From: Ascoidea asiatica JCM 7603
Lineage: Eukaryota; Fungi; Ascomycota
Direction of reading: 5' to 3'
Assembly (NCBI GenBank): GCA_001600695.1
Contig: BCKQ01000002.1
Location: 2,165,857-2,229,856, forward strand
DNA: 64,000 bases
Part shown: positions 1 through 64,000 of the stretch, in pieces
Layout of the letters: each line of letters opens with the position of its first letter
How positions within the stretch are numbered: the stretch's first letter is position 1
Position numbers and translations under genes: made by a program
Notes under the pieces: generated by a model
Database searches by the model: none
What the model was told of the DNA's origin: nothing
What the model saw: the letters and a program-made list of their open reading frames with translations, nothing else

Positions 1-243
1 ATCAATAATAATAATAATAACAATAGAAGTAGAAGTATAAGTAGAAATGGAAATGGAAATGAAAATGGAAATGGAAATAGAAATATAAGCTCACATATAA
101 ATGAGATTGAAGTTAATGAAAATGAATCCATTAATAGAAGTGATAAAAGTGATAGAAGTGACAAAAGTTTCAATGATCTTAATAATGATCTTAAGAGTTA
201 TGAATCTAATAGTAGTGTAAGTGTTATTATAAAAACTGAGTAA
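1..243 (+). CDS. 3' end of a CDS entering from the left (low-complexity Asn/Ser/Arg tail)
   Basis: Frame 1 is open from base 1 (INNNNNNNRSRSISRNGNG...VIIKTE) to TAA at 241-243; composition matches other coding tails in the window. Confidence 0.6.
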   Translation: MNNNNNNNRSRSISRNGNGNENGNGNRNISSHINEIEVNENESINRSDKSDRSDKSFNDLNNDLKSYESNSSVSVIIKTE

Positions 244-353
244 ATTATAAGTAATTAAATTTATTATATGAAGAATATATAAACATATATATATATATAC
301 AGTATATAAGTATACATGTAAGTAAGTATATAAATAAGTATATATGAATAAAG

Positions 354-1412
354 TTAAATTGATTTTTTATTTGGATTTGAAAATGGTTTATCTAAAGCTT
401 TATAAGATACTTGTAAAGAAGATAACCAATTAAGAGATTGTAATAAGACAGAAATTATTAATAAAGATATTAAAGTACCCATGAAAATACCTGGAGAAAA
501 AAATTGATAAGTTTCGAATAAATTACCATTACCATTTATATTTTTAGTAAAATTTGAGTTTAAATTTGAGAATGAAGAAGATGAAGAAGTTAATTGTATA
601 TCAATTGTTTCTTTAGCATCATTATAATCATCTGAGATATCATCTGAGATTACATTTGAAACATCATTTAAACTATTTGGATTTTCATTTAAATAATCAG
701 TAATTTCTTGAGATAATTCATTTGAATCTTCTTCATATATTTCATCATCAATATCTCTTTTTGAAAATTTACTTGATAATTTACTTGATAATTTACTTGA
801 TAATTTATTAGATAATTTATAAGTTAATTGATTTTTGAAAGTATTTTCAATAGAAGGTACACCTTGAATGATTATTGAATAATCATTATTATTAAGTAAT
901 GAATTGATGAAATTAATATCATTATCATTAAGATTTTCATTTAATAATTTAATTATAAATAAATTTGAATCTTGATTTTGATTTAATTCATTTAAATTTT
1001 CAAGATATTTAAATTCATTTAATTGATTATTTAAATTTTTTAAATCATTTGAAGTATAATGAACTAAATTTGAAATAAACTGAATATTATTATTATTATT
1101 ATTATTTTTAATAATTGGTAAATTAAATTGATTTAAATTTTTTAAATTTTCAATTTGAATAATTGTAAATTTAATATTTTTTTGATCCTGAGATGTAAAT
1201 GAATTTATTTTTTTAAATAAATTATTTGAAATTTGATTAAATTCCATATAATTTGAAAAATCATTTAAATTTAAAGAATCTTTGAATTCAATATTTTGAT
1301 TATTTAAATTTAAAAAAATTGGGGAAGTATCAATGAATGCATTAGATAAAGATAAATTGAATAAACTTAATAAGAAAATACATGATAAAATCTTGAAATT
1401 TGGAGAAAACAT
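354..1412 (-). CDS. VOA1: V-ATPase V0 assembly factor Voa1 (Ac45/VOA1 family)
   Basis: Signal peptide; C-terminal GNLFETYQFFSPGIFMG + TM helix + LNWLSSLQVSYKAL typical of the Ac45-VOA1 TM domain; ends in KKSI dilysine ER-retrieval motif. Confidence 0.85.
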   Translation of the reverse strand: MFSPNFKILSCIFLLSLFNLSLSNAFIDTSPIFLNLNNQNIEFKDSLNLNDFSNYMEFNQISNNLFKKINSFTSQDQKNIKFTIIQIENLKNLNQFNLPIIKNNNNNNNIQFISNLVHYTSNDLKNLNNQLNEFKYLENLNELNQNQDSNLFIIKLLNENLNDNDINFINSLLNNNDYSIIIQGVPSIENTFKNQLTYKLSNKLSSKLSSKLSSKFSKRDIDDEIYEEDSNELSQEITDYLNENPNSLNDVSNVISDDISDDYNDAKETIDIQLTSSSSSFSNLNSNFTKNINGNGNLFETYQFFSPGIFMGTLISLLIISVLLQSLNWLSSLQVSYKALDKPFSNPNKKSI

Positions 1413-1642
1413 TTTTGAATTTGAATTGAATAATAATAATTTAAAGATATTTACAGAACATTTATCTTTTGAGAATTGATATTATTGTTCTAATTAATAT
1501 ATTAATAACTAATTCTCGATATTTCATAGATATTTGAGTAATAATTAATTTAATTGAAGCTTTCAAGTTCAAAATTAGTTTATTATTATTGTTGTTGATG
1601 CTTGGAATTAAAACAGCAGCCAAATCGACAAAAAGAAGAGAG

Positions 1643-1649
1643 TTACCCG
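1643..1649 (+). promoter_or_regulatory. Reb1-type site TTACCCG upstream of VOA1
   Basis: Exact TTACCCG ~230 bp upstream of the VOA1 ATG; the same motif occurs at 21104-21110 (upstream of CIR2) and 36672-36678. Confidence 0.45.
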
Positions 1650-1927
1650 TGCTTGAAAGACAGAAACTGCAAAATGACTCAGATGTTACGTAATCATCAA
1701 TTAATAAGAAGCCAGAATTGCGGATTTCCTTTATTTTGATTAGTCAGCGCTGACACAAGACGGAAATAAAAAATTAAAAAAAACTCCGGACCGTTCCAGA
1801 TATTCCATGCCACGGATACTCTTTCAACATCCTCGGCTAGCTTAGCTCCACTTCATTACTTTAGCTGTTAAAGCAATTACAATATTTCAAATGGGATTTC
1901 AACTGAATCTATTAACAATTTTAATAT

Positions 1928-2812
1928 TTAATTTCGTGAAAGATTTTGAAGTAGGTCTTTGATAGTATTGAAATTTGAATTCATTTCATGTTGCATGCTT
2001 TGTATTGAAGACTCTAGATTATCAATCCTCCTTTTTATCAAAGTTACTTCTTCTGAATTTATGACTTCTACTTTAACTGGCAACTGAAATAACTCTTTTA
2101 ATGATTCAAACTCGTCATTATTAGAATTTAATTTTCTTTTCTTTCTCCTTTTTTTATTTGAAGTACTTTCATCTATGGAATCATCACTGAATCCTAAATC
2201 GATTTCACCAGAATCATCAACATCATCATCATCATCATCATCATCATCATTATTATCACTTAGATCATTAAAGAATCTTTTTGCTAATTCATCCCCTGTT
2301 AATTTATGGTTATTTGTTTCTTTATCGTCATCTTTACTTAATTTTTTTTTTTCTAAAATTTGTGATTTTTCCGAAGTATAACGTAATTCCAATTGATAAA
2401 TTTTTTCTAAAGTTGAATTAAGTTTACTTCTTGATAAAATTCCACCACCTTTTCCAGATTTTATATTTGAAATTTCTAAAATTCTTGTATTTTTAAAATC
2501 ATTATATATTTTATGAAAAATATTACGTAATGTTCTAGATTGTTTATAACTAGTTTTAAATTTATTATTAAAATTTATTAAAAGAGTTGACCAACCTCTT
2601 TTTCTATCTCTTTTTCTAAAATCTAAAATTTCTGGCATAGATTCTTTAACTAATTGTGCTAATACAAGTTCTTTATCTGGTGAAAAAGATCTGAAACTAG
2701 TTGATTTTTGAAAACATGATTTCGAAGTTGATGAGGTTGGTAAACTAAAGGTCACTGGAGATGTAGATGAAACATTTGAAGTTGGCAATGAATTGGAAGA
2801 AAATGATTCCAT
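1928..2812 (-). CDS. Myb/SANT-like (trihelix-type) DNA-binding domain protein with acidic tract, NLS-like patch and C-terminal coiled coil
   Basis: FSPDKELVLAQLV...RGWSTLLINFNNKF...RTLRNIFHKI fits the Myb/SANT-like helix pattern; KKRRKKRK basic patch; RRIDNLESSIQSMQ coiled coil. Confidence 0.55.
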   Translation of the reverse strand: MESFSSNSLPTSNVSSTSPVTFSLPTSSTSKSCFQKSTSFRSFSPDKELVLAQLVKESMPEILDFRKRDRKRGWSTLLINFNNKFKTSYKQSRTLRNIFHKIYNDFKNTRILEISNIKSGKGGGILSRSKLNSTLEKIYQLELRYTSEKSQILEKKKLSKDDDKETNNHKLTGDELAKRFFNDLSDNNDDDDDDDDDVDDSGEIDLGFSDDSIDESTSNKKRRKKRKLNSNNDEFESLKELFQLPVKVEVINSEEVTLIKRRIDNLESSIQSMQHEMNSNFNTIKDLLQNLSRN

Positions 2813-3120
2813 TTTGATCTAATTTGAAATAAAACAGAAATATTGAGCTTTTGTGAATTGAGTATCGATAACTGCCACTTCTGACACTGTTATTTTGCTC
2901 ATTAAACGTCGCTTGGGTTCGTTGGTAACGCAGAATAAATATGAATCTTGCGCTGAAACGTGACTTCTTTTTTCTCGAAGATTTACGAAACTTCAACTCG
3001 AGAGAAATAAAAAAAAGGTTTATTTATTCAATTACAGATGTTAAATCAATCAGCGCTAAATCATAAAGTATTAAAAAGTATTGATCAATTTAATACTTTG
3101 GGAATAATATATATATACAA

Positions 3121-3151
3121 ACATACATACATACATACATACATACATACA
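3121..3151 (+). repeat. (ACAT)n microsatellite directly before the TAF11 start codon
   Basis: About 7.75 ACAT units ending at the ATG at 3152. Confidence 0.9.
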
Positions 3152-4906
3152 ATGTCTGAGAATAATAGTCTTATGTTACCTTCAGAGACCAGTATTGGAA
3201 TTGATGATATTCCTATACAAGACCATTCTCAATTGATTGATATTTCTTCAGATGGTTTAGATTTATCTGATGTTCCAATAGATGAAAATGCTGATTTGGA
3301 TGATGATCTAGAAGATGATGAATATGATGAAGAAGAAGAAGAGGAGGACGAAGAGGATGAAGAAGAAGAAGAGGAAGATCAATTACTTACTCAAATGAAA
3401 AATAAGAATAAAATAATCAATAATAACATTAATAATAATAATAATATTAATAATAGTTTCAATAATAATATTAATGCCAATAATATTAACCAAAATATTC
3501 AAATTAATCAAAATAATTTAGAACTTTCAGATGATAATAGTGAAAGTGATATTGAATTTATTGGTGCTGATCAAAATCCTGATTATATACTTGGAAATAT
3601 AAGACCTGCTAAATTACAATCAATTAATAAATCTTATAATATTGATATTCAACTAGATGATTCTCTGGATGATAACATTCAAAATAACATTCAAAATAAC
3701 ATTCAAAATAATAATCAAAATAATTCATTAAATAATTCATTGAATAAAAATATCAGTACTACTACTACTAATAATAATGATATAGCTAATTTTAATTTAA
3801 ATTCTAATAATTCTTTCAATAATCAAACTAATAATATTAATATAAATAATAAAAAAATTCCATTTACATATTCTCAAAATAATCAATTAAAAAATCCTAT
3901 CAACAATAATACCAATGATAATATTAATAATATAAACAAGAATAACAATAGCAACAATAATAATAATAATACTAAAAATCAAAATTTAAATCCAATTTCA
4001 AATTCAATTTCAAAAAATTTTAATTTTTCTCAACCAAATAAAAATCAAATCTTACCAAAATCAAAACCACAAACTAATATTCCACCAATATTAAAAACTA
4101 TCAATAACAACATCAATAATAATATTAATTTTCCAATTTTAAAATTAACTGATAAGGATTATAAAGATTTAAATTATAAATCTATTGATGATGTTCCTGA
4201 TGATCCAAAAGATATTGAATATATAAACAATTTATTATTTAATGAAGAAAAAATGAATAATTTAAGAGATACAAATTATTTAATTCAAAAGAGAATTTTA
4301 AATCCAGATTTCAAATTAAATAATTCAAAAATTAATACTAATTCTAACTCAAATTCTTCTGCAGATTCAAATAATTCAAATAATTCAATTGAATTAAATA
4401 ATATAACTAATTTACCAAAAAATTTCAAAGAATTAAATGATAAAGAAATGAAAAATTTATTATTCAAAAATTTTACTAAAGAACAAATGGAAAAATATGA
4501 ATTTTTTAGAAGATCCACAATTACAAAAGGTTTAGTTAAAAGATTATCAAATCAATTAAATACTGTACCTTTATCTGATGATTGTACAAGATATTTTGGT
4601 TTAATTGCAAAACTTCATTTAATTGAAATTATAGAAAGATCAATAAAAATTCAAACTCAAAATCAATATTTAAAATTATATGATGATTTAAATTTAAAAA
4701 AAAAATTAAAATTTAAAAATTATTTAAATGAATTTTCTGTTAGAAAATATAATACTGAAAATCCAAAAGCAATTCCAAAAAGGTTTATTCCAATTAAAAT
4801 TCCTGAAATTAAATTTCCAACTGAAGATGAAATAGGTCCTTTAAAACCTAATCATATACGAGAAGCTTATAGACAATATAAACTCGAAAATAAAAAAATT
4901 ATATGA
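3152..4906 (+). CDS. TAF11: TFIID subunit Taf11 (histone fold) with long acidic/Asn-rich N-terminal extension
   Basis: NFTKEQMEKYEFFRRS...GLIAKLHLIEIIERS...GPLKPNHIREAYR is the Taf11 fold. Start placed at 3152 because the upstream in-frame part translates a microsatellite. Confidence 0.85.
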   Translation: MSENNSLMLPSETSIGIDDIPIQDHSQLIDISSDGLDLSDVPIDENADLDDDLEDDEYDEEEEEEDEEDEEEEEEDQLLTQMKNKNKIINNNINNNNNINNSFNNNINANNINQNIQINQNNLELSDDNSESDIEFIGADQNPDYILGNIRPAKLQSINKSYNIDIQLDDSLDDNIQNNIQNNIQNNNQNNSLNNSLNKNISTTTTNNNDIANFNLNSNNSFNNQTNNININNKKIPFTYSQNNQLKNPINNNTNDNINNINKNNNSNNNNNNTKNQNLNPISNSISKNFNFSQPNKNQILPKSKPQTNIPPILKTINNNINNNINFPILKLTDKDYKDLNYKSIDDVPDDPKDIEYINNLLFNEEKMNNLRDTNYLIQKRILNPDFKLNNSKINTNSNSNSSADSNNSNNSIELNNITNLPKNFKELNDKEMKNLLFKNFTKEQMEKYEFFRRSTITKGLVKRLSNQLNTVPLSDDCTRYFGLIAKLHLIEIIERSIKIQTQNQYLKLYDDLNLKKKLKFKNYLNEFSVRKYNTENPKAIPKRFIPIKIPEIKFPTEDEIGPLKPNHIREAYRQYKLENKKII

Positions 4907-5225
4907 TTAAAATAATTATATTAAATTGAATTGGAAATCAATCTGATGATAAAAAATAATGATTAATGCAAACTAAACTAAAAGACTTTTTAGGAAAAAA
5001 AAAATTATGAATGCACTCCAAAAACTAAAAGTTTTAATTCTCCTAACAAAAAAACAATTCAAAAAAAAAAAAATTAACGAATGTCAAATAAATAATAAAT
5101 AAAAGCATATTTTCAAAAAAAAAGGATAAAAAAAAAGTAATTTAAACAAAGGAAAGAAATAAAAGAATTTAAAAAAAAATAAAAATTCACCAACATTGAA
5201 TTATTAAAGAAAACTAAAACTATTC

Positions 5226-8200
5226 TTAATTTCGTTGAGAAAAGCCTTTATACTTTTCTTCAGCACTAAGTCTTTGTTCAGGATCTAGTTCATTTGTAAC
5301 TCCTAACAAAGCTTTAGATAATGCTTCAGTTGCACCTATCATAGGTCTAATTAAAATCACAGGTGCTGCTTTTGCTATAGCAAAAGCTGCTTGTTGGGCA
5401 CCACTACTATTTGAGGCTTGATTTCCAGCATTTTGAACAGCTTTTTTGGCAACGATGAAGTTTTTTCCTAAACTATCATAGGCCAACTGAAATCCTTCTT
5501 TACTATTGAAGGGTTGATTTGCATATAAACTGATGGTTTTTTGATGCTCTTCACTGGTATCCCCACTTTCATCAGAATTGCTATCTAATTCAGAATCACT
5601 TTCTGAAAATACATCTGCATATACTAGATTATTTTTTTTATTAGCCCCAGAAGAATTCGATTCACTTCTTTGAAATGATTCATCTTCGTATTCATCTTCT
5701 GCAAAGGTTTCTAATGTCTGTCTATACCCCCTTGATTTTCCTCCTGTTGTTTCCATAGAGGCAAGTGAACTTCTACCAATTAACGAAGATGCCATGTTTT
5801 CATAAGTAGTATTATTTCTTCTTCGGTTAGATCTACTAGATCTTCTACTTTTTGATTTTGTTTCAACGGAGTCTTTGAACGGAAGCCTAGAAGAAGAACC
5901 TGATCCTCCAAAGGCCTCTTCAGCGTTCTCCAAAAATGTCTGAGTTCCACCAGCAACTTTCACACCAATTTTGAGAAGCTCATTTGTAGTTGTTTTAATA
6001 AATGTAACTGCACCTTTCTGTAAACTTCTTATCATCCTTCCATCTTTCTTATATTCATTTACTGGAATTATCACAAGGTCTTTCATACCTGTACCAAGTT
6101 TCATAACAGAAGGTGCTAATCCATTGAGAATACCTTTAATTTGGGTGGATTTAACATCGGGCATCCATAAATCGTTCAATAAATCTCCTAAAGCGGTAAA
6201 CCCAGAAACACCATAAAGCACTACTTTTTTCAAAGTGATATCGGCTCCTTCCAAAATAAAAAAATTCATAAACTCTGTAGTTTTTCCAGATGTGATTCCT
6301 GCATAATCAATTTTTTTAGGTTTGTAATCCAATTTAACATGAATCGAGTTAACTATTACTTTTTGAAGATAAATAATCTCATCATATGGAATTTCTAGAA
6401 TAAAACGACTATCTTTGAAACCAAAAAATCTAGTAACAAAATCCAATGTATCTTGATCAACATGCAATTTTAACGGTAAAACTCTAGCTTTCATAATCAT
6501 TTCGGTTGCCATTAGGTATGGAACTGGACGTACACATGTTAAAAGAAGGCGTATCATATTCACTCCTAGCTCTCTATCTCCTGCTTCTCTCATATATACA
6601 ACAAATTTGTTCCAAGTTGATGTTGGAATATTATCAACTACTTCGAAGTCTCGGACTCTAAAATCAAGATTGAATAAAACTTGAGAATCATCTTCATCTT
6701 CTTGCTTATTCTCAAATACAACAGATGAATCAGGTAGTACTGGATCTTCATTTGCGAACATAGTCATATCGAGTTCAATTTCATCTAATTCCACACTAAC
6801 TTTATGGTATTTAGACCTTCCTAATCTCAATTTTCTCATAGTTTTTTTTCTGCTAGGAGACCTCGTTGTCAGATTGCTCTTTTTTGTAATTGTGCTTTCG
6901 TTAGAAAACACAGAATTGTTATCATTCATATTGATATTTCGGTTAATGCTTTGAGCTAAATGAGAGGGATCCCTACCAACAGGTAAAGAAATATGAATCG
7001 AATCAAAAATTGTATGCCCAACAACTTCATTAGGATTATCATAATCCTCATCATATTCTTCATCAAAATCACCATCTTCATTAACTTTCTTGGCAAATCC
7101 ATATTCCCCTAACGAATCTCTACGGGTATCAAAACGACTATCGCGCCTTTCATCTAAGTTCACAGAATTTGAACTGCCATTACCCGAACTACTTTGTACC
7201 TGATTTGCACTAACAGCTTCCTCAACATCTCTTACAGCACGTTTAATAGTCATTCTAGTTTCCTTCCAATCGTAACCATCATACAAATAAAGCTCCAGTC
7301 TTGAAACGTTAAGGTATAAATTGAAAGGTGAAGGGTTTCCAAATTTATCACTAGAACTGGAAGACATACTATTCTTTGAATCGAAATGAGAGTCATTTAT
7401 AGAGATATTAGAACCTGAATCGGAAATTTCTGGATTTAATTTATCTCCAATCACAAATCTACGCCCATCATTCATTGCAGCATCAGATATATCTGACAGA
7501 TCACTGGTTCCATTAGAATCAGGATTTGCAGAGCCAGAAGCATAATAACTTTCAACAAATGCTAGAGGAGTTAATGGTTCCAAGTTATTTATATCATCAG
7601 CCGAATCGACATCACTAACAGTAACAGAATCAGGTTCGCTTACAATATTTTCTGTAGACCAACTTTCACCGAATGCATTTTCATCTATTCCATCAAAAAC
7701 ATCAATTGGATGTTTATATACATATTTATATTTTTGCTCCATTGAAAGATTAATTACCTGTTTCATATCCATAAGTAATGAACCTAATGTTTGGCAACTA
7801 TCAGCACACAACTCTAACTTCAATAGATCAATATTCAACTTCAAGTCTATTAAAGATGATATTTTTTTGTTCGAGTTTAAAATGTTTGATTCTTCATTTA
7901 TTACCGCTATACCTGAAAGAGAGCTAATATTTCCAATATAGATATATCCTCTAGAAAGAAAGCGAAAGCTTTGTGTCCATGTTGGTAACTTTGATAATCC
8001 ATTGTTCTTATTAGAAAGAGCCCACTGCCTTGGGCCCTTACTTTCATCATAGCTTAATAAATTGGCTGAATCATCGATTAAATGCAATGAAATGGAATGT
8101 AAAGAAAATTTAGTAACAGTTTCTAAACCTATCGAAATATCAGAGTCTCCCTTGTGAATTAATAGAAGTGCCTTACATGATAATCGCAATGGGTTCAATT

Positions 8201-11200
8201 CAATTGCACAATCAGAAAGCTTAATTTTTAAATCAATTGTAGAAAGTGATGATTTTTTTGTTTCAGTTGATGTAGGATCTTTTGTTGGGTTTTGTTGATT
8301 TTTCTGATCTGATGTAAAAAGAGAAAGCCAAGAGGTGTAATACTGAATCTTCATATTATTTAATAAAGTTCTAACTACTGATCCTCTTAACCTCAAAATC
8401 ATTACAGGAGTACCTTTACTTTCTGGATTTGCCATTTCAATAAAATTTTCTTTATTTCTGAATTCTTTCTCATTCCTGAAGATTCTATTTAATGCAATAT
8501 CTCCAACAACAATCTGAGCTGAACCATCTTTTATTAAGTTTATTTTTAAACTTTTGACATTTCCATCAATTGATCCAAATTTGCTGAAAGGGTTTATATA
8601 ATCATTAGAAACGTTATATAAAGAGGTATTATTTCGTAAAAATATATCAATATTAGAAATATTTATATGAAATTTTATTGTTCTGGAACCATGAACTGAT
8701 ACGGTGTTACTCATTCTAACCTTTCTTTTATTGTTTGATCTATTCCTTGAAGAGCTTAGACTGCTTTTGAATTTTATTGGGGTTGAGGAATGATTAGATG
8801 ATTTTTCTTTATTAGCCAGATGGTAAACATCATCAGATAAATCTGAAACTAAAAAAAGTAAGGCTAATTTGAAATCTTCAATTAAAGTGAATAATTTATC
8901 TAGATTACAATCTAATTTAATATTTTTAATATTAAGTATTAATGAAGTCGATAAAATTAAGTCTTTGTAATTTGAGTCATAGCATTTTATCTCTCGATCA
9001 CTCAAAAAGCTTAATAGATTTAAACCAGTTATTGAGATTATTTCATCATTTTCAAATTTATTTTTTATCGATATTAGAATTTTGCTTGAAGATAAATTTC
9101 CTTTTAAAGAATTATAAGAAATTGGTAAAACTGTGAAATTTATAAATTTATTATTTATTTCAATGTTTGAAGTTTTATTTGAGTTAATACTTGAATTAGG
9201 TTTCACTTTTTTATTGTTTAAATTAATGTTGATATTAATTAAAGAAGTTTGAAGTTCAATCAAAGTTGATACTTGTTTTTGATTTTTTTTTAAATTAAAG
9301 TTTGAATTGTTGAAATAGGAAGAAGATAAAGATTTATTTAAGTTAGAGTTTTTATGAGCTTGAGAATATAAATAAGATCTTGAATTTCGATTTGAGGTCA
9401 AATCATTATGAATATAGTTATCGTTAAAATTGTTATTCTTATTATTATTATTAGTATTATTATTAATATTGTTATTGTTATTATTGTGAATATTATTTGA
9501 ATAGTTGATATTGTCATTATTGTATTTAGTCGAAGATAAATTGGATAAGTCGGATAAATTAGGATCCTTTGAAAAAAAAGTAGAAAAATCTATTTTATTG
9601 AATAGAGGTATTAATGATTGAAATTGATTAGTAAAATTTAATAATAATTTTAAATTTTGTAGATCTAAATTTATATTTAAATCTTTTGAACATAATATAG
9701 TAAATTCATTATTAGTTAAATCTTCATTATTATTGTTGTTAGTATCATCTAGATTGTTATTAAGATTATTATTAATATTGATATTATTATTATTGATATT
9801 ATTATTTTTGAGATATTGAAATCTTATATCATCTAAATTGTTGTTATTATCATTGTTATTATCGATAATATTTTCATCTTTGAAACTTAGTAGGTAATCA
9901 TTTTCATTATCTAATATTGATAATTTTTTTAAGCCACCGAAAATTAAAGAAGTATTAATTTTTTTATTTATATTTAAATCTTGTAATACTATTCGTAAAG
10001 TATTTGGTAATGAAAAAGTACCATTATTTAATAAAGCTGATTTTAAATTTATATTGATTTCATTAATTGTAAGTTTATCAAAAAACGAAAGATAATCATT
10101 AGGATCATTATTATCATTCAGATCAGTATCTGTGTCAATATCATCATCATTATCATTCACTTTTTTAGTTTCATCAATTGGAATATTGATATTGCTTTTT
10201 TTCATATTACTGTTATTATTATTGATAATATTACTAGAATGTAAATTTTTATAATTTAATTTTTTTGAATAAATTAATTTTTTAGTTAAAGATCTTGAAA
10301 TTTTAATTAAAGAATTTAAGATATGATCAAGTGATAAAGGTAATGGGGTTAAAGGTAAATTAATTTGATTTATAGTACAATTTAAATTTTTAATATTATA
10401 AAAATCTTCAAATTGAATAATTATTTCATCAATATAAAATAAAAGAGTTGATTCATTATCTTCTTTTTCATTTTCATCATGAATGTTATTGGTTTTGTTA
10501 TTATTGTTATCTTGATTAGTGTTATTTTTACTATTATCATTATTTAAGATATCACTATTTGCGGATAGAAACATTGTACTATCTTCAATATCACTAGTAT
10601 TTGTTAAAGTTGATAAAAACATTGTATTACTTAAATTTGATTTTGATCTTGATTTAAATCTTGAATTTGAGTTTAATTTATTATTGAATTTAGTCGGTAA
10701 AGGAGATAAAATTGAAGAAGTTGACATGAAATCATCAGTTTCTGAGTTATTATCATCGTCGTCATCATCAGCAGCATCATCATCATCTTCTTCTTCTTCT
10801 TCTTGGGAAGTAGTATTATCAGTGTCATTGTTAATGTCAATATCATCATTGATTTCATTTTTTAAATTTTGATCTGAATTAGATAAGAGACCATTATTTA
10901 TAATTGAATTATTTAAAGATAAAATTTTTAAACCATTAATAATAAATTTATTTAAATTATTTATTGAATTGAATCTTAATTGATCAATTTTAAAAGATAA
11001 ATTTTGAATTGAATTATTATTAATTAATTTTATTGAAATATTAGTACAATTAAAATTTAATTTTGATAAAATAATTTTCAAAGCCTTTGAAAGATAATTA
11101 TTTGATAAATAGTTAAATGAGGAAGAACTAGTATTAGTTGTAGTATTTGAATTTGTATTGAAAGATTCTTTTTTATCTTGTTTTTTATCCTGTTTTGTAT

Positions 11201-11684
11201 TTTGATTCTGATTTTGATTTTGTTCATGAATTATAGATTCTTTTAAATTATTTATATTTGAATCATTAAATATTGCAGAATTTGCTAAATCAGTAGTTGA
11301 TTGAACTATAGACATTGCTAAATCATTAAGACTATCATCTAAACTTAAAGTTGAATTTGAATTTGAATTTGAATTTGAATTTAGATTTAGATTTAAATTT
11401 GTATTTGGAGATAAAATTAAATTTAAACCATTTAAATTTATAATTAGATTACCATTACTTAAACCATTTAAATTTAAATTTAAATTTTTAAAATTACCAT
11501 TTCTTAAATAAAACCCAGGTATTTTAAAAGTTTCATTATCTAAATTTATATCATTTAGATTAATTTTATTTAAAGATATTATATCTAAATTTTTTAAATC
11601 AATTTGATTGAAAAGATTAAATTGATCTAAGATGTATATTATTAATCTTTTTTGAATATTTTGTGGAATCCATAATGGAGCCAT
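5226..11684 (-). CDS. ATG2: Autophagy lipid-transfer protein Atg2
   Basis: N-terminal WIPQNIQKRLIIYIL (chorein-N); LYDGYDWKETR, VVDNIPTSTWNKF, LPLKLHVDQDTLDF, KLDYKPKK, RPMIGATEALSK motifs; 2152 aa. Confidence 0.97.
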   Translation of the reverse strand: MAPLWIPQNIQKRLIIYILDQFNLFNQIDLKNLDIISLNKINLNDINLDNETFKIPGFYLRNGNFKNLNLNLNGLSNGNLIINLNGLNLILSPNTNLNLNLNSNSNSNSNSTLSLDDSLNDLAMSIVQSTTDLANSAIFNDSNINNLKESIIHEQNQNQNQNTKQDKKQDKKESFNTNSNTTTNTSSSSFNYLSNNYLSKALKIILSKLNFNCTNISIKLINNNSIQNLSFKIDQLRFNSINNLNKFIINGLKILSLNNSIINNGLLSNSDQNLKNEINDDIDINNDTDNTTSQEEEEEDDDDAADDDDDDNNSETDDFMSTSSILSPLPTKFNNKLNSNSRFKSRSKSNLSNTMFLSTLTNTSDIEDSTMFLSANSDILNNDNSKNNTNQDNNNNKTNNIHDENEKEDNESTLLFYIDEIIIQFEDFYNIKNLNCTINQINLPLTPLPLSLDHILNSLIKISRSLTKKLIYSKKLNYKNLHSSNIINNNNSNMKKSNINIPIDETKKVNDNDDDIDTDTDLNDNNDPNDYLSFFDKLTINEININLKSALLNNGTFSLPNTLRIVLQDLNINKKINTSLIFGGLKKLSILDNENDYLLSFKDENIIDNNNDNNNNLDDIRFQYLKNNNINNNNININNNLNNNLDDTNNNNNEDLTNNEFTILCSKDLNINLDLQNLKLLLNFTNQFQSLIPLFNKIDFSTFFSKDPNLSDLSNLSSTKYNNDNINYSNNIHNNNNNNINNNTNNNNKNNNFNDNYIHNDLTSNRNSRSYLYSQAHKNSNLNKSLSSSYFNNSNFNLKKNQKQVSTLIELQTSLINININLNNKKVKPNSSINSNKTSNIEINNKFINFTVLPISYNSLKGNLSSSKILISIKNKFENDEIISITGLNLLSFLSDREIKCYDSNYKDLILSTSLILNIKNIKLDCNLDKLFTLIEDFKLALLFLVSDLSDDVYHLANKEKSSNHSSTPIKFKSSLSSSRNRSNNKRKVRMSNTVSVHGSRTIKFHINISNIDIFLRNNTSLYNVSNDYINPFSKFGSIDGNVKSLKINLIKDGSAQIVVGDIALNRIFRNEKEFRNKENFIEMANPESKGTPVMILRLRGSVVRTLLNNMKIQYYTSWLSLFTSDQKNQQNPTKDPTSTETKKSSLSTIDLKIKLSDCAIELNPLRLSCKALLLIHKGDSDISIGLETVTKFSLHSISLHLIDDSANLLSYDESKGPRQWALSNKNNGLSKLPTWTQSFRFLSRGYIYIGNISSLSGIAVINEESNILNSNKKISSLIDLKLNIDLLKLELCADSCQTLGSLLMDMKQVINLSMEQKYKYVYKHPIDVFDGIDENAFGESWSTENIVSEPDSVTVSDVDSADDINNLEPLTPLAFVESYYASGSANPDSNGTSDLSDISDAAMNDGRRFVIGDKLNPEISDSGSNISINDSHFDSKNSMSSSSSDKFGNPSPFNLYLNVSRLELYLYDGYDWKETRMTIKRAVRDVEEAVSANQVQSSSGNGSSNSVNLDERRDSRFDTRRDSLGEYGFAKKVNEDGDFDEEYDEDYDNPNEVVGHTIFDSIHISLPVGRDPSHLAQSINRNINMNDNNSVFSNESTITKKSNLTTRSPSRKKTMRKLRLGRSKYHKVSVELDEIELDMTMFANEDPVLPDSSVVFENKQEDEDDSQVLFNLDFRVRDFEVVDNIPTSTWNKFVVYMREAGDRELGVNMIRLLLTCVRPVPYLMATEMIMKARVLPLKLHVDQDTLDFVTRFFGFKDSRFILEIPYDEIIYLQKVIVNSIHVKLDYKPKKIDYAGITSGKTTEFMNFFILEGADITLKKVVLYGVSGFTALGDLLNDLWMPDVKSTQIKGILNGLAPSVMKLGTGMKDLVIIPVNEYKKDGRMIRSLQKGAVTFIKTTTNELLKIGVKVAGGTQTFLENAEEAFGGSGSSSRLPFKDSVETKSKSRRSSRSNRRRNNTTYENMASSLIGRSSLASMETTGGKSRGYRQTLETFAEDEYEDESFQRSESNSSGANKKNNLVYADVFSESDSELDSNSDESGDTSEEHQKTISLYANQPFNSKEGFQLAYDSLGKNFIVAKKAVQNAGNQASNSSGAQQAAFAIAKAAPVILIRPMIGATEALSKALLGVTNELDPEQRLSAEEKYKGFSQRN

Positions 11685-12179
11685 TATTGATTATTGATTA
11701 TTGATTATTGATTATTATTATAGATTGAATTCTAGTTATTTGAAATAGGAGAAACTAATAAAAACCAGATTGAAATAATATTAGAAAATATATTAGTTAT
11801 TTTTTGTTACTCTCAAGACAAACGAATGTCTTTTAAGAGATTGCTGTTACTAGAATATGATTATGATTAAGCAATGAAGAAGAATAATCAATAAGGAAAA
11901 GAAAACAATCGATCAAATATCAATAAGTGTATTTTGATTATAAGAACTACTTTCTATAATAATATCTTTACTATTTGATATAATTTGAGTGTTTATATCT
12001 CTTGATTTGTATCTTGATTTGTATCTTGATTTGTATCTTTTTGATTTGCACAACGATAAATGATCAATGAAGAAGTGATGAGAGAATGCAAGAGTGAATA
12101 TAAACAGGAGAAGATAGCGCTGTGGGCAGATTCAGAAAGAGCGTTGCAGGGAGTTGGAGCTGGAGCTGGCGCTGATAGC

Positions 12180-12236
12180 GATAAGAGAAGGAGAGAGCGG
12201 ATAAGGAATGTTCCGAGGCAGGATATCACAGATAAG
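12180..12236 (+). promoter_or_regulatory. Cluster of three GATAAG motifs upstream of ATG2 (GATA-factor/nitrogen-starvation UAS candidate)
   Basis: GATAAG at 12180-12185, 12200-12205 and 12231-12236 in a GC-richer patch ~500 bp upstream of ATG2. Confidence 0.5.
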
Positions 12237-12695
12237 CTTAGAAAGTAAACCTGAGTAGAAAAATTATGGATTGGCATGGAATTGTGGATTGCGAGCATTG
12301 CTGCTAAAATCTGGCGCCATTTATCCGGGTCTTCTTGGAATTGTTAAACGAGACCACAAAAAGGGCAATTTTTCCTGATTTTGATAATTGTAAACACTGA
12401 ATATTTTATTTTCTTTTGCATTTGTTTACAATAACGATAATTGTAGTTACATTTGAGTTCCCAAAGAAATTATATATTAAATATAAAAGATGTTTAAGAA
12501 TATATAAGTAAGTATATATAAAGAAAAGAGATATTGAAAAATATGGAAGGTTTTTAGAAAAAAGAGAAAAAGTTAGACGTTTTTTTTATGATTTTAATAA
12601 TATATTAATTTTTTTTTTTTTTTTTTAAGGGAAGGAGTTTTTTTTTGATATATTTATGTATCAATAAATGTATTTATACATATATTTGAATATGT

Positions 12696-13931
12696 TTAAC
12701 AAATACCCTCAGGAAATTCTTCATCAACTCTTGGATTACTTTCAACTCTTAAAAGCATTCTACCATGAATTGAAGTATGATGAGGTTTATTGAAAAGTTT
12801 ATAATGTGATCTTTTTCTAACATCACGAAATTTGTTTTTCATTTTTTTCATAATTTTTTTAATTAATTTAATAAGCGTCTTGAAAGTATAACCATCAAGG
12901 CTACTCTTTTTTCTGCAATATGAAACTTTGAAACCAACAGAATGTGATAATGAAGAAGCATCAACTAAATCAGAATCATTATCATTATTTTCATCTCTTT
13001 TAAGAATTGAAGAAAATTTTTCAACTTCACTTTCTTTCATTGAAAATTTATCACCTTTTTTAATTTTATTTTGTTTTTTATTGAAATATCCATAAATTGC
13101 ACTTGTTTCTGGTGTACGAGCTCTAATAATACATTGACTACCTTCTTCAAATAATCCAAATTCTAATTCAATATTTCCCATAAAAATAGAAAATTCCCAT
13201 TTTTTAACTTTTGATTTTTTACCATCTTGAATTTCAATTGAATTAGTTCTTATTTCTTTTGTTGAAATAATACTATTATCTGATCCATATCCAATAATAT
13301 CTGAAGAACTAAGTTTATAATTATCTTCACCTAATCTTAAAAATCTATTATAAACAAGTTCATTAACAAATTCAAAATCACCAAATTTGAGTTTTTTCTT
13401 TTTTTCAATATCAATATCAGAATCATCAAGAGTAGTAATATTTGAATTAAGTTCATTTATAAGAATATCAGTTGAAGAAATAGTAATACCTATAGTTAAA
13501 AGTAAAGAAGCAGTAACAAATAATGAACTTGCAGCAGTTAAAGCAGTTCCCATACTTGTTGCACCACATTGAAATGCTTTTCCTGGTACAATTACCCATC
13601 CTGGATTTGGACCAGTTGTAGAATGAACAAAAGCTTTACTACAACCATCAACCATACCTGCAATATTTATTGCAAGACCACCATAATTTCCCAAAGCTGT
13701 ACCCATTTCTCCAGCAATTACTGCTGCTCCAGCTGGTGAAATTCCATTTTCAATAATTTCATCTAAATCAAGGTCAGAATTAGTATCAGTATCAGTATTT
13801 GTTGAATTAGAGTTAGTTGAATTAAAAGATGAGTTTAAAGTAGGATAATCAGATGGTAATGAAATTGGTAATGATTGAACAGTTAAAAGAACTGTAAGTT
13901 GAGTGATGAAATTCTTAAATGATAATTGCAT
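12696..13931 (-). CDS. Secreted K1-killer-toxin-like preprotoxin (chromosomal KKT-type homologue)
   Basis: Signal peptide; Gly/Ala-rich hydrophobic alpha-like region with C97/C122; gamma-like FSIFMGNIELEFGLFEEG...TP; KR at 311-312; beta-like GFKVSYC...HYKLF...EFPEGIC versus K1 GIKASYC...YYKLY...DFEGC (K1 recalled from memory). Confidence 0.75.
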   Translation of the reverse strand: MQLSFKNFITQLTVLLTVQSLPISLPSDYPTLNSSFNSTNSNSTNTDTDTNSDLDLDEIIENGISPAGAAVIAGEMGTALGNYGGLAINIAGMVDGCSKAFVHSTTGPNPGWVIVPGKAFQCGATSMGTALTAASSLFVTASLLLTIGITISSTDILINELNSNITTLDDSDIDIEKKKKLKFGDFEFVNELVYNRFLRLGEDNYKLSSSDIIGYGSDNSIISTKEIRTNSIEIQDGKKSKVKKWEFSIFMGNIELEFGLFEEGSQCIIRARTPETSAIYGYFNKKQNKIKKGDKFSMKESEVEKFSSILKRDENNDNDSDLVDASSLSHSVGFKVSYCRKKSSLDGYTFKTLIKLIKKIMKKMKNKFRDVRKRSHYKLFNKPHHTSIHGRMLLRVESNPRVDEEFPEGIC

Positions 13932-14910
13932 TTTGAAATAAAATTTAATATTATTATTATATTATTATTATATTATTATTAGATTATTTTTATTATATGA
14001 TTATTATTATTATATGATTAAGTTATATTAATATTAAATGATGAATAGTAAAGTAGAAAAAAAAAAAGAATAATTATAAATTTTCATTGAAAGGAATTAA
14101 TCCTCTACTTATATATTGATTTATGTATTTTAAATCATATTGATAAGTTGATTATATGTTGAATATTATATTTGATGATAATCATTTACATACTTAAGCT
14201 TCTTTCAAAATTATACTATTTTAAAAATATAACAAGGTAATGTATAGCAATTGAAATATTTTATTTTGTTTTTATCACATATTCCACCGATTTTGTTTCA
14301 TATTGCATATATTTTATATTATACTAAATTAGATCTTTTCTATTTTATATTGTATTATTTGTATTACATGTATTCTATTTTATAATATTCATTATCTCTT
14401 GTTTGCTTATTTATTACGCTTTATCATCTCAAGTCTCAAATTGCATTTTGAATTAAAGGGTCCTCACCTTGAGTACCACAACCACGGTTTTAATTTTTTT
14501 AAAAAAGATTGCATTCACGTGTCTGCTTTCTGGTTCCCAAAGAGGCAACTTTAAATATCTTTATTTTCCTTCACCTCTTTGGCTTGTTTACTATTTATGC
14601 TTCGGTTGTTTACTGTTGACTATTGACTATTTTCATTATTTCACTAACTCAGTTCAACTTGAATCAAGTCAAATCAATTCAAGTCAAATCAATAAGAACT
14701 AAAACTGGAACAAAAAGTGAAACTAAAACCAAAGAAATTTCATCAAGTCTCATGGCTTTAATTGATAAACGAAAAGAAAACAACTCTGATTTTGTCTCGA
14801 GTGAAAATTTTGAATTGAACAGTTTGTTATTAAACAAATTTTAACTGATAATTATAAAAGTATTTCAAAACTAGTGTATAAATACAATTTAATTTACAAC
14901 TACTTTAAAA

Positions 14911-15597
14911 ATGATTCAGATTCCAATTGATTTATCTCCAAAACAAATTCAAAATAGAAAAAAAAGATCATCAAAACATTTAATAAAATCTCCATCGAGG
15001 GATTTTTTAAAAATATTTTCTAAAATGAATTCAAAATCGTTAAAAACTTCTTCCATTGACAATAATGATAATGAAGATGAGTCGAGTGATAAATCATTAC
15101 ATGATTCATCAAATGATTCAATAAGTAATCTAATCAATGAAGGAATCGATGAAATAATTGAGATAATAAATTCTTTTCAAAATTTGATTAAATCATCTTT
15201 TATTAAAAAAATAAATCAAAATTTTATAATTTTTTTATTCATTTATTTAAGTTTATTTTTTTTAACATATTTTATAATATTTAAAAGTTTAAAAATTTTA
15301 ATCTTAGCATCTTTATCAATTTTAACATTTAATTATTTATTAAATAATAATAAGAATAGTAATAGCAATAGTAATAGAAATAGAAATAAAAATAAAAATA
15401 AAAGAAAAAAAATTATATCATTTTTAATATTTTTAATATTTTTGATTTTATTGATTTATTCAATTTATAACTACAATATCAGTGATAATTATGATAATAA
15501 TAGTATTAGTAAAAAATTTGGTTTAAGATATAAATATAAATATAAAAATTGGTCTTTAATTAAAATTAATAATTCTTTAATTAATTTTGATTTTTAA
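14911..15597 (+). CDS. Hypothetical membrane protein (2-3 TM segments), divergent from the toxin-like gene
   Basis: 228-aa ATG ORF with AAAAATG context; hydrophobic stretches FIIFLFIYLSLFFLTYFIIF, ILILASLSILTF, IISFLIFLIFLILLIYSIY; no family recognised. Confidence 0.5.
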   Translation: MIQIPIDLSPKQIQNRKKRSSKHLIKSPSRDFLKIFSKMNSKSLKTSSIDNNDNEDESSDKSLHDSSNDSISNLINEGIDEIIEIINSFQNLIKSSFIKKINQNFIIFLFIYLSLFFLTYFIIFKSLKILILASLSILTFNYLLNNNKNSNSNSNRNRNKNKNKRKKIISFLIFLIFLILLIYSIYNYNISDNYDNNSISKKFGLRYKYKYKNWSLIKINNSLINFDF

Positions 15598-15897
15598 TAT
15601 ATAAAATATGATATATAAAAAATAATATAATAGAAACTTTGATAAAAAGATTATTATAAAAAAAAAAAAAACTAATAACAAAATAATAATAAGTTTATAT
15701 TATTTGAACAAAAACAGATAAAAAAATCTAATCAAAAAAGTAACAAAAGGTAACAAAATTTTAGATGATAAAAATGATTGACAGTAATTGAAAGTGAGAA
15801 TGATTGAAATTGAAAGGATTGATTAATTGATTATATAAATGATTAAGGGATTGATTGAATGAATGAATTTGTTGTTGATTGAATGAGAATAGAAGTG

Positions 15898-17340
15898 TTA
15901 AACATTTATCATTAAACCAGTTTTATTTTTATTTTTATTTTTAGATAATTTTATAGTTCTTTCATTAATTATAAAATTATTTGAACAATCATTTATATTA
16001 TTTATATTATTTAAATTATTAAAATCATTAATTGAATTTGATTTTTTAATATTTGAATTACTTAAATTTAAAATTGAATAATTTGAATTAATTAAATTTA
16101 AATTTGTTTTAAATTTTAAATTAATTTTTTTATTTAAATTATTTTCAAATTTTAAATCATTTATATAATTTTTATAATAATTTATAATTAAATTATTATT
16201 ATTATTAATTTTATTTAAATTAATTAAATTTTTATTTTTTTTATTAATTTCAATAATAAAATTTTTAATTTTTAATTTTTCTGAATTTAAATCATTTTTT
16301 AATTTTATAATTTCTTTATTTTTATTTTTAATTTCAATTTCTTTTTCAATATTAATATTTTTGTTATTGTTAATGTTATTATTATAAGTTTGAGTTCCAA
16401 CAGAAATTGTTAATGGAGATTTAATTAAATTAGTTTGAGTGATTGAATTAATCATTTTTTTATTAATATTTATTGTTTGAATATTTGAATCAATCATTTT
16501 ATGTTTATGATTATTTTTAATAACTTTTAACAGAGTTGTTTGAGAAGAAGAATCAATCATTGAAGAAGAATTTGAATTAGATTTATATAAGTTTTTATTT
16601 AAACTTTGTTTATTATTATTTAATAAATGTATATCAGTTTGAGTCAGAGAATTTGTTAAATTTGTTAAATTAGTTAAATTAGTTAAATTTGATAAATTTG
16701 TTGAAGTTTCTGAGATTGTACTAAATGGAGATGAAGAATTATTTGATAAATTACTTAAAGAATTATTTGAAGAATTACTTGATAAAGAATTTGATCTTTT
16801 AATATTATCATTATTATTTGGTAAACAAATTGTACGTCTTGATAAATCATTTGATAAGGAAATATTATTAATATTATTATTATTGTTATTGTTGTTGTTA
16901 TTATTATTATTATTAATTGATAAATTATTAATTTCTTGATTATAAGAAAATTCTAATAATTTTAATTTATTTAATAAATCAATATTTTGATCTTTTAAAG
17001 ATTTATTTAAATTTTTTAAATCTTCAATTTTATCATAAGCTAAAGCAGCTTTTTCACTTAATAAAATTATTTGATCTTGTAAAATATTTGTTCTTTCTTG
17101 TTCACCAGTTAAATTATTTGAAACAGAAACATTACCAATTTTTAAATCAATAATTTTTTTTGAATTATAAGAATTATTTGATAATGAAGTTAAATTTGTT
17201 AAATTTGTAATATTTGATAAATTTGAATTATCTCTTAAATGATTATTTGAAGATGGATGTAAAGGTTGAATTGGAGAGAAATCTAAATCAATTGGAGAAA
17301 AATCCAGACTAGTGAAGCTTAAATTATTTATATTATTTAA

Positions 17341-17375
<35 letters not shown>

Positions 17376-17550
17376 GATTGATGATGTTGTTATTGTTATT
17401 TATACTATTATTCATATTATTTATTTTATTCATTTTTTCTATAGTATCTTGGGCGGATTGAAAATTTGTTACATTGTTTTTATTAGAATTATTGCTGTTG
17501 TTATTGTTATTGTTGTGATTATTGTTTGAGAAACTAGAGAAGAACCCCAT
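15898..17550 (-). CDS. Low-complexity coiled-coil protein with five QT (dynein light chain-type) motifs and a possible N-myristoylation start
   Basis: 550-aa ORF; MGFFSS fits MGxxxS; coiled coil LQDQIILLSEKAALAYDKIEDLK; NSLTQT, DSSSQT, DSNIQT, NSITQT, SVGTQT. Confidence 0.65.
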
Positions 17551-17564
17551 TTTGAAAGACTAGA

Positions 17565-17619
17565 TGAATAACTATAAGATTGAATAACTATAAGATTGAA
17601 TAACTATAAGATTGAATAA
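17565..17619. repeat. 16-bp tandem repeat (TGAATAACTATAAGAT) x3.4 in the 5' leader of the 550-aa ORF
   Basis: Three perfect units plus a partial unit read directly. Confidence 0.9.
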
Positions 17620-18769
17620 AAGGTTAAGTAGGTAGATTAAATGGATTAAATAAAGTGCATATATTAAAGGAGTGTGAGATTATTAAAAAAAGAGTGGATA
17701 AAGATTTGATAATCTTTAAAGATTATTATTTATAAAGAAATAATAATTGCAATGCCTTTCTGATTGGAGTATTATTGATTATTGATTATTGATATATGAT
17801 TGATATATTATATATATATATATATATAAGGATATATATTTTATATATATTGGAATGCTACTATTATATTAGTATATTTGTATATTTGTATATTTGTATA
17901 TTTGTATTAGTTACAGTAGTAACAAAGGAGTAAAAGAAGAACCAAAGAACAAAAGAGGAAAAGAAATAAAGAAATAAAAAGCAAGAAGCAAAGCGAGAAG
18001 TGAAGAGGCTGAGATCAATAACAAAAGAGCAGGAAGTTGAGAGAAGCGAGTGCTGCTGTGCTGCTGGAGATGACAAAGAAGAAAGAGAAGAAGAAGAAGA
18101 AGAAGAGAAGAGAAGAAGAGCACCAAAAGAGGGCAAAAACAACTGCCAGCTGCTACAGATCTGGAGTCGTGTTGGTCGTGTTGGGGGACTTAATTACTGC
18201 GACTGAATTACTGCAACGGCAGCAGGTTCATTCCTGCCAACGCGTGCTTCTTCAACGGCCGTTTCTCCCACACGCGTTCCTTTACGACCAGGAAAAACGC
18301 GAAACGACGTGTATAAAACGTGACCGGCACGGTCTACCCCTGTTTGAAAAAAGTCTGTCACGGTCTCACTTCTGTAGCAAGTGCAGGGGTTTTACCTTCT
18401 ATAAATAGACACATGATTTGAAATTTAATTGTGAAAATAAAATTAAAAAAATAAAAACAAATGATAAAATGTCCTTCATCAATTCGAATAAACCGAAAGT
18501 TAAATAAGTCACATGTGCAATTAAAAATACCCCGGATCATGTAAAACACGAAATTTGATTATTATTTCCTCAAATGGATGAAAAACAAACAAATATCAAT
18601 TTATTCAAATATAAACAATAAAAATAAACATTATCATTATCATCTAATCAATTGATGATTAGTAAATAACGATTAGTAAATATACTATTATTGATCCAAA
18701 TAATATTGAATTATTTACTAAAAGATATATATTTTGAATATATTTATTAATATTTATCAAATAATTAAT

Positions 18770-20842
18770 ATGGATTTCGAGATTTTATTAAAATTTCAAC
18801 AATATAAACAAGTTTCCGAAGAAATTAATACAATTGAATTCAATGAATATAATAGAAGATATTTAATTAATCATTTATATCAATTATTTAATAACAACAA
18901 TCAATATCTTGAAAACAACTACAACAATAATAATAATGATAACAATAAAGATAATAATGATGAAATTGAATTATTAAATAATAAAATCCTTAATCTTAAT
19001 AAAAATTATAATGAATCTTTATTTAAAATTGAAAATTATAAAAAAGAAATTATAAATTTAAACTCAAATTTTAATTCAAAATTAAATAATTTGAAAAAAA
19101 TTAATAGAAATTTAAAAGAAAAACAAAATTATTATAATCTTCTAAATAAAAATATTATTCTACATAAAGATATTCCAATTATAAATAGCAATATACCAAT
19201 CAATAATAATAATAATAATATTATTAATAATATACCAATCAACAATAATAATAATTTATCTCCAATTAAAACAATTAATGATAATATTCTTAAAAATAAA
19301 AATAAAATTAAAATAAAAAATAAATTCAAGAATTTAAATAATATTGATTTAAGAAAAGATATTAATAATTCTTATTTATCTTTATCTCCGGAAAAAGATA
19401 AATCTTTTATTAATAATAGAAGATTAAGTAAAATTCCAATTCCTATTAATAATTCAATCATCTTAAATCATAATAATTTAGATCTTGATAATGATATAGA
19501 TAATAGTAATAATAATAATAATTATAATAATAATGATATCACTAATAATTATATTCAAAATCAAATTAAAGATCAAATTTATGATCAAGATCCAGAAAAA
19601 TCAATGAATTTATCTTTTTCTCAATTTCAAATAAATAAACATAAAAAAATTGATAACATAAATAATAATAATTTAACTAATTATCCAAATTATATGTCTC
19701 CAACTAAAAATTCTTTATATAAATCTCAATCACCATTAAAATCAAAAATTTTATTAGCAACTTCAACTCCTTCTTCAATTAAAATTAATAATTATCAACA
19801 ACAACAACAACAACAACAACAACAAAATTTAATTTCTCCAATTAGAAGAAAATCAATATCTCCTGTTAGAAAATCTTCTCCATTAAAACAAGTCTTTAAT
19901 GAAATTGAAATTATTAATAATAATTCTAAAACTCCAAGTAAAAAACAAAGTATAAATATAAATTTAACTCCAAGTAATAAAAATAATAATCAAATTTTAA
20001 GAAAATCTATAATTAATAATATAAATAACAATATTAATAATAATAATAATAATAATAAAAGACAAAGTATAATTGGTGAAGTTGTATTAAAATCTCTTAA
20101 TTCTCCAAATTTTAAAAAATTATATACTACAAAAATCGAAAAATTAAAATTAAATGATACTAATAATGACAATAATTATAAAAGTTTTGAAAAATTCAAA
20201 AAAAAAAGAAGATCTTCATTTGGTTTGAAAAATAATATTTCAAATGTTTTAAATTCAAATAAAAATTCTAAATCTAATTCTAAATCTAAATCTAAATCTA
20301 TATCTATATCAAGCTCTAAGAAAAAACCTTCTTTATTTGATTTAGATAATAATGAGGATGATAATAATGATATCTTCAGTCAAACTTTAAAAAGATTATC
20401 TAAGAAAAAAACAACTGATAACAATAGAAATAACATTATCAACTCAAATTCAATTTCAATTTCAAATTCAAATTTAAATTCAAATTCAATAAATGGTTTT
20501 CAAAATAAAAAAAAAAAAAGAAAATTAGCTGGTACTACTATTCAACCAATTAATATCTCTTATGATGATGATTTATATGAATTAAATAATGATATTGAAG
20601 AAATTGATGATTTTAATAAAACTCCATCTCCTGTAAAAGTTAAAAATGTTTTAAAAATTAATAAAAATATCAATATCAAAAATAATATTAATACTACAAA
20701 TATTGATAAAGAAAACTTAATTAAAGAAAAATCAAAAAAATTTGAAACTCCAATAACTAAAAGAATTAAAAATCAGGAGAAAATTGATGATAATACTTTT
20801 AGTCCTTTAAGAAATAATAAAAAAAGAGGTTTTAAAGTATAA
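18770..20842 (+). CDS. Probable monopolin/cohibin subunit Lrs4/Mde4-like protein
   Basis: N-terminal LLKFQQYKQ...FNEY then coiled coil EIELLNNKILNLNK resembles the Lrs4 N-terminus as recalled; many SP/TP sites; KKKKRKL motif near the C-terminus. First ATG at 18770. Confidence 0.5.
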   Translation: MDFEILLKFQQYKQVSEEINTIEFNEYNRRYLINHLYQLFNNNNQYLENNYNNNNNDNNKDNNDEIELLNNKILNLNKNYNESLFKIENYKKEIINLNSNFNSKLNNLKKINRNLKEKQNYYNLLNKNIILHKDIPIINSNIPINNNNNNIINNIPINNNNNLSPIKTINDNILKNKNKIKIKNKFKNLNNIDLRKDINNSYLSLSPEKDKSFINNRRLSKIPIPINNSIILNHNNLDLDNDIDNSNNNNNYNNNDITNNYIQNQIKDQIYDQDPEKSMNLSFSQFQINKHKKIDNINNNNLTNYPNYMSPTKNSLYKSQSPLKSKILLATSTPSSIKINNYQQQQQQQQQQNLISPIRRKSISPVRKSSPLKQVFNEIEIINNNSKTPSKKQSININLTPSNKNNNQILRKSIINNINNNINNNNNNNKRQSIIGEVVLKSLNSPNFKKLYTTKIEKLKLNDTNNDNNYKSFEKFKKKRRSSFGLKNNISNVLNSNKNSKSNSKSKSKSISISSSKKKPSLFDLDNNEDDNNDIFSQTLKRLSKKKTTDNNRNNIINSNSISISNSNLNSNSINGFQNKKKKRKLAGTTIQPINISYDDDLYELNNDIEEIDDFNKTPSPVKVKNVLKINKNINIKNNINTTNIDKENLIKEKSKKFETPITKRIKNQEKIDDNTFSPLRNNKKRGFKV

Positions 20843-21424
20843 TCAATTATCTTCTTTGATTTTAATCACTTAGATTACCAATACCCACCCACTATTATAA
20901 TCATAACTCCACTTGGTTTATTTTCGATCATTCTTCTACATTTGCATTATTATTATACTTCTTATCTTGCTTTCTCCCTATTCTTTTTTCATTCTTTCTT
21001 GAATTAGTTAAATCAATTCAATATTTTATTATTAATTCTTTGTCTTTAATTGGCCTGATATTTTTCATACCCAAAAAGGTCAAGATTCCTATAGAGAGAT
21101 TGGTTACCCGTGAAAAGGGTATATTTTAAAGGATTCATGTTTCCTATTATTAAATAAACTAATAGATTATTATAACGTAAAATACCCGTGGTAAATGAAA
21201 TAGTTTTTGGTTTTTCAAATTTCGGTTCGTTCCTTTGCCTTATCCTGATGACTGTGTTTTTATTTAACAATAAGAAGTGAAAAAGTGAAAAATTAACTGA
21301 AAATCTCGAAGAGGTAAAACTTTCGATGATTTAATGAAGGTATAATTTGTAATTATTATATAGAAAAAACCCATAAATAAAATAAATCGATAAATAATTA
21401 AAAGTAAAGTACTTTCAATTAAAG

Positions 21425-23446
21425 ATGTCGATGTTATTAAGATCTTCAATATTTAAAAACAAAAATCGATCAATAAATTTTGTAAAAGAATTGAATTCAA
21501 TAAGGAATTATTCAATAAGGAATTATTCAAGAATATATAATAATCAAATTCAATCAATAACATATAGAAATATAAATAATAATTATACTAGTAAAAGATT
21601 ATTCAATACATCAAAATATGCTTTAAATCCAATTTATGAAATTCCATATAATGAATTAACTGAAGTACAACATGAAACATTAAACGAAGAAAGAGCATTT
21701 GATAAAGTTGATGTTTGTATAGTTGGAGCAGGACCTGCAGGTTTAGCAACAGCAATAAGATTAAAACAATTAGATAATAAATCTGGAACTGGAGAATTAA
21801 GAGTAGTTGTATTAGAAAAAGCTTCAGAAATTGGTTCTCATACATTATCAGGAGCAGTAATTGAACCAAAAGCATTTAGAGAATTATTTCCAGATGAATT
21901 AGAAGATAAAGATAATGAATATGAGATTCCATTACCTGAAGATTTAAAAACTTTAGTTAAAGAAGATCATATGTATTATTTAATGGAAGAAATGAAAATT
22001 CCATTACCTGAACCACCCCAATTAAAAAATACAAATAAAAATTATATTATAAGTTTAAATCAAGTTGTGAAATATTTAAGTGAAAAAGCAGAAGAAATAG
22101 GTGTTGAAATTTATCCAAATATTTCAGTATCTGAATTAATTTATAATAAAGATAAAACTTCAATTAAAGGTGTTATAACAAAAGATATTGGTATTTCCAA
22201 AAATGGTGTACCAAAAGATTCATTTGAAAGAGGTATGGAATTTCATTCAAAATTAACAATTTTAGCAGAAGGATGTCGTGGATCATTAAGTGAAAAAATT
22301 ATTAAAAAATTTAATTTAAGAAAAGGTAAAGATAATCAAACTTATGGTATTGGAATTAAAGAAGTTTGGGAAGTTAAATCAGAAAATTTTAAAAAGGGAT
22401 ATGTATCTCATACACTTGGATATCCATTAACTAATGATATTTATGGAGGTGGATTTATGTATCATTTTGATGATGGATTAGTTACAGTTGGATTGGTAAT
22501 TGGATTAGATTATAAAAATCCATATATATCACCATATGAAGAATTTCAATTAATGAAAAATCATCCATTTTATAAAAATGTTTTAAATGGAGGAAAATGT
22601 TTATCATATGGAGCAAGAGTTTTAAATGAAGGTGGATTACAATCTTTACCAAAATTATATTTTCCAGGAGGATTATTAGTTGGATGTTCAGCAGGATTTT
22701 TAAATGTTGCAAAAATTAAAGGAACTCATACATCAATTAAATCAGGAATTTTAGCAGCAGAATCAAGTTTTAAAATTTTAAATGAATTTAAAAAAAATTT
22801 AAAAATTTCAAATATTGATGAAGATGAATTAAATTTAGAAGATATACCAAATTTTGAAATTAAAGAATATGAAGAAAATTTTAAAAAATCATGGGTATAT
22901 AAAGAATTAAATGAAATTAGAAATATTAGACCATCATTTAATACAAATTTTGGTACAATTGGAGGTATAATTTATTCTGGAATTGAAACATTGATTTTAA
23001 AAGGTAAAGAAAATTGGACATTTCATTTTGATAAAAAAACAGATGGAGAAATTACTGAAGATATTAAAAATTTTAAAAAAATTAATTATATTAAAAAAAA
23101 AGATGGAAAAATTACATTTGATTTAAATACAAGTATTTCTAGAACTGGTACATATCATGATGAAGATGAAAAATGTCATTTAAGAATTATGAATGGTAAA
23201 GAGAATAGTGAAAATAGTTTAGATAAACATGTTGAATTAAATTATTTAAAATATGGAGGAATTGAGAATAAATTTTGTCCAGCAGGAGTTTATGAATATA
23301 TTAAAGATGAAAATGGTAAAATTAAATTTCAAATTAATTCTCAAAATTGTATACATTGTAAGACTTGTGATATTAAAACTCCAAATAAAGATATTAGATG
23401 GGAAGTACCTGAAGGTGGAGATGGACCAAAATATGTTTTAACATAG
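21425..23446 (+). CDS. CIR2: Mitochondrial electron-transfer flavoprotein-ubiquinone oxidoreductase
   Basis: Presequence; DVCIVGAGPAGL FAD motif; EKASEIGSHTLSGAV; 4Fe-4S ligands FCPAGVYE and NCIHCKTCDIK; VPEGGDGPKY. Confidence 0.97.
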   Translation: MSMLLRSSIFKNKNRSINFVKELNSIRNYSIRNYSRIYNNQIQSITYRNINNNYTSKRLFNTSKYALNPIYEIPYNELTEVQHETLNEERAFDKVDVCIVGAGPAGLATAIRLKQLDNKSGTGELRVVVLEKASEIGSHTLSGAVIEPKAFRELFPDELEDKDNEYEIPLPEDLKTLVKEDHMYYLMEEMKIPLPEPPQLKNTNKNYIISLNQVVKYLSEKAEEIGVEIYPNISVSELIYNKDKTSIKGVITKDIGISKNGVPKDSFERGMEFHSKLTILAEGCRGSLSEKIIKKFNLRKGKDNQTYGIGIKEVWEVKSENFKKGYVSHTLGYPLTNDIYGGGFMYHFDDGLVTVGLVIGLDYKNPYISPYEEFQLMKNHPFYKNVLNGGKCLSYGARVLNEGGLQSLPKLYFPGGLLVGCSAGFLNVAKIKGTHTSIKSGILAAESSFKILNEFKKNLKISNIDEDELNLEDIPNFEIKEYEENFKKSWVYKELNEIRNIRPSFNTNFGTIGGIIYSGIETLILKGKENWTFHFDKKTDGEITEDIKNFKKINYIKKKDGKITFDLNTSISRTGTYHDEDEKCHLRIMNGKENSENSLDKHVELNYLKYGGIENKFCPAGVYEYIKDENGKIKFQINSQNCIHCKTCDIKTPNKDIRWEVPEGGDGPKYVLT

Positions 23447-23892
23447 AATCGTAAAAAGATTAAAACATTAAAGTAAAAAAAAAGAAATAAAGGGAATAAA
23501 TTTATGGAAGTTCTAGGTTGTTTTCTTTTCTTTTTACTTCTTTTATTTGTTTTTAAAGTTTAATGATAAAGATAATGTGAGATTTAATAGTAATAGTTTT
23601 AAAAAACTAAAAAAAAAATATAGCAATGTAATAATCATAGAGTAATTGATATATAAATACCAAATATTAAATAAATCAGTATAAATAGATAAGATATTTT
23701 CCTATAATTCAATTACAAATATATAATTATAAGTAATTGATATTCAAATAAACCAAATTACATATACTATTATATTTCAGTCCAATTACAATCAAATTAC
23801 AGTCAAACTATTCATAATTTTCAATCAATTTATCGTCAAAGTAAAAAAATTGAATCAATTCTAAAAAAGTTAATAATCAAGTAAATCAAGAA

Positions 23893-24162
23893 ATGGAAGC
23901 TTCAGGAGGAACAGGAGCTGCAAGTGGTGCTACAGGAGCAGGAACCACAGCAGGAACCACAGCAGGAACCACAGCAGGAACCACAGCTGGCACTACAGCT
24001 GGAGCCACTGGAGGAACAGCAGCAGGAACAACAGCAGAAACTGGATTCATGAACAAATACGCCTCCAAACAAAACATGGACAAAGCAAAGAAATACGCTA
24101 CCAAAGAAAACATGGGCAAGGCCAAAAGATACTTCAACAAATTCAAAAAAATGTTCCAGTGA
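23893..24162 (+). CDS. Small protein, copy A of a three-member family: GTTA-repeat N-terminus plus cationic 12-residue repeats
   Basis: 12-bp repeat (GGAACCACAGCA)n encodes GTTA; C-terminal KYASKQNMDKAKKYATKENMGKAKRYFNKFKK is conserved with copy B, with synonymous third-position differences; TATAAA elements ~23652 and ~23680. Confidence 0.75.
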   Translation: MEASGGTGAASGATGAGTTAGTTAGTTAGTTAGTTAGATGGTAAGTTAETGFMNKYASKQNMDKAKKYATKENMGKAKRYFNKFKKMFQ

Positions 24163-24391
24163 TTGCAGAATGGGCATTAAGGGAAAGGAAGGTGGAAAGT
24201 GACAAGAAAAACCATCCTCAGAAGCATAAGAAGCAGAAGAAACAGAAGAAACAGCAAAGACAGCAAAGACAGCAAAGACAGCAAGAACAGTTGGTACAAA
24301 GATATACAAACAGCTGCCACTGCTGGCTCCAGAGTAGTTACTATGTTAATAGCCTTTAGCAATAGACAATTTTCTCTAGCCACTACTTATA

Positions 24392-24400
24392 TTTGCCACC
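24392..24400 (-). promoter_or_regulatory. Rpn4/PACE-type element GGTGGCAAA upstream of the ABC transporter
   Basis: TTTGCCACC on + strand in a GC-richer patch ~1.4 kb upstream of the ABC ATG. Confidence 0.3.
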
Positions 24401-25836
24401 GTAGCCGTGCCACCAAAGCGCCACAACCAAAAAAGATTTCGTGAAAAAAGTGCGTGACATGCGAGTTAAGGCAACTAAATGTCTTTTTGTGATACCATCT
24501 CTGTGGGTAAGTGTTTGCGATTACATCCCTCATCATGGCGTCAAACTAATCACCGGACCACGGATTGCAAGCTTGTTTTCTCTTCCGATTTTTGCTTCCT
24601 GTGCTGGATCGGAACTTGATTTTGTTTCTGTTCCCAGATTTCACCACATGTCATTTGATTTGATTTGATCTGATTTTATTTAACCTTTTTTTCAAAACTC
24701 ATTCAACTTCAAACGATAAAAACAATGCCAACAACAATTCCAACAAACAATTTATCTTAGAACTATCTTACCAATAAATCTCAAAATAATAAGAAATGAA
24801 AGAAAAGGAAATAAAGGAATGAAAAAGAAATAAATGTTTTCCCATTATCATTATTGAGCCACCTATGTTATCATTCACATGCTTTTTTATCAATTCTTGA
24901 TTGAATATTAATTACTCTTCATTTACTCTAATTCAATTCAACTCAACTACATTCAACTAAATTCAAGTTATTTTAAACTTCCAATAAGCTTTTATAGAAA
25001 ATGAATTTTACAATATGTTATATGCTGATATTATACTAGTCTTATATTCTTTGGTTTTTATCAATTTTCAATCACTCTTTATTACTACTAATATCGTTAT
25101 TTATCAAAACAATTATTGAATGTGATAGATAATTTTCTTTTTTAATGAAATTCAAATCAAAATATATCTTAATGAATATTCTCTTAAAGACTATTTCTTT
25201 CAAAAAACTTCCTCAAAAACATGAACATATGAATTTGATTTTTGTTGGTTTACTGAAATTCAGACTACAATTACTTATTTAAGTAAGCTTCTGTATTAAT
25301 TTCACAAAGTTAAACTTTAATTTCTTAATAACTTGTATACATGCATCGCTTCTAAAAACTCTTAATTTTTCAATTCTGAAAAATATATTAAAATATTAGA
25401 TCATTTAATTATTCGAGTTAATTTTTTTATTGAAATTAGGCTTCGGATATATTCATATTCCTGCTTTCCATTTTTTCAATTATTTTTCAAATAAAAATTT
25501 AATCAATTTCAATTACTGTAAATATAACTATATCGAACAGAAATTTTAATAAAATTTTGAACAAAATTTTGAACAAAAAGTTATATAAATTTAAATATGA
25601 ATTTGATTATGATGATTATGAACATGAACAATAAAATAATTATAAAAATGGATATAAAAGTGATAATAAAAATGAATATATTAAATTAATATAAATATGA
25701 ATATAAATTCTCTATATTTATTTTTATTTTTATTTTTCGTATTATAATTCTTTTTTAAATCATAAATTAAATATTTATCATTTTCTTAAAATATCTATTT
25801 CTATAAATTAATTAATTATATCTTGATTATATTCAT

Positions 25837-26173
25837 ATGAGTATTAATAATAATAATAATAATAATATTAATAATATTGAAAAAAGTTCGAATAATAATG
25901 ATCAAAGTCTTTCAATTTCGGATTCTGATTCAATAAATCATTTATCTCAAGATAATGATAATGATAAGGATAATGATAAAGATTATGATGATTATAATGG
26001 CTTTGATAATAATACTGAAATTCAAATTAAAAAAATAGCAAGACAATTTACAAATTTATCAAATAATTTTAATAATAATAATTCTACTGATAATGTTAAT
26101 AAACAAGATTTAAAATTAATTAAAACTTTATCCTCATTTTCAACAACTAAAGGAGTTTATCCTTTTACTAAAA

Positions 26174-26211
<38 letters not shown>

Positions 26212-29200
26212 TCAAAAATTGATCAAAGATTAAATCCAAATTCACCTTTATTTAATTCAAAATATTGGGTAAAAAATTTTAAAAAATTTACTGATACTGA
26301 TCCAGATTATTTTAAACCTTTAACTTTAGGTATTGCTTGGAAAAATTTAAAAGCTTTTGGTATTGCTTCTGATGCTGATTATCAATCTAATGTTGGTAAT
26401 GTTTTTTTTAAAAAATTAAATAATTTAATTCATTATATACCTGGAATTTCTCCAAGAAAAAATTTTGAAATTTTAAAATCAATGGATGGTATTGTTTATC
26501 CTGGTGAAATTTTAGCTGTTTTAGGTAGACCTGGTTCTGGTTGTAGTACATTTTTAAAATCAATTGCAGGTACTACTCATGGTTTTCAAATTGATAAAAA
26601 TTCTTCAATTTGTTATGATGGTTTAACTCAAGAAGAAATTATTAATCATTTTAGAGGTGAAATTATTTATAATGCTGAAACTGAAATTCATTTTCCACAT
26701 TTAACTGTATGGGAAACTTTAAATTGTGTTGCAAAAATGAGAACTCCAAAAAATAGAATTCCTGGTATAACAAGAGAAGCTTATGCAAAACATATCACTG
26801 AAATTTTTTTAGCCATGTATGGCTTATCTCATATTAAAGATACAAAAGTTGGTGATGATTTTATCAGAGGTATATCTGGTGGTGAAAGAAAAAGATTAAG
26901 TATAACTGAAGCTTCAATTTGTGGTTCTCCATTTCAACTTTGGGATAATAGTACCAGAGGTTTAGATTCTGCAAATGCTGTGGAATTTACAAAATGTTTA
27001 AGAAGTCAAGCTGATATTCTCAATTATACAACTTTTGTTTCAATTTATCAATGTTCCGGAGAAGTTTTTGCAAATTATGATAAAGTTTGTTTACTTTATG
27101 AAGGTTATCAAATTTATTTTGGTTCAACTAAAAATGCTAAAAAATATTTTTTAGATATGGGTTATTTTTGTCCTCCAAGACAAACAACTGCTGATTATTT
27201 AACTTCATTAACTAATCCAAACCAAAGAATTGTTATTAACGGTTCTGAAAATAAAGTTCCAAGAACTCCAAGTGAATTTGAAACATATTGGAAAAATTCA
27301 AAAGAATATAAAAATCTTATAATTGAAGTTGATGAATATTTAAAAAATCATGAGAGTAATTCTGAAGCATCTATTCAATTTAAGGAAGGCCATTATTCTC
27401 AACAAGCTAAATATTTAAGAAAAAAATCTCCATACATAATTTCTTTTCAAATGCAAGTTCGTTATATTTTAACTAGAAATTTTCAAAGAATTAGAAATAA
27501 TATGGGTTATACTATTACAACCATTTTTGCAAATTTTTTTATGGCTTTGATTTTAGGTTCACTTTTCTATGATTTACCTCATACAACAACTTCATTTTAT
27601 TATCGTGGTGCTGCTTTATTTATCGCCATTCTTTTCAATGCGTTTTCATCCGTTCTTGAAATTCTTGCTTTATATGAAGCAAGACCAATTGTTGAAAAAC
27701 ATAAGAAGTATGCTTTATATCCCCCTTCTGCTGATGCTTTAGCTTCCATTATTTCCGAAATACCTACTAAGATTTTAAGTTCAATTGGATTTAATATTCC
27801 ATTTTATTTTATGGTACATCTTAGAAGAGAAGCTGGTAGTTTCTTTTTCTATGTCTTTGTTGGATTTTTAGCAACACTTGCTATGTCACATATTTTTAGA
27901 TGTATTGGTTCAACTACAAAAACTTTATATGAAGCAATGACTCCAGCAACCATGTTATTATTAGCCATTACCATTTATATGGGATTTATTATTCCGACAA
28001 ATTATATGCATGGTTGGTCAAGATGGATTAACTATATTGATCCCTTAGCTTATTCTTTTGAATCAATTATGGCAAATGAATTTCATAACTTAAACTTTAC
28101 TTGCACTTCTAATGTTCCCTCTGGTGGAACATATGATACATTTTCTGCAGAAAATCATATATGCAATGTGGTGGGATCTAAGCTCGGCGAGGATTACGTT
28201 TATGGTGATGACTATCTTAGATTATCTTTTAAATATCATAATTTCCATAAATGGAGAAATGTTGGTATTCTTATCGGTTTTATTGTTTTTTTTTTATTTC
28301 TTTATTTAGGTCTATGTGAATTTAATGAAGGTGCTAAACAAAAAGGTGAAATTCTTTTATTTCAACAAAAAACTTTAAGAAAAATTAGAAATCAAAAAAA
28401 ATTAATGGCTAATGATATTGAAGCTGTTAATGAAAAGGTGATTTATGACCAATCTGAGAACCTTGATGAACTTCAAATGAAAATTCATTCTGGAAATAAA
28501 ATTTTTCATTGGAAGAATGTTTGTTATGATATCACAATTAAAGGAAAAAACAAAAGGATTTTAAGAGATGTTTGTGGTTGGGTCAAGCCTGGAACTGTTA
28601 CTGCGTTGATGGGTGCTTCTGGTGCTGGTAAAACTACACTATTGGATGTTCTTGCAAATAGAGTTACAATGGGGGTTATTACTGGGGATATGTTTGTTGA
28701 TGGTCATTTAAGAGATACTTCATTTCAACGGTCCACTGGATATGTTCAACAACAAGATTTACATTTAACTACTTCAACAGTGAGAGAAGCTTTGCAATTT
28801 AGTGCATATCTTAGACAATCCTATAAGATATCGAAAGAAGAAAAAGATGAATATGTGGAAAGTGTGATCTCCATTTTAGAGATGGAAAAATATGCTGATG
28901 CTGTTGTAGGTGTTACCGGTGAAGGACTTAATGTTGAGCAGCGTAAGAGGCTAACCATTGGGGTCGAGCTAGCAGCCAAACCTGACCTTTTATTGTTTTT
29001 AGATGAACCAACTTCTGGGTTGGATTCAGAAACTGCTTGGTCAATTTGTAAATTGATAAGAAAATTGGCTGATCAAGGTCAAGCTATATTGTGCACCATT
29101 CATCAACCTTCTGCGATTTTATTAGATGAATTTGATTGTATATTATTGTTAGAACCTGGTGGAAAGACTGTATATTTTGGTGATTTAGGTGACAGATGTG

Positions 29201-30474
29201 AAACTTTAATACATTATTTCGAAAAGTATAGTACAATGAAATGCCCTCATGATGCTAATCCTGCTGAATGGATGCTTCGTGTTATAGGAAGCGCACCTGG
29301 ATCACACACAGATGTTGATTATCATGATATATGGACCCTGTCCAAAGAACATGAAATTGTGCTTAAAGAGTTGGAAACTATGGAAAGGGAATTAGTGAAA
29401 AAACCAATTTTGGATTCGAAGGATTTGAAAAAAGAATTTTCAGCTCCTTTTAGTTTTCAGCTATGGTTAGTTCTTAATAGAGTCTTTCAGCAATATTGGA
29501 GAACTCCTGCTTATATTTGGGCCAAAATTTTATTGATCATAGTCTCGGAATTATTTAATGGTTTTTCTTTTTACAAAGCCTCAAGAAGTGAACAAGGGCT
29601 ACAAAATCAAATGTTTTCCATATTCATGTTCACTGTCATTTTTGTTACCATCAATTTTCAGATGTCTGAAAATTTTGTTCCTCAAAGGGAGTTATATGAA
29701 GCAAGAGAAAGATCATCTAAGACATTTGGATGGCGTGCATTTATTTGTGCACAAATTTTGGTTGAGATTCCTTGGAGTGTTCTTATTGGAACTTTAGCAT
29801 ATTTTTGCTGGTATTATCCAGTTGGATTATATCATAATGCAAGTTATACCGATTCAGTTACTCAAAGAGGTGCTTTAGTATGGCTTTACTCAATTGTATA
29901 TTTTATATGGTCAATTGGATTTGGGCAGGTTTTTGTTGTTGCTTTAGATCGTAAAGAAACTGCAGGGGTAGTTACTACTTTTATTTTTACCTTGTTCATT
30001 GCATTTTGTGGCGTTTTAGCTGGTTCAGATTTTATGCCAAGATTCTGGATTTGGTTGTATAGAGTATCCCCTTTAACTTATTTAATTCAGGGAATCATGG
30101 CAGCAAGTTTAGCTAATTCTCCAGTGACTTGCAGTTCAGCTGAAATGTTGACTTTCAATGTACCTCAAAATTATACTTGTGCATCCTATATGAAAGATTA
30201 TATGGAGCTTGCTGGGGGATATTTAGAAGATAGTGATTCCAAAGATGTTTGCAAGTTTTGTTCAATGGCTAATACAAATGTTTATCTCGAGTCTGTTAAT
30301 AGCAGGTATAGTGAAAGATGGAGAAATTTTGGAATATTTATTTGTTATATTTTTATCAATATTTTCTTCACAATTGCATTTTATTGGTTAGTCAGAGTTC
30401 CCAAATCCAAGAACAGAGTTAAAAATGAAAAAAAATCTGTAGGTGAACAAGAAATTGATGGTGGAAAAATTTAA
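25837..30474 (+). CDS. Full-size pleiotropic drug resistance ABC transporter (Pdr5/Cdr1 family, ABCG)
   Basis: NBD1 GRPGSGCST, ISGGERKR, WDNSTRGLD; NBD2 GASGAGKTT, LNVEQRKR, FLDEPTSGLD; (NBD-TMD)2 topology; 1545 aa. Confidence 0.97.
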
Positions 30475-30859
30475 TAAGCAACCTTGTAAAGGTACATAAA
30501 AGCTGAAAATGAACAGTGTCCTAAATATTAACTGCAACTCAATAATTACATTCAAACTAAGACTTAAAATTTCTTTTTTTTTTTTGAATTCTTCCTTTAG
30601 AACTTAAAAATCTCTTTTCAGTCTTTGTTTATAGATTTCTCAAATTTTCTTCTCTGTGTAAATAAGTAAGGCTTATTTATTCAATTAAATTTATTTCTTT
30701 CGATTTAATAAATTTATTCTTTGTTACAGTCCATGTTCATGTGTAAATTTTCTGATTAGATGCAACTCTTCAATTTTTTCTCCTGAATTAATACCATAAC
30801 ATCAATTTTGAAGTTTACTTAACAATTTGTTTTCCAGCTTCTCAAAAAAGCTTCTTGTT

Positions 30860-32295
30860 TCTTTTTTGCTGGACTTAGAATTTCAATCGCAAGAAAGCAG
30901 TTTACGAATGCTAACGTTTGTACCTGCATTTCAAGTTAGAGGAACTCGCCCGCCAGCCAATAATATTTTTGGAAATTTAGAAACAAGCATTTTTAAAGCT
31001 TGGGCCGCAGACTCATTTATCATTATGCAGAACCTCCCCATTAGGAAATTTGATTCTATTTCTGGAACCACAAAGCCCTTTTTTATCGAACTTTACGAGA
31101 ACGTAAAAAATACCGTCATTACGGTTTATAAGAGTTGCTTATTCTGAATTTCTATTACTTTTTTTGAACATGAATATTTGTCATTAAAAACAATCGAAAA
31201 AAATGATACAAGAATATCAATGTGAGATTTTAGGTATTAGAATGAAATAGGTAACTATGAGGCATTTATATATCTCCAGCCTTCTTTTGTTTACTTTTAC
31301 ATACTTAGAATTTTGGACTCTAATTCGTAAACTAGTAAAACAATAGTAATTGATTACTTATCATAAAGTTGTCTACATTATTTATTTATTTTCATTTTTC
31401 TTACTTTTTGTATAAAATAGACAGAATTCATCCTTTTGAAAGAAAAGAGTATTTAATTCAAGTACTCTAATCTTTTCTTTTTCTTTTTTTATTTTGTTAG
31501 TTAGTTTAACTTAAATTTAAGAATTGTATTTAGTTACACGTTTTTTTATTCACAAAGATAATTCAAAGGAAACGATCAACAAGAATAATAGTAATAATGG
31601 AAACCCCAGCTGTTACAACTACTGAGCCTGTTGCAAAAGAAGGGTCTTCAGATATAATAAAGAAATACGCTAATAAAGAAAATATGGAAAAAGCCAAGAA
31701 ATATGCCACTAAAGAAAATATAAATAAAGGCAAAAAATATTTTAAAAAATTCAAGAAAATTATGAAAAAAATGAGTGGAGACAATAATGGTGGCGGTGAA
31801 AGTGATAGTGACTAATTACTCTTCAGCAAATTGGGATGCACTAAAGCTTTATTAAATGGCCCCAGAATAGTCCAATCGAAACATTACAGGGTTATATAAT
31901 ATTTTTATAAGCATTATTTTTCTTATTTTGTTCATTAGCCATATTGTAAGAATATATTGAATACTAAATTACTTTTGTAGAGTTTTTACTTTTCGAATTT
32001 CACTATCAAAATAGTGGTCCTCATTAAATAAACTATTTTGAAAGCCAAATATGTTTCAACAATATTGGTAACAAGATTTTGGTTCATGATATTTAATGTT
32101 TTACGTTTTAAATTAAGCATCAAGGCCTTCATCACGGTAATGAATATAGAATATCTAATATATTATATAAATCATTAGCGTAATCATTTGAATTTTTGCT
32201 TCTTTCAAGTGAATTATATTTTATATGCTTTTCTATTTTCAATAAATGCTCCTCATTCTTATAGAGACTAAGGTTTTGTGGACATCATGAATTTC
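30860..32295 (+). repeat. Diverged direct duplication, copy 1 (upstream region + small gene B + start of F-box-like remnant); boundaries approximate
   Basis: Collinear anchors with 37260-39325: GCCAATAATATT (~30956/~37350), ATCGAA.TTTACGAGAA (~31085/~37872), TTTGTATAAAA (~31407/~38341), AATGGCCC..GAATA.TCCAATCG (~31855/~38768), TCAAGT.AATTATATTT (~32205/~39235). Confidence 0.85.
31597..31815 (+). CDS. Small cationic 12-residue-repeat protein, copy B, with short acidic tail
   Basis: METPAV...IKKYANKENMEKAKKYATKENINKGKKYFKKFKKIMKKMSGDNNGGGESDSD; TATAAAA at ~31411; paralogue of 23893. Confidence 0.75.
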   Translation: METPAVTTTEPVAKEGSSDIIKKYANKENMEKAKKYATKENINKGKKYFKKFKKIMKKMSGDNNGGGESDSD

Positions 32296-32849
32296 ATTCC
32301 AGAGCAACTCGTCAAACTAATCCTCAATATATTCATGATGACTCAAAGTGTCTTCAGAAATACTTATTATTATCCCAATTTTCTTCAATCTCCATCTCAA
32401 ATTGTGCTTTAGTGAATCTTTTCAAAACAATCATTTTTTTCAATGAAAAATTGTATCCCCTTTCAAGTCAAATTTGTGAAGAATCAACTAGTTCCCAAAG
32501 AAGAATATGTTTAAGAAACAATTTTTAATAAAAAAATATTTAAGGAATAGAATAATCTTTTAGTTGAGAGTGGAATTAGCCATTAATCACAGTCTTAACA
32601 ATATAAAGAACTTTTAGATGATTATTAGGGCCTTGTTTTACAATTCCAAAATGTGCAAAAAATGAAAAGGCTTCTATTAAAAGCTGCCATATTTGCTGTT
32701 TTTGCTTTTAAATTGATTTGGGAAATATTCAAAATCTTATTGAATGTATTATAGGTGATTTAAATAACAATGTTATTAAAAATAATCCATACATTGAGAA
32801 GATGTTATATGATAAAGAAGAAAAGGTATTATTTTCATGTAGAATTTGA
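32272..32849 (+). pseudogene. Degenerate F-box-like N-terminal gene remnant
   Basis: With one frameshift reads GFVDIMNFIPEQLVKLIL/YIHDDSKCLQKYLLL...LVNLFKTIIF (F-box-like LPxExxxxILxY pattern), followed by coding-like fragments broken by stops. Confidence 0.4.
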
Positions 32850-33161
32850 CTATCAGACAACCATGATTATATGATTATATAATTCCATGTTTTAATCATT
32901 AATATCAATTGATACTTTTAATAAATTATGAGAATTTCAAATTTCTAATCCATATTGTATAAATTGAAAAAGCCCTAAAAGTAATCAGACAGTATGATCC
33001 GTGATCCTAAATTCAAGCACTCCTTGGCAATTGAAGTAAGGGTCCTGCATATGATCATAGCTGCCACTACGACGCATACATTTGAAGCTAAAAATAATGA
33101 AGCTCATATTTATCTATGGATTAAATTATATGATTTTTGCTTAACTATTTTCTTTTTTCAG

Positions 33162-36100
33162 TTATAGTCTTGGATGCTTAATCAATTTTTCAAGATTATT
33201 TTTACCCCCTTGAAAGATTTGAATAAAGCTGGCTAATGATTTCTCTCCAATTATATATTTGAAAAATAAATTTTTAAAGTCAAAAATTTCTTTACTTGAA
33301 AAATAATCCATGATTTCATCACAATTGGTTTTATAAGAATTTAACAAAAAAATAATTTGTTCAACATTTTCTAGCTTTGTTTTCAAATCTTCATGAAAAG
33401 ATGTGTTAAAATCATAAACAACAAAAAAAGGAGTTGTGATATCTTTAACTACATCTTCACTGCTGGAAATAATATGACTAACTTCATCACCTAAAAAATT
33501 ATTCAAATAATCTTTACATATATCCAATAAATCACTATCATCCAAATTTTTACCTTTTGAAACGAACAATCCAATAAATCTACTGAAAATCAAATTATCA
33601 AAATTGAATGAATTATAATATAATCTAATAAGTCTTTGTCTAAGCTGAATTAACTTATAAGTTTTATTTAAACTATAAGAATCCACAGATGCTAAACTAA
33701 TGGAGTTAGTAATATGATTTTCTTCAAAATTTGAATGATATATGGAATTTACTTTTTGAATTAGTTTAAACCTTTCAATATTTTTTATATTTTTGAATTT
33801 TGTTTCAATCCCAAAATATTGATAATAATCTTTTCCAAATTTCTCACTTTCTTTCAAATAATTTGAGATACTCTTATAGAGGCAAATACTACTGGTCATA
33901 AATAATCGATATATATATCGTCCCAAATCCACTCTATCCTTTATTTCCGACAAAAAACTGTGGTTAAAATTGGTTACTTTAGTAAATGGGTGATCTAAAT
34001 TGGTATCAAGATCTATCAATAGTGGTATAGGTTTGGATCCATTACGGCTGAAAACAGCTTTATGATTTTCTGAAAAAAATAAACAAGTATACCAAAAAAA
34101 TTCTTCTTTCAACCCACCCGTAACACTAAAGTAATAATAATAACATTTATTTACCCTAAATACTCCTGTTGCAAGAGACAAAGTATCTGAGCATAGATTG
34201 TCACTATTTTTGAAACAAAAATCGCCATTTTCATGTAGTAATACGCTTTCAATCTTTGTAAGGTCTCTGGTCATTCTTAATTCACTATTATTTTCTTCTG
34301 AAATAATAATTGTTTTTCCAAATAGTAGTACAAAGATATTTTTGTTATTCGCATCCTTTGAGGGAAAAAAAAAATAATTATAGTACTTTGATCTTTCTAA
34401 TTTATCAATTTCATAAATATCATTATCAATTAAACTAATGATGGCAGTAGTAATTTCACCTTTTCCAGTTTTAATAAGTTCTTTCAATTCTTCAGTTAAT
34501 TTTGTCACTGAATAAGAATTTTTCATATATTCCTTCGTCAATTTAGTTGACTCTATTAGTTCTTTCTTCTCGAATTTCATTGAATCCAAATGCAAATCTG
34601 GAAAATTAAAGGATGTTGTCTTATTTGCGATTCGTTTGGAAGAACTTAGCCTTATTTTTAGGCGAGTCAATGATTTACTTGCTTTATTAATATCCAATTT
34701 CGAAGCATTTTTATATAATCTTAGTATTAATCTTATGAAGCAATCTTTCTGAATTTCAAAAGATTTAGAATCTTGAAAAAGATTAGCAGTTTTGGTTTGA
34801 ATTATTGGAAAAAAATTATTTTTAAAAGATAGTTTTTTAAAACTACCCTTTTTGAATTCAGCTGTTAAATCATCAGCAATTGTGACTATTGCTTTTAAAA
34901 TATCAAGATCCGAGTTAAATTCATGAACATTATCTAGATTGAATAGTAATGATGAGTTTATATTAAGGGTATTCTTAAACCTGTTTATATTGACACCCTT
35001 TGCAAGTAAATGATTTTTTAACTTAGCTTGATATTCAGAAGTCTCCATATCAATTATTATGTTATCAAAAGCCTTTAACGTAACGGAAACAGTTTCTTCA
35101 GTTATTCGATCTTCTAAAACAACATTTAAAGTTTTAAACAAAATTGGACTGTCCACAATATCAATGGTTTGAAAATTTTCATCCCATTTAGTTTTCATTA
35201 TAAAATGATTGAAGATTAATAAATGTTGACGTTTGAAACAATTTGTTATTGTATTGATTATTGTAAAACATTCAGGAAATATTTCAGAGTTGATTAATGA
35301 TTGAATAAAAGGATGTTGATCAAAATTTGATATTACTGTACTTAAAAAATCTTTTTCAATTGGTATAGGTTGAAAGCGTTTATTATGAAAATCATCAGAG
35401 TTCAAACGATCAATTTCTTGATAAAAATCATCTGCTTTGTGATTTAAAAATTTTTTTAAAAAAGAAGCAATTTCAGAAATATCTGTATAAGGGTATTCAT
35501 CATTATAGGTTGTTAAGTGATATATACCACTAATAAATATTCTTTCAACGGAAACTAAAATTTTATGAGATTTTATTTCTTCATAAATTTTATTGAAGAA
35601 TGATTCGCATTTCAAAAGATTGTTATCGATGTCTCTGCTGAAAAATTGTTTAGGTGTTTTACCATTTAAAAATTTAACAAACAATCCTTCTAAGGTTTTA
35701 GTTGTTGCCTTAGTATCTTTATTATAAAAGAAGTTTTTAAGGCCATTTGCACAAGAGTCGAGAACACCATATAAATCTTCAAATTGTTCACCATATTTTA
35801 ACTTCCTATGAAGTTGATCATCTTTGATTTTTACACTAGTACCGGTATCAGTACAATTATCAAAATCATTGAATTGCAAAGTGAAGTCCATCATATCATC
35901 AACAAAATTTAAGATAACAGACAAAAAATAATAGCAACGATAATGAAATTTTGCAATCATCAGGCTATCTAAATACAGCACCCCAGAGTATATATGAATA
36001 TTAGATAAACAACTTGATAAAGGGAAGCCTGATATTGAGGTAAATCCATAAGTCTCAGAGAAGGAATATTTTTTTCCATTTTCATCAATAAAAAAATGAT

Positions 36101-36308
36101 GTGGAATTTCTACAGGGAGTTTATTATTATTGATACCAAATTTCAAATATTGTTTTGCATCAATCTGAATTGTTGGAAAACATTTTCGATCCTCTTCTGT
36201 GGAAATTCTGCTAGGATCATCTTCATCACCATGAGGAAATTCAATTTGTTCAACAAAATTGTCTGAGTCATCATCACCAAGGGAGGAGTCCGAATTCAAT
36301 ATGTTCAT
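33162..36308 (-). CDS. Large orphan protein (1048 aa from first ATG), unknown function
   Basis: Uninterrupted 3.1-kb ORF with complex sequence and no poly-Asn tracts; first ATG at 36308; no motif recognised. Confidence 0.8.
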   Translation of the reverse strand: MNILNSDSSLGDDDSDNFVEQIEFPHGDEDDPSRISTEEDRKCFPTIQIDAKQYLKFGINNNKLPVEIPHHFFIDENGKKYSFSETYGFTSISGFPLSSCLSNIHIYSGVLYLDSLMIAKFHYRCYYFLSVILNFVDDMMDFTLQFNDFDNCTDTGTSVKIKDDQLHRKLKYGEQFEDLYGVLDSCANGLKNFFYNKDTKATTKTLEGLFVKFLNGKTPKQFFSRDIDNNLLKCESFFNKIYEEIKSHKILVSVERIFISGIYHLTTYNDEYPYTDISEIASFLKKFLNHKADDFYQEIDRLNSDDFHNKRFQPIPIEKDFLSTVISNFDQHPFIQSLINSEIFPECFTIINTITNCFKRQHLLIFNHFIMKTKWDENFQTIDIVDSPILFKTLNVVLEDRITEETVSVTLKAFDNIIIDMETSEYQAKLKNHLLAKGVNINRFKNTLNINSSLLFNLDNVHEFNSDLDILKAIVTIADDLTAEFKKGSFKKLSFKNNFFPIIQTKTANLFQDSKSFEIQKDCFIRLILRLYKNASKLDINKASKSLTRLKIRLSSSKRIANKTTSFNFPDLHLDSMKFEKKELIESTKLTKEYMKNSYSVTKLTEELKELIKTGKGEITTAIISLIDNDIYEIDKLERSKYYNYFFFPSKDANNKNIFVLLFGKTIIISEENNSELRMTRDLTKIESVLLHENGDFCFKNSDNLCSDTLSLATGVFRVNKCYYYYFSVTGGLKEEFFWYTCLFFSENHKAVFSRNGSKPIPLLIDLDTNLDHPFTKVTNFNHSFLSEIKDRVDLGRYIYRLFMTSSICLYKSISNYLKESEKFGKDYYQYFGIETKFKNIKNIERFKLIQKVNSIYHSNFEENHITNSISLASVDSYSLNKTYKLIQLRQRLIRLYYNSFNFDNLIFSRFIGLFVSKGKNLDDSDLLDICKDYLNNFLGDEVSHIISSSEDVVKDITTPFFVVYDFNTSFHEDLKTKLENVEQIIFLLNSYKTNCDEIMDYFSSKEIFDFKNLFFKYIIGEKSLASFIQIFQGGKNNLEKLIKHPRL

Positions 36309-36779
36309 TGCAAATCTGAATATTAAGAATAATTTTTTTTTTTTCGTTTTATAAAAAAAGAGTAATTTGAAATTTATTTTAAAAATATACAAAAAAACAA
36401 AAGGGGCACCTGGAGGATGAAATTGGGATTATATCAATGATAATATCCCTCAAGTTCCACTTAACAGGACATTGTTAACAAGTAGTTAGAATACAATACT
36501 ATGATACCATAGTGTAGTCTTTCTTAGACATCTTAGATACTAGACTCCAAAACAATTGCATATTTAAATCAATCCCATAACTAAAATAGTTGAATTGAAT
36601 ACACCTATTTCCTCATATCTATAATTATCATTTCACCGGTAAACGATAAACAATAAGCAGTATATGAACCGTTACCCGTCCTCAGTTTTACTACTGATCA
36701 AAAATTGAAGCTTAAACGTTAACTATTTACCGGTGACTAGAGTCAAGTGGTATCAATTCTGTATTTCAAGACTGTATGT

Positions 36780-37228
36780 AGTAATACACTTTGAAGTTTA
36801 GCATAGTTTATTTACTTTCATTTCGAAAGAAGATTATCTTAAAACTTCACTAAAAGGTCGAGACTCAGTTAAATTAAAATTATCCACATGGGTAAGATTT
36901 ACTATATTTAAAAATTCAACAAAGCATATCAGTTTTCTAAAATGGTTTTAAGTAAAATTTAAATTTTCTTGCTATCTTTAAATAATTTTATCTTTTTGAA
37001 CAATATTCACTTCTGAGTTTCCTAGGAAAAACTTTTACCTGTTCATAAATTAGCATCATCACCTTCAACATATGTACTATTACCTTCTGTAATTTCAAGA
37101 ATTGCAAAAGGATTTGCTTCAACATCTTTTTTAGGGTCTTCGTTATCATCTTCGTTATTATCAGGTTCTAGACAATCCACTGGAAAATAGCGAGTAGGCC
37201 TTTGTATAAAATTTTTATCATGTTTCAA
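36780..37228 (-). pseudogene. Possible decayed coding remnant upstream of the orphan ORF
   Basis: ~60 open codons with protein-like composition (RYFPVDCLEPDNNEDD...ANPFAILEITEG) but no ATG, then frameshifted/stopped coding-like fragments. Confidence 0.3.
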
Positions 37229-37440
37229 ATTTTGTTGCTGTAATTAATAAATGCCCTTAATTTCTGTTGAACTTGGATTAAATCGCTGAAAAACAATTTA
37301 CAATTGTTAACTTTTGTATCTGGATTTCAAACTAATTAGTGGTCTTCCTGCCAATAATATTAGGAAAACTAGAAAAACAAGGATTTTTAAACCTGAAAGT
37401 GCAGGCCCAAGTTTATAAGTAATCAAAAAGTTTCCTGATT

Positions 37441-37813
37441 AGTGGGCCCTCTATAGGGTTTGCCTAAAGATCAGAGACATCTTTTTTCACGGTTCATACA
37501 CTCGGTGAAACCACTCAAAAGGTGTTTTTTTCGGCCACCCAAAACCACTAAAATATGATCCTAAGAAGTCCACAAAACCACTGGTTTATAGTCCTAAAGA
37601 CACTGAAATTACAAAATTACTGTGAAGTAAAAATTGAAAAATCTATATTAGAAGTGATGTTCGCTTTTAAAAATTTCCTATCCCATACTAATTTGTCAAC
37701 AAGTTAAAAAAACAAACCACTGCTGATTTGCCACGGAGGTTTTAGTCTGTTATCCACAAAAATTGGCATCCACTGTGTTTCAGGGTCTGTGGCCGTTCAG
37801 TATACAACCACTC
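37441..37813. mobile_element. ~373-bp insertion with 8-bp flanking direct repeat (MITE-like candidate)
   Basis: TCCTGATT at 37433-37440 and 37814-37821; removing the insert restores collinearity with copy 1 (~31000-31060); ends AGTGG...CCACT(C); five AACCACT motifs inside. Confidence 0.55.
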
Positions 37814-38547
37814 TCCTGATTGGGAATTGAATTCTACTTCTAGAACCATGAATCTCATAAACCTCTTTTTCATCGAAGTTTACGAGAATAAAAGGCTGCC
37901 ACTATCGCCAGTTAATTGAATAACAACTACTTTTTTGAATCTGGAAATGGTCATTGAAAACAGATTAAAAAAGAAATGGAAAATTTAATGAAGAGGCAAG
38001 TATGAAAAGGCTTATTATTAATTAACATTCTGATTTTTAGAACTGGGACTATAATTGGAAGAGGTACTAAGAAATTTTAAAAGTTATCTTCTGAATTTTT
38101 ATACTAAATTGTATTTCATATCTATAATAAAAACTGAAGTTTTGATTATTTCCCTTTTTGATACACTGGAATGAAATTTGATAAAAGTGAAGTGATTTTT
38201 TTACGTTTAGCCTTTGTGTAAATTCATGTTATCACAATTCTAGACTTCCAGAAATACAATAGCAGTAGCATTAATATTTATTGATTATTTTTCATAAAAT
38301 TGCCATACAAAATATTTTTTTGCTTTTCAAAATTTTAGTTTTTGTATAAAAGAGCTGTCAATTCTTTTATGAAAAAAGAATATTTAAATCTTTTATTTTG
38401 CTTTTTTACTTTCTCAAAAATTTTGAATTTAGGTGGGCAAGTTTTCTTATTGTTTGAAAAGACCAAATAAATAAATATTAGATAATAATATTAATAATAA
38501 TATTAATAATAATATCAATAATAACATTAATAATAATATTAGTAATA

Positions 38548-38727
38548 TTGGAAACTCCAGTTGCTAAAACTATTAAAACTGTTGCAAAAAAAAGGTTTTA
38601 AGATATGATTAAGTAATATACCACAAAAGAAAATATGGAAAAAGCCAAGAACTATTTCAAAGCATTCAAGACATTTATAAAAACAATTACTGAAGGCGAT
38701 GGTGAAGATGAAGGTGATGATGAGTGA
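38548..38727 (+). pseudogene. Pseudogene copy C of the small cationic repeat protein
   Basis: (TTG)ETPVAKTIKTVAKKRF*DMIK*YTTKENMEKAKNYFKAFKTFIKTITEGDGEDEGDDE*: start lost, two in-frame TAA, one 12-aa unit fewer than copy B. Confidence 0.85.
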
Positions 38728-39360
38728 TTAGCCTTTCAGCAAATAATAATGCACTAAAACTCTAATAAATGGCCCATGAATATTCCAATCGTTGCTTTTT
38801 TAGTTTCATAGTTCTATAATAATATTTAATATAAAAAAAAAAAATTTTTTTTTGTTTTTTGAAATTCTATTCATTAAACATGTTGTAAAAATATGAAAAT
38901 AAGATATTTAGTGGATTTTTCTACTTTTTGAATTTTATTTCAAAAAATAACACCTTCGTCAAATACTTTATTTTAAATATTAATAATTAATTTTTTGTAA
39001 TTGTAAGTATATTTGCCATTGAGAAAAGAAGATTTAAATGAAACGTAAATTTATTTTGAAAGCTAAATATTCGAAAAATTTTTGCAACAAAGATTTCGGT
39101 CCATATTACTTATAAATTTAGCTTTTCACATATTCCATTCAACCCTTATAAAAGTAAAAAATATCGACTGCCTACTTTATAAAATATAAATACTGCATGC
39201 ATTATTGGTATAGTCAATGAACCCTTTCATTATCTCAAGTAAATTATATTTCTTAATTCTTTATGATTATTGTTTTAATTTTCATTGCTTTTATACCAAA
39301 AAAAGATATAATGGGCATCATATAGATATCTTATTTCTGATCATACTGCCATTAAGTGAC

Positions 39361-39984
39361 ATGAATGGCCTTGAAACTCAAATAAAACCGTTGAAAATAG
39401 AAGATTTTGAGATAAAAGAATGTAATGTATTTTCATCTTTTGTTAATTTAAAGAAAATTTCACTAATAATGTACAAAATTGAAAAAATTGAGGAGTTGGA
39501 TAAATTAAAAGCTTTGAAAGAAATAAATTTAAATGGATTAAGAAATTTAGAAAAATTATCTTTACAAAATAAAAATCTATCAAAAATTGAAAACTTAGAA
39601 GGATTACTGAATTTACAAAAATTAAGCTTAAGTCGTAATAGATCATTTATAGATATTGAGATTTCAAAGTATTTGAAAACTTAAGTGAGTTACGAAATTT
39701 AGATTATAACTCATGTCAAATCACCAAAATTATAGGCTCAATTGAAGTAAAAATAAAAGATGTAAAATGACGAGTACCTTTTGCTGATTAAGGTGATATA
39801 ATTAGAGAAATTGATCTTTCAGCAAATTTTTTAGAAGAGATTGACTTGAATAACTAAAATGAAATAGCAATAGCAAATTTAGCTTATTTTTTCAACTGGT
39901 AATAATAAGTTGGAAAAAGAACGAATAACTATCGAAGGACTTAGAGATTTAGATATCGTTTTTTTTGATAGAAACAATATATGA
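39361..39984 (+). pseudogene. Leucine-rich-repeat (Sds22/internalin-type) gene remnant
   Basis: NLEKLSLQNKNLSKIENLEGLLNLQKLSLSRN, then after a frameshift FENLSELRNLDYNSCQITKI and IREIDLSANFLEEI with stops. Confidence 0.75.
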
Positions 39985-40171
39985 AATATATTCTATAGGT
40001 TTGTTTGTTATATTTTTAGTAGCATCTTTTTTGGTTTTTTTTTAATAAATATTTTATTTGGTGAACTGTTATAAAAAGAGTAAAAATTATAAATACAAAC
40101 TCAGGTAACAAAAAAATAATTCCATAATATTATATAGGCTTAAAATAGAAGAGAATTAAAAAAAATAGAAA

Positions 40172-40265
40172 CTCCTCATTAGGGGCTCGAACCCTAGACA
40201 TTTCGGTTGCTCGAAATTAACGAATCCCTAAAAGCCGAACGCTCTACCAACTGAGCTAATGGGGA
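40172..40265 (-). tRNA. tRNA-Lys(UUU) with 21-nt intron (40208-40228)
   Basis: Minus strand TCCCCATTAGCTCAGTTGGTAGAGCGTTCGGCTTTTA-[intron]-ACCGAAATGTCTAGGGTTCGAGCCCCTAATGAGGAG; A and B boxes; oligo-T terminator downstream. Confidence 0.97.
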
Positions 40266-40802
40266 TGAGTTCCTATATTTTTGGTTGTTTTTGAGTTGGC
40301 CATATGAGCCATGGCAAACTAATTCTTCAAATATTTGCTTTAATATTACCTGAAATTTAAAAAAATATATATTAAACTATTGAGAAACTCATTAATATGT
40401 TTTCTTGTAAGTTTGAAAATGTTTGAATAACTTTTTTTTTACTAAATGGTGTCAAAATACAAAATATCCAATCTTCTCAGGTGCAATGATTTCCCTTTGA
40501 AAACGAACTTTTGTTTTAGTATTTTCATTTGAATTCCGGTAGTTAAGCTCAATTACAGTAAAATAATATCCATAACAGGAAATAAAGTTCGGATTTTACC
40601 TAAACTTTAAATTTCAAGTTATTTTCTGGTTAAACCTAATTCAATTCGTGAAATGCCCCCACTGAGAATCTCGGAAACTCAGAAACTGGGAAGCTGGGAT
40701 TCTTCTATTGATATTTATTAGAAGTTCTTTTTCAAATCATATAGCTTTTATTAAAATATAAAAAAATTCGTAAAGTCATTGTTTCGTTCATTGTGGGCGT
40801 TT

Positions 40803-43742
40803 TCAATATTTGCTATCAAACATTATTCCTGATCCTTCAAGATCGTGCATTGAACTAAGAAAATCATTTAAAACTTGCTTTTCCTGTTTCTTATCGTTTT
40901 CATCATTATCATTATCATTAGCAGTATCATTCTTATTACTATTGGTTTTTTTATCATCTAAAATTTCTTCCAAATTTACAATTGAGTTAAAAATTAAATT
41001 CTCTAATTCGTAAATTTCATTTATTCCATCATTTGATATGTGGAAATTTTCTAAACTTTTTTCATTATTCAAAATATTTATAGAATTCATTCTTGGTCTA
41101 TTCTGATTTAAAAGTTTCTCTTCCTCCTCCTGTTTTTCATTATCTTTAAGTAGTTTTTTAAGTAATTCTAACATATCTTTTATTATTTCCTTATATCTAT
41201 TTGCAATCAAATTTTTTTTGGAATATTTATCTAAAACATTTATATCCATTTCAATTATTTTATTAATCATTTCTATTTCATATATTTTATTTCCACTATT
41301 ACTTTCATTTCTTCTTAAATAAATATGCTGAATGATATTTAATAAATTATCTAATCCCAATATTAATCCAGGCAAAAATTGAAAATCTATTAAAAGTAAA
41401 GGCTTTATAGGATATATTCCATTATTTAAAAAAAAATTCGAAATCTTTATAACACATCTGGAAGCTTTAATACATAAATTTTTAAAACATTTAACTAATA
41501 AATCAAGTTTTTCACAATTTTTTTCAGATTTATAAGAGTATAATTTAGTTTCTGTTTCTGTAAAATTATTAAGAGAATTTGAAATATAATAATAAAAAAA
41601 TGGTTTTGATAATAATATTATTGCACAAAAATATTCAACATATAGGTAAAATAATGGAATATAATAATAACTTAAAGGTCTATTAAACATATTATTCAGA
41701 CTATATGACCTTGGATTATTATTATATTCATTTAAATCATTAACTAATGATCTAATTGTTAATTCATTTGGAAATTTTATATTCCAGTTTTTCAAATCTT
41801 TAATGAAAATTTTAATTAAATCAACATTTAAATCATTTGAATTTGAATTATAAATATTATCATAAATGTTTCCAGTAATCAAATATAATTTAACTGATTG
41901 ATAAGAAATACTTTCAAAAATTTTATCATTTTTTAGATTATTTAATAAATCTCTATCTTTTTTTAAAATTGTATTGTTATTTAATAATTTTTCATTAATT
42001 AAAGATAATTGAACAAATTTACTATTAATTAATAACGGACGTCCTAAATTAATAGAATACCATCTATCTAAGATATATAATGAATTCCAAATATTAATTC
42101 TATGATTTCTATAATTATTATCACTAAATGAATCATTAATACTTGGAGTATTTAAACCTAAAGATTTTGCAATATTTATTGCAATTGATAAATTAATCCA
42201 AGCAGAATTTTTTTTATCTAATAAAGCATAATAGAAGAAAATTAATAAATTTGCTTCAACTAAAGATAAATTATTATCTTGAATCATTAAATTTAAACCA
42301 TTTTTAAAGAATAATTCATGATGATTGATTTCGGATTGACGAGAGTTATTACAACTATTATTTGAATAATTTGAATCTATAGAATCATTTAAAGTATTAT
42401 TTATAAGATTCGAATCATTTGCAAAAATTGAACCTATAGCCAAAATTAAATATAATAAAGATAAATTTTTTTGTATTGGTAAAACAGGATTATTATAAAT
42501 ATCATTGATTATATTTGAGATTAAGAAATTTTCATTGAATATATAAAATAGATTATTAATATTTTTAAGAAATAGATTAAGTAAATAATTACAATGATCT
42601 CTTAGAGGTAATTGAATTGTAACTATATTTTTTGAAATTACTGGTTTATCAATAATATATAATTTTTTTTGATTGAAAAAATTTGAATATGAATTTAAAT
42701 TTAATTTATTTGAAAAGTTATAATTATTAAAAGTATTATCATTACTAATATTGATTGAATTTAATAAGAAATTTTTAAATAATTTTTTTGAATTATATAA
42801 AAAAGATAATGGAGAAGATTGACCTATATAAATTAGATCAGTTGAATTATTTAACAATAATTTATTATTATCACTTATTTTACTTTGTATGAGAGTGATT
42901 TTATTATTTGTAATTGAAGATTTTCTTGAATCTTTAGATATTTGATCTGATTTACCTATATTATTATTATCTTCGATTATATTATTATTTATATTATTAT
43001 TTATGTTGTTTATATTGGCGCTTATATTTGTATTTGTATTTGTATTGGCGTTTATATTGTTATTTAAAGGAAAATTCAATAGGCGTTTTAAACTTGAAGG
43101 AATATTTGAACTTTCAAAAGTTTCTATATCATTCTGTATATTGTTTTGTATATTATTTTGATTTTGATTCTGATTCTGATTTGAAGTATGATTTGAAATT
43201 TGATTTAAGATTTGATTAGATGTTTTAGGACTTGACTTTTTTTTAATTCCTTTAATATTCTTATTACTTTTTATATTTTTTTTACTATTTTTATTAGTTT
43301 TTATATTATTAATTGAAATGGGAGAAGAATTTTGAATATTATTAATTGATCTTAATTTACTATATCTTAAACTTCTTTTATCTATGATCGAATAAGTACA
43401 ATTTTTTAATTTATTTTTACAATTTACACAAGGTAAAATTCCATCACATTTTTTTTTTCTTGATTTACAAGAATCACAAGCTTTACTTATTCTTCTTCTT
43501 TCAATTATTGAAGCAGAAGTAGATTTTTGTTGTTTTGAAGAGTTTAAAGATAAAGAAGATGATGATAAAGATGATGAGGATGATGATGAGGATGATGATG
43601 TAGGAGTTAAAGAAGTTATAGAATGAGATAAATTCAAAATGGGAGTGGGAGTTAATGGAGATAATGTAGGAGATGGAGATGATAGAGTTGGTGAAGAATC
43701 TGAATTTGAATTTGAATTTGAACTTGAACTTGAACTTGACAT
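40803..43742 (-). CDS. Zn(II)2Cys6 transcription factor with fungal-specific middle homology region
   Basis: ACDSCKSRKKKCDGILPCVNCKNKLKNC; YIGQSSPLSFL; AWINLSIAINIAKSLGL; RINIWNSLYILDRWYSINLGRP. Confidence 0.95.
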   Translation of the reverse strand: MSSSSSSSNSNSNSDSSPTLSSPSPTLSPLTPTPILNLSHSITSLTPTSSSSSSSSSSLSSSSLSLNSSKQQKSTSASIIERRRISKACDSCKSRKKKCDGILPCVNCKNKLKNCTYSIIDKRSLRYSKLRSINNIQNSSPISINNIKTNKNSKKNIKSNKNIKGIKKKSSPKTSNQILNQISNHTSNQNQNQNQNNIQNNIQNDIETFESSNIPSSLKRLLNFPLNNNINANTNTNTNISANINNINNNINNNIIEDNNNIGKSDQISKDSRKSSITNNKITLIQSKISDNNKLLLNNSTDLIYIGQSSPLSFLYNSKKLFKNFLLNSINISNDNTFNNYNFSNKLNLNSYSNFFNQKKLYIIDKPVISKNIVTIQLPLRDHCNYLLNLFLKNINNLFYIFNENFLISNIINDIYNNPVLPIQKNLSLLYLILAIGSIFANDSNLINNTLNDSIDSNYSNNSCNNSRQSEINHHELFFKNGLNLMIQDNNLSLVEANLLIFFYYALLDKKNSAWINLSIAINIAKSLGLNTPSINDSFSDNNYRNHRINIWNSLYILDRWYSINLGRPLLINSKFVQLSLINEKLLNNNTILKKDRDLLNNLKNDKIFESISYQSVKLYLITGNIYDNIYNSNSNDLNVDLIKIFIKDLKNWNIKFPNELTIRSLVNDLNEYNNNPRSYSLNNMFNRPLSYYYIPLFYLYVEYFCAIILLSKPFFYYYISNSLNNFTETETKLYSYKSEKNCEKLDLLVKCFKNLCIKASRCVIKISNFFLNNGIYPIKPLLLIDFQFLPGLILGLDNLLNIIQHIYLRRNESNSGNKIYEIEMINKIIEMDINVLDKYSKKNLIANRYKEIIKDMLELLKKLLKDNEKQEEEEKLLNQNRPRMNSINILNNEKSLENFHISNDGINEIYELENLIFNSIVNLEEILDDKKTNSNKNDTANDNDNDENDKKQEKQVLNDFLSSMHDLEGSGIMFDSKY

Positions 43743-45193
43743 TTCATTTATGATTATATATATAGTTGAATATATATTTATATATATATATATATAGATA
43801 TAGGTAATTGTATATCTATTGATTTTGAAAGATTTCCTTTTTAAAACGAGTAATATAATATTTTAAAGAATTAAAGTAAATAAATAATAATTATATCGAA
43901 TTATATTGAAATATATCAGAAGATGAATGAATGAAATGAAGAAGAAAAGATAAAATAAAATATCTGGGGATATATAAAAAAAATGAACTTTTGATAATAG
44001 TTCATTCAATCTTAGGGTCTTCAAGAAAAAACCAGTAGATTCAAGGTACTATTTACAATTATTTGTTAATAATAAAGAAGGAAAATTGATGGAATAATGA
44101 TGTTTTAATATTCAAAAATGAATAATTCAAAATATTTTAATAGTAGTTTTTTAATAATAAATTTTAGTAGTATATTTTAGTACGGTACTGGCACTGTATG
44201 TTTAATAATAAACTCTCTGTTTCTCAGATCTCAGACTCCAGACAGGCAGGCTCTGTGGTTCGTTCGGTGGATCTGCAACAGATTCCGCGTTGGTTCTGCG
44301 TTGGTTATGTGCTCGTTTTGCACTGTTTCTACGCTGCGCTAAACAAACAAACAAAATAGTGCTAAAACCACACCATGAAACAGCGCAAAACCATTCAAAA
44401 CATTAACATGCGCCACATATACAGTTTTTTAAAACTTTCAGCGCAGCGCAACAGATAATTCAAGGAATTGTGGGGCAGCGCGCGCAGCAGACTCTCGGCA
44501 CAATCATTCGCTCTCGTTGCACTGGCTGGTGATTGCACCGGCTCTCTCGACACTCCAGCACCCGGGCGGTCTCTAGTGACTGCTGTTCACCCCTGTGCAC
44601 TGGTCTCGCTCCGGCCATTTTATGGGCACTGTCTAGCAGTTTGGTGGTGGCTCGGCAGTGGGTCTGTGGTAATGAAGCTATTTCCGGCGTACCCCGCCGG
44701 ACCCCTGACTTCCCACCTCCAGACTGCTCCCGCATGGGGTACCGCCGCCTGCCTGCCGCATTTTGCGTGTGACTTGTTGCCGTGTGTTTCTTCTCTTTTG
44801 GGCTTACCCTGAAGTCGTCTTTGTGTAACAATTAGTTACGTTACTTTACGTAAGGAAAAAAAAGAAGAAGAAACATATTTTGTTTGCAACATTTGAATCA
44901 TTTGAATCATTTGAATCAAAAAACAAAATCGCAAGTTTTCAAAGTATGCTCAGTTCATTAAATCTTCCAATTGGAAAGTATTACGTAATTTGTCATACAA
45001 TATACGATTTTTTGTAACCGAGCAAAAAGGCTCAATAACTATTTACTCGATTATTCCTTTATAATCAAATTATATTCATTTATATTTTATTAAGTGTATT
45101 TATTCTATTAGATCTATATGCTATTAAATATATTCCAATAAACATATTCTATTGAAAAAAATCCATTAGTCGACTTTTTAATTTACAATTTAT

Positions 45194-46279
45194 TTATATT
45201 CCAAATGGATCTTCAACTGGAGGTATCATTGGTTTTGAATCATCTATTTTAATATATCCATTAATTTCTTTTAAATGAAATTGTTTAATTTTTAATAATT
45301 CATAAAGAATTGTTAATGTTGGTACTTCAACATTTAATTTATTTGCAATTTTTATTGGATTACCTAAAATATTTTCAATTTCTAATAAATTTTTATTTCT
45401 TAAATCAATTAACATTGATGGCGTATAAAATGAATAATTTAAAAAATTATAAATCATATGTCTTTTAATAATTTTATCAATTATAATATTTTCATTTTCT
45501 GCAATTTTAATAATTTCATCAATTGATTTTTCAAACAATTTTGTACCTTCTGGAGAAATTAAACATCTTGTTGTATCTAAATTTAAAATTGTACAAATTA
45601 CATTAAATGATGAATTATAAATTAATTTTTCCCATCTTGTTTTTCTGCAATTTGAATCAAATATACAATTTTTTGAATTTTTAGTATTATTATTATATAA
45701 TTCAATAAATTCTTTTGCAGCTTTAATTTGTTTTTCAACTTCTAAATTTTTATTTAAAAAATATCCAACTTTCATTTGATCTGCTCCAGTTTGATTAACT
45801 TTACAATTTTTATTAACTGATCCAATTAATGCAACAACACTTAAAATTATATTTTTTGGAAATTTTTTCAAAAATGGTTCTTCAATATCAATTCCATTTT
45901 GTAATAACATAATAACTGTATTTTCATTTAAAATTCCTTTAGAATTAGAATAATCTTCAATTGAAGGTAATAAATCAACCGATTTTAAATTCAAATCTTC
46001 ATCTGAAATATTCTTTGTTGAAATAATAATATAATCAAATGGTCCCAAATTTAATTCTTTAATTTCTTTAAAATTTTTAACTATATTACTAGGTTTCCAA
46101 CTTTCAAAATTACCTCTATTAATTGAATTAATTGAATATCCTTCAGTTTTTGCCTTTTCATAATCACTTCGTACAATACATGTTACTTCACTTTTACCAG
46201 AAGTTTCTAATGCTAATGCAACTATAATTCCAACTCCTCCACTACCAATTATTAATACTTTACTCTTCTTTTTTTCCAT
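45194..46279 (-). CDS. Ketopantoate reductase (PanE/ApbA) family oxidoreductase
   Basis: IIGSGGVG Rossmann motif; LLQNGIDIE; RWEKLIYN; PSMLIDLRNKNLLEIENILG. Confidence 0.9.
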   Translation of the reverse strand: MEKKKSKVLIIGSGGVGIIVALALETSGKSEVTCIVRSDYEKAKTEGYSINSINRGNFESWKPSNIVKNFKEIKELNLGPFDYIIISTKNISDEDLNLKSVDLLPSIEDYSNSKGILNENTVIMLLQNGIDIEEPFLKKFPKNIILSVVALIGSVNKNCKVNQTGADQMKVGYFLNKNLEVEKQIKAAKEFIELYNNNTKNSKNCIFDSNCRKTRWEKLIYNSSFNVICTILNLDTTRCLISPEGTKLFEKSIDEIIKIAENENIIIDKIIKRHMIYNFLNYSFYTPSMLIDLRNKNLLEIENILGNPIKIANKLNVEVPTLTILYELLKIKQFHLKEINGYIKIDDSKPMIPPVEDPFGI

Positions 46280-47476
46280 TTTTTTTTTTCTTTTCCTATT
46301 TTCTCTTATCTTATCTAATTCTTTTCATATGTCTTTTCTTTATTGATATGATATGATATTATCTTCTCGTATTATATTCTGTCTCTCTTTTCTTTTTATT
46401 TCACTCTCTGATTAGTCATTGAAACCAATAATCTTATCTGAAAATTCACCACCATATCAGTATTAAAGATAAATTAATTTTAACCGAATACGAGGTCTCG
46501 TGATAAAAAGTTACCCTCCCGGTTTTAAAATATTACTTAATGGATTACGTAACTCACAAACACCTGCATGTATACGTTTCTCCCTGCACCTTTCGGCACT
46601 TCCCAAAGTTACCATAGTTCTGTTTCCTCGGATAAACCTCATTCCACTTCCATGCACATACTACCTTTGCTTGCAGCACTGTGCCGCCAGTCTCAAAATT
46701 CAATTGCTTCCATTTTGTTTTTGTTTCTGGTTTTGTGATTTATCCGCCATTTGCACATTCCAACGGTTTTCTTCTAGATTCCTTAATGTTTATTTTTATC
46801 CATTTATATTCACTTTTGTTTATTTGGCATAAAATTTATTATTTACTTTCACTCTATTTCACTCTATTTCACTTTAATTCTCTCTATTCTCTATTCTTAT
46901 TCTTATCATTCTTCTTATTCATATTATTCTTCTCATTCTAATCACTCTAATAACTTCTTTAACGTATTTCTTTTCTTCTTTTTATCTTATTATCTTTTCA
47001 TAATTCTTTAAAGTCTCCCCAATCTTTAATCCTTAATCTTTAATTAACTATAATTATTAAGGAATCTCAGACAATAAAAAAATATAAAAATATTAAAAAG
47101 TAAATTAAAAAAACAGAGTTTTTTTCAAATTATATCAAGACTCTGATTTAATCTTTTTATTATTTTATTCTTTTATCTATTCAAAGAAAATTCTTAATTG
47201 AATTCTAGATGAATTTATTTCAAATTTTATGCATTTTTTAAATTCTTTTATTAAATTTCAAATTCATTTACTCTTTCTCAAACTTATTCATCCATATTAT
47301 AACAATATTTTCTACTATTTTTCAATATATTTCAGTATATCCCAGTATATCTCACTATATTTTAACATATTTCAATATATTCAGTATTACTTTATTTATT
47401 ATATCGAATGGTTAAATACTATATTATTCATATAATTCAATATAATCTAATATAAAGCAAAAATCAATATTCCTCA

Positions 47477-49378
47477 ATGGCACCATTGAATAATCATCCA
47501 TTTATTGGGTTTCATAATATTGATACTGAATATTCAAATGATGATAAAGAAAATATATCAAATTTAAATAATTCAATCTCAAATATAATTTCAAATCCAA
47601 ATAATAAAGATAAAGATAAAGAAAAAGAGAATGATAAAAAAGTTCATAAAATTATTACAAAATCTTATTCTGATTCAAAAAGATACTCAATTAATTCAAT
47701 CACAAGATTAAAACCATTGAATGATTCAAATTTAAAAAACTCTTCGACTTCTTATTCAAAAAAATCTTTTTTGAAATTCGCAACTCCTTTATCGAATAAA
47801 GATAAAGATAATAAAAATAAAATTAAAAATAATAATAACAATAACAATAATAATAGCTTCTCAACTTTAAGATCAAGAAAATCAAAACACTCAACTGATT
47901 CTGATAAACAAATAAAGGAGATTTCAAAAACTACTCAATCCCAATCTCATTCACAAAAAGTAAAATTGAAAGTACAAGATAATAAATCAAAAAATAAGAA
48001 TAATCACAAAAAAGTTAGTAACGATAAGAGTAATGAAAATTATGAAATTCAAATTATTCATAATAATAATCTATCATATAATAATAAACATACACTCAAA
48101 GCTAAAAATTTAACAAAATCTAATAAGAATAATAATAATAAAAAAAATCATAAAAATTGTCAAGAAAAGACTTTAAGATTATTAAAAACTTTATTAGATG
48201 TTTCTTTATCAATAACAACAATTGGAATTTTAGCAATTTATAAATTACAACTTAAATTAGTTTATTTACCATCTTTAAATGATGGTTTGAATAAAATTGA
48301 TACTCCTTTACAATATGATATGCCAAATTATCAAGAAATTAATCTAAAAACAATTGATAATATTTTTTTACAAACATATATTTTAAGACAAAATCCATAT
48401 TCTTTAGATTATAAAAATAAAACTGTAATCATTTGTTGTCCAAATGCTGGTAATATTGGACATTCATTACCAATTGTTAAAATATTTTATCAAAAATTCA
48501 ATTACAATGTTTTGATTTTTTCTTATAGAGGTTATGGTAAATCAACTGGTTCTCCAAATGAATCTGGTTTGAAAATTGATAGTAAAACAATTTTAAATTT
48601 CTTAAATCATGATTATCAATTAAGAAAAAGTAAAATTATTCTATATGGTAGATCAATTGGAGGTGCTGTTGCGATTTATATGGCTTATGTTTCTTCTTTA
48701 ATATTGAAAAATCAACAATTATTAAAACAGGTTAGAAGTAAAACTCATAGTAGAACAAGTAGTAAAAGATACAATTCTTTTAATGCCAATAATAATAATA
48801 ATAAACTTCATGAGCTTATAAATGATAGCAATAATAATAATGACAACGATAGTAACGATGATAATAATGATGATGATAATGATAGTGATGATGACAGTTC
48901 ATTACAATTAAATAATAGTTGCTCTGCTATTGGTTGTATGGATTTCGAAGGTATGTTTTTCTCTAAAACTCATAATCAAAATTTAAATGATGATAATGGA
49001 AATTTGAATAATCAATGCAATGATCTTGAATTGGATGAAGATTTTAAGATTTCAGGTATAATTTTAGAAAATACTTTTTTAAATATTAGAAAAGTTATAC
49101 CACATATCTTCCCAATGCTATCCTATTTATCATTTTTATGTCATCAAGTTTGGCCAAGTGAAAAATATATGAAATTTATTAATAAAGATATACCAATGTT
49201 ATTTTTATCTGGGTTAAAAGATGAAATTGTACCTCCTGAACATATGAAAGAATTATTCAAGATTTCAAATTCAAAAAATAAACAAATTTTTACATTTGAA
49301 AAAGGATATCATAATGACACAATAAATCAAAAGTATTATTGGAAACATGTTTATGATTTTCTTGAAAATGACGTTTAG
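47477..49378 (+). CDS. BEM46: Bem46/ABHD13-family alpha/beta hydrolase
   Basis: QLKLVYLP after a TM segment; PNAGNIGH; SYRGYGKSTGSPNESGL; nucleophile GRSIGG; ILENTF; DEIVP; HNDT. Confidence 0.88.
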   Translation: MAPLNNHPFIGFHNIDTEYSNDDKENISNLNNSISNIISNPNNKDKDKEKENDKKVHKIITKSYSDSKRYSINSITRLKPLNDSNLKNSSTSYSKKSFLKFATPLSNKDKDNKNKIKNNNNNNNNNSFSTLRSRKSKHSTDSDKQIKEISKTTQSQSHSQKVKLKVQDNKSKNKNNHKKVSNDKSNENYEIQIIHNNNLSYNNKHTLKAKNLTKSNKNNNNKKNHKNCQEKTLRLLKTLLDVSLSITTIGILAIYKLQLKLVYLPSLNDGLNKIDTPLQYDMPNYQEINLKTIDNIFLQTYILRQNPYSLDYKNKTVIICCPNAGNIGHSLPIVKIFYQKFNYNVLIFSYRGYGKSTGSPNESGLKIDSKTILNFLNHDYQLRKSKIILYGRSIGGAVAIYMAYVSSLILKNQQLLKQVRSKTHSRTSSKRYNSFNANNNNNKLHELINDSNNNNDNDSNDDNNDDDNDSDDDSSLQLNNSCSAIGCMDFEGMFFSKTHNQNLNDDNGNLNNQCNDLELDEDFKISGIILENTFLNIRKVIPHIFPMLSYLSFLCHQVWPSEKYMKFINKDIPMLFLSGLKDEIVPPEHMKELFKISNSKNKQIFTFEKGYHNDTINQKYYWKHVYDFLENDV

Positions 49379-49963
49379 AAATAGTTGAATTAGATTTGAC
49401 AATGTACTATACGTTTTTTTTTTGTCTTTTCCCTTTTTTTTTGCTTTTTTTTTTGTTTTCATCTTTAAACATTTTAATATTTAGTTTTCTCTTTTTGGTT
49501 TCCTCTTTTTCGGTTTCTCAACTTTTACTTTCTTGAATTCTTGTTACTTTTTGTTTTAAATTTCATTTAAATTGGGCATTTTTAGTTTTTGGTTAAATTT
49601 GATACGTATGATATATATACTTTCATAGAATGTTTTAAATCTTTGTTCTTTTCTTACATATAATTTTTTATATTTTATATTTTCATTACAAAAATATTTG
49701 TGTTTCAAAATTTCAAAAAAGAAAAAGTAGATCTATGATAAAATGCAGTAAAATTCTTTTAATGACGAAGTATTAAAGACATAAAATTAAGTCGAAATAT
49801 ATTTAGGTGAAAAATGATAAAGTTAAATGTTATTTCCTTTATTGAAAAAAAAAAAAAGTGAAAAAAAAAAACTAATGAAAGATTTTTCATTTATTTTTAA
49901 TTGTGTATAATGAAATTTTGAAATCTATTTATGATTCAATGATTAATGTAAAATTCTCATTTA

Positions 49964-51385
49964 TTATTGCAATTCCATACTTGCTCTTGGAGTTATCTTT
50001 TTCTCATTTAAATTTATCATTTCTAAAGTATTTAATAAAGAGCTTGATCTATTTTTTTTCCTTGAATTATTTTCATTATTATTGTTATTTAAGTTTTTAT
50101 TAATATCATTTTTATTAATATTAATTCTTGAATTTTTATTATTTAAACTTGAATTTGAATTGAAGAAAAATTTATAATAAATATATTGAAAACCAATAAA
50201 AATATCTAAAGAAGTTTGAAAAAAAGCAAAAAAAATAAAATAAAAATTAACTTGATTTGTACCGAATAATAAATAAGTTATTTTTATAAAATCTCCACAA
50301 TACCAACTAAATAACATTATAGATTTAAAACCTTTAATTGATTTTAATCTATTTAATAATAAAATTTGAGGTAAAGGTAATAAACTTTCAATTAAAAGAT
50401 TTAAAATTCCAATTAAATTTGAATAAAATTGATTTTTTTTAAATAAATAAGTTAAAAAAAATGAAAAAAATGAAAAAGATATTATAAAATACCAATAACT
50501 TTTAGAATTATCCCATTGCCAAAATTTAAAAGATCTTTTATAATATGGATCAAAGAATCTTAAAAAATTAGTAAAAATTATAAATATTATTAGTATAAAG
50601 AATTTTAAAATATTTGTTAATAAATAAATTGGAATTGAATTTTGAAATGAAAATAAATATGAAGATATTAATGAAGAAAATGAATAAGATAATGAATAAG
50701 ATGATGAAGATTTATTTGATGAAGAAGAAGAAGAATATAATAGCTGTGAATCCATTGAGGTATTATTATTTGATTGAGATGAAGAAGGTAAGATTATTTT
50801 CTCATTTTGATTAGAGTTATTTAAATCATTAATTGATAAGTTATCAATATTTATATTATTATTATTATTATCAATATTGGAAAGTGATTTTGAATTTGAG
50901 TTTGATAAGAATAATTTATTAAATAAAGTTGAAATCTGATAAAATATAGAATTATGATTATGTAAAGAGATTATATTAAAATTATCATTTAAAGTTATTG
51001 GATTTAATTTATAATATAAAGAAATATAAAGTAAAATAATTTGAATAAAAACCATTGAAAAAGATTGTCTTAATAAAGTTTTTTCAAAAGGTTGAATTAA
51101 ATAATAATTTATTCTTAAAATTGCAGATAATAACATTGTACAACAAATATCAATTGAGAAACCAAAAGTTGATTTATTTTTAATTATACTTAATATTGTT
51201 GAACCATAAGAGAATATTGGAGTTATTGACATTATATTATTTATGATAAATTGAAAAGTTAACCATTCAGGTATAACTAAATATAATAAACCAGGTTGTG
51301 GTTTTGAAGTTAATGGAGTTAAATTATTTTGTAGATTATCATTATTATTTACATTTTCTGCCAGTGGAGGTGGATTATCGATCAT
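49964..51385 (-). CDS. ANY1: PQ-loop membrane protein Any1/Cfs1
   Basis: GFSIDICCTMLLSAILRI, LLRQS, FFDPYYKR.FKFWQW, ESLLPLPQI, GFKSIMLFSWYCGDFIKI. Confidence 0.85.
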   Translation of the reverse strand: MIDNPPPLAENVNNNDNLQNNLTPLTSKPQPGLLYLVIPEWLTFQFIINNIMSITPIFSYGSTILSIIKNKSTFGFSIDICCTMLLSAILRINYYLIQPFEKTLLRQSFSMVFIQIILLYISLYYKLNPITLNDNFNIISLHNHNSIFYQISTLFNKLFLSNSNSKSLSNIDNNNNNINIDNLSINDLNNSNQNEKIILPSSSQSNNNTSMDSQLLYSSSSSSNKSSSSYSLSYSFSSLISSYLFSFQNSIPIYLLTNILKFFILIIFIIFTNFLRFFDPYYKRSFKFWQWDNSKSYWYFIISFSFFSFFLTYLFKKNQFYSNLIGILNLLIESLLPLPQILLLNRLKSIKGFKSIMLFSWYCGDFIKITYLLFGTNQVNFYFIFFAFFQTSLDIFIGFQYIYYKFFFNSNSSLNNKNSRININKNDINKNLNNNNNENNSRKKNRSSSLLNTLEMINLNEKKITPRASMELQ

Positions 51386-52379
51386 ATTATTATTGAAATA
51401 TTAATGAGTATTATTGTTTTTTATATTAGAAAGTTTGTTAAAAAAAAAAAATGAATTTAAAGAGATATTTTGAAGAAAATTGATGATAAAGAAAGATTTA
51501 TTAATATGATACAAGAATAGGATATAAATAGTGATGTTTATTTCTCATTTTATTTTATATTTATTTACAGACTCAGTGAGTAAAGTTCGAAATAAATTGA
51601 ATTCTTTATTTATATATTTCTTTATCGATTTTTGATATCTTATTTCTATATTTCTTGATTGTTGATTGATAATTCTATATTTATTTATTTTTATATCTTT
51701 ATACTGTATTTCTAGATTTCTGAATTTCTTTCAGATGATGAATTAGCTGTGATTATTGTAGATGAAAATATGAAGAAGACACCAGAATGTACTATTAAAT
51801 AACTCTGTAATAGTTCTAATGATTTAAAGATGAATATATCAAATAGATGATAATAAATAGAAGATAATAAATAGAAAATAATAAGTAGATAGAAAGTAAA
51901 CAGTAAACAACAGTTACTAAATATTAAATGCCAAATATCTGAGATCTGAGATCAAAGATCAAAATCTAGTTTTATTTTAGACTGGTGAAAAAGTTTATGT
52001 GTAACGTTAACGATCCGGAACGAAAACAGAAAAAGGCACAGGCCAAAAGAGAGCCGGCCGGATCCGCGCGAGCTCGGCTGTGCCTCCGCTGGTATGCTAA
52101 GCCCACCGTGCACGGAATGAGCACACGGAAAACACGCGTCTGTCACGTTATATCTCGAGTCCGATAACAAGGGACTGCTTCCTGTTTGGGAACGACTCCA
52201 ATATTATGGTAGTCTTAATTGAAAAAGCCAATTCTCTGGGTCTCTTTCCTATTTTGGAATTAAAATGAGGTTATACTACTTTTATTTTAACATAAATCAA
52301 TATATATTTGCATATTTGCATATTTGTCTGTTTGTATATTATTGTTTAAAAAAAACAGGCATTCATTAACTTTCATAAC

Positions 52380-53717
52380 TTATTCCAAGGAGTCTTTGAT
52401 TGAATCATCTTCAAAATTATCTATATCCATATCATCAATATTTAAGTTATTTAATTTAGTTAAAACTGAAGATGAAAGTTCATCATTTTTATCTTTATTG
52501 AGATGAATAATATTATCTAAATTTTTTGATTTTATTATATCTTTAAAAATTTCCCAATCTTTTAAATCTTTTATTAATAAACCAATTAACATTGAGGGAT
52601 CTAATTCTTTTAAATGTAATTTTTTAAAAATTTTTGTATGATAAGTTTTAAAATATTCTTCATTATCAATATTATCTTGATTATTATTATTATTATTATT
52701 ATCAATATTTTCAATATTTTCAATATTTTCATAATGTTGAGCAAAATGTGGATTTAAATAAAATAAATAGTTATCTTGAAATCCAATAAAATAAAAACTT
52801 GAACTTGGTTTACCACCTGCAATTCCAATTGAATAATTTTTTAAACTTAATAAAACTTTAATACTATTCCAATAAATTGGATTAATATTATCAATACCTA
52901 ATCTTAAACCAAATAATAATAAAACTGAATTATTTAAGTTAAGTAATTTTAAAATTTCATTTTCATATATATCACCATTATCACTACTTAAATAAACTTT
53001 TAAATTATTTATATTATTATTATTATTATTAACTAAATATTCAATTGATTTTGAAGCAGTTTTTGGTCCAAACCATTCTCCTGGATTTTTATTACTATAT
53101 TTAATAAAATTATGAATTGAGAAATAATTTTCTGGTTTATCATTAAAATAATTAATAATTTTTTTATATTCAATTAAATCATTATTATTTTTATTATTAT
53201 TTTCAATAGAATTACTATTTTGATTATGATTTTGATTTTGATTTTTATTGAATATTAAAGATGATAAAGTAAAATCTCTACCTAATTTTAAAAAAATTAA
53301 TGAATTTGCTAATAAAGATTGTGAAGTTCTTATCATACAACCCCAACCACAATCTGTTATAAAACCATTTTGATTTAAATTATATAAATCAAAATTATAT
53401 ATTGAATTTTTTAAATGTTGACTTAAAGTTATTGAACTTGATAATAATGTATTACTATTATTATTATTATTATTATCATTAATATTATTATTATTCGGAA
53501 GTTCATTATTAAGCTCGGTATTATCTATGGATGATTCTAAATCAGATTCTGAAGTTTTTATATCTTTTTCATTTGAAATTAAAGGAAAATTCATTCTATA
53601 AGTTAATAAAACTTTTGAATAAATATCTTCTATGAATTCTTTTGGCCATTCTTGAGTATTATTATCAGTTAAAGTTAAAAATCTATTAAATGAAGTTAAA
53701 ATATCATTATTATCTTG

Positions 53718-53750
<33 letters not shown>

Positions 53751-53954
53751 TTGATCAATTTTAATATAATTATCTTTTAAATCAGTTGAAATCACATTAT
53801 CATCTTTATTATTAACTTGATAAGTTTTACCTAAGATTACCAATGGATTTACAAAATCATCTAAATGTAATTCTTTATTATTGCTGCTATTACTATAGTT
53901 ATTATAAAATAAATGTTGAATAACTTTTTGTATTGTTGCATTTATCGATGTCAT
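52380..53954 (-). CDS. ATG4: Autophagy cysteine protease Atg4 (peptidase C54)
   Basis: LTYR, TDCGWGCMIRTSQSLLANSL, FSIHNF, PGEWFGP, RLGIDNIN, GIAGGKPSSSFYFIG, LDPSMLIG. Confidence 0.96.
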
Positions 53955-54228
53955 TTTCTAAATACTTCTCTGAATTTCAAAGTTTACCATTAAAATTATA
54001 TCTTCTTATCGTTTTCTTTTTTTTTTGATTTTATTTTTTATTATGTTTTTGCTATTTCTTTCTGTCTTTCTTTCTTTCTTTCTCCTGCATTAAATAAACG
54101 AGAAGTAATAAACAACTTGAAATGATATTTGATTCCTGAGTATAAATAACAATCAATCACTACAAAAATAAATAATACAAATATTTATTACAGTACTGAT
54201 GCCAAAGCTGATCGAATGATTGAGCCCA

Positions 54229-54280
54229 GCGATAACCGCAGCGGAGTGTTATCGTTATCGCAAACAGTGAGCGTTATCGC
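54229..54280. promoter_or_regulatory. Four CGATAAC motifs upstream of ATG4
   Basis: GCGATAAC 54229-54236; GTTATCG 54248-54254; GTTATCGC 54254-54261 and 54273-54280. Confidence 0.5.
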
Positions 54281-54688
54281 CCGGAGAGAGTACTGAGGCA
54301 CGTGGTGCAGACTTCCGGTCAGGTCGTAAGTTGTACTTTACGAGGTTTCCGTTTTTGCTGCTTTTGCTGCTTTTGATGCTTTTGCTGCTTTTGCTGCTTC
54401 TGGTGATTGTGATCGCTTTGTTTGCTCTACAAATGCAATGTTTATTATAACTCTAGTTCTAAGAAATTTTTAAGCTAAGAAACATAATAGCTGAAGAAGA
54501 AAATATAAAACACATTATAATAAAATTACCCACAATATACATATTAATAATAAAAGTTTTGAAATGATCTTGGAAAATAAAATATAATTACAGCCAACAT
54601 GGAATGATTGAATAATTTAATAATTGAATTCATAAACATTAAAAGAGAAAAAAGAATAAATTTTAAACTAATTTATTTATTACTTGTT

Positions 54689-56833
54689 TCATTTATCATC
54701 ACTATCATTATCATTATCATTATTATTTAATTTCATTTTTTTATTGGGAATGTTATTTTCATTTTCACTATCTTCTGGTTTTCTTTTATCTCCTGAATTT
54801 GCAGTTGGCGGAGCTGTTGAAGTAGCTGAAGTAGCAGATGGAGGTTGAACTAATGGTACTTCATTGGAAGATGTTGTAGATGGTTCTTTAACTTCTTCAA
54901 TATCTAATTCTTCAAGAACTTCAAGATCATCATTATCATCATCTTCTTCATCAAGAACAAGAAAATGATCTCCCATATTTACAATTCCATCATTATCTTC
55001 ATCATTTTGTTTTTCTTGTTCTGAATTTTCATTTTTAAGTGGAACTTCTAAAACTGTTGGTAAATAAACAAATTTTTCACTACCAACAGTTTCATCTTCT
55101 AAAATATATAATTCAATATTTGCTTTGAGATCATTATCATCTTTTATACTTACAATTTCACCAGATTTAAAACCTAAAGAAAATAAAGTTCTATCTAAAT
55201 TATCTTCATATTCAATATCATAAATTAATTTATTATTACCAATAACAATACTAATATCATTATCATCTTGTTCTTCATCAAAATATTCAAAATCATCAAA
55301 AAATGATTCAATAAATACTCTTAAAGTTAATTCTGGTATATCTTTTTTTAAATTTTTAATTCTAACAATTTCTCTAAAAACTGTACAAGCTGGACAATTT
55401 TTTGAATTTTCTGATAAACTTGCACCACTCATAATATAATTACCATCATTTGAAGTAAAAACAATTTTTGGTTCTGTATAATTTTGTAAAATATCAAATT
55501 GTGTTAAAGATTGTAAAGCAGAAAATCCAGAAATTATTGCATTAGTTGTTGCAATTGCAGGTATTATATTTCCAGCAATTTGTTTTATATCAAATTTTGA
55601 TTTTAATTGAATATTAAATATATAAGATCTGATATTTGAAGCAGAAACAACAAAATTTAAAGTATCTTCATCATCTTTATCAAATTCAATAAATGAATTT
55701 AAATCATTTTTTTTTAAATCAATTAATCTTAATCTTAAAATTTTTATTGAATTAATAAAAATTGATAAATTTTCTTTTAAATTCCAAATTATTGATGGAT
55801 TTTTTAAATTTTCAATTAAAATTTTTTTTGGATTAAAATTTTTTAAAATTTCATTTTGAATATCATTATTATAAATTATTGGAATTGGAGATTTTCTTGA
55901 TTTCCATAAAGTTGTAATTTTTAATAATTTATTAATATCATCAACAAATATTTTTTGAATAATTTTTAAAGTTATTGAATTTTCAAAATCTTTATCAGAT
56001 TTATTTAATTCATTTAATTCATTTGATGATGATAAAAGATCTCTGAATTCCATTAATTCTAATTGTTCATTTTTAAGATTTTCTAATTGATCATTTTCTT
56101 TATTAATTTCTTGAATATTTGTGGTGGTGGTGGTGGTGGTGGTAGTAGTAGTATTTTCATCATTTAATTCATTTTGAATATTTTTTAAATCACTTAATTG
56201 ATTTGTATCATCAGATTCACCAAATAATTGAGGTAATAAAAAAGCTTTTGCCCAATTTATACAATGAATTGGTTGTGAAGGAGTTGATCTTATTGTACAA
56301 ACAGGAAATTGAGTTTCAACATCTTTTTTTGTACATTCATAACATTCCGATTTATAAGGTATAATTGGTAAAATTTGACCACTAAAACCAGTTGTACCAG
56401 ATTCAATAAATGGTTTTTTTAAAAATAAACAAATTTTATTAATATAAGATCTTGCATTAAAATTATCTAAAGCATTAAAAATTAAATTAAATTGATCAAA
56501 CCAATTTAAATCAAATTTTTTAAAATCCATTATATTATCAATATATGAAATTAATTCAGTTTCTTTAAATTTAAAAAAATTTACTGAATTTATTGCAACT
56601 TCAGATTTTGATTTTTTTATATCTTTTTGTCTAAATAAAAATTGTCTATTTAAATTTGATAAATCAATTGTATCTAAATCAACTAAATGAATTTCTCCAT
56701 AACCCATTAAAACTAAATCTTTTAATAATTCACAACCAATTCCACCAGCGCCAACTAATAAAATTTTTGCATCTTGAATTTCTTCAAATTTCTCAGCGCC
56801 AACAATTTGTTTTATATAAAAATCTCGAGCCAT
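54689..56833 (-). CDS. UBA2: SUMO-activating enzyme E1 subunit Uba2
   Basis: LVGAGGIGCELLK, DLDTIDLSNLNRQFLF, CYEC/CPAC zinc ligands, FPVCTIRSTPSQPIHC, FDKDDEDTLNFV, AGNIIPAIATTNA. Confidence 0.97.
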   Translation of the reverse strand: MARDFYIKQIVGAEKFEEIQDAKILLVGAGGIGCELLKDLVLMGYGEIHLVDLDTIDLSNLNRQFLFRQKDIKKSKSEVAINSVNFFKFKETELISYIDNIMDFKKFDLNWFDQFNLIFNALDNFNARSYINKICLFLKKPFIESGTTGFSGQILPIIPYKSECYECTKKDVETQFPVCTIRSTPSQPIHCINWAKAFLLPQLFGESDDTNQLSDLKNIQNELNDENTTTTTTTTTTTNIQEINKENDQLENLKNEQLELMEFRDLLSSSNELNELNKSDKDFENSITLKIIQKIFVDDINKLLKITTLWKSRKSPIPIIYNNDIQNEILKNFNPKKILIENLKNPSIIWNLKENLSIFINSIKILRLRLIDLKKNDLNSFIEFDKDDEDTLNFVVSASNIRSYIFNIQLKSKFDIKQIAGNIIPAIATTNAIISGFSALQSLTQFDILQNYTEPKIVFTSNDGNYIMSGASLSENSKNCPACTVFREIVRIKNLKKDIPELTLRVFIESFFDDFEYFDEEQDDNDISIVIGNNKLIYDIEYEDNLDRTLFSLGFKSGEIVSIKDDNDLKANIELYILEDETVGSEKFVYLPTVLEVPLKNENSEQEKQNDEDNDGIVNMGDHFLVLDEEDDDNDDLEVLEELDIEEVKEPSTTSSNEVPLVQPPSATSATSTAPPTANSGDKRKPEDSENENNIPNKKMKLNNNDNDNDSDDK

Positions 56834-58329
56834 TGAATATATATTAAACTTTTATAGATACTTATATTGTTATTTATTGGAATTGACTATTGATTGATTA
56901 TCCTTTTGACTATTAATCGACAATTAAATGATTGATTGATTGAACGTTTCTATTATTCAATAGTCAATTAATACTCATTCGACTTATTTGACTGAGAGTT
57001 CCCATGGAAAGTAAACAAGAAGTGGTAAAATTAAAGGAACTTCAACAATAATAACAATAATAAAGATAGTAACAATAACAATGCCAGTGCTAACAGTGCT
57101 TAACGCTGTGAAAGCGAAGATTCAAAAAGACGCGACAAAAACAAAACCAGTGCCATGGATGCATGCGAGTGTATGTGTGCTGACTCAGCACTAATCCACA
57201 TCCGTACACCGCTTTTTTTATCTTTTTTGTTTCCGAAATTGGAATCAAGGAGACCCGCGGTTGTGGTCTCTGTTTTGAAACTGCCCTGGTCACGGGGTAT
57301 TCCATGTTAAATTCATTTCGGAACTCAGCCCTGAAATAAAAAAATACTAAGAAAATTGGAAAAAAATGAAAAAAAATGAAAGAAAAAGTAGGCGATGATT
57401 TAAAAGCTTCAATTTTTATTCTCTTTTAATGCATTTCTCATATTCTTTTTTCTTTTTTCTTTTTTTCTTCTTCTTTTTTTATCATTAATGTGAAACAATT
57501 CTATTTTATGCTAATATTTTAATATTTGTTTTCGATACTTTTGTATCTTTCCATATATTCATAAAATACTTTTCTTGTAATTGGTTCACTAAATTAAATT
57601 ATTCACTTTGTTTGAGTCGGTTTATTTATTATAGTCAAAATGGGCCGATATAGAAAATAGTGAACATCTTCAATACTTTAAAAATCATTTGATTAGATAT
57701 TATTTGAGTACAATAAAAAAAAAAGAAAAAGACCTTTTTATTGATTTCTCAATAAAGAGTAGTTTGAACGTTATTTTTCCACAATTGCTTTGAAATTGTT
57801 AAAAAATTATGATCATTTAACTATAATTTTAATGATTTAAAGCTATAAGCCTTCTATTAGGTTGAATACTATTGAAGTAAAATCCAGATATACCTCTTTT
57901 TAGCATGGTTCTTTTTACCAAATATATGTTTTTATAAGACATTTTATCCTTGCTGGTTGTATTTCAATTCATTGGCATTTTCTGATTTTTCTTTTTTTGG
58001 CTTATATTTTATTCTTCTAGTATTTTTCTATTCATTATCTTATATATCATTTTATTTTTTGAGATTTATATTTCTTTTAAAAAACAACATATCTTTTACA
58101 ATGACTTAAATCTTTTCTTACATATACTAAATTTTTAATCGAATTCGATGATCATGAAATAACTCATTTCCAGAATATTTTTCTTTATGCAAATATATTC
58201 AAACATACTATATATATAAATATCTTAGATATTTCTCTTTTCTTTTTTAATATCCAAAATTATTCTCAAAAATATTCAATTTTAAATAGCCAATAGAATT
58301 CAAAAATTAATAAAATAAAATAATGAAAA

Positions 58330-58497
58330 ATGGTGGAATCTAAATTAAATTTATTAGATTTTCCTTTAAATGATAATCAATTCAGAGATATGTTAAATTT
58401 TTGGTTATGTTGTAAATGTCGAACAGAAAATGCAATTCCAACTGATTCAATTTGTGAATTTTGTAATCATAATCCTTGTGATAATTGTAAATCTTAA
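58330..58497 (+). CDS. 55-aa Cys-rich zinc-finger microprotein (below the ORF-track cutoff)
   Basis: MVESKLNLLDFPLNDNQFRDMLNFWLCCKCRTENAIPTDSICEFCNHNPCDNCKS; AAAAATGG start context; TATATATAAA ~115 bp upstream. Confidence 0.75.
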   Translation: MVESKLNLLDFPLNDNQFRDMLNFWLCCKCRTENAIPTDSICEFCNHNPCDNCKS

Positions 58498-59009
58498 AAA
58501 GATTGAAAAAAAAATCAAAAATACAATATATTTTTACATCACTACTTCTTCTGTAATATAATATTCCTTTTTCTTCTTTTAAATATCTTCAATGAATTTC
58601 AAATGCTCTCAATTTTAACCAATACTCTTTATCACTAAACAATAGTCATTTATTGGTTTAAAAAATTTGAGACCCATTATCTATCAAATCTTATTATTTT
58701 CTAAATATTAAATATTTTTGGACTCTATTCATCTATAAAAATTTATTAAAACTTATCAAAACTTACCAACACTATTCATTCAAGTTTGAATCATTTTCTT
58801 TATTATCCTGCTTTTTTTATATTTATAATATAAATATATACACAGTTTTTGTTTTATATATAATTATATTGAAATTTCCATTAATTTTACAAAATATCTT
58901 TAAAATATTTTGAAATGTAAAAAAAAAAATAACTTTCATATACTTTTTTGCTTAAATTTTTAACAAAATTAAAAACTAGGAATATTCAAATAATTCACAT
59001 TTTTCAAAA

Positions 59010-59480
59010 ATGGGTAAAAAAAATTCAAATTCAACTAATATCAATAGAAAGAATAACAATAAGAATATTAATAAGAAAAAAATAAAAAATTTAGATTCAA
59101 AAGCAATAAGAACTAAAAAAATTCATGATAATATAGAAACAATAAAATTAATTTTTATGGTTTTAATTATTTCTTTTTGTTTTTTATTATTACCTTTAAG
59201 TTTATCTGAAAGTTTAGAATCAAAAAATAATCAATTTTTATCATTCATAATTTTTTTTGCTCATTTATTTATTGCAACTAAATTTTGTTCAATGGATCAA
59301 AGAAAAGCAATGATTTATTCATATCCATTTTGTGTTTTACCTTCTTATATTTATGGAATTTTAATAACTAAATTAACTAAAAATATTTCTGATTTTTATT
59401 TTAAAGGATATTCTATGTGTACATTAGTTACTTCAATTTCTTGGATTTATGAATTATATAAAAATTACTTATCTTTATAA
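59010..59480 (+). CDS. Hypothetical small multi-pass membrane protein
   Basis: 156 aa; basic N-terminus followed by ~4 hydrophobic segments; AAAAATGG context; no family recognised. Confidence 0.6.
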   Translation: MGKKNSNSTNINRKNNNKNINKKKIKNLDSKAIRTKKIHDNIETIKLIFMVLIISFCFLLLPLSLSESLESKNNQFLSFIIFFAHLFIATKFCSMDQRKAMIYSYPFCVLPSYIYGILITKLTKNISDFYFKGYSMCTLVTSISWIYELYKNYLSL

Positions 59481-60567
59481 TAATCTATTTTTTCTTCAAA
59501 TTTCTTTTCCATTAATATGATTGGAAAAATAAACGTGCATTTTAACGAAAAAATAGTTATTATTAGTTAGTTGGATTACTTATTAATAAATTATTCATAG
59601 TTTCAAAAAAAAAATTTAAAGCGATCTCACTCAAGAATGAATTTCCATTGAAATATATATCAATTAATCTTGTAACCAATTTTTGTTGAAGTGCTAATCA
59701 AAAAGATAATTTCTTCTTGTGTGATAGCCCAGGATTCATTTGATGTTGACTTATCAATTGAAAATTGACAATAATATTACTTAAAAGAATAAAGGAAACT
59801 TAATAAAACTTTATGACATTGAAATTGAATTAGAGAATAATTGTTTTCTTGATGATTTCTCTTCTTTTATATCTTTTTTTTCAATTATGAAAGAAAAGAT
59901 TTATGCCAGTTTTTTTTATTTTATAACCCCTCCAGAAAACTTTCTTCCTTTATCTCCCTGTGATTAACCATTGTTCTCGAGAATATATATGTTTATCTGA
60001 TACAAATAACAAGTCAATTGTGATCAGTTTCAAAAGCTGATTTGAAATATTCGATTTATTCAATTCTTTTCACAAGTTATTCGATCTATTCTTTTATTTG
60101 TTACAATTTCACTATCCCAAAATAAGGAGGGTAATAACGAACATTACCGCATAATGTTTATTATATTTGCCATTCTACCGGGTGATACCCAGATGCATAA
60201 AATAGAATCAATACAATAGGAATGAATATGTTTATTATAATTTCAACAATAATCTCATACAAAACAAAATAGAAATAAAAAAAAAAAAGTAAGAATTTTA
60301 ACAAAAACAAATAAACAAAAGAACACACAATTAAATTAAAAGTAATCTGAACTCCAGATCACAGTAAACCAAATAATCAATTTTTAGACAACAAAAAACA
60401 TACACAAACATAAACATAAACACATAAACACATATAATATAGAATGTAGAAATAGTAATACCGATTAAAACAAATCTTGGGGAATTATTTTTTCTATTTC
60501 AAACAATAACAAAAACAATTTTTTTTGAATTTTAGTTAAATTTTTTTAGTTTTTTTAGTTTTTCTTT

Positions 60568-61752
60568 TCAAGGAAGATTTTTTTCTAAAGAATTTAAAGC
60601 AAAAAGAGCACATCTTTTAGAGGCATCTTGAAAATCCCAACCAGTACCAGTACTTAATTGAACTTTCTTACCACTTGATAAAATATAATAACATTTAACA
60701 AAAACAGGTCCATTACTTGAATCATTCATTGTAAATTCTTCAATATTAATACTTTTCTTGAATTTACATTTTAAATAATTTAATGCAAATGACTTATCAT
60801 GGGCGGATTTTAAGGATCCAAAATTTCTTGTTTTCAAAGTCTTGGTTTTATCTTCAGTTAATAAATTATTTTTGATTGTTAAATTATCCAAATATGAATT
60901 GATTGTTTCAATAATAGTATTAGAATGACGGTGAATAGATTTTAATAGTTTTTCTTTAGCTTCCTCTTTTGAATTTCCTGTTTTCGATAATATAGACATA
61001 TTATAAACAATTAATGAAGCTTTGAATTCTAATTCACCTGTAGAAATTGATTTTCTTTTGCAAAATTTAAATTTAATAGCAAGTTTAATTCCATTAATTT
61101 CAATATATTCACCTTTACTTTTACTATTAGTTTTATTTTTAATTTCAAAAGCTGTATTTAAAAGTTTTTCATTAAAAAAGTCATTCATTTGATTTATGGA
61201 TGAAAATTTATGAATATTTTTATGATTTAATCTAATCTCATCTTCTATTAAATTTTGAATCCATAAAAATAATCCATCACTTCTCTCAAATATTAATTTA
61301 CCAATTAATAGTTTGAAAATCATCAAAAGTTTAATATCTCCATCATGATAATCATTATATTCATCTGTAAATTTACTTAATCTGTAAACCTTTGACCATT
61401 TAACATATTGTTCTCTTGATAAAAGTATTTTAATTAATTTAAATTTCTCAATATTTGAAATTTGATATTGATTTAAAATTAAATTAACTGAATTTTTAAA
61501 AGTTTTTGATGTTAAATCAATTAATGAATCTCTGAATTTGGTATCAATATTTGCTTTGTTCTTTTCATCAAAAATAAGCAAACCTTTTACAATTAATGGA
61601 GTAATATATGTCTTCAAAGTTTGAAAACATAAATTTTCATCAGAGCATTCAACTTCAGCTTCATCTTCATTTTGGATTTCAAAAAGAAACTTTTCTTTGG
61701 GAGAAGTGAATTTTGAGTTTAATTTATAGTTTAAAAGAGTTTTATTAGCCAT
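60568..61752 (-). CDS. Degenerate RNase III domain + two dsRBD-like domains (inactive Dicer/Rnt1-like protein)
   Basis: ENLCFQTLK at the ERLEFLGDS position; LLSREQYVKWSKVYRL...LMIFKLLIGKLIFER...LWIQNL matches the RNase III C-terminal helices; FKASLIV...GNSKEEAKEKL and LSTGTGWDFQDASKRCALFAL are dsRBD-like endings. Confidence 0.6.
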   Translation of the reverse strand: MANKTLLNYKLNSKFTSPKEKFLFEIQNEDEAEVECSDENLCFQTLKTYITPLIVKGLLIFDEKNKANIDTKFRDSLIDLTSKTFKNSVNLILNQYQISNIEKFKLIKILLSREQYVKWSKVYRLSKFTDEYNDYHDGDIKLLMIFKLLIGKLIFERSDGLFLWIQNLIEDEIRLNHKNIHKFSSINQMNDFFNEKLLNTAFEIKNKTNSKSKGEYIEINGIKLAIKFKFCKRKSISTGELEFKASLIVYNMSILSKTGNSKEEAKEKLLKSIHRHSNTIIETINSYLDNLTIKNNLLTEDKTKTLKTRNFGSLKSAHDKSFALNYLKCKFKKSINIEEFTMNDSSNGPVFVKCYYILSSGKKVQLSTGTGWDFQDASKRCALFALNSLEKNLP

Positions 61753-63510
61753 TTTATTTAATTAAAATTTAAAATTATCAGTCCAATTTTTTAGTAATAT
61801 AATCAGATTAATCTTTTTGATGATATTTAAAAAAATGAAAGATATTTTTAATTTGAAACGAAGATTCGCCTCTTCATTTATAATCCTTTCATTTTTATGA
61901 TTTTTCACTTGACTTTTAGAACCCATACTATTGGGCTGCTTCTTTTTTCAAAGATGTAATAAAATCGCTGGAATTCAGATAGAAGAATAGGGGTTGCAAA
62001 AATTTTTATTACTATCACTATGATAGGTCATCTTGTGATATTCATAATTCATTCTTTTTCAGGAATAAGTCATTAAAAAATAAAATTAGATTGCAGTTGC
62101 CATTGGAAACAATAGAATTATTTTTTATTTTGTATATATCAAATATACCAAGATTAGCCATTCATAGCTTACCAATTCATAACTTAGTGATTCATGGATT
62201 ACTAAAGAACATATAAGAATAAATATTATGATATATCTGATTAATATCAACCAATAAAGCCTTTGTCATATTTACTTTTAAACTGGATCATCTAACTGCC
62301 CCACCTTTAAAGTGGAATCTAACAAGTAATCATATGACTTCTTGGAATCTATTAAAAATAAATAGAAGTATTTCTTATAATTCAGCTTTCAAGAAAAAAA
62401 AGAGAGCCAAATTCCCAAGCAAAGTGGATTTTCAGAGAGATCATAATATCACCACAATATTTGATTATTTACGCAAGCATAAAAGGATTACCCTTGAATC
62501 ATACAATCCATGATTTTAAAAGTTTCATTGTAAGCTTATTGAAGTATATTTTGTTCTTTAAAACCTGGAGAGAATAGTACAGATATTTTACCTGCAATTT
62601 TTTTCCCCTTTCTATTATGATTAGCCTGTTTGTTTTCTTGCAATTATCCATCCTAAAGCTTCCAATTGAACTACTTAAAGGAGAAAACAGTAACCTATTT
62701 ACTAATAGCACTCAGTGTATTAGTTACAATTTAAAACCATATTAAGGCTAAAGTAAAAACACAAAATACCGACTTGTTTTTGCATGCTTGAAGCTAAAAA
62801 TATTACTTTTTATGACCATAAACCACAAATCAAAACCACCATAAAAAACTAGTAGAAATAATAGAAGAGTTTTCCTAACCTAGTTAATTCTAACAAGTAG
62901 CCCATTAATTTATTTGCCAAATATCCTTTGACTGATTGTCATAAAAATAAATCATCAAATGGCCACTAATAGTATTCTTTTTTTCCTTTCACAACCAGGA
63001 CTAGTTTAGACAATGCTGAATTAAAGGGTCTTCTTTTAAAACATAGGGCTTTGTTTCTGAAATCGAGAGCCCTCGTTTCCAGGGCTTTTGCACCCTGCCA
63101 AGGAATGAACTGAAGGCTATCGGCTATGATTTTTTTCATAAAGTGTATAGATAAGATAGACAGTAGATTATAGAATATTTATACTGAAATACAATAATGT
63201 ATCTTGGTCAAATGAAATGGAAGTTTTTAAAAATAAAGATATTTGTATTGAATCCCAAAATAGGCTATATATAGAAAGCTATTAAATTATTAATTCATTC
63301 TTCATTTCAAAAACCAAACAAAATAAAAAAGTTAAAGAAATGAAGAGAATTGGAATTAAATATTGTTTAGAAGAAAATGAAAATTAAAAGTTAGAATCCA
63401 TATAGGTATATTACCTCATTAAAAGTATCATGAAGTCATTATTCATATAAATAGTAAAGAAAAATTGTAAAAAGGGAAAAATGGAAATTATTACATGAAA
63501 GAATTTTCAT

Positions 63511-64000
63511 CTAAACTTGAGTTTCACCTGAAGCTCTTGGAGAAAAATCATCATTAACCTCTTTTGAAGCTGGAACAGTACCAGAAGCATTTTGCTCTTG
63601 TTGATTTTCTTCAACTGGAGAAATTCCTTTATTGAAAAGGAAAGTAAGACAAGCTGGAACTAAAATAAATTGACAAACATCTAAAACACCATAAAAGGCA
63701 GTTTCAGAATCTGGTTGAATAACATTACCACCTTCAGAAAGACCCCAAGCAATTGGATATAAAATCCATAATAAAGATAAAAATGAATGAACAAAAATAA
63801 CTTTTTTGTTTGATTTTTGAATAGAAATTAATCTATGAAATGATAAAAATAAAACTAATAATAAAGCAGTTGTTGCAAAGGTAAAATAACCCCATTTATA
63901 AGTTGAATGAATTAAAGCACCGATTAATAAACCAAGAACAAAAACTTCAATTGAAACTAATTGAACCCATAATTGAGTTAAAGTTTTGAAATTATAATCA
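63511..64000 (-). CDS. HSP30: Opsin-related 7TM stress protein Hsp30 (3' part; continues beyond the window)
   Basis: GALIHSTYKWGYFTF, LYPIAWGLSEGGNVIQPDSETAFYGVLD, tail SPRASGETQV*; the retinal-binding Lys position is F (DVCQF). Stop at 63511-63513. Confidence 0.85.
   Translation of the reverse strand, partial: DYNFKTLTQLWVQLVSIEVFVLGLLIGALIHSTYKWGYFTFATTALLLVLFLSFHRLISIQKSNKKVIFVHSFLSLLWILYPIAWGLSEGGNVIQPDSETAFYGVLDVCQFILVPACLTFLFNKGISPVEENQQEQNASGTVPASKEVNDDFSPRASGETQV

Follow-up and report, generated by a model that had tools for sequence, protein, structure and literature searches.

K1-type killer toxins serve as models of antifungal proteins that form pores, and of the movement of genes between dsRNA satellites and chromosomes. 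To our knowledge, the known killer-toxin families have all been found through sequence similarity to Saccharomyces toxins, and a protein of the same architecture without detectable similarity would mean that the catalogue of killer toxins is incomplete. In the K1 precursor, immunity is conferred by alpha together with part of gamma, and the interchain alpha-beta disulfide of K1, C92-C239, is predicted in 9 of 13 homologues. K1 and K1L are 18% identical and are linked by PSI-BLAST only. Chromosomal K1-like killer toxins (KKTs) are described from Kazachstania, Naumovozyma, Tetrapisispora, Torulaspora, and Pichia (PMC7888664). The structural K1 superfamily comprises the K1, K2, K45, and K74 families, with 7.7–32% identity between families and a delta/alpha/gamma/beta order fixed by basic cleavage sites (PMC13211469). 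In its members a central hydrophobic helix lies buried within the C-terminal half of alpha, its N-terminal end tied by a conserved disulfide to the end of the element before it. Most of the beta-strands fall between this helix and a second one, located in beta, and the protein closes with a strand-helix-two-strand arrangement and a disulfide-pinned C-terminal tail; no interchain bond is present in K2, K45, and K74 (PMC13211469).

Here we examine a window of 64,000 nucleotides from the genome of the ascomycete Ascoidea asiatica JCM 7603, in which an uninterrupted minus-strand ORF encodes a protein of 411 aa. There is, in our estimation, an even chance that this protein represents a sequence-orphan, lineage-restricted, and fast-evolving family of ionophoric preprotoxins resembling those of the K1 superfamily. 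The original prediction had regarded the gene as a homologue of K1, an idea which survives in the preprotoxin-like layout of the protein and in the ESM Atlas clusters it shares with K1, but not in any demonstrable sequence kinship between the two.

Layout of the predicted protein

The features of the locus are collected in Table 1. Hydropathy confirms both the N-terminal hydrophobic leader and the Gly/Ala-rich hydrophobic region of the original prediction, and each of the residues it had singled out (C97, C122, C339, C411, and the KR at 311-312, positions 12996-13001) lies where it had been placed, with C267 as the one remaining cysteine of the protein. The leader consists of K6 followed by a hydrophobic core, with V-Q-S ahead of the likely cleavage point, and as signal peptides go it is weakly hydrophobic. 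The acidic spacer that follows is free of Lys and Arg and holds three N-x-S/T sequons (N33, N37, and N42).

The alpha-like domain begins (~63-96) with weakly hydrophobic, Gly/Ala-rich helices that lead to C97, from which a 24-residue loop extends to a C122-Gly pair opening a strongly hydrophobic helix at ~123-159, with a 35-residue segment reaching a Kyte-Doolittle maximum of 2.28. The first 20 residues after this helix are acidic (net charge ~-7) and include the sequon N164, and the domain terminates in KKKK at 177-180, with the alpha/gamma boundary marked among the genomic copies of the gene by KKKK or KK only. The KR311-312 that closes the gamma-like middle is the sole canonical Kex2-type site kept in all three copies. 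Within the beta-like domain, a GFKVSYC motif containing C339 is followed by a Lys-rich, strongly amphipathic helix at ~345-375 (hydrophobic moment up to 2.1), with C411 the last residue of the protein; no Cys precedes C339 in this part, and the alpha-like part has no third Cys.

Table 1. Features of the 411-aa ORF and its flanks, with positions counted within the window
Feature	Position	Strand	Basis or remark
Intact ORF, including stop codon	12696..13931	-	Only intact member of a three-copy family; DNA contigs, dN/dS
Upstream region duplicated with the ORF in all three copies	13932..14273	-	Comparison of copies
TATATAAG conserved element	14108-14115	-	177 nt upstream of the ATG; kept in 3 of 3 copies
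Downstream region homologous among copies	12506..12695	-	Includes A18 run at 12609-12626
Putative signal peptide, residues 1-20	13872..13931	-	Hydropathy, alignment; conserved in 3 of 3 copies
Delta-like spacer, residues 21-62	13746..13871	-	Net charge -8, acidic
Alpha-like domain, residues 63-180	13392..13745	-	Hydropathy, Cys conservation, AlphaFold secondary structure
Gamma-like middle, residues 181-312	12996..13391	-	Alignment, dN/dS; contains C267
Beta-like domain, residues 313-411	12699..12995	-	Net charge +8; hydropathy, AlphaFold helix

Several traits of the K1 superfamily are present in this protein, namely a putative signal peptide with the delta/alpha/gamma/beta order and the hydrophobic helix with the C97/C122 pair at its N-terminal end (a putative disulfide); the pair C339/C411 could likewise pin the tail. 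K1 likewise has a signal peptide, a pro-region, and a KR ahead of its C-terminal domain. In each protein, the loop that connects two hydrophobic segments is bracketed by a pair of Cys and the second helix opens with "C-G", and both carry a Cys pair in the C-terminal domain with one member near or at the C-terminus. Whilst K1 C95/C107 and C248/C312 have counterparts in the window protein, the interchain pair C92-C239 has none. The two proteins also differ in the 42-residue acidic spacer of the window protein, which lacks a basic cleavage site, in the length of the middle part (132 aa without sequons, compared with 84 aa in K1), and in the charge of the beta domain, which is cationic here (+8) and acidic in K1 (-9). 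Furthermore, the window gene is chromosomal and has its own promoter, whereas K1 is encoded by the ScV-M1 dsRNA satellite.

The KKTs resemble the window family in being chromosomal, with few copies and with pseudogenes alongside, and in carrying a KR at the gamma/beta boundary followed by acidic residues. However, most KKTs are ~310-340 aa long, they can be reached by PSI-BLAST from K1L whereas the window family is reached by no search, and they lie mostly within ~20 kb of chromosome ends or beside tRNAs, in contrast to the internal positions of all three copies described here. A close likeness in domain boundaries, proposed as 21-62 / 63-180 / 181-312 / 313-411 in the window protein, may be drawn with K45, in which they fall at 28-56 / 57-179 / 180-267 / 268-370 (PMC13211469). 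With K45 and K74 the window protein shares a transmembrane-type central alpha helix, a lone beta helix, four structural Cys with one alpha and one beta intradomain bond predicted, and the lack of an interchain bond, although this likeness is one of layout, the K45 and K74 families having tens to hundreds of homologues in Ascomycota and the window family none that is detectable. Members of the K2 family (K2, K21, and KHS) likewise have the preprotoxin layout, with an alpha domain that is hydrophobic and chains that are not joined by a disulfide, but carry DUF5341 (PF17276) across gamma and beta, a domain absent from the window protein at E<=10 and from the genome at E<=1.

Genomic setting, copies, and selection

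At the very AT-rich composition of the window (24% GC), a frame would stay open over 411 codons by chance with a probability of ~2e-17. The ORF contains no CTG codons, and its reading is therefore independent of the yeast CUG code. Contigs from two DNA data sets (2016 and 2023) span the ORF with 0 differences, whilst the run index lists no RNA run for the organism. The original prediction of an intact gene beside ATG2 is borne out, with the frame open throughout from ATG to stop and the adjoining ORF of 2152 aa identified as ATG2 (Pfam ATG2_CAD, 1039 bits); VOA1-like, TAF11-like, and ETF-QO-like genes are further neighbours. The nearest tRNA in the window lies 26 kb from the ORF, and no terminal repeats were seen around the duplicated unit in the window.

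The gene had also been taken to be single-copy, a view overturned by a six-frame search of the 20.3-Mb assembly, which located two additional copies at G000:C2:791617-792918 (copy 2) and G000:C1:1557523-1558845 (copy 3). Copy 2, with a protein identity of 58-61%, is open except for a single TGA after codon 37, just past the signal peptide, whilst copy 3 is a decayed pseudogene with eight in-frame stops after its start codon, the terminal Cys lost, and one stretch that looks frameshifted. Queries with the separate domains returned no copies in the genome beyond the same three. The duplicated unit measures ~1.8-1.9 kb and comprises the ORF, ~340 nt upstream, and, as judged by blastn, up to ~190 nt downstream, with weaker similarity between the copies continuing beyond this point. 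All three units sit amid housekeeping genes, with hundreds of kilobases separating them from the ends of their contigs, the contigs bearing copies 2 and 3 being 2.50 Mb and 2.71 Mb in length respectively, and no tRNA was present in the 7-8 kb read on each side of these two copies.

Purifying selection is evident between copies 1 and 2, for which dN/dS is 0.53 (95% CI 0.40-0.72; dS ~0.5), significantly below 1, with the gamma-like core at ~241-290 forming the most constrained and conserved part of the family (dN/dS 0.31). All five Cys and the N164 sequon are kept in copy 2; C97, C122, and C339 are kept in every copy, and C411 in all but copy 3. Paralogues of the KKTs are likewise under purifying selection, with dN/dS values of 0.23-0.72 (PMC7888664), and the combination of one intact gene, accompanying pseudogenes, and a dN/dS of 0.53 resembles the family dynamics of the KKTs.

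Two further readings of the locus were tried, of which one found no support and the other was rejected. The first, a viral or retro-copy origin, bears on the proposal that the gene was captured from, or is ancestral to, the viral toxin. The assembly yielded no relics of totivirus coat or RdRp genes, in a search with no positive control since these families were matched in no control genome either, and no GAAAAA occurs within 200 nt of the ATG. There are no flanking terminal repeats or tRNAs, and the homology among the copies spans the co-duplicated promoter of ~340 nt and extends past the A-run; capture of the gene from a satellite, or ancestry to one, is unsupported. The other, a toxin and immunity cassette, would involve the 228-aa membrane ORF at 14911-15597, and was rejected because this divergent, single-copy ORF was not duplicated together with the gene.

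Sequence and structure comparisons

As a reference for K1 we used the M1 satellite ORF from IMG/VR (L008:14-961, 316 aa), found by means of a degenerate pattern; the K1 strings that had been quoted in the original prediction all occur in this preprotoxin, at residues 196, 242, 281, and 308. A single BLASTP comparison of the window protein with K1 gave E values of 0.3-0.48, hhalign of the family profile against K1 gave a probability of 1%, and in shuffle tests against K1 the z values of the full length, of alpha, and of gamma all stayed below 1.3. A z of 3.2 (p ~0.011) was reached by the beta domain on its own, this domain having been chosen post hoc, and the signal vanishes when the three-copy profile replaces the single sequence. 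HMMs of each domain, built from the three copies and scored on K1 together with 6000 decoys, likewise produced nothing significant.

The gapless match of gamma to K1 claimed in the original prediction covers 30 residues with 6 identities, and lies at chance level since 861 equally good ungapped 30-mer pairs exist between the window protein and K1, compared with ~899 when K1 is shuffled. The second BLASTP HSP (E 0.48) is a colinear alignment of the beta motifs, with G-x-K-x-S-Y-C exact in copy 2 and kept at 4 of the 5 matching positions in copy 3; however, the "YKL" match is not kept in the paralogues, the E value is weak, and the profile comparison is null.

Searches beyond K1 were equally without return. 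Pfam gave sub-threshold noise only for the 411-aa protein, as did PDB sequences queried with both the protein and the three-copy profile. A word index of 5.8 billion proteins, queried with the protein and the profile of the copies, gave no match at E<=10, no relative came from 1.84 billion representatives searched exhaustively with phmmer, and none from a scan of JGI metagenomes and IMG/VR viral contigs with the family profile. The exact protein is likewise not on record in public assemblies. IMG/VR had no match to a pattern for the M2 (K2) satellite, and K1 itself, as a protein-database query, returned K1 variants only. The 411-aa family is thus without detectable sequence relatives in the databases searched. 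With the BLASTP, hhalign, and decoy results, these empty searches speak against the earlier assignment of the gene to the K1 family, and membership of the protein in K1 or the KKTs is unsupported at the level of sequence.

AlphaFold models, computed for the full length and for residues 61-411 with the paralogue alignment, reached mean pLDDT values of 40 and 35 respectively, too low for the models to be usable in fold comparison. The published models of K1 and several KKTs are likewise low, with pLDDT values of ~37-56. Only the alpha-like helix-hairpin-helix around C97/C122 reached pLDDT 60-77, with the secondary structure of this part given as a helix, a hairpin, and a long helix. Additionally, 5-7 beta-strands were placed at 213-282 with low confidence (pLDDT <50), and both runs gave a helix at 350-381, also at pLDDT <50, with the C-terminal strands not predicted. 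Neither sequence nor profile gave a significant match to K1, and a Foldseek search of BFVD with the first model (pLDDT 40) gave meaningless matches, none of them to a killer toxin.

In the ESM Atlas (7.7 million clusters), the nearest clusters to the window protein are unnamed Ascomycota proteins of 378 aa (0.90), 313 aa (0.85), and 272 aa (0.84), with 178-191 features shared with these three; the 378-aa cluster, "Contig An04c0130", accounts for the highest of these counts (191 of 256 features). With K1 as the query, exactly the same three clusters are returned, at 0.88 each, and the best structural match of K1's own Atlas model is the 378-aa cluster (TM 0.46 over 197 residues). These shared clusters are the main positive evidence that the window protein and K1 are of one kind, and the coincidence carries weight because the two queries differ strongly in composition and 7.7 million clusters were available. 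The common clusters may, however, be hubs for unrecognised fungal proteins. The recognition value of the window protein in the Atlas is 1838, under the tool's mark of 2300.

Competing explanations and a possible mechanism

It seems improbable that the protein truly belongs to the K1 family as defined by sequence (K1, K1L, and the KKTs) and has merely diverged very far. Such kinship would account for the colinear beta motifs GxKxSYC, Y-x-L-F/Y, and the C-terminal F-x-x-G-x-C, the first two of which are aligned by BLASTP, for the beta-domain shuffle p of ~0.01, for the counterparts of K1 C95/C107 and C248/C312, and for the Atlas neighbours common to K1; nor is a pairwise miss to K1 decisive, as K1 and K1L are themselves so weakly alike that PSI-BLAST alone connects them. 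However, the comparisons of full length, alpha, and gamma stand at chance level, hhalign and the phmmer search of 1.84 billion representatives are no more encouraging, and no counterpart of the interchain C92-C239 exists. The length of 411 aa exceeds that of most KKTs, and the three copies are internal among housekeeping genes, neither subtelomeric nor tRNA-adjacent. A slim chance also attaches to the gene being what is left of a former toxin family, in decay or domesticated, retained for instance for self-protection only and heading for loss. Copies 2 and 3 are already broken, a dN/dS of 0.53 indicates relaxed constraint, and constraint is strongest in the gamma-like core, in a family likened to K1, whose immunity maps to alpha and part of gamma. 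Against this, the window copy is open over all 411 codons, all three copies share the conserved promoter element, dN/dS lies significantly under 1, and no cognate active toxin is known in the genome.

Unlikely, though deserving of serious attention, is a role other than that of a toxin, with the protein being a lineage-specific membrane protein of the secretory pathway that has a single-pass or hairpin anchor and a Lys-rich tail, and its toxin likeness being coincidental. The 35-residue segment of hydropathy 2.28 resembles an ordinary transmembrane helix, it is followed by KKKK and many further Lys, the hydrophobicity of the signal peptide is weak, and a single KR site is conserved; moreover, no search returned a homologue, and signs of expression or activity are lacking. 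In opposition to this, a cytosolic tail would violate the positive-inside rule, given the net charge of ~-7 over the 20 residues that follow the helix, Cys267, Cys339, Cys411, and the N164 sequon are kept in copy 2, and the Atlas neighbours are the same as those of K1. A luminal or extracellular C-terminal part would fit this acidic flank, together with the N164 sequon and the five Cys retained in copy 2. Should the protein prove not to be a toxin, it would be instructive in showing how readily secreted orphan proteins come to have the layout of a preprotoxin.

We therefore return to the orphan preprotoxin family as the preferred explanation. Its more specific form, a previously unseen sequence family within the K1 superfamily that is distinguished by internal loci, the lack of an interchain disulfide, and a cationic amphipathic beta helix, is put forward tentatively, as falling a little short of an even chance. 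If true, the fold would extend past the families that PSI-BLAST can reach, and this would argue for such toxins being old chromosomal genes sampled by dsRNA satellites, rather than the reverse. The protein would also provide a natural "unlinked" alpha/beta variant for probing the conserved Cys pairs and the central helix.

Under an orphan preprotoxin reading, the putative signal peptide would direct the precursor into the ER, where the acidic spacer may be N-glycosylated. C97-C122 would staple the loop ahead of the central hydrophobic helix and C339-C411 would pin the C-terminal tail, with the hydrophobic helix of the pro-form probably covered by beta-strands that the middle and C-terminal parts contribute. 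Cleavage after KR311-312 would fall to a Kex2-type convertase, whilst cleavage at KKKK 177-180 is uncertain. Because a counterpart of the K1 C92-C239 pair is missing, the alpha(-gamma) part and the cationic beta part of the product would associate through non-covalent contacts, a state also proposed for K2, K45, and K74, and the hydrophobic helix could then attack the membranes of competing fungi. A gene for a Kex2-like convertase is present in the genome.

Interrupted paralogues of the toxin-like gene

The two paralogues of the toxin-like gene differ in the extent of their interruption, with the sole TGA of the copy on contig C2 lying after codon 37 and the rest of its frame open, and eight in-frame stops found downstream of the start codon in the copy on contig C1, which also looks to contain a frameshifted stretch. 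Judging by its N-terminal sequence, the gene beside the C2 copy is presumably NAD-synthetase-like, and on the same basis the one beside the C1 copy is presumably phosphoglycerate-mutase-like.

Features of the A. asiatica assembly (G000; contigs C1 and C2) and the window; L002, L003 and L011 are extracted stretches of G000
Feature	Location	Strand	Remarks
Paralogue	G000:C2:791617-792918 (L002)		One premature TGA
Paralogue	G000:C1:1557523-1558845 (L003)		Multiply interrupted
421-aa secreted orphan ORF	G000:C2:1168122-1169384 (L011:1123-2385)	-	Single-copy
228-aa orphan ORF	Window 14911-15597	+	Multiple hydrophobic segments; transcribed divergently from toxin-like gene
A18 run	Window 12609-12626		~70 nt past the toxin-like gene's stop codon

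A secreted orphan possibly related to the alpha-like domain

The 421-aa orphan begins with a signal peptide, and its LLKR motif (residues 87–90) is followed by a hydrophobic segment, C112, a loop, C128-Gly, and a hydrophobic helix, with the sequence CGLSTLGTAL similar to CGATSMGTAL of the window protein. Alignment of the three-copy family profile to this orphan using hhalign covers exactly the Cys-bracketed hairpin, at a non-significant E-value of 0.07. A more remote relationship between the orphan and the alpha-like domain is possible.

Flanks of the toxin-like gene

A-rich runs occupy the position equivalent to the A18 run in both paralogues, and homology among the three copies extends past them. 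The run probably belongs to the context of a terminator or a poly(A) signal and is not the tail of a retro-copy on this reading. The 228-aa ORF, which gives a weak, sub-threshold match to a TRP-channel family in Pfam, was considered as a cassette partner of the toxin-like gene and rejected, as it is single-copy and absent from the duplication of that gene, placing it outside any cassette. Between ATG2 and the toxin-like gene, GC content rises locally to 36% (window 12000–12499), compared with ~20% around it, and short ORFs are present on both strands.
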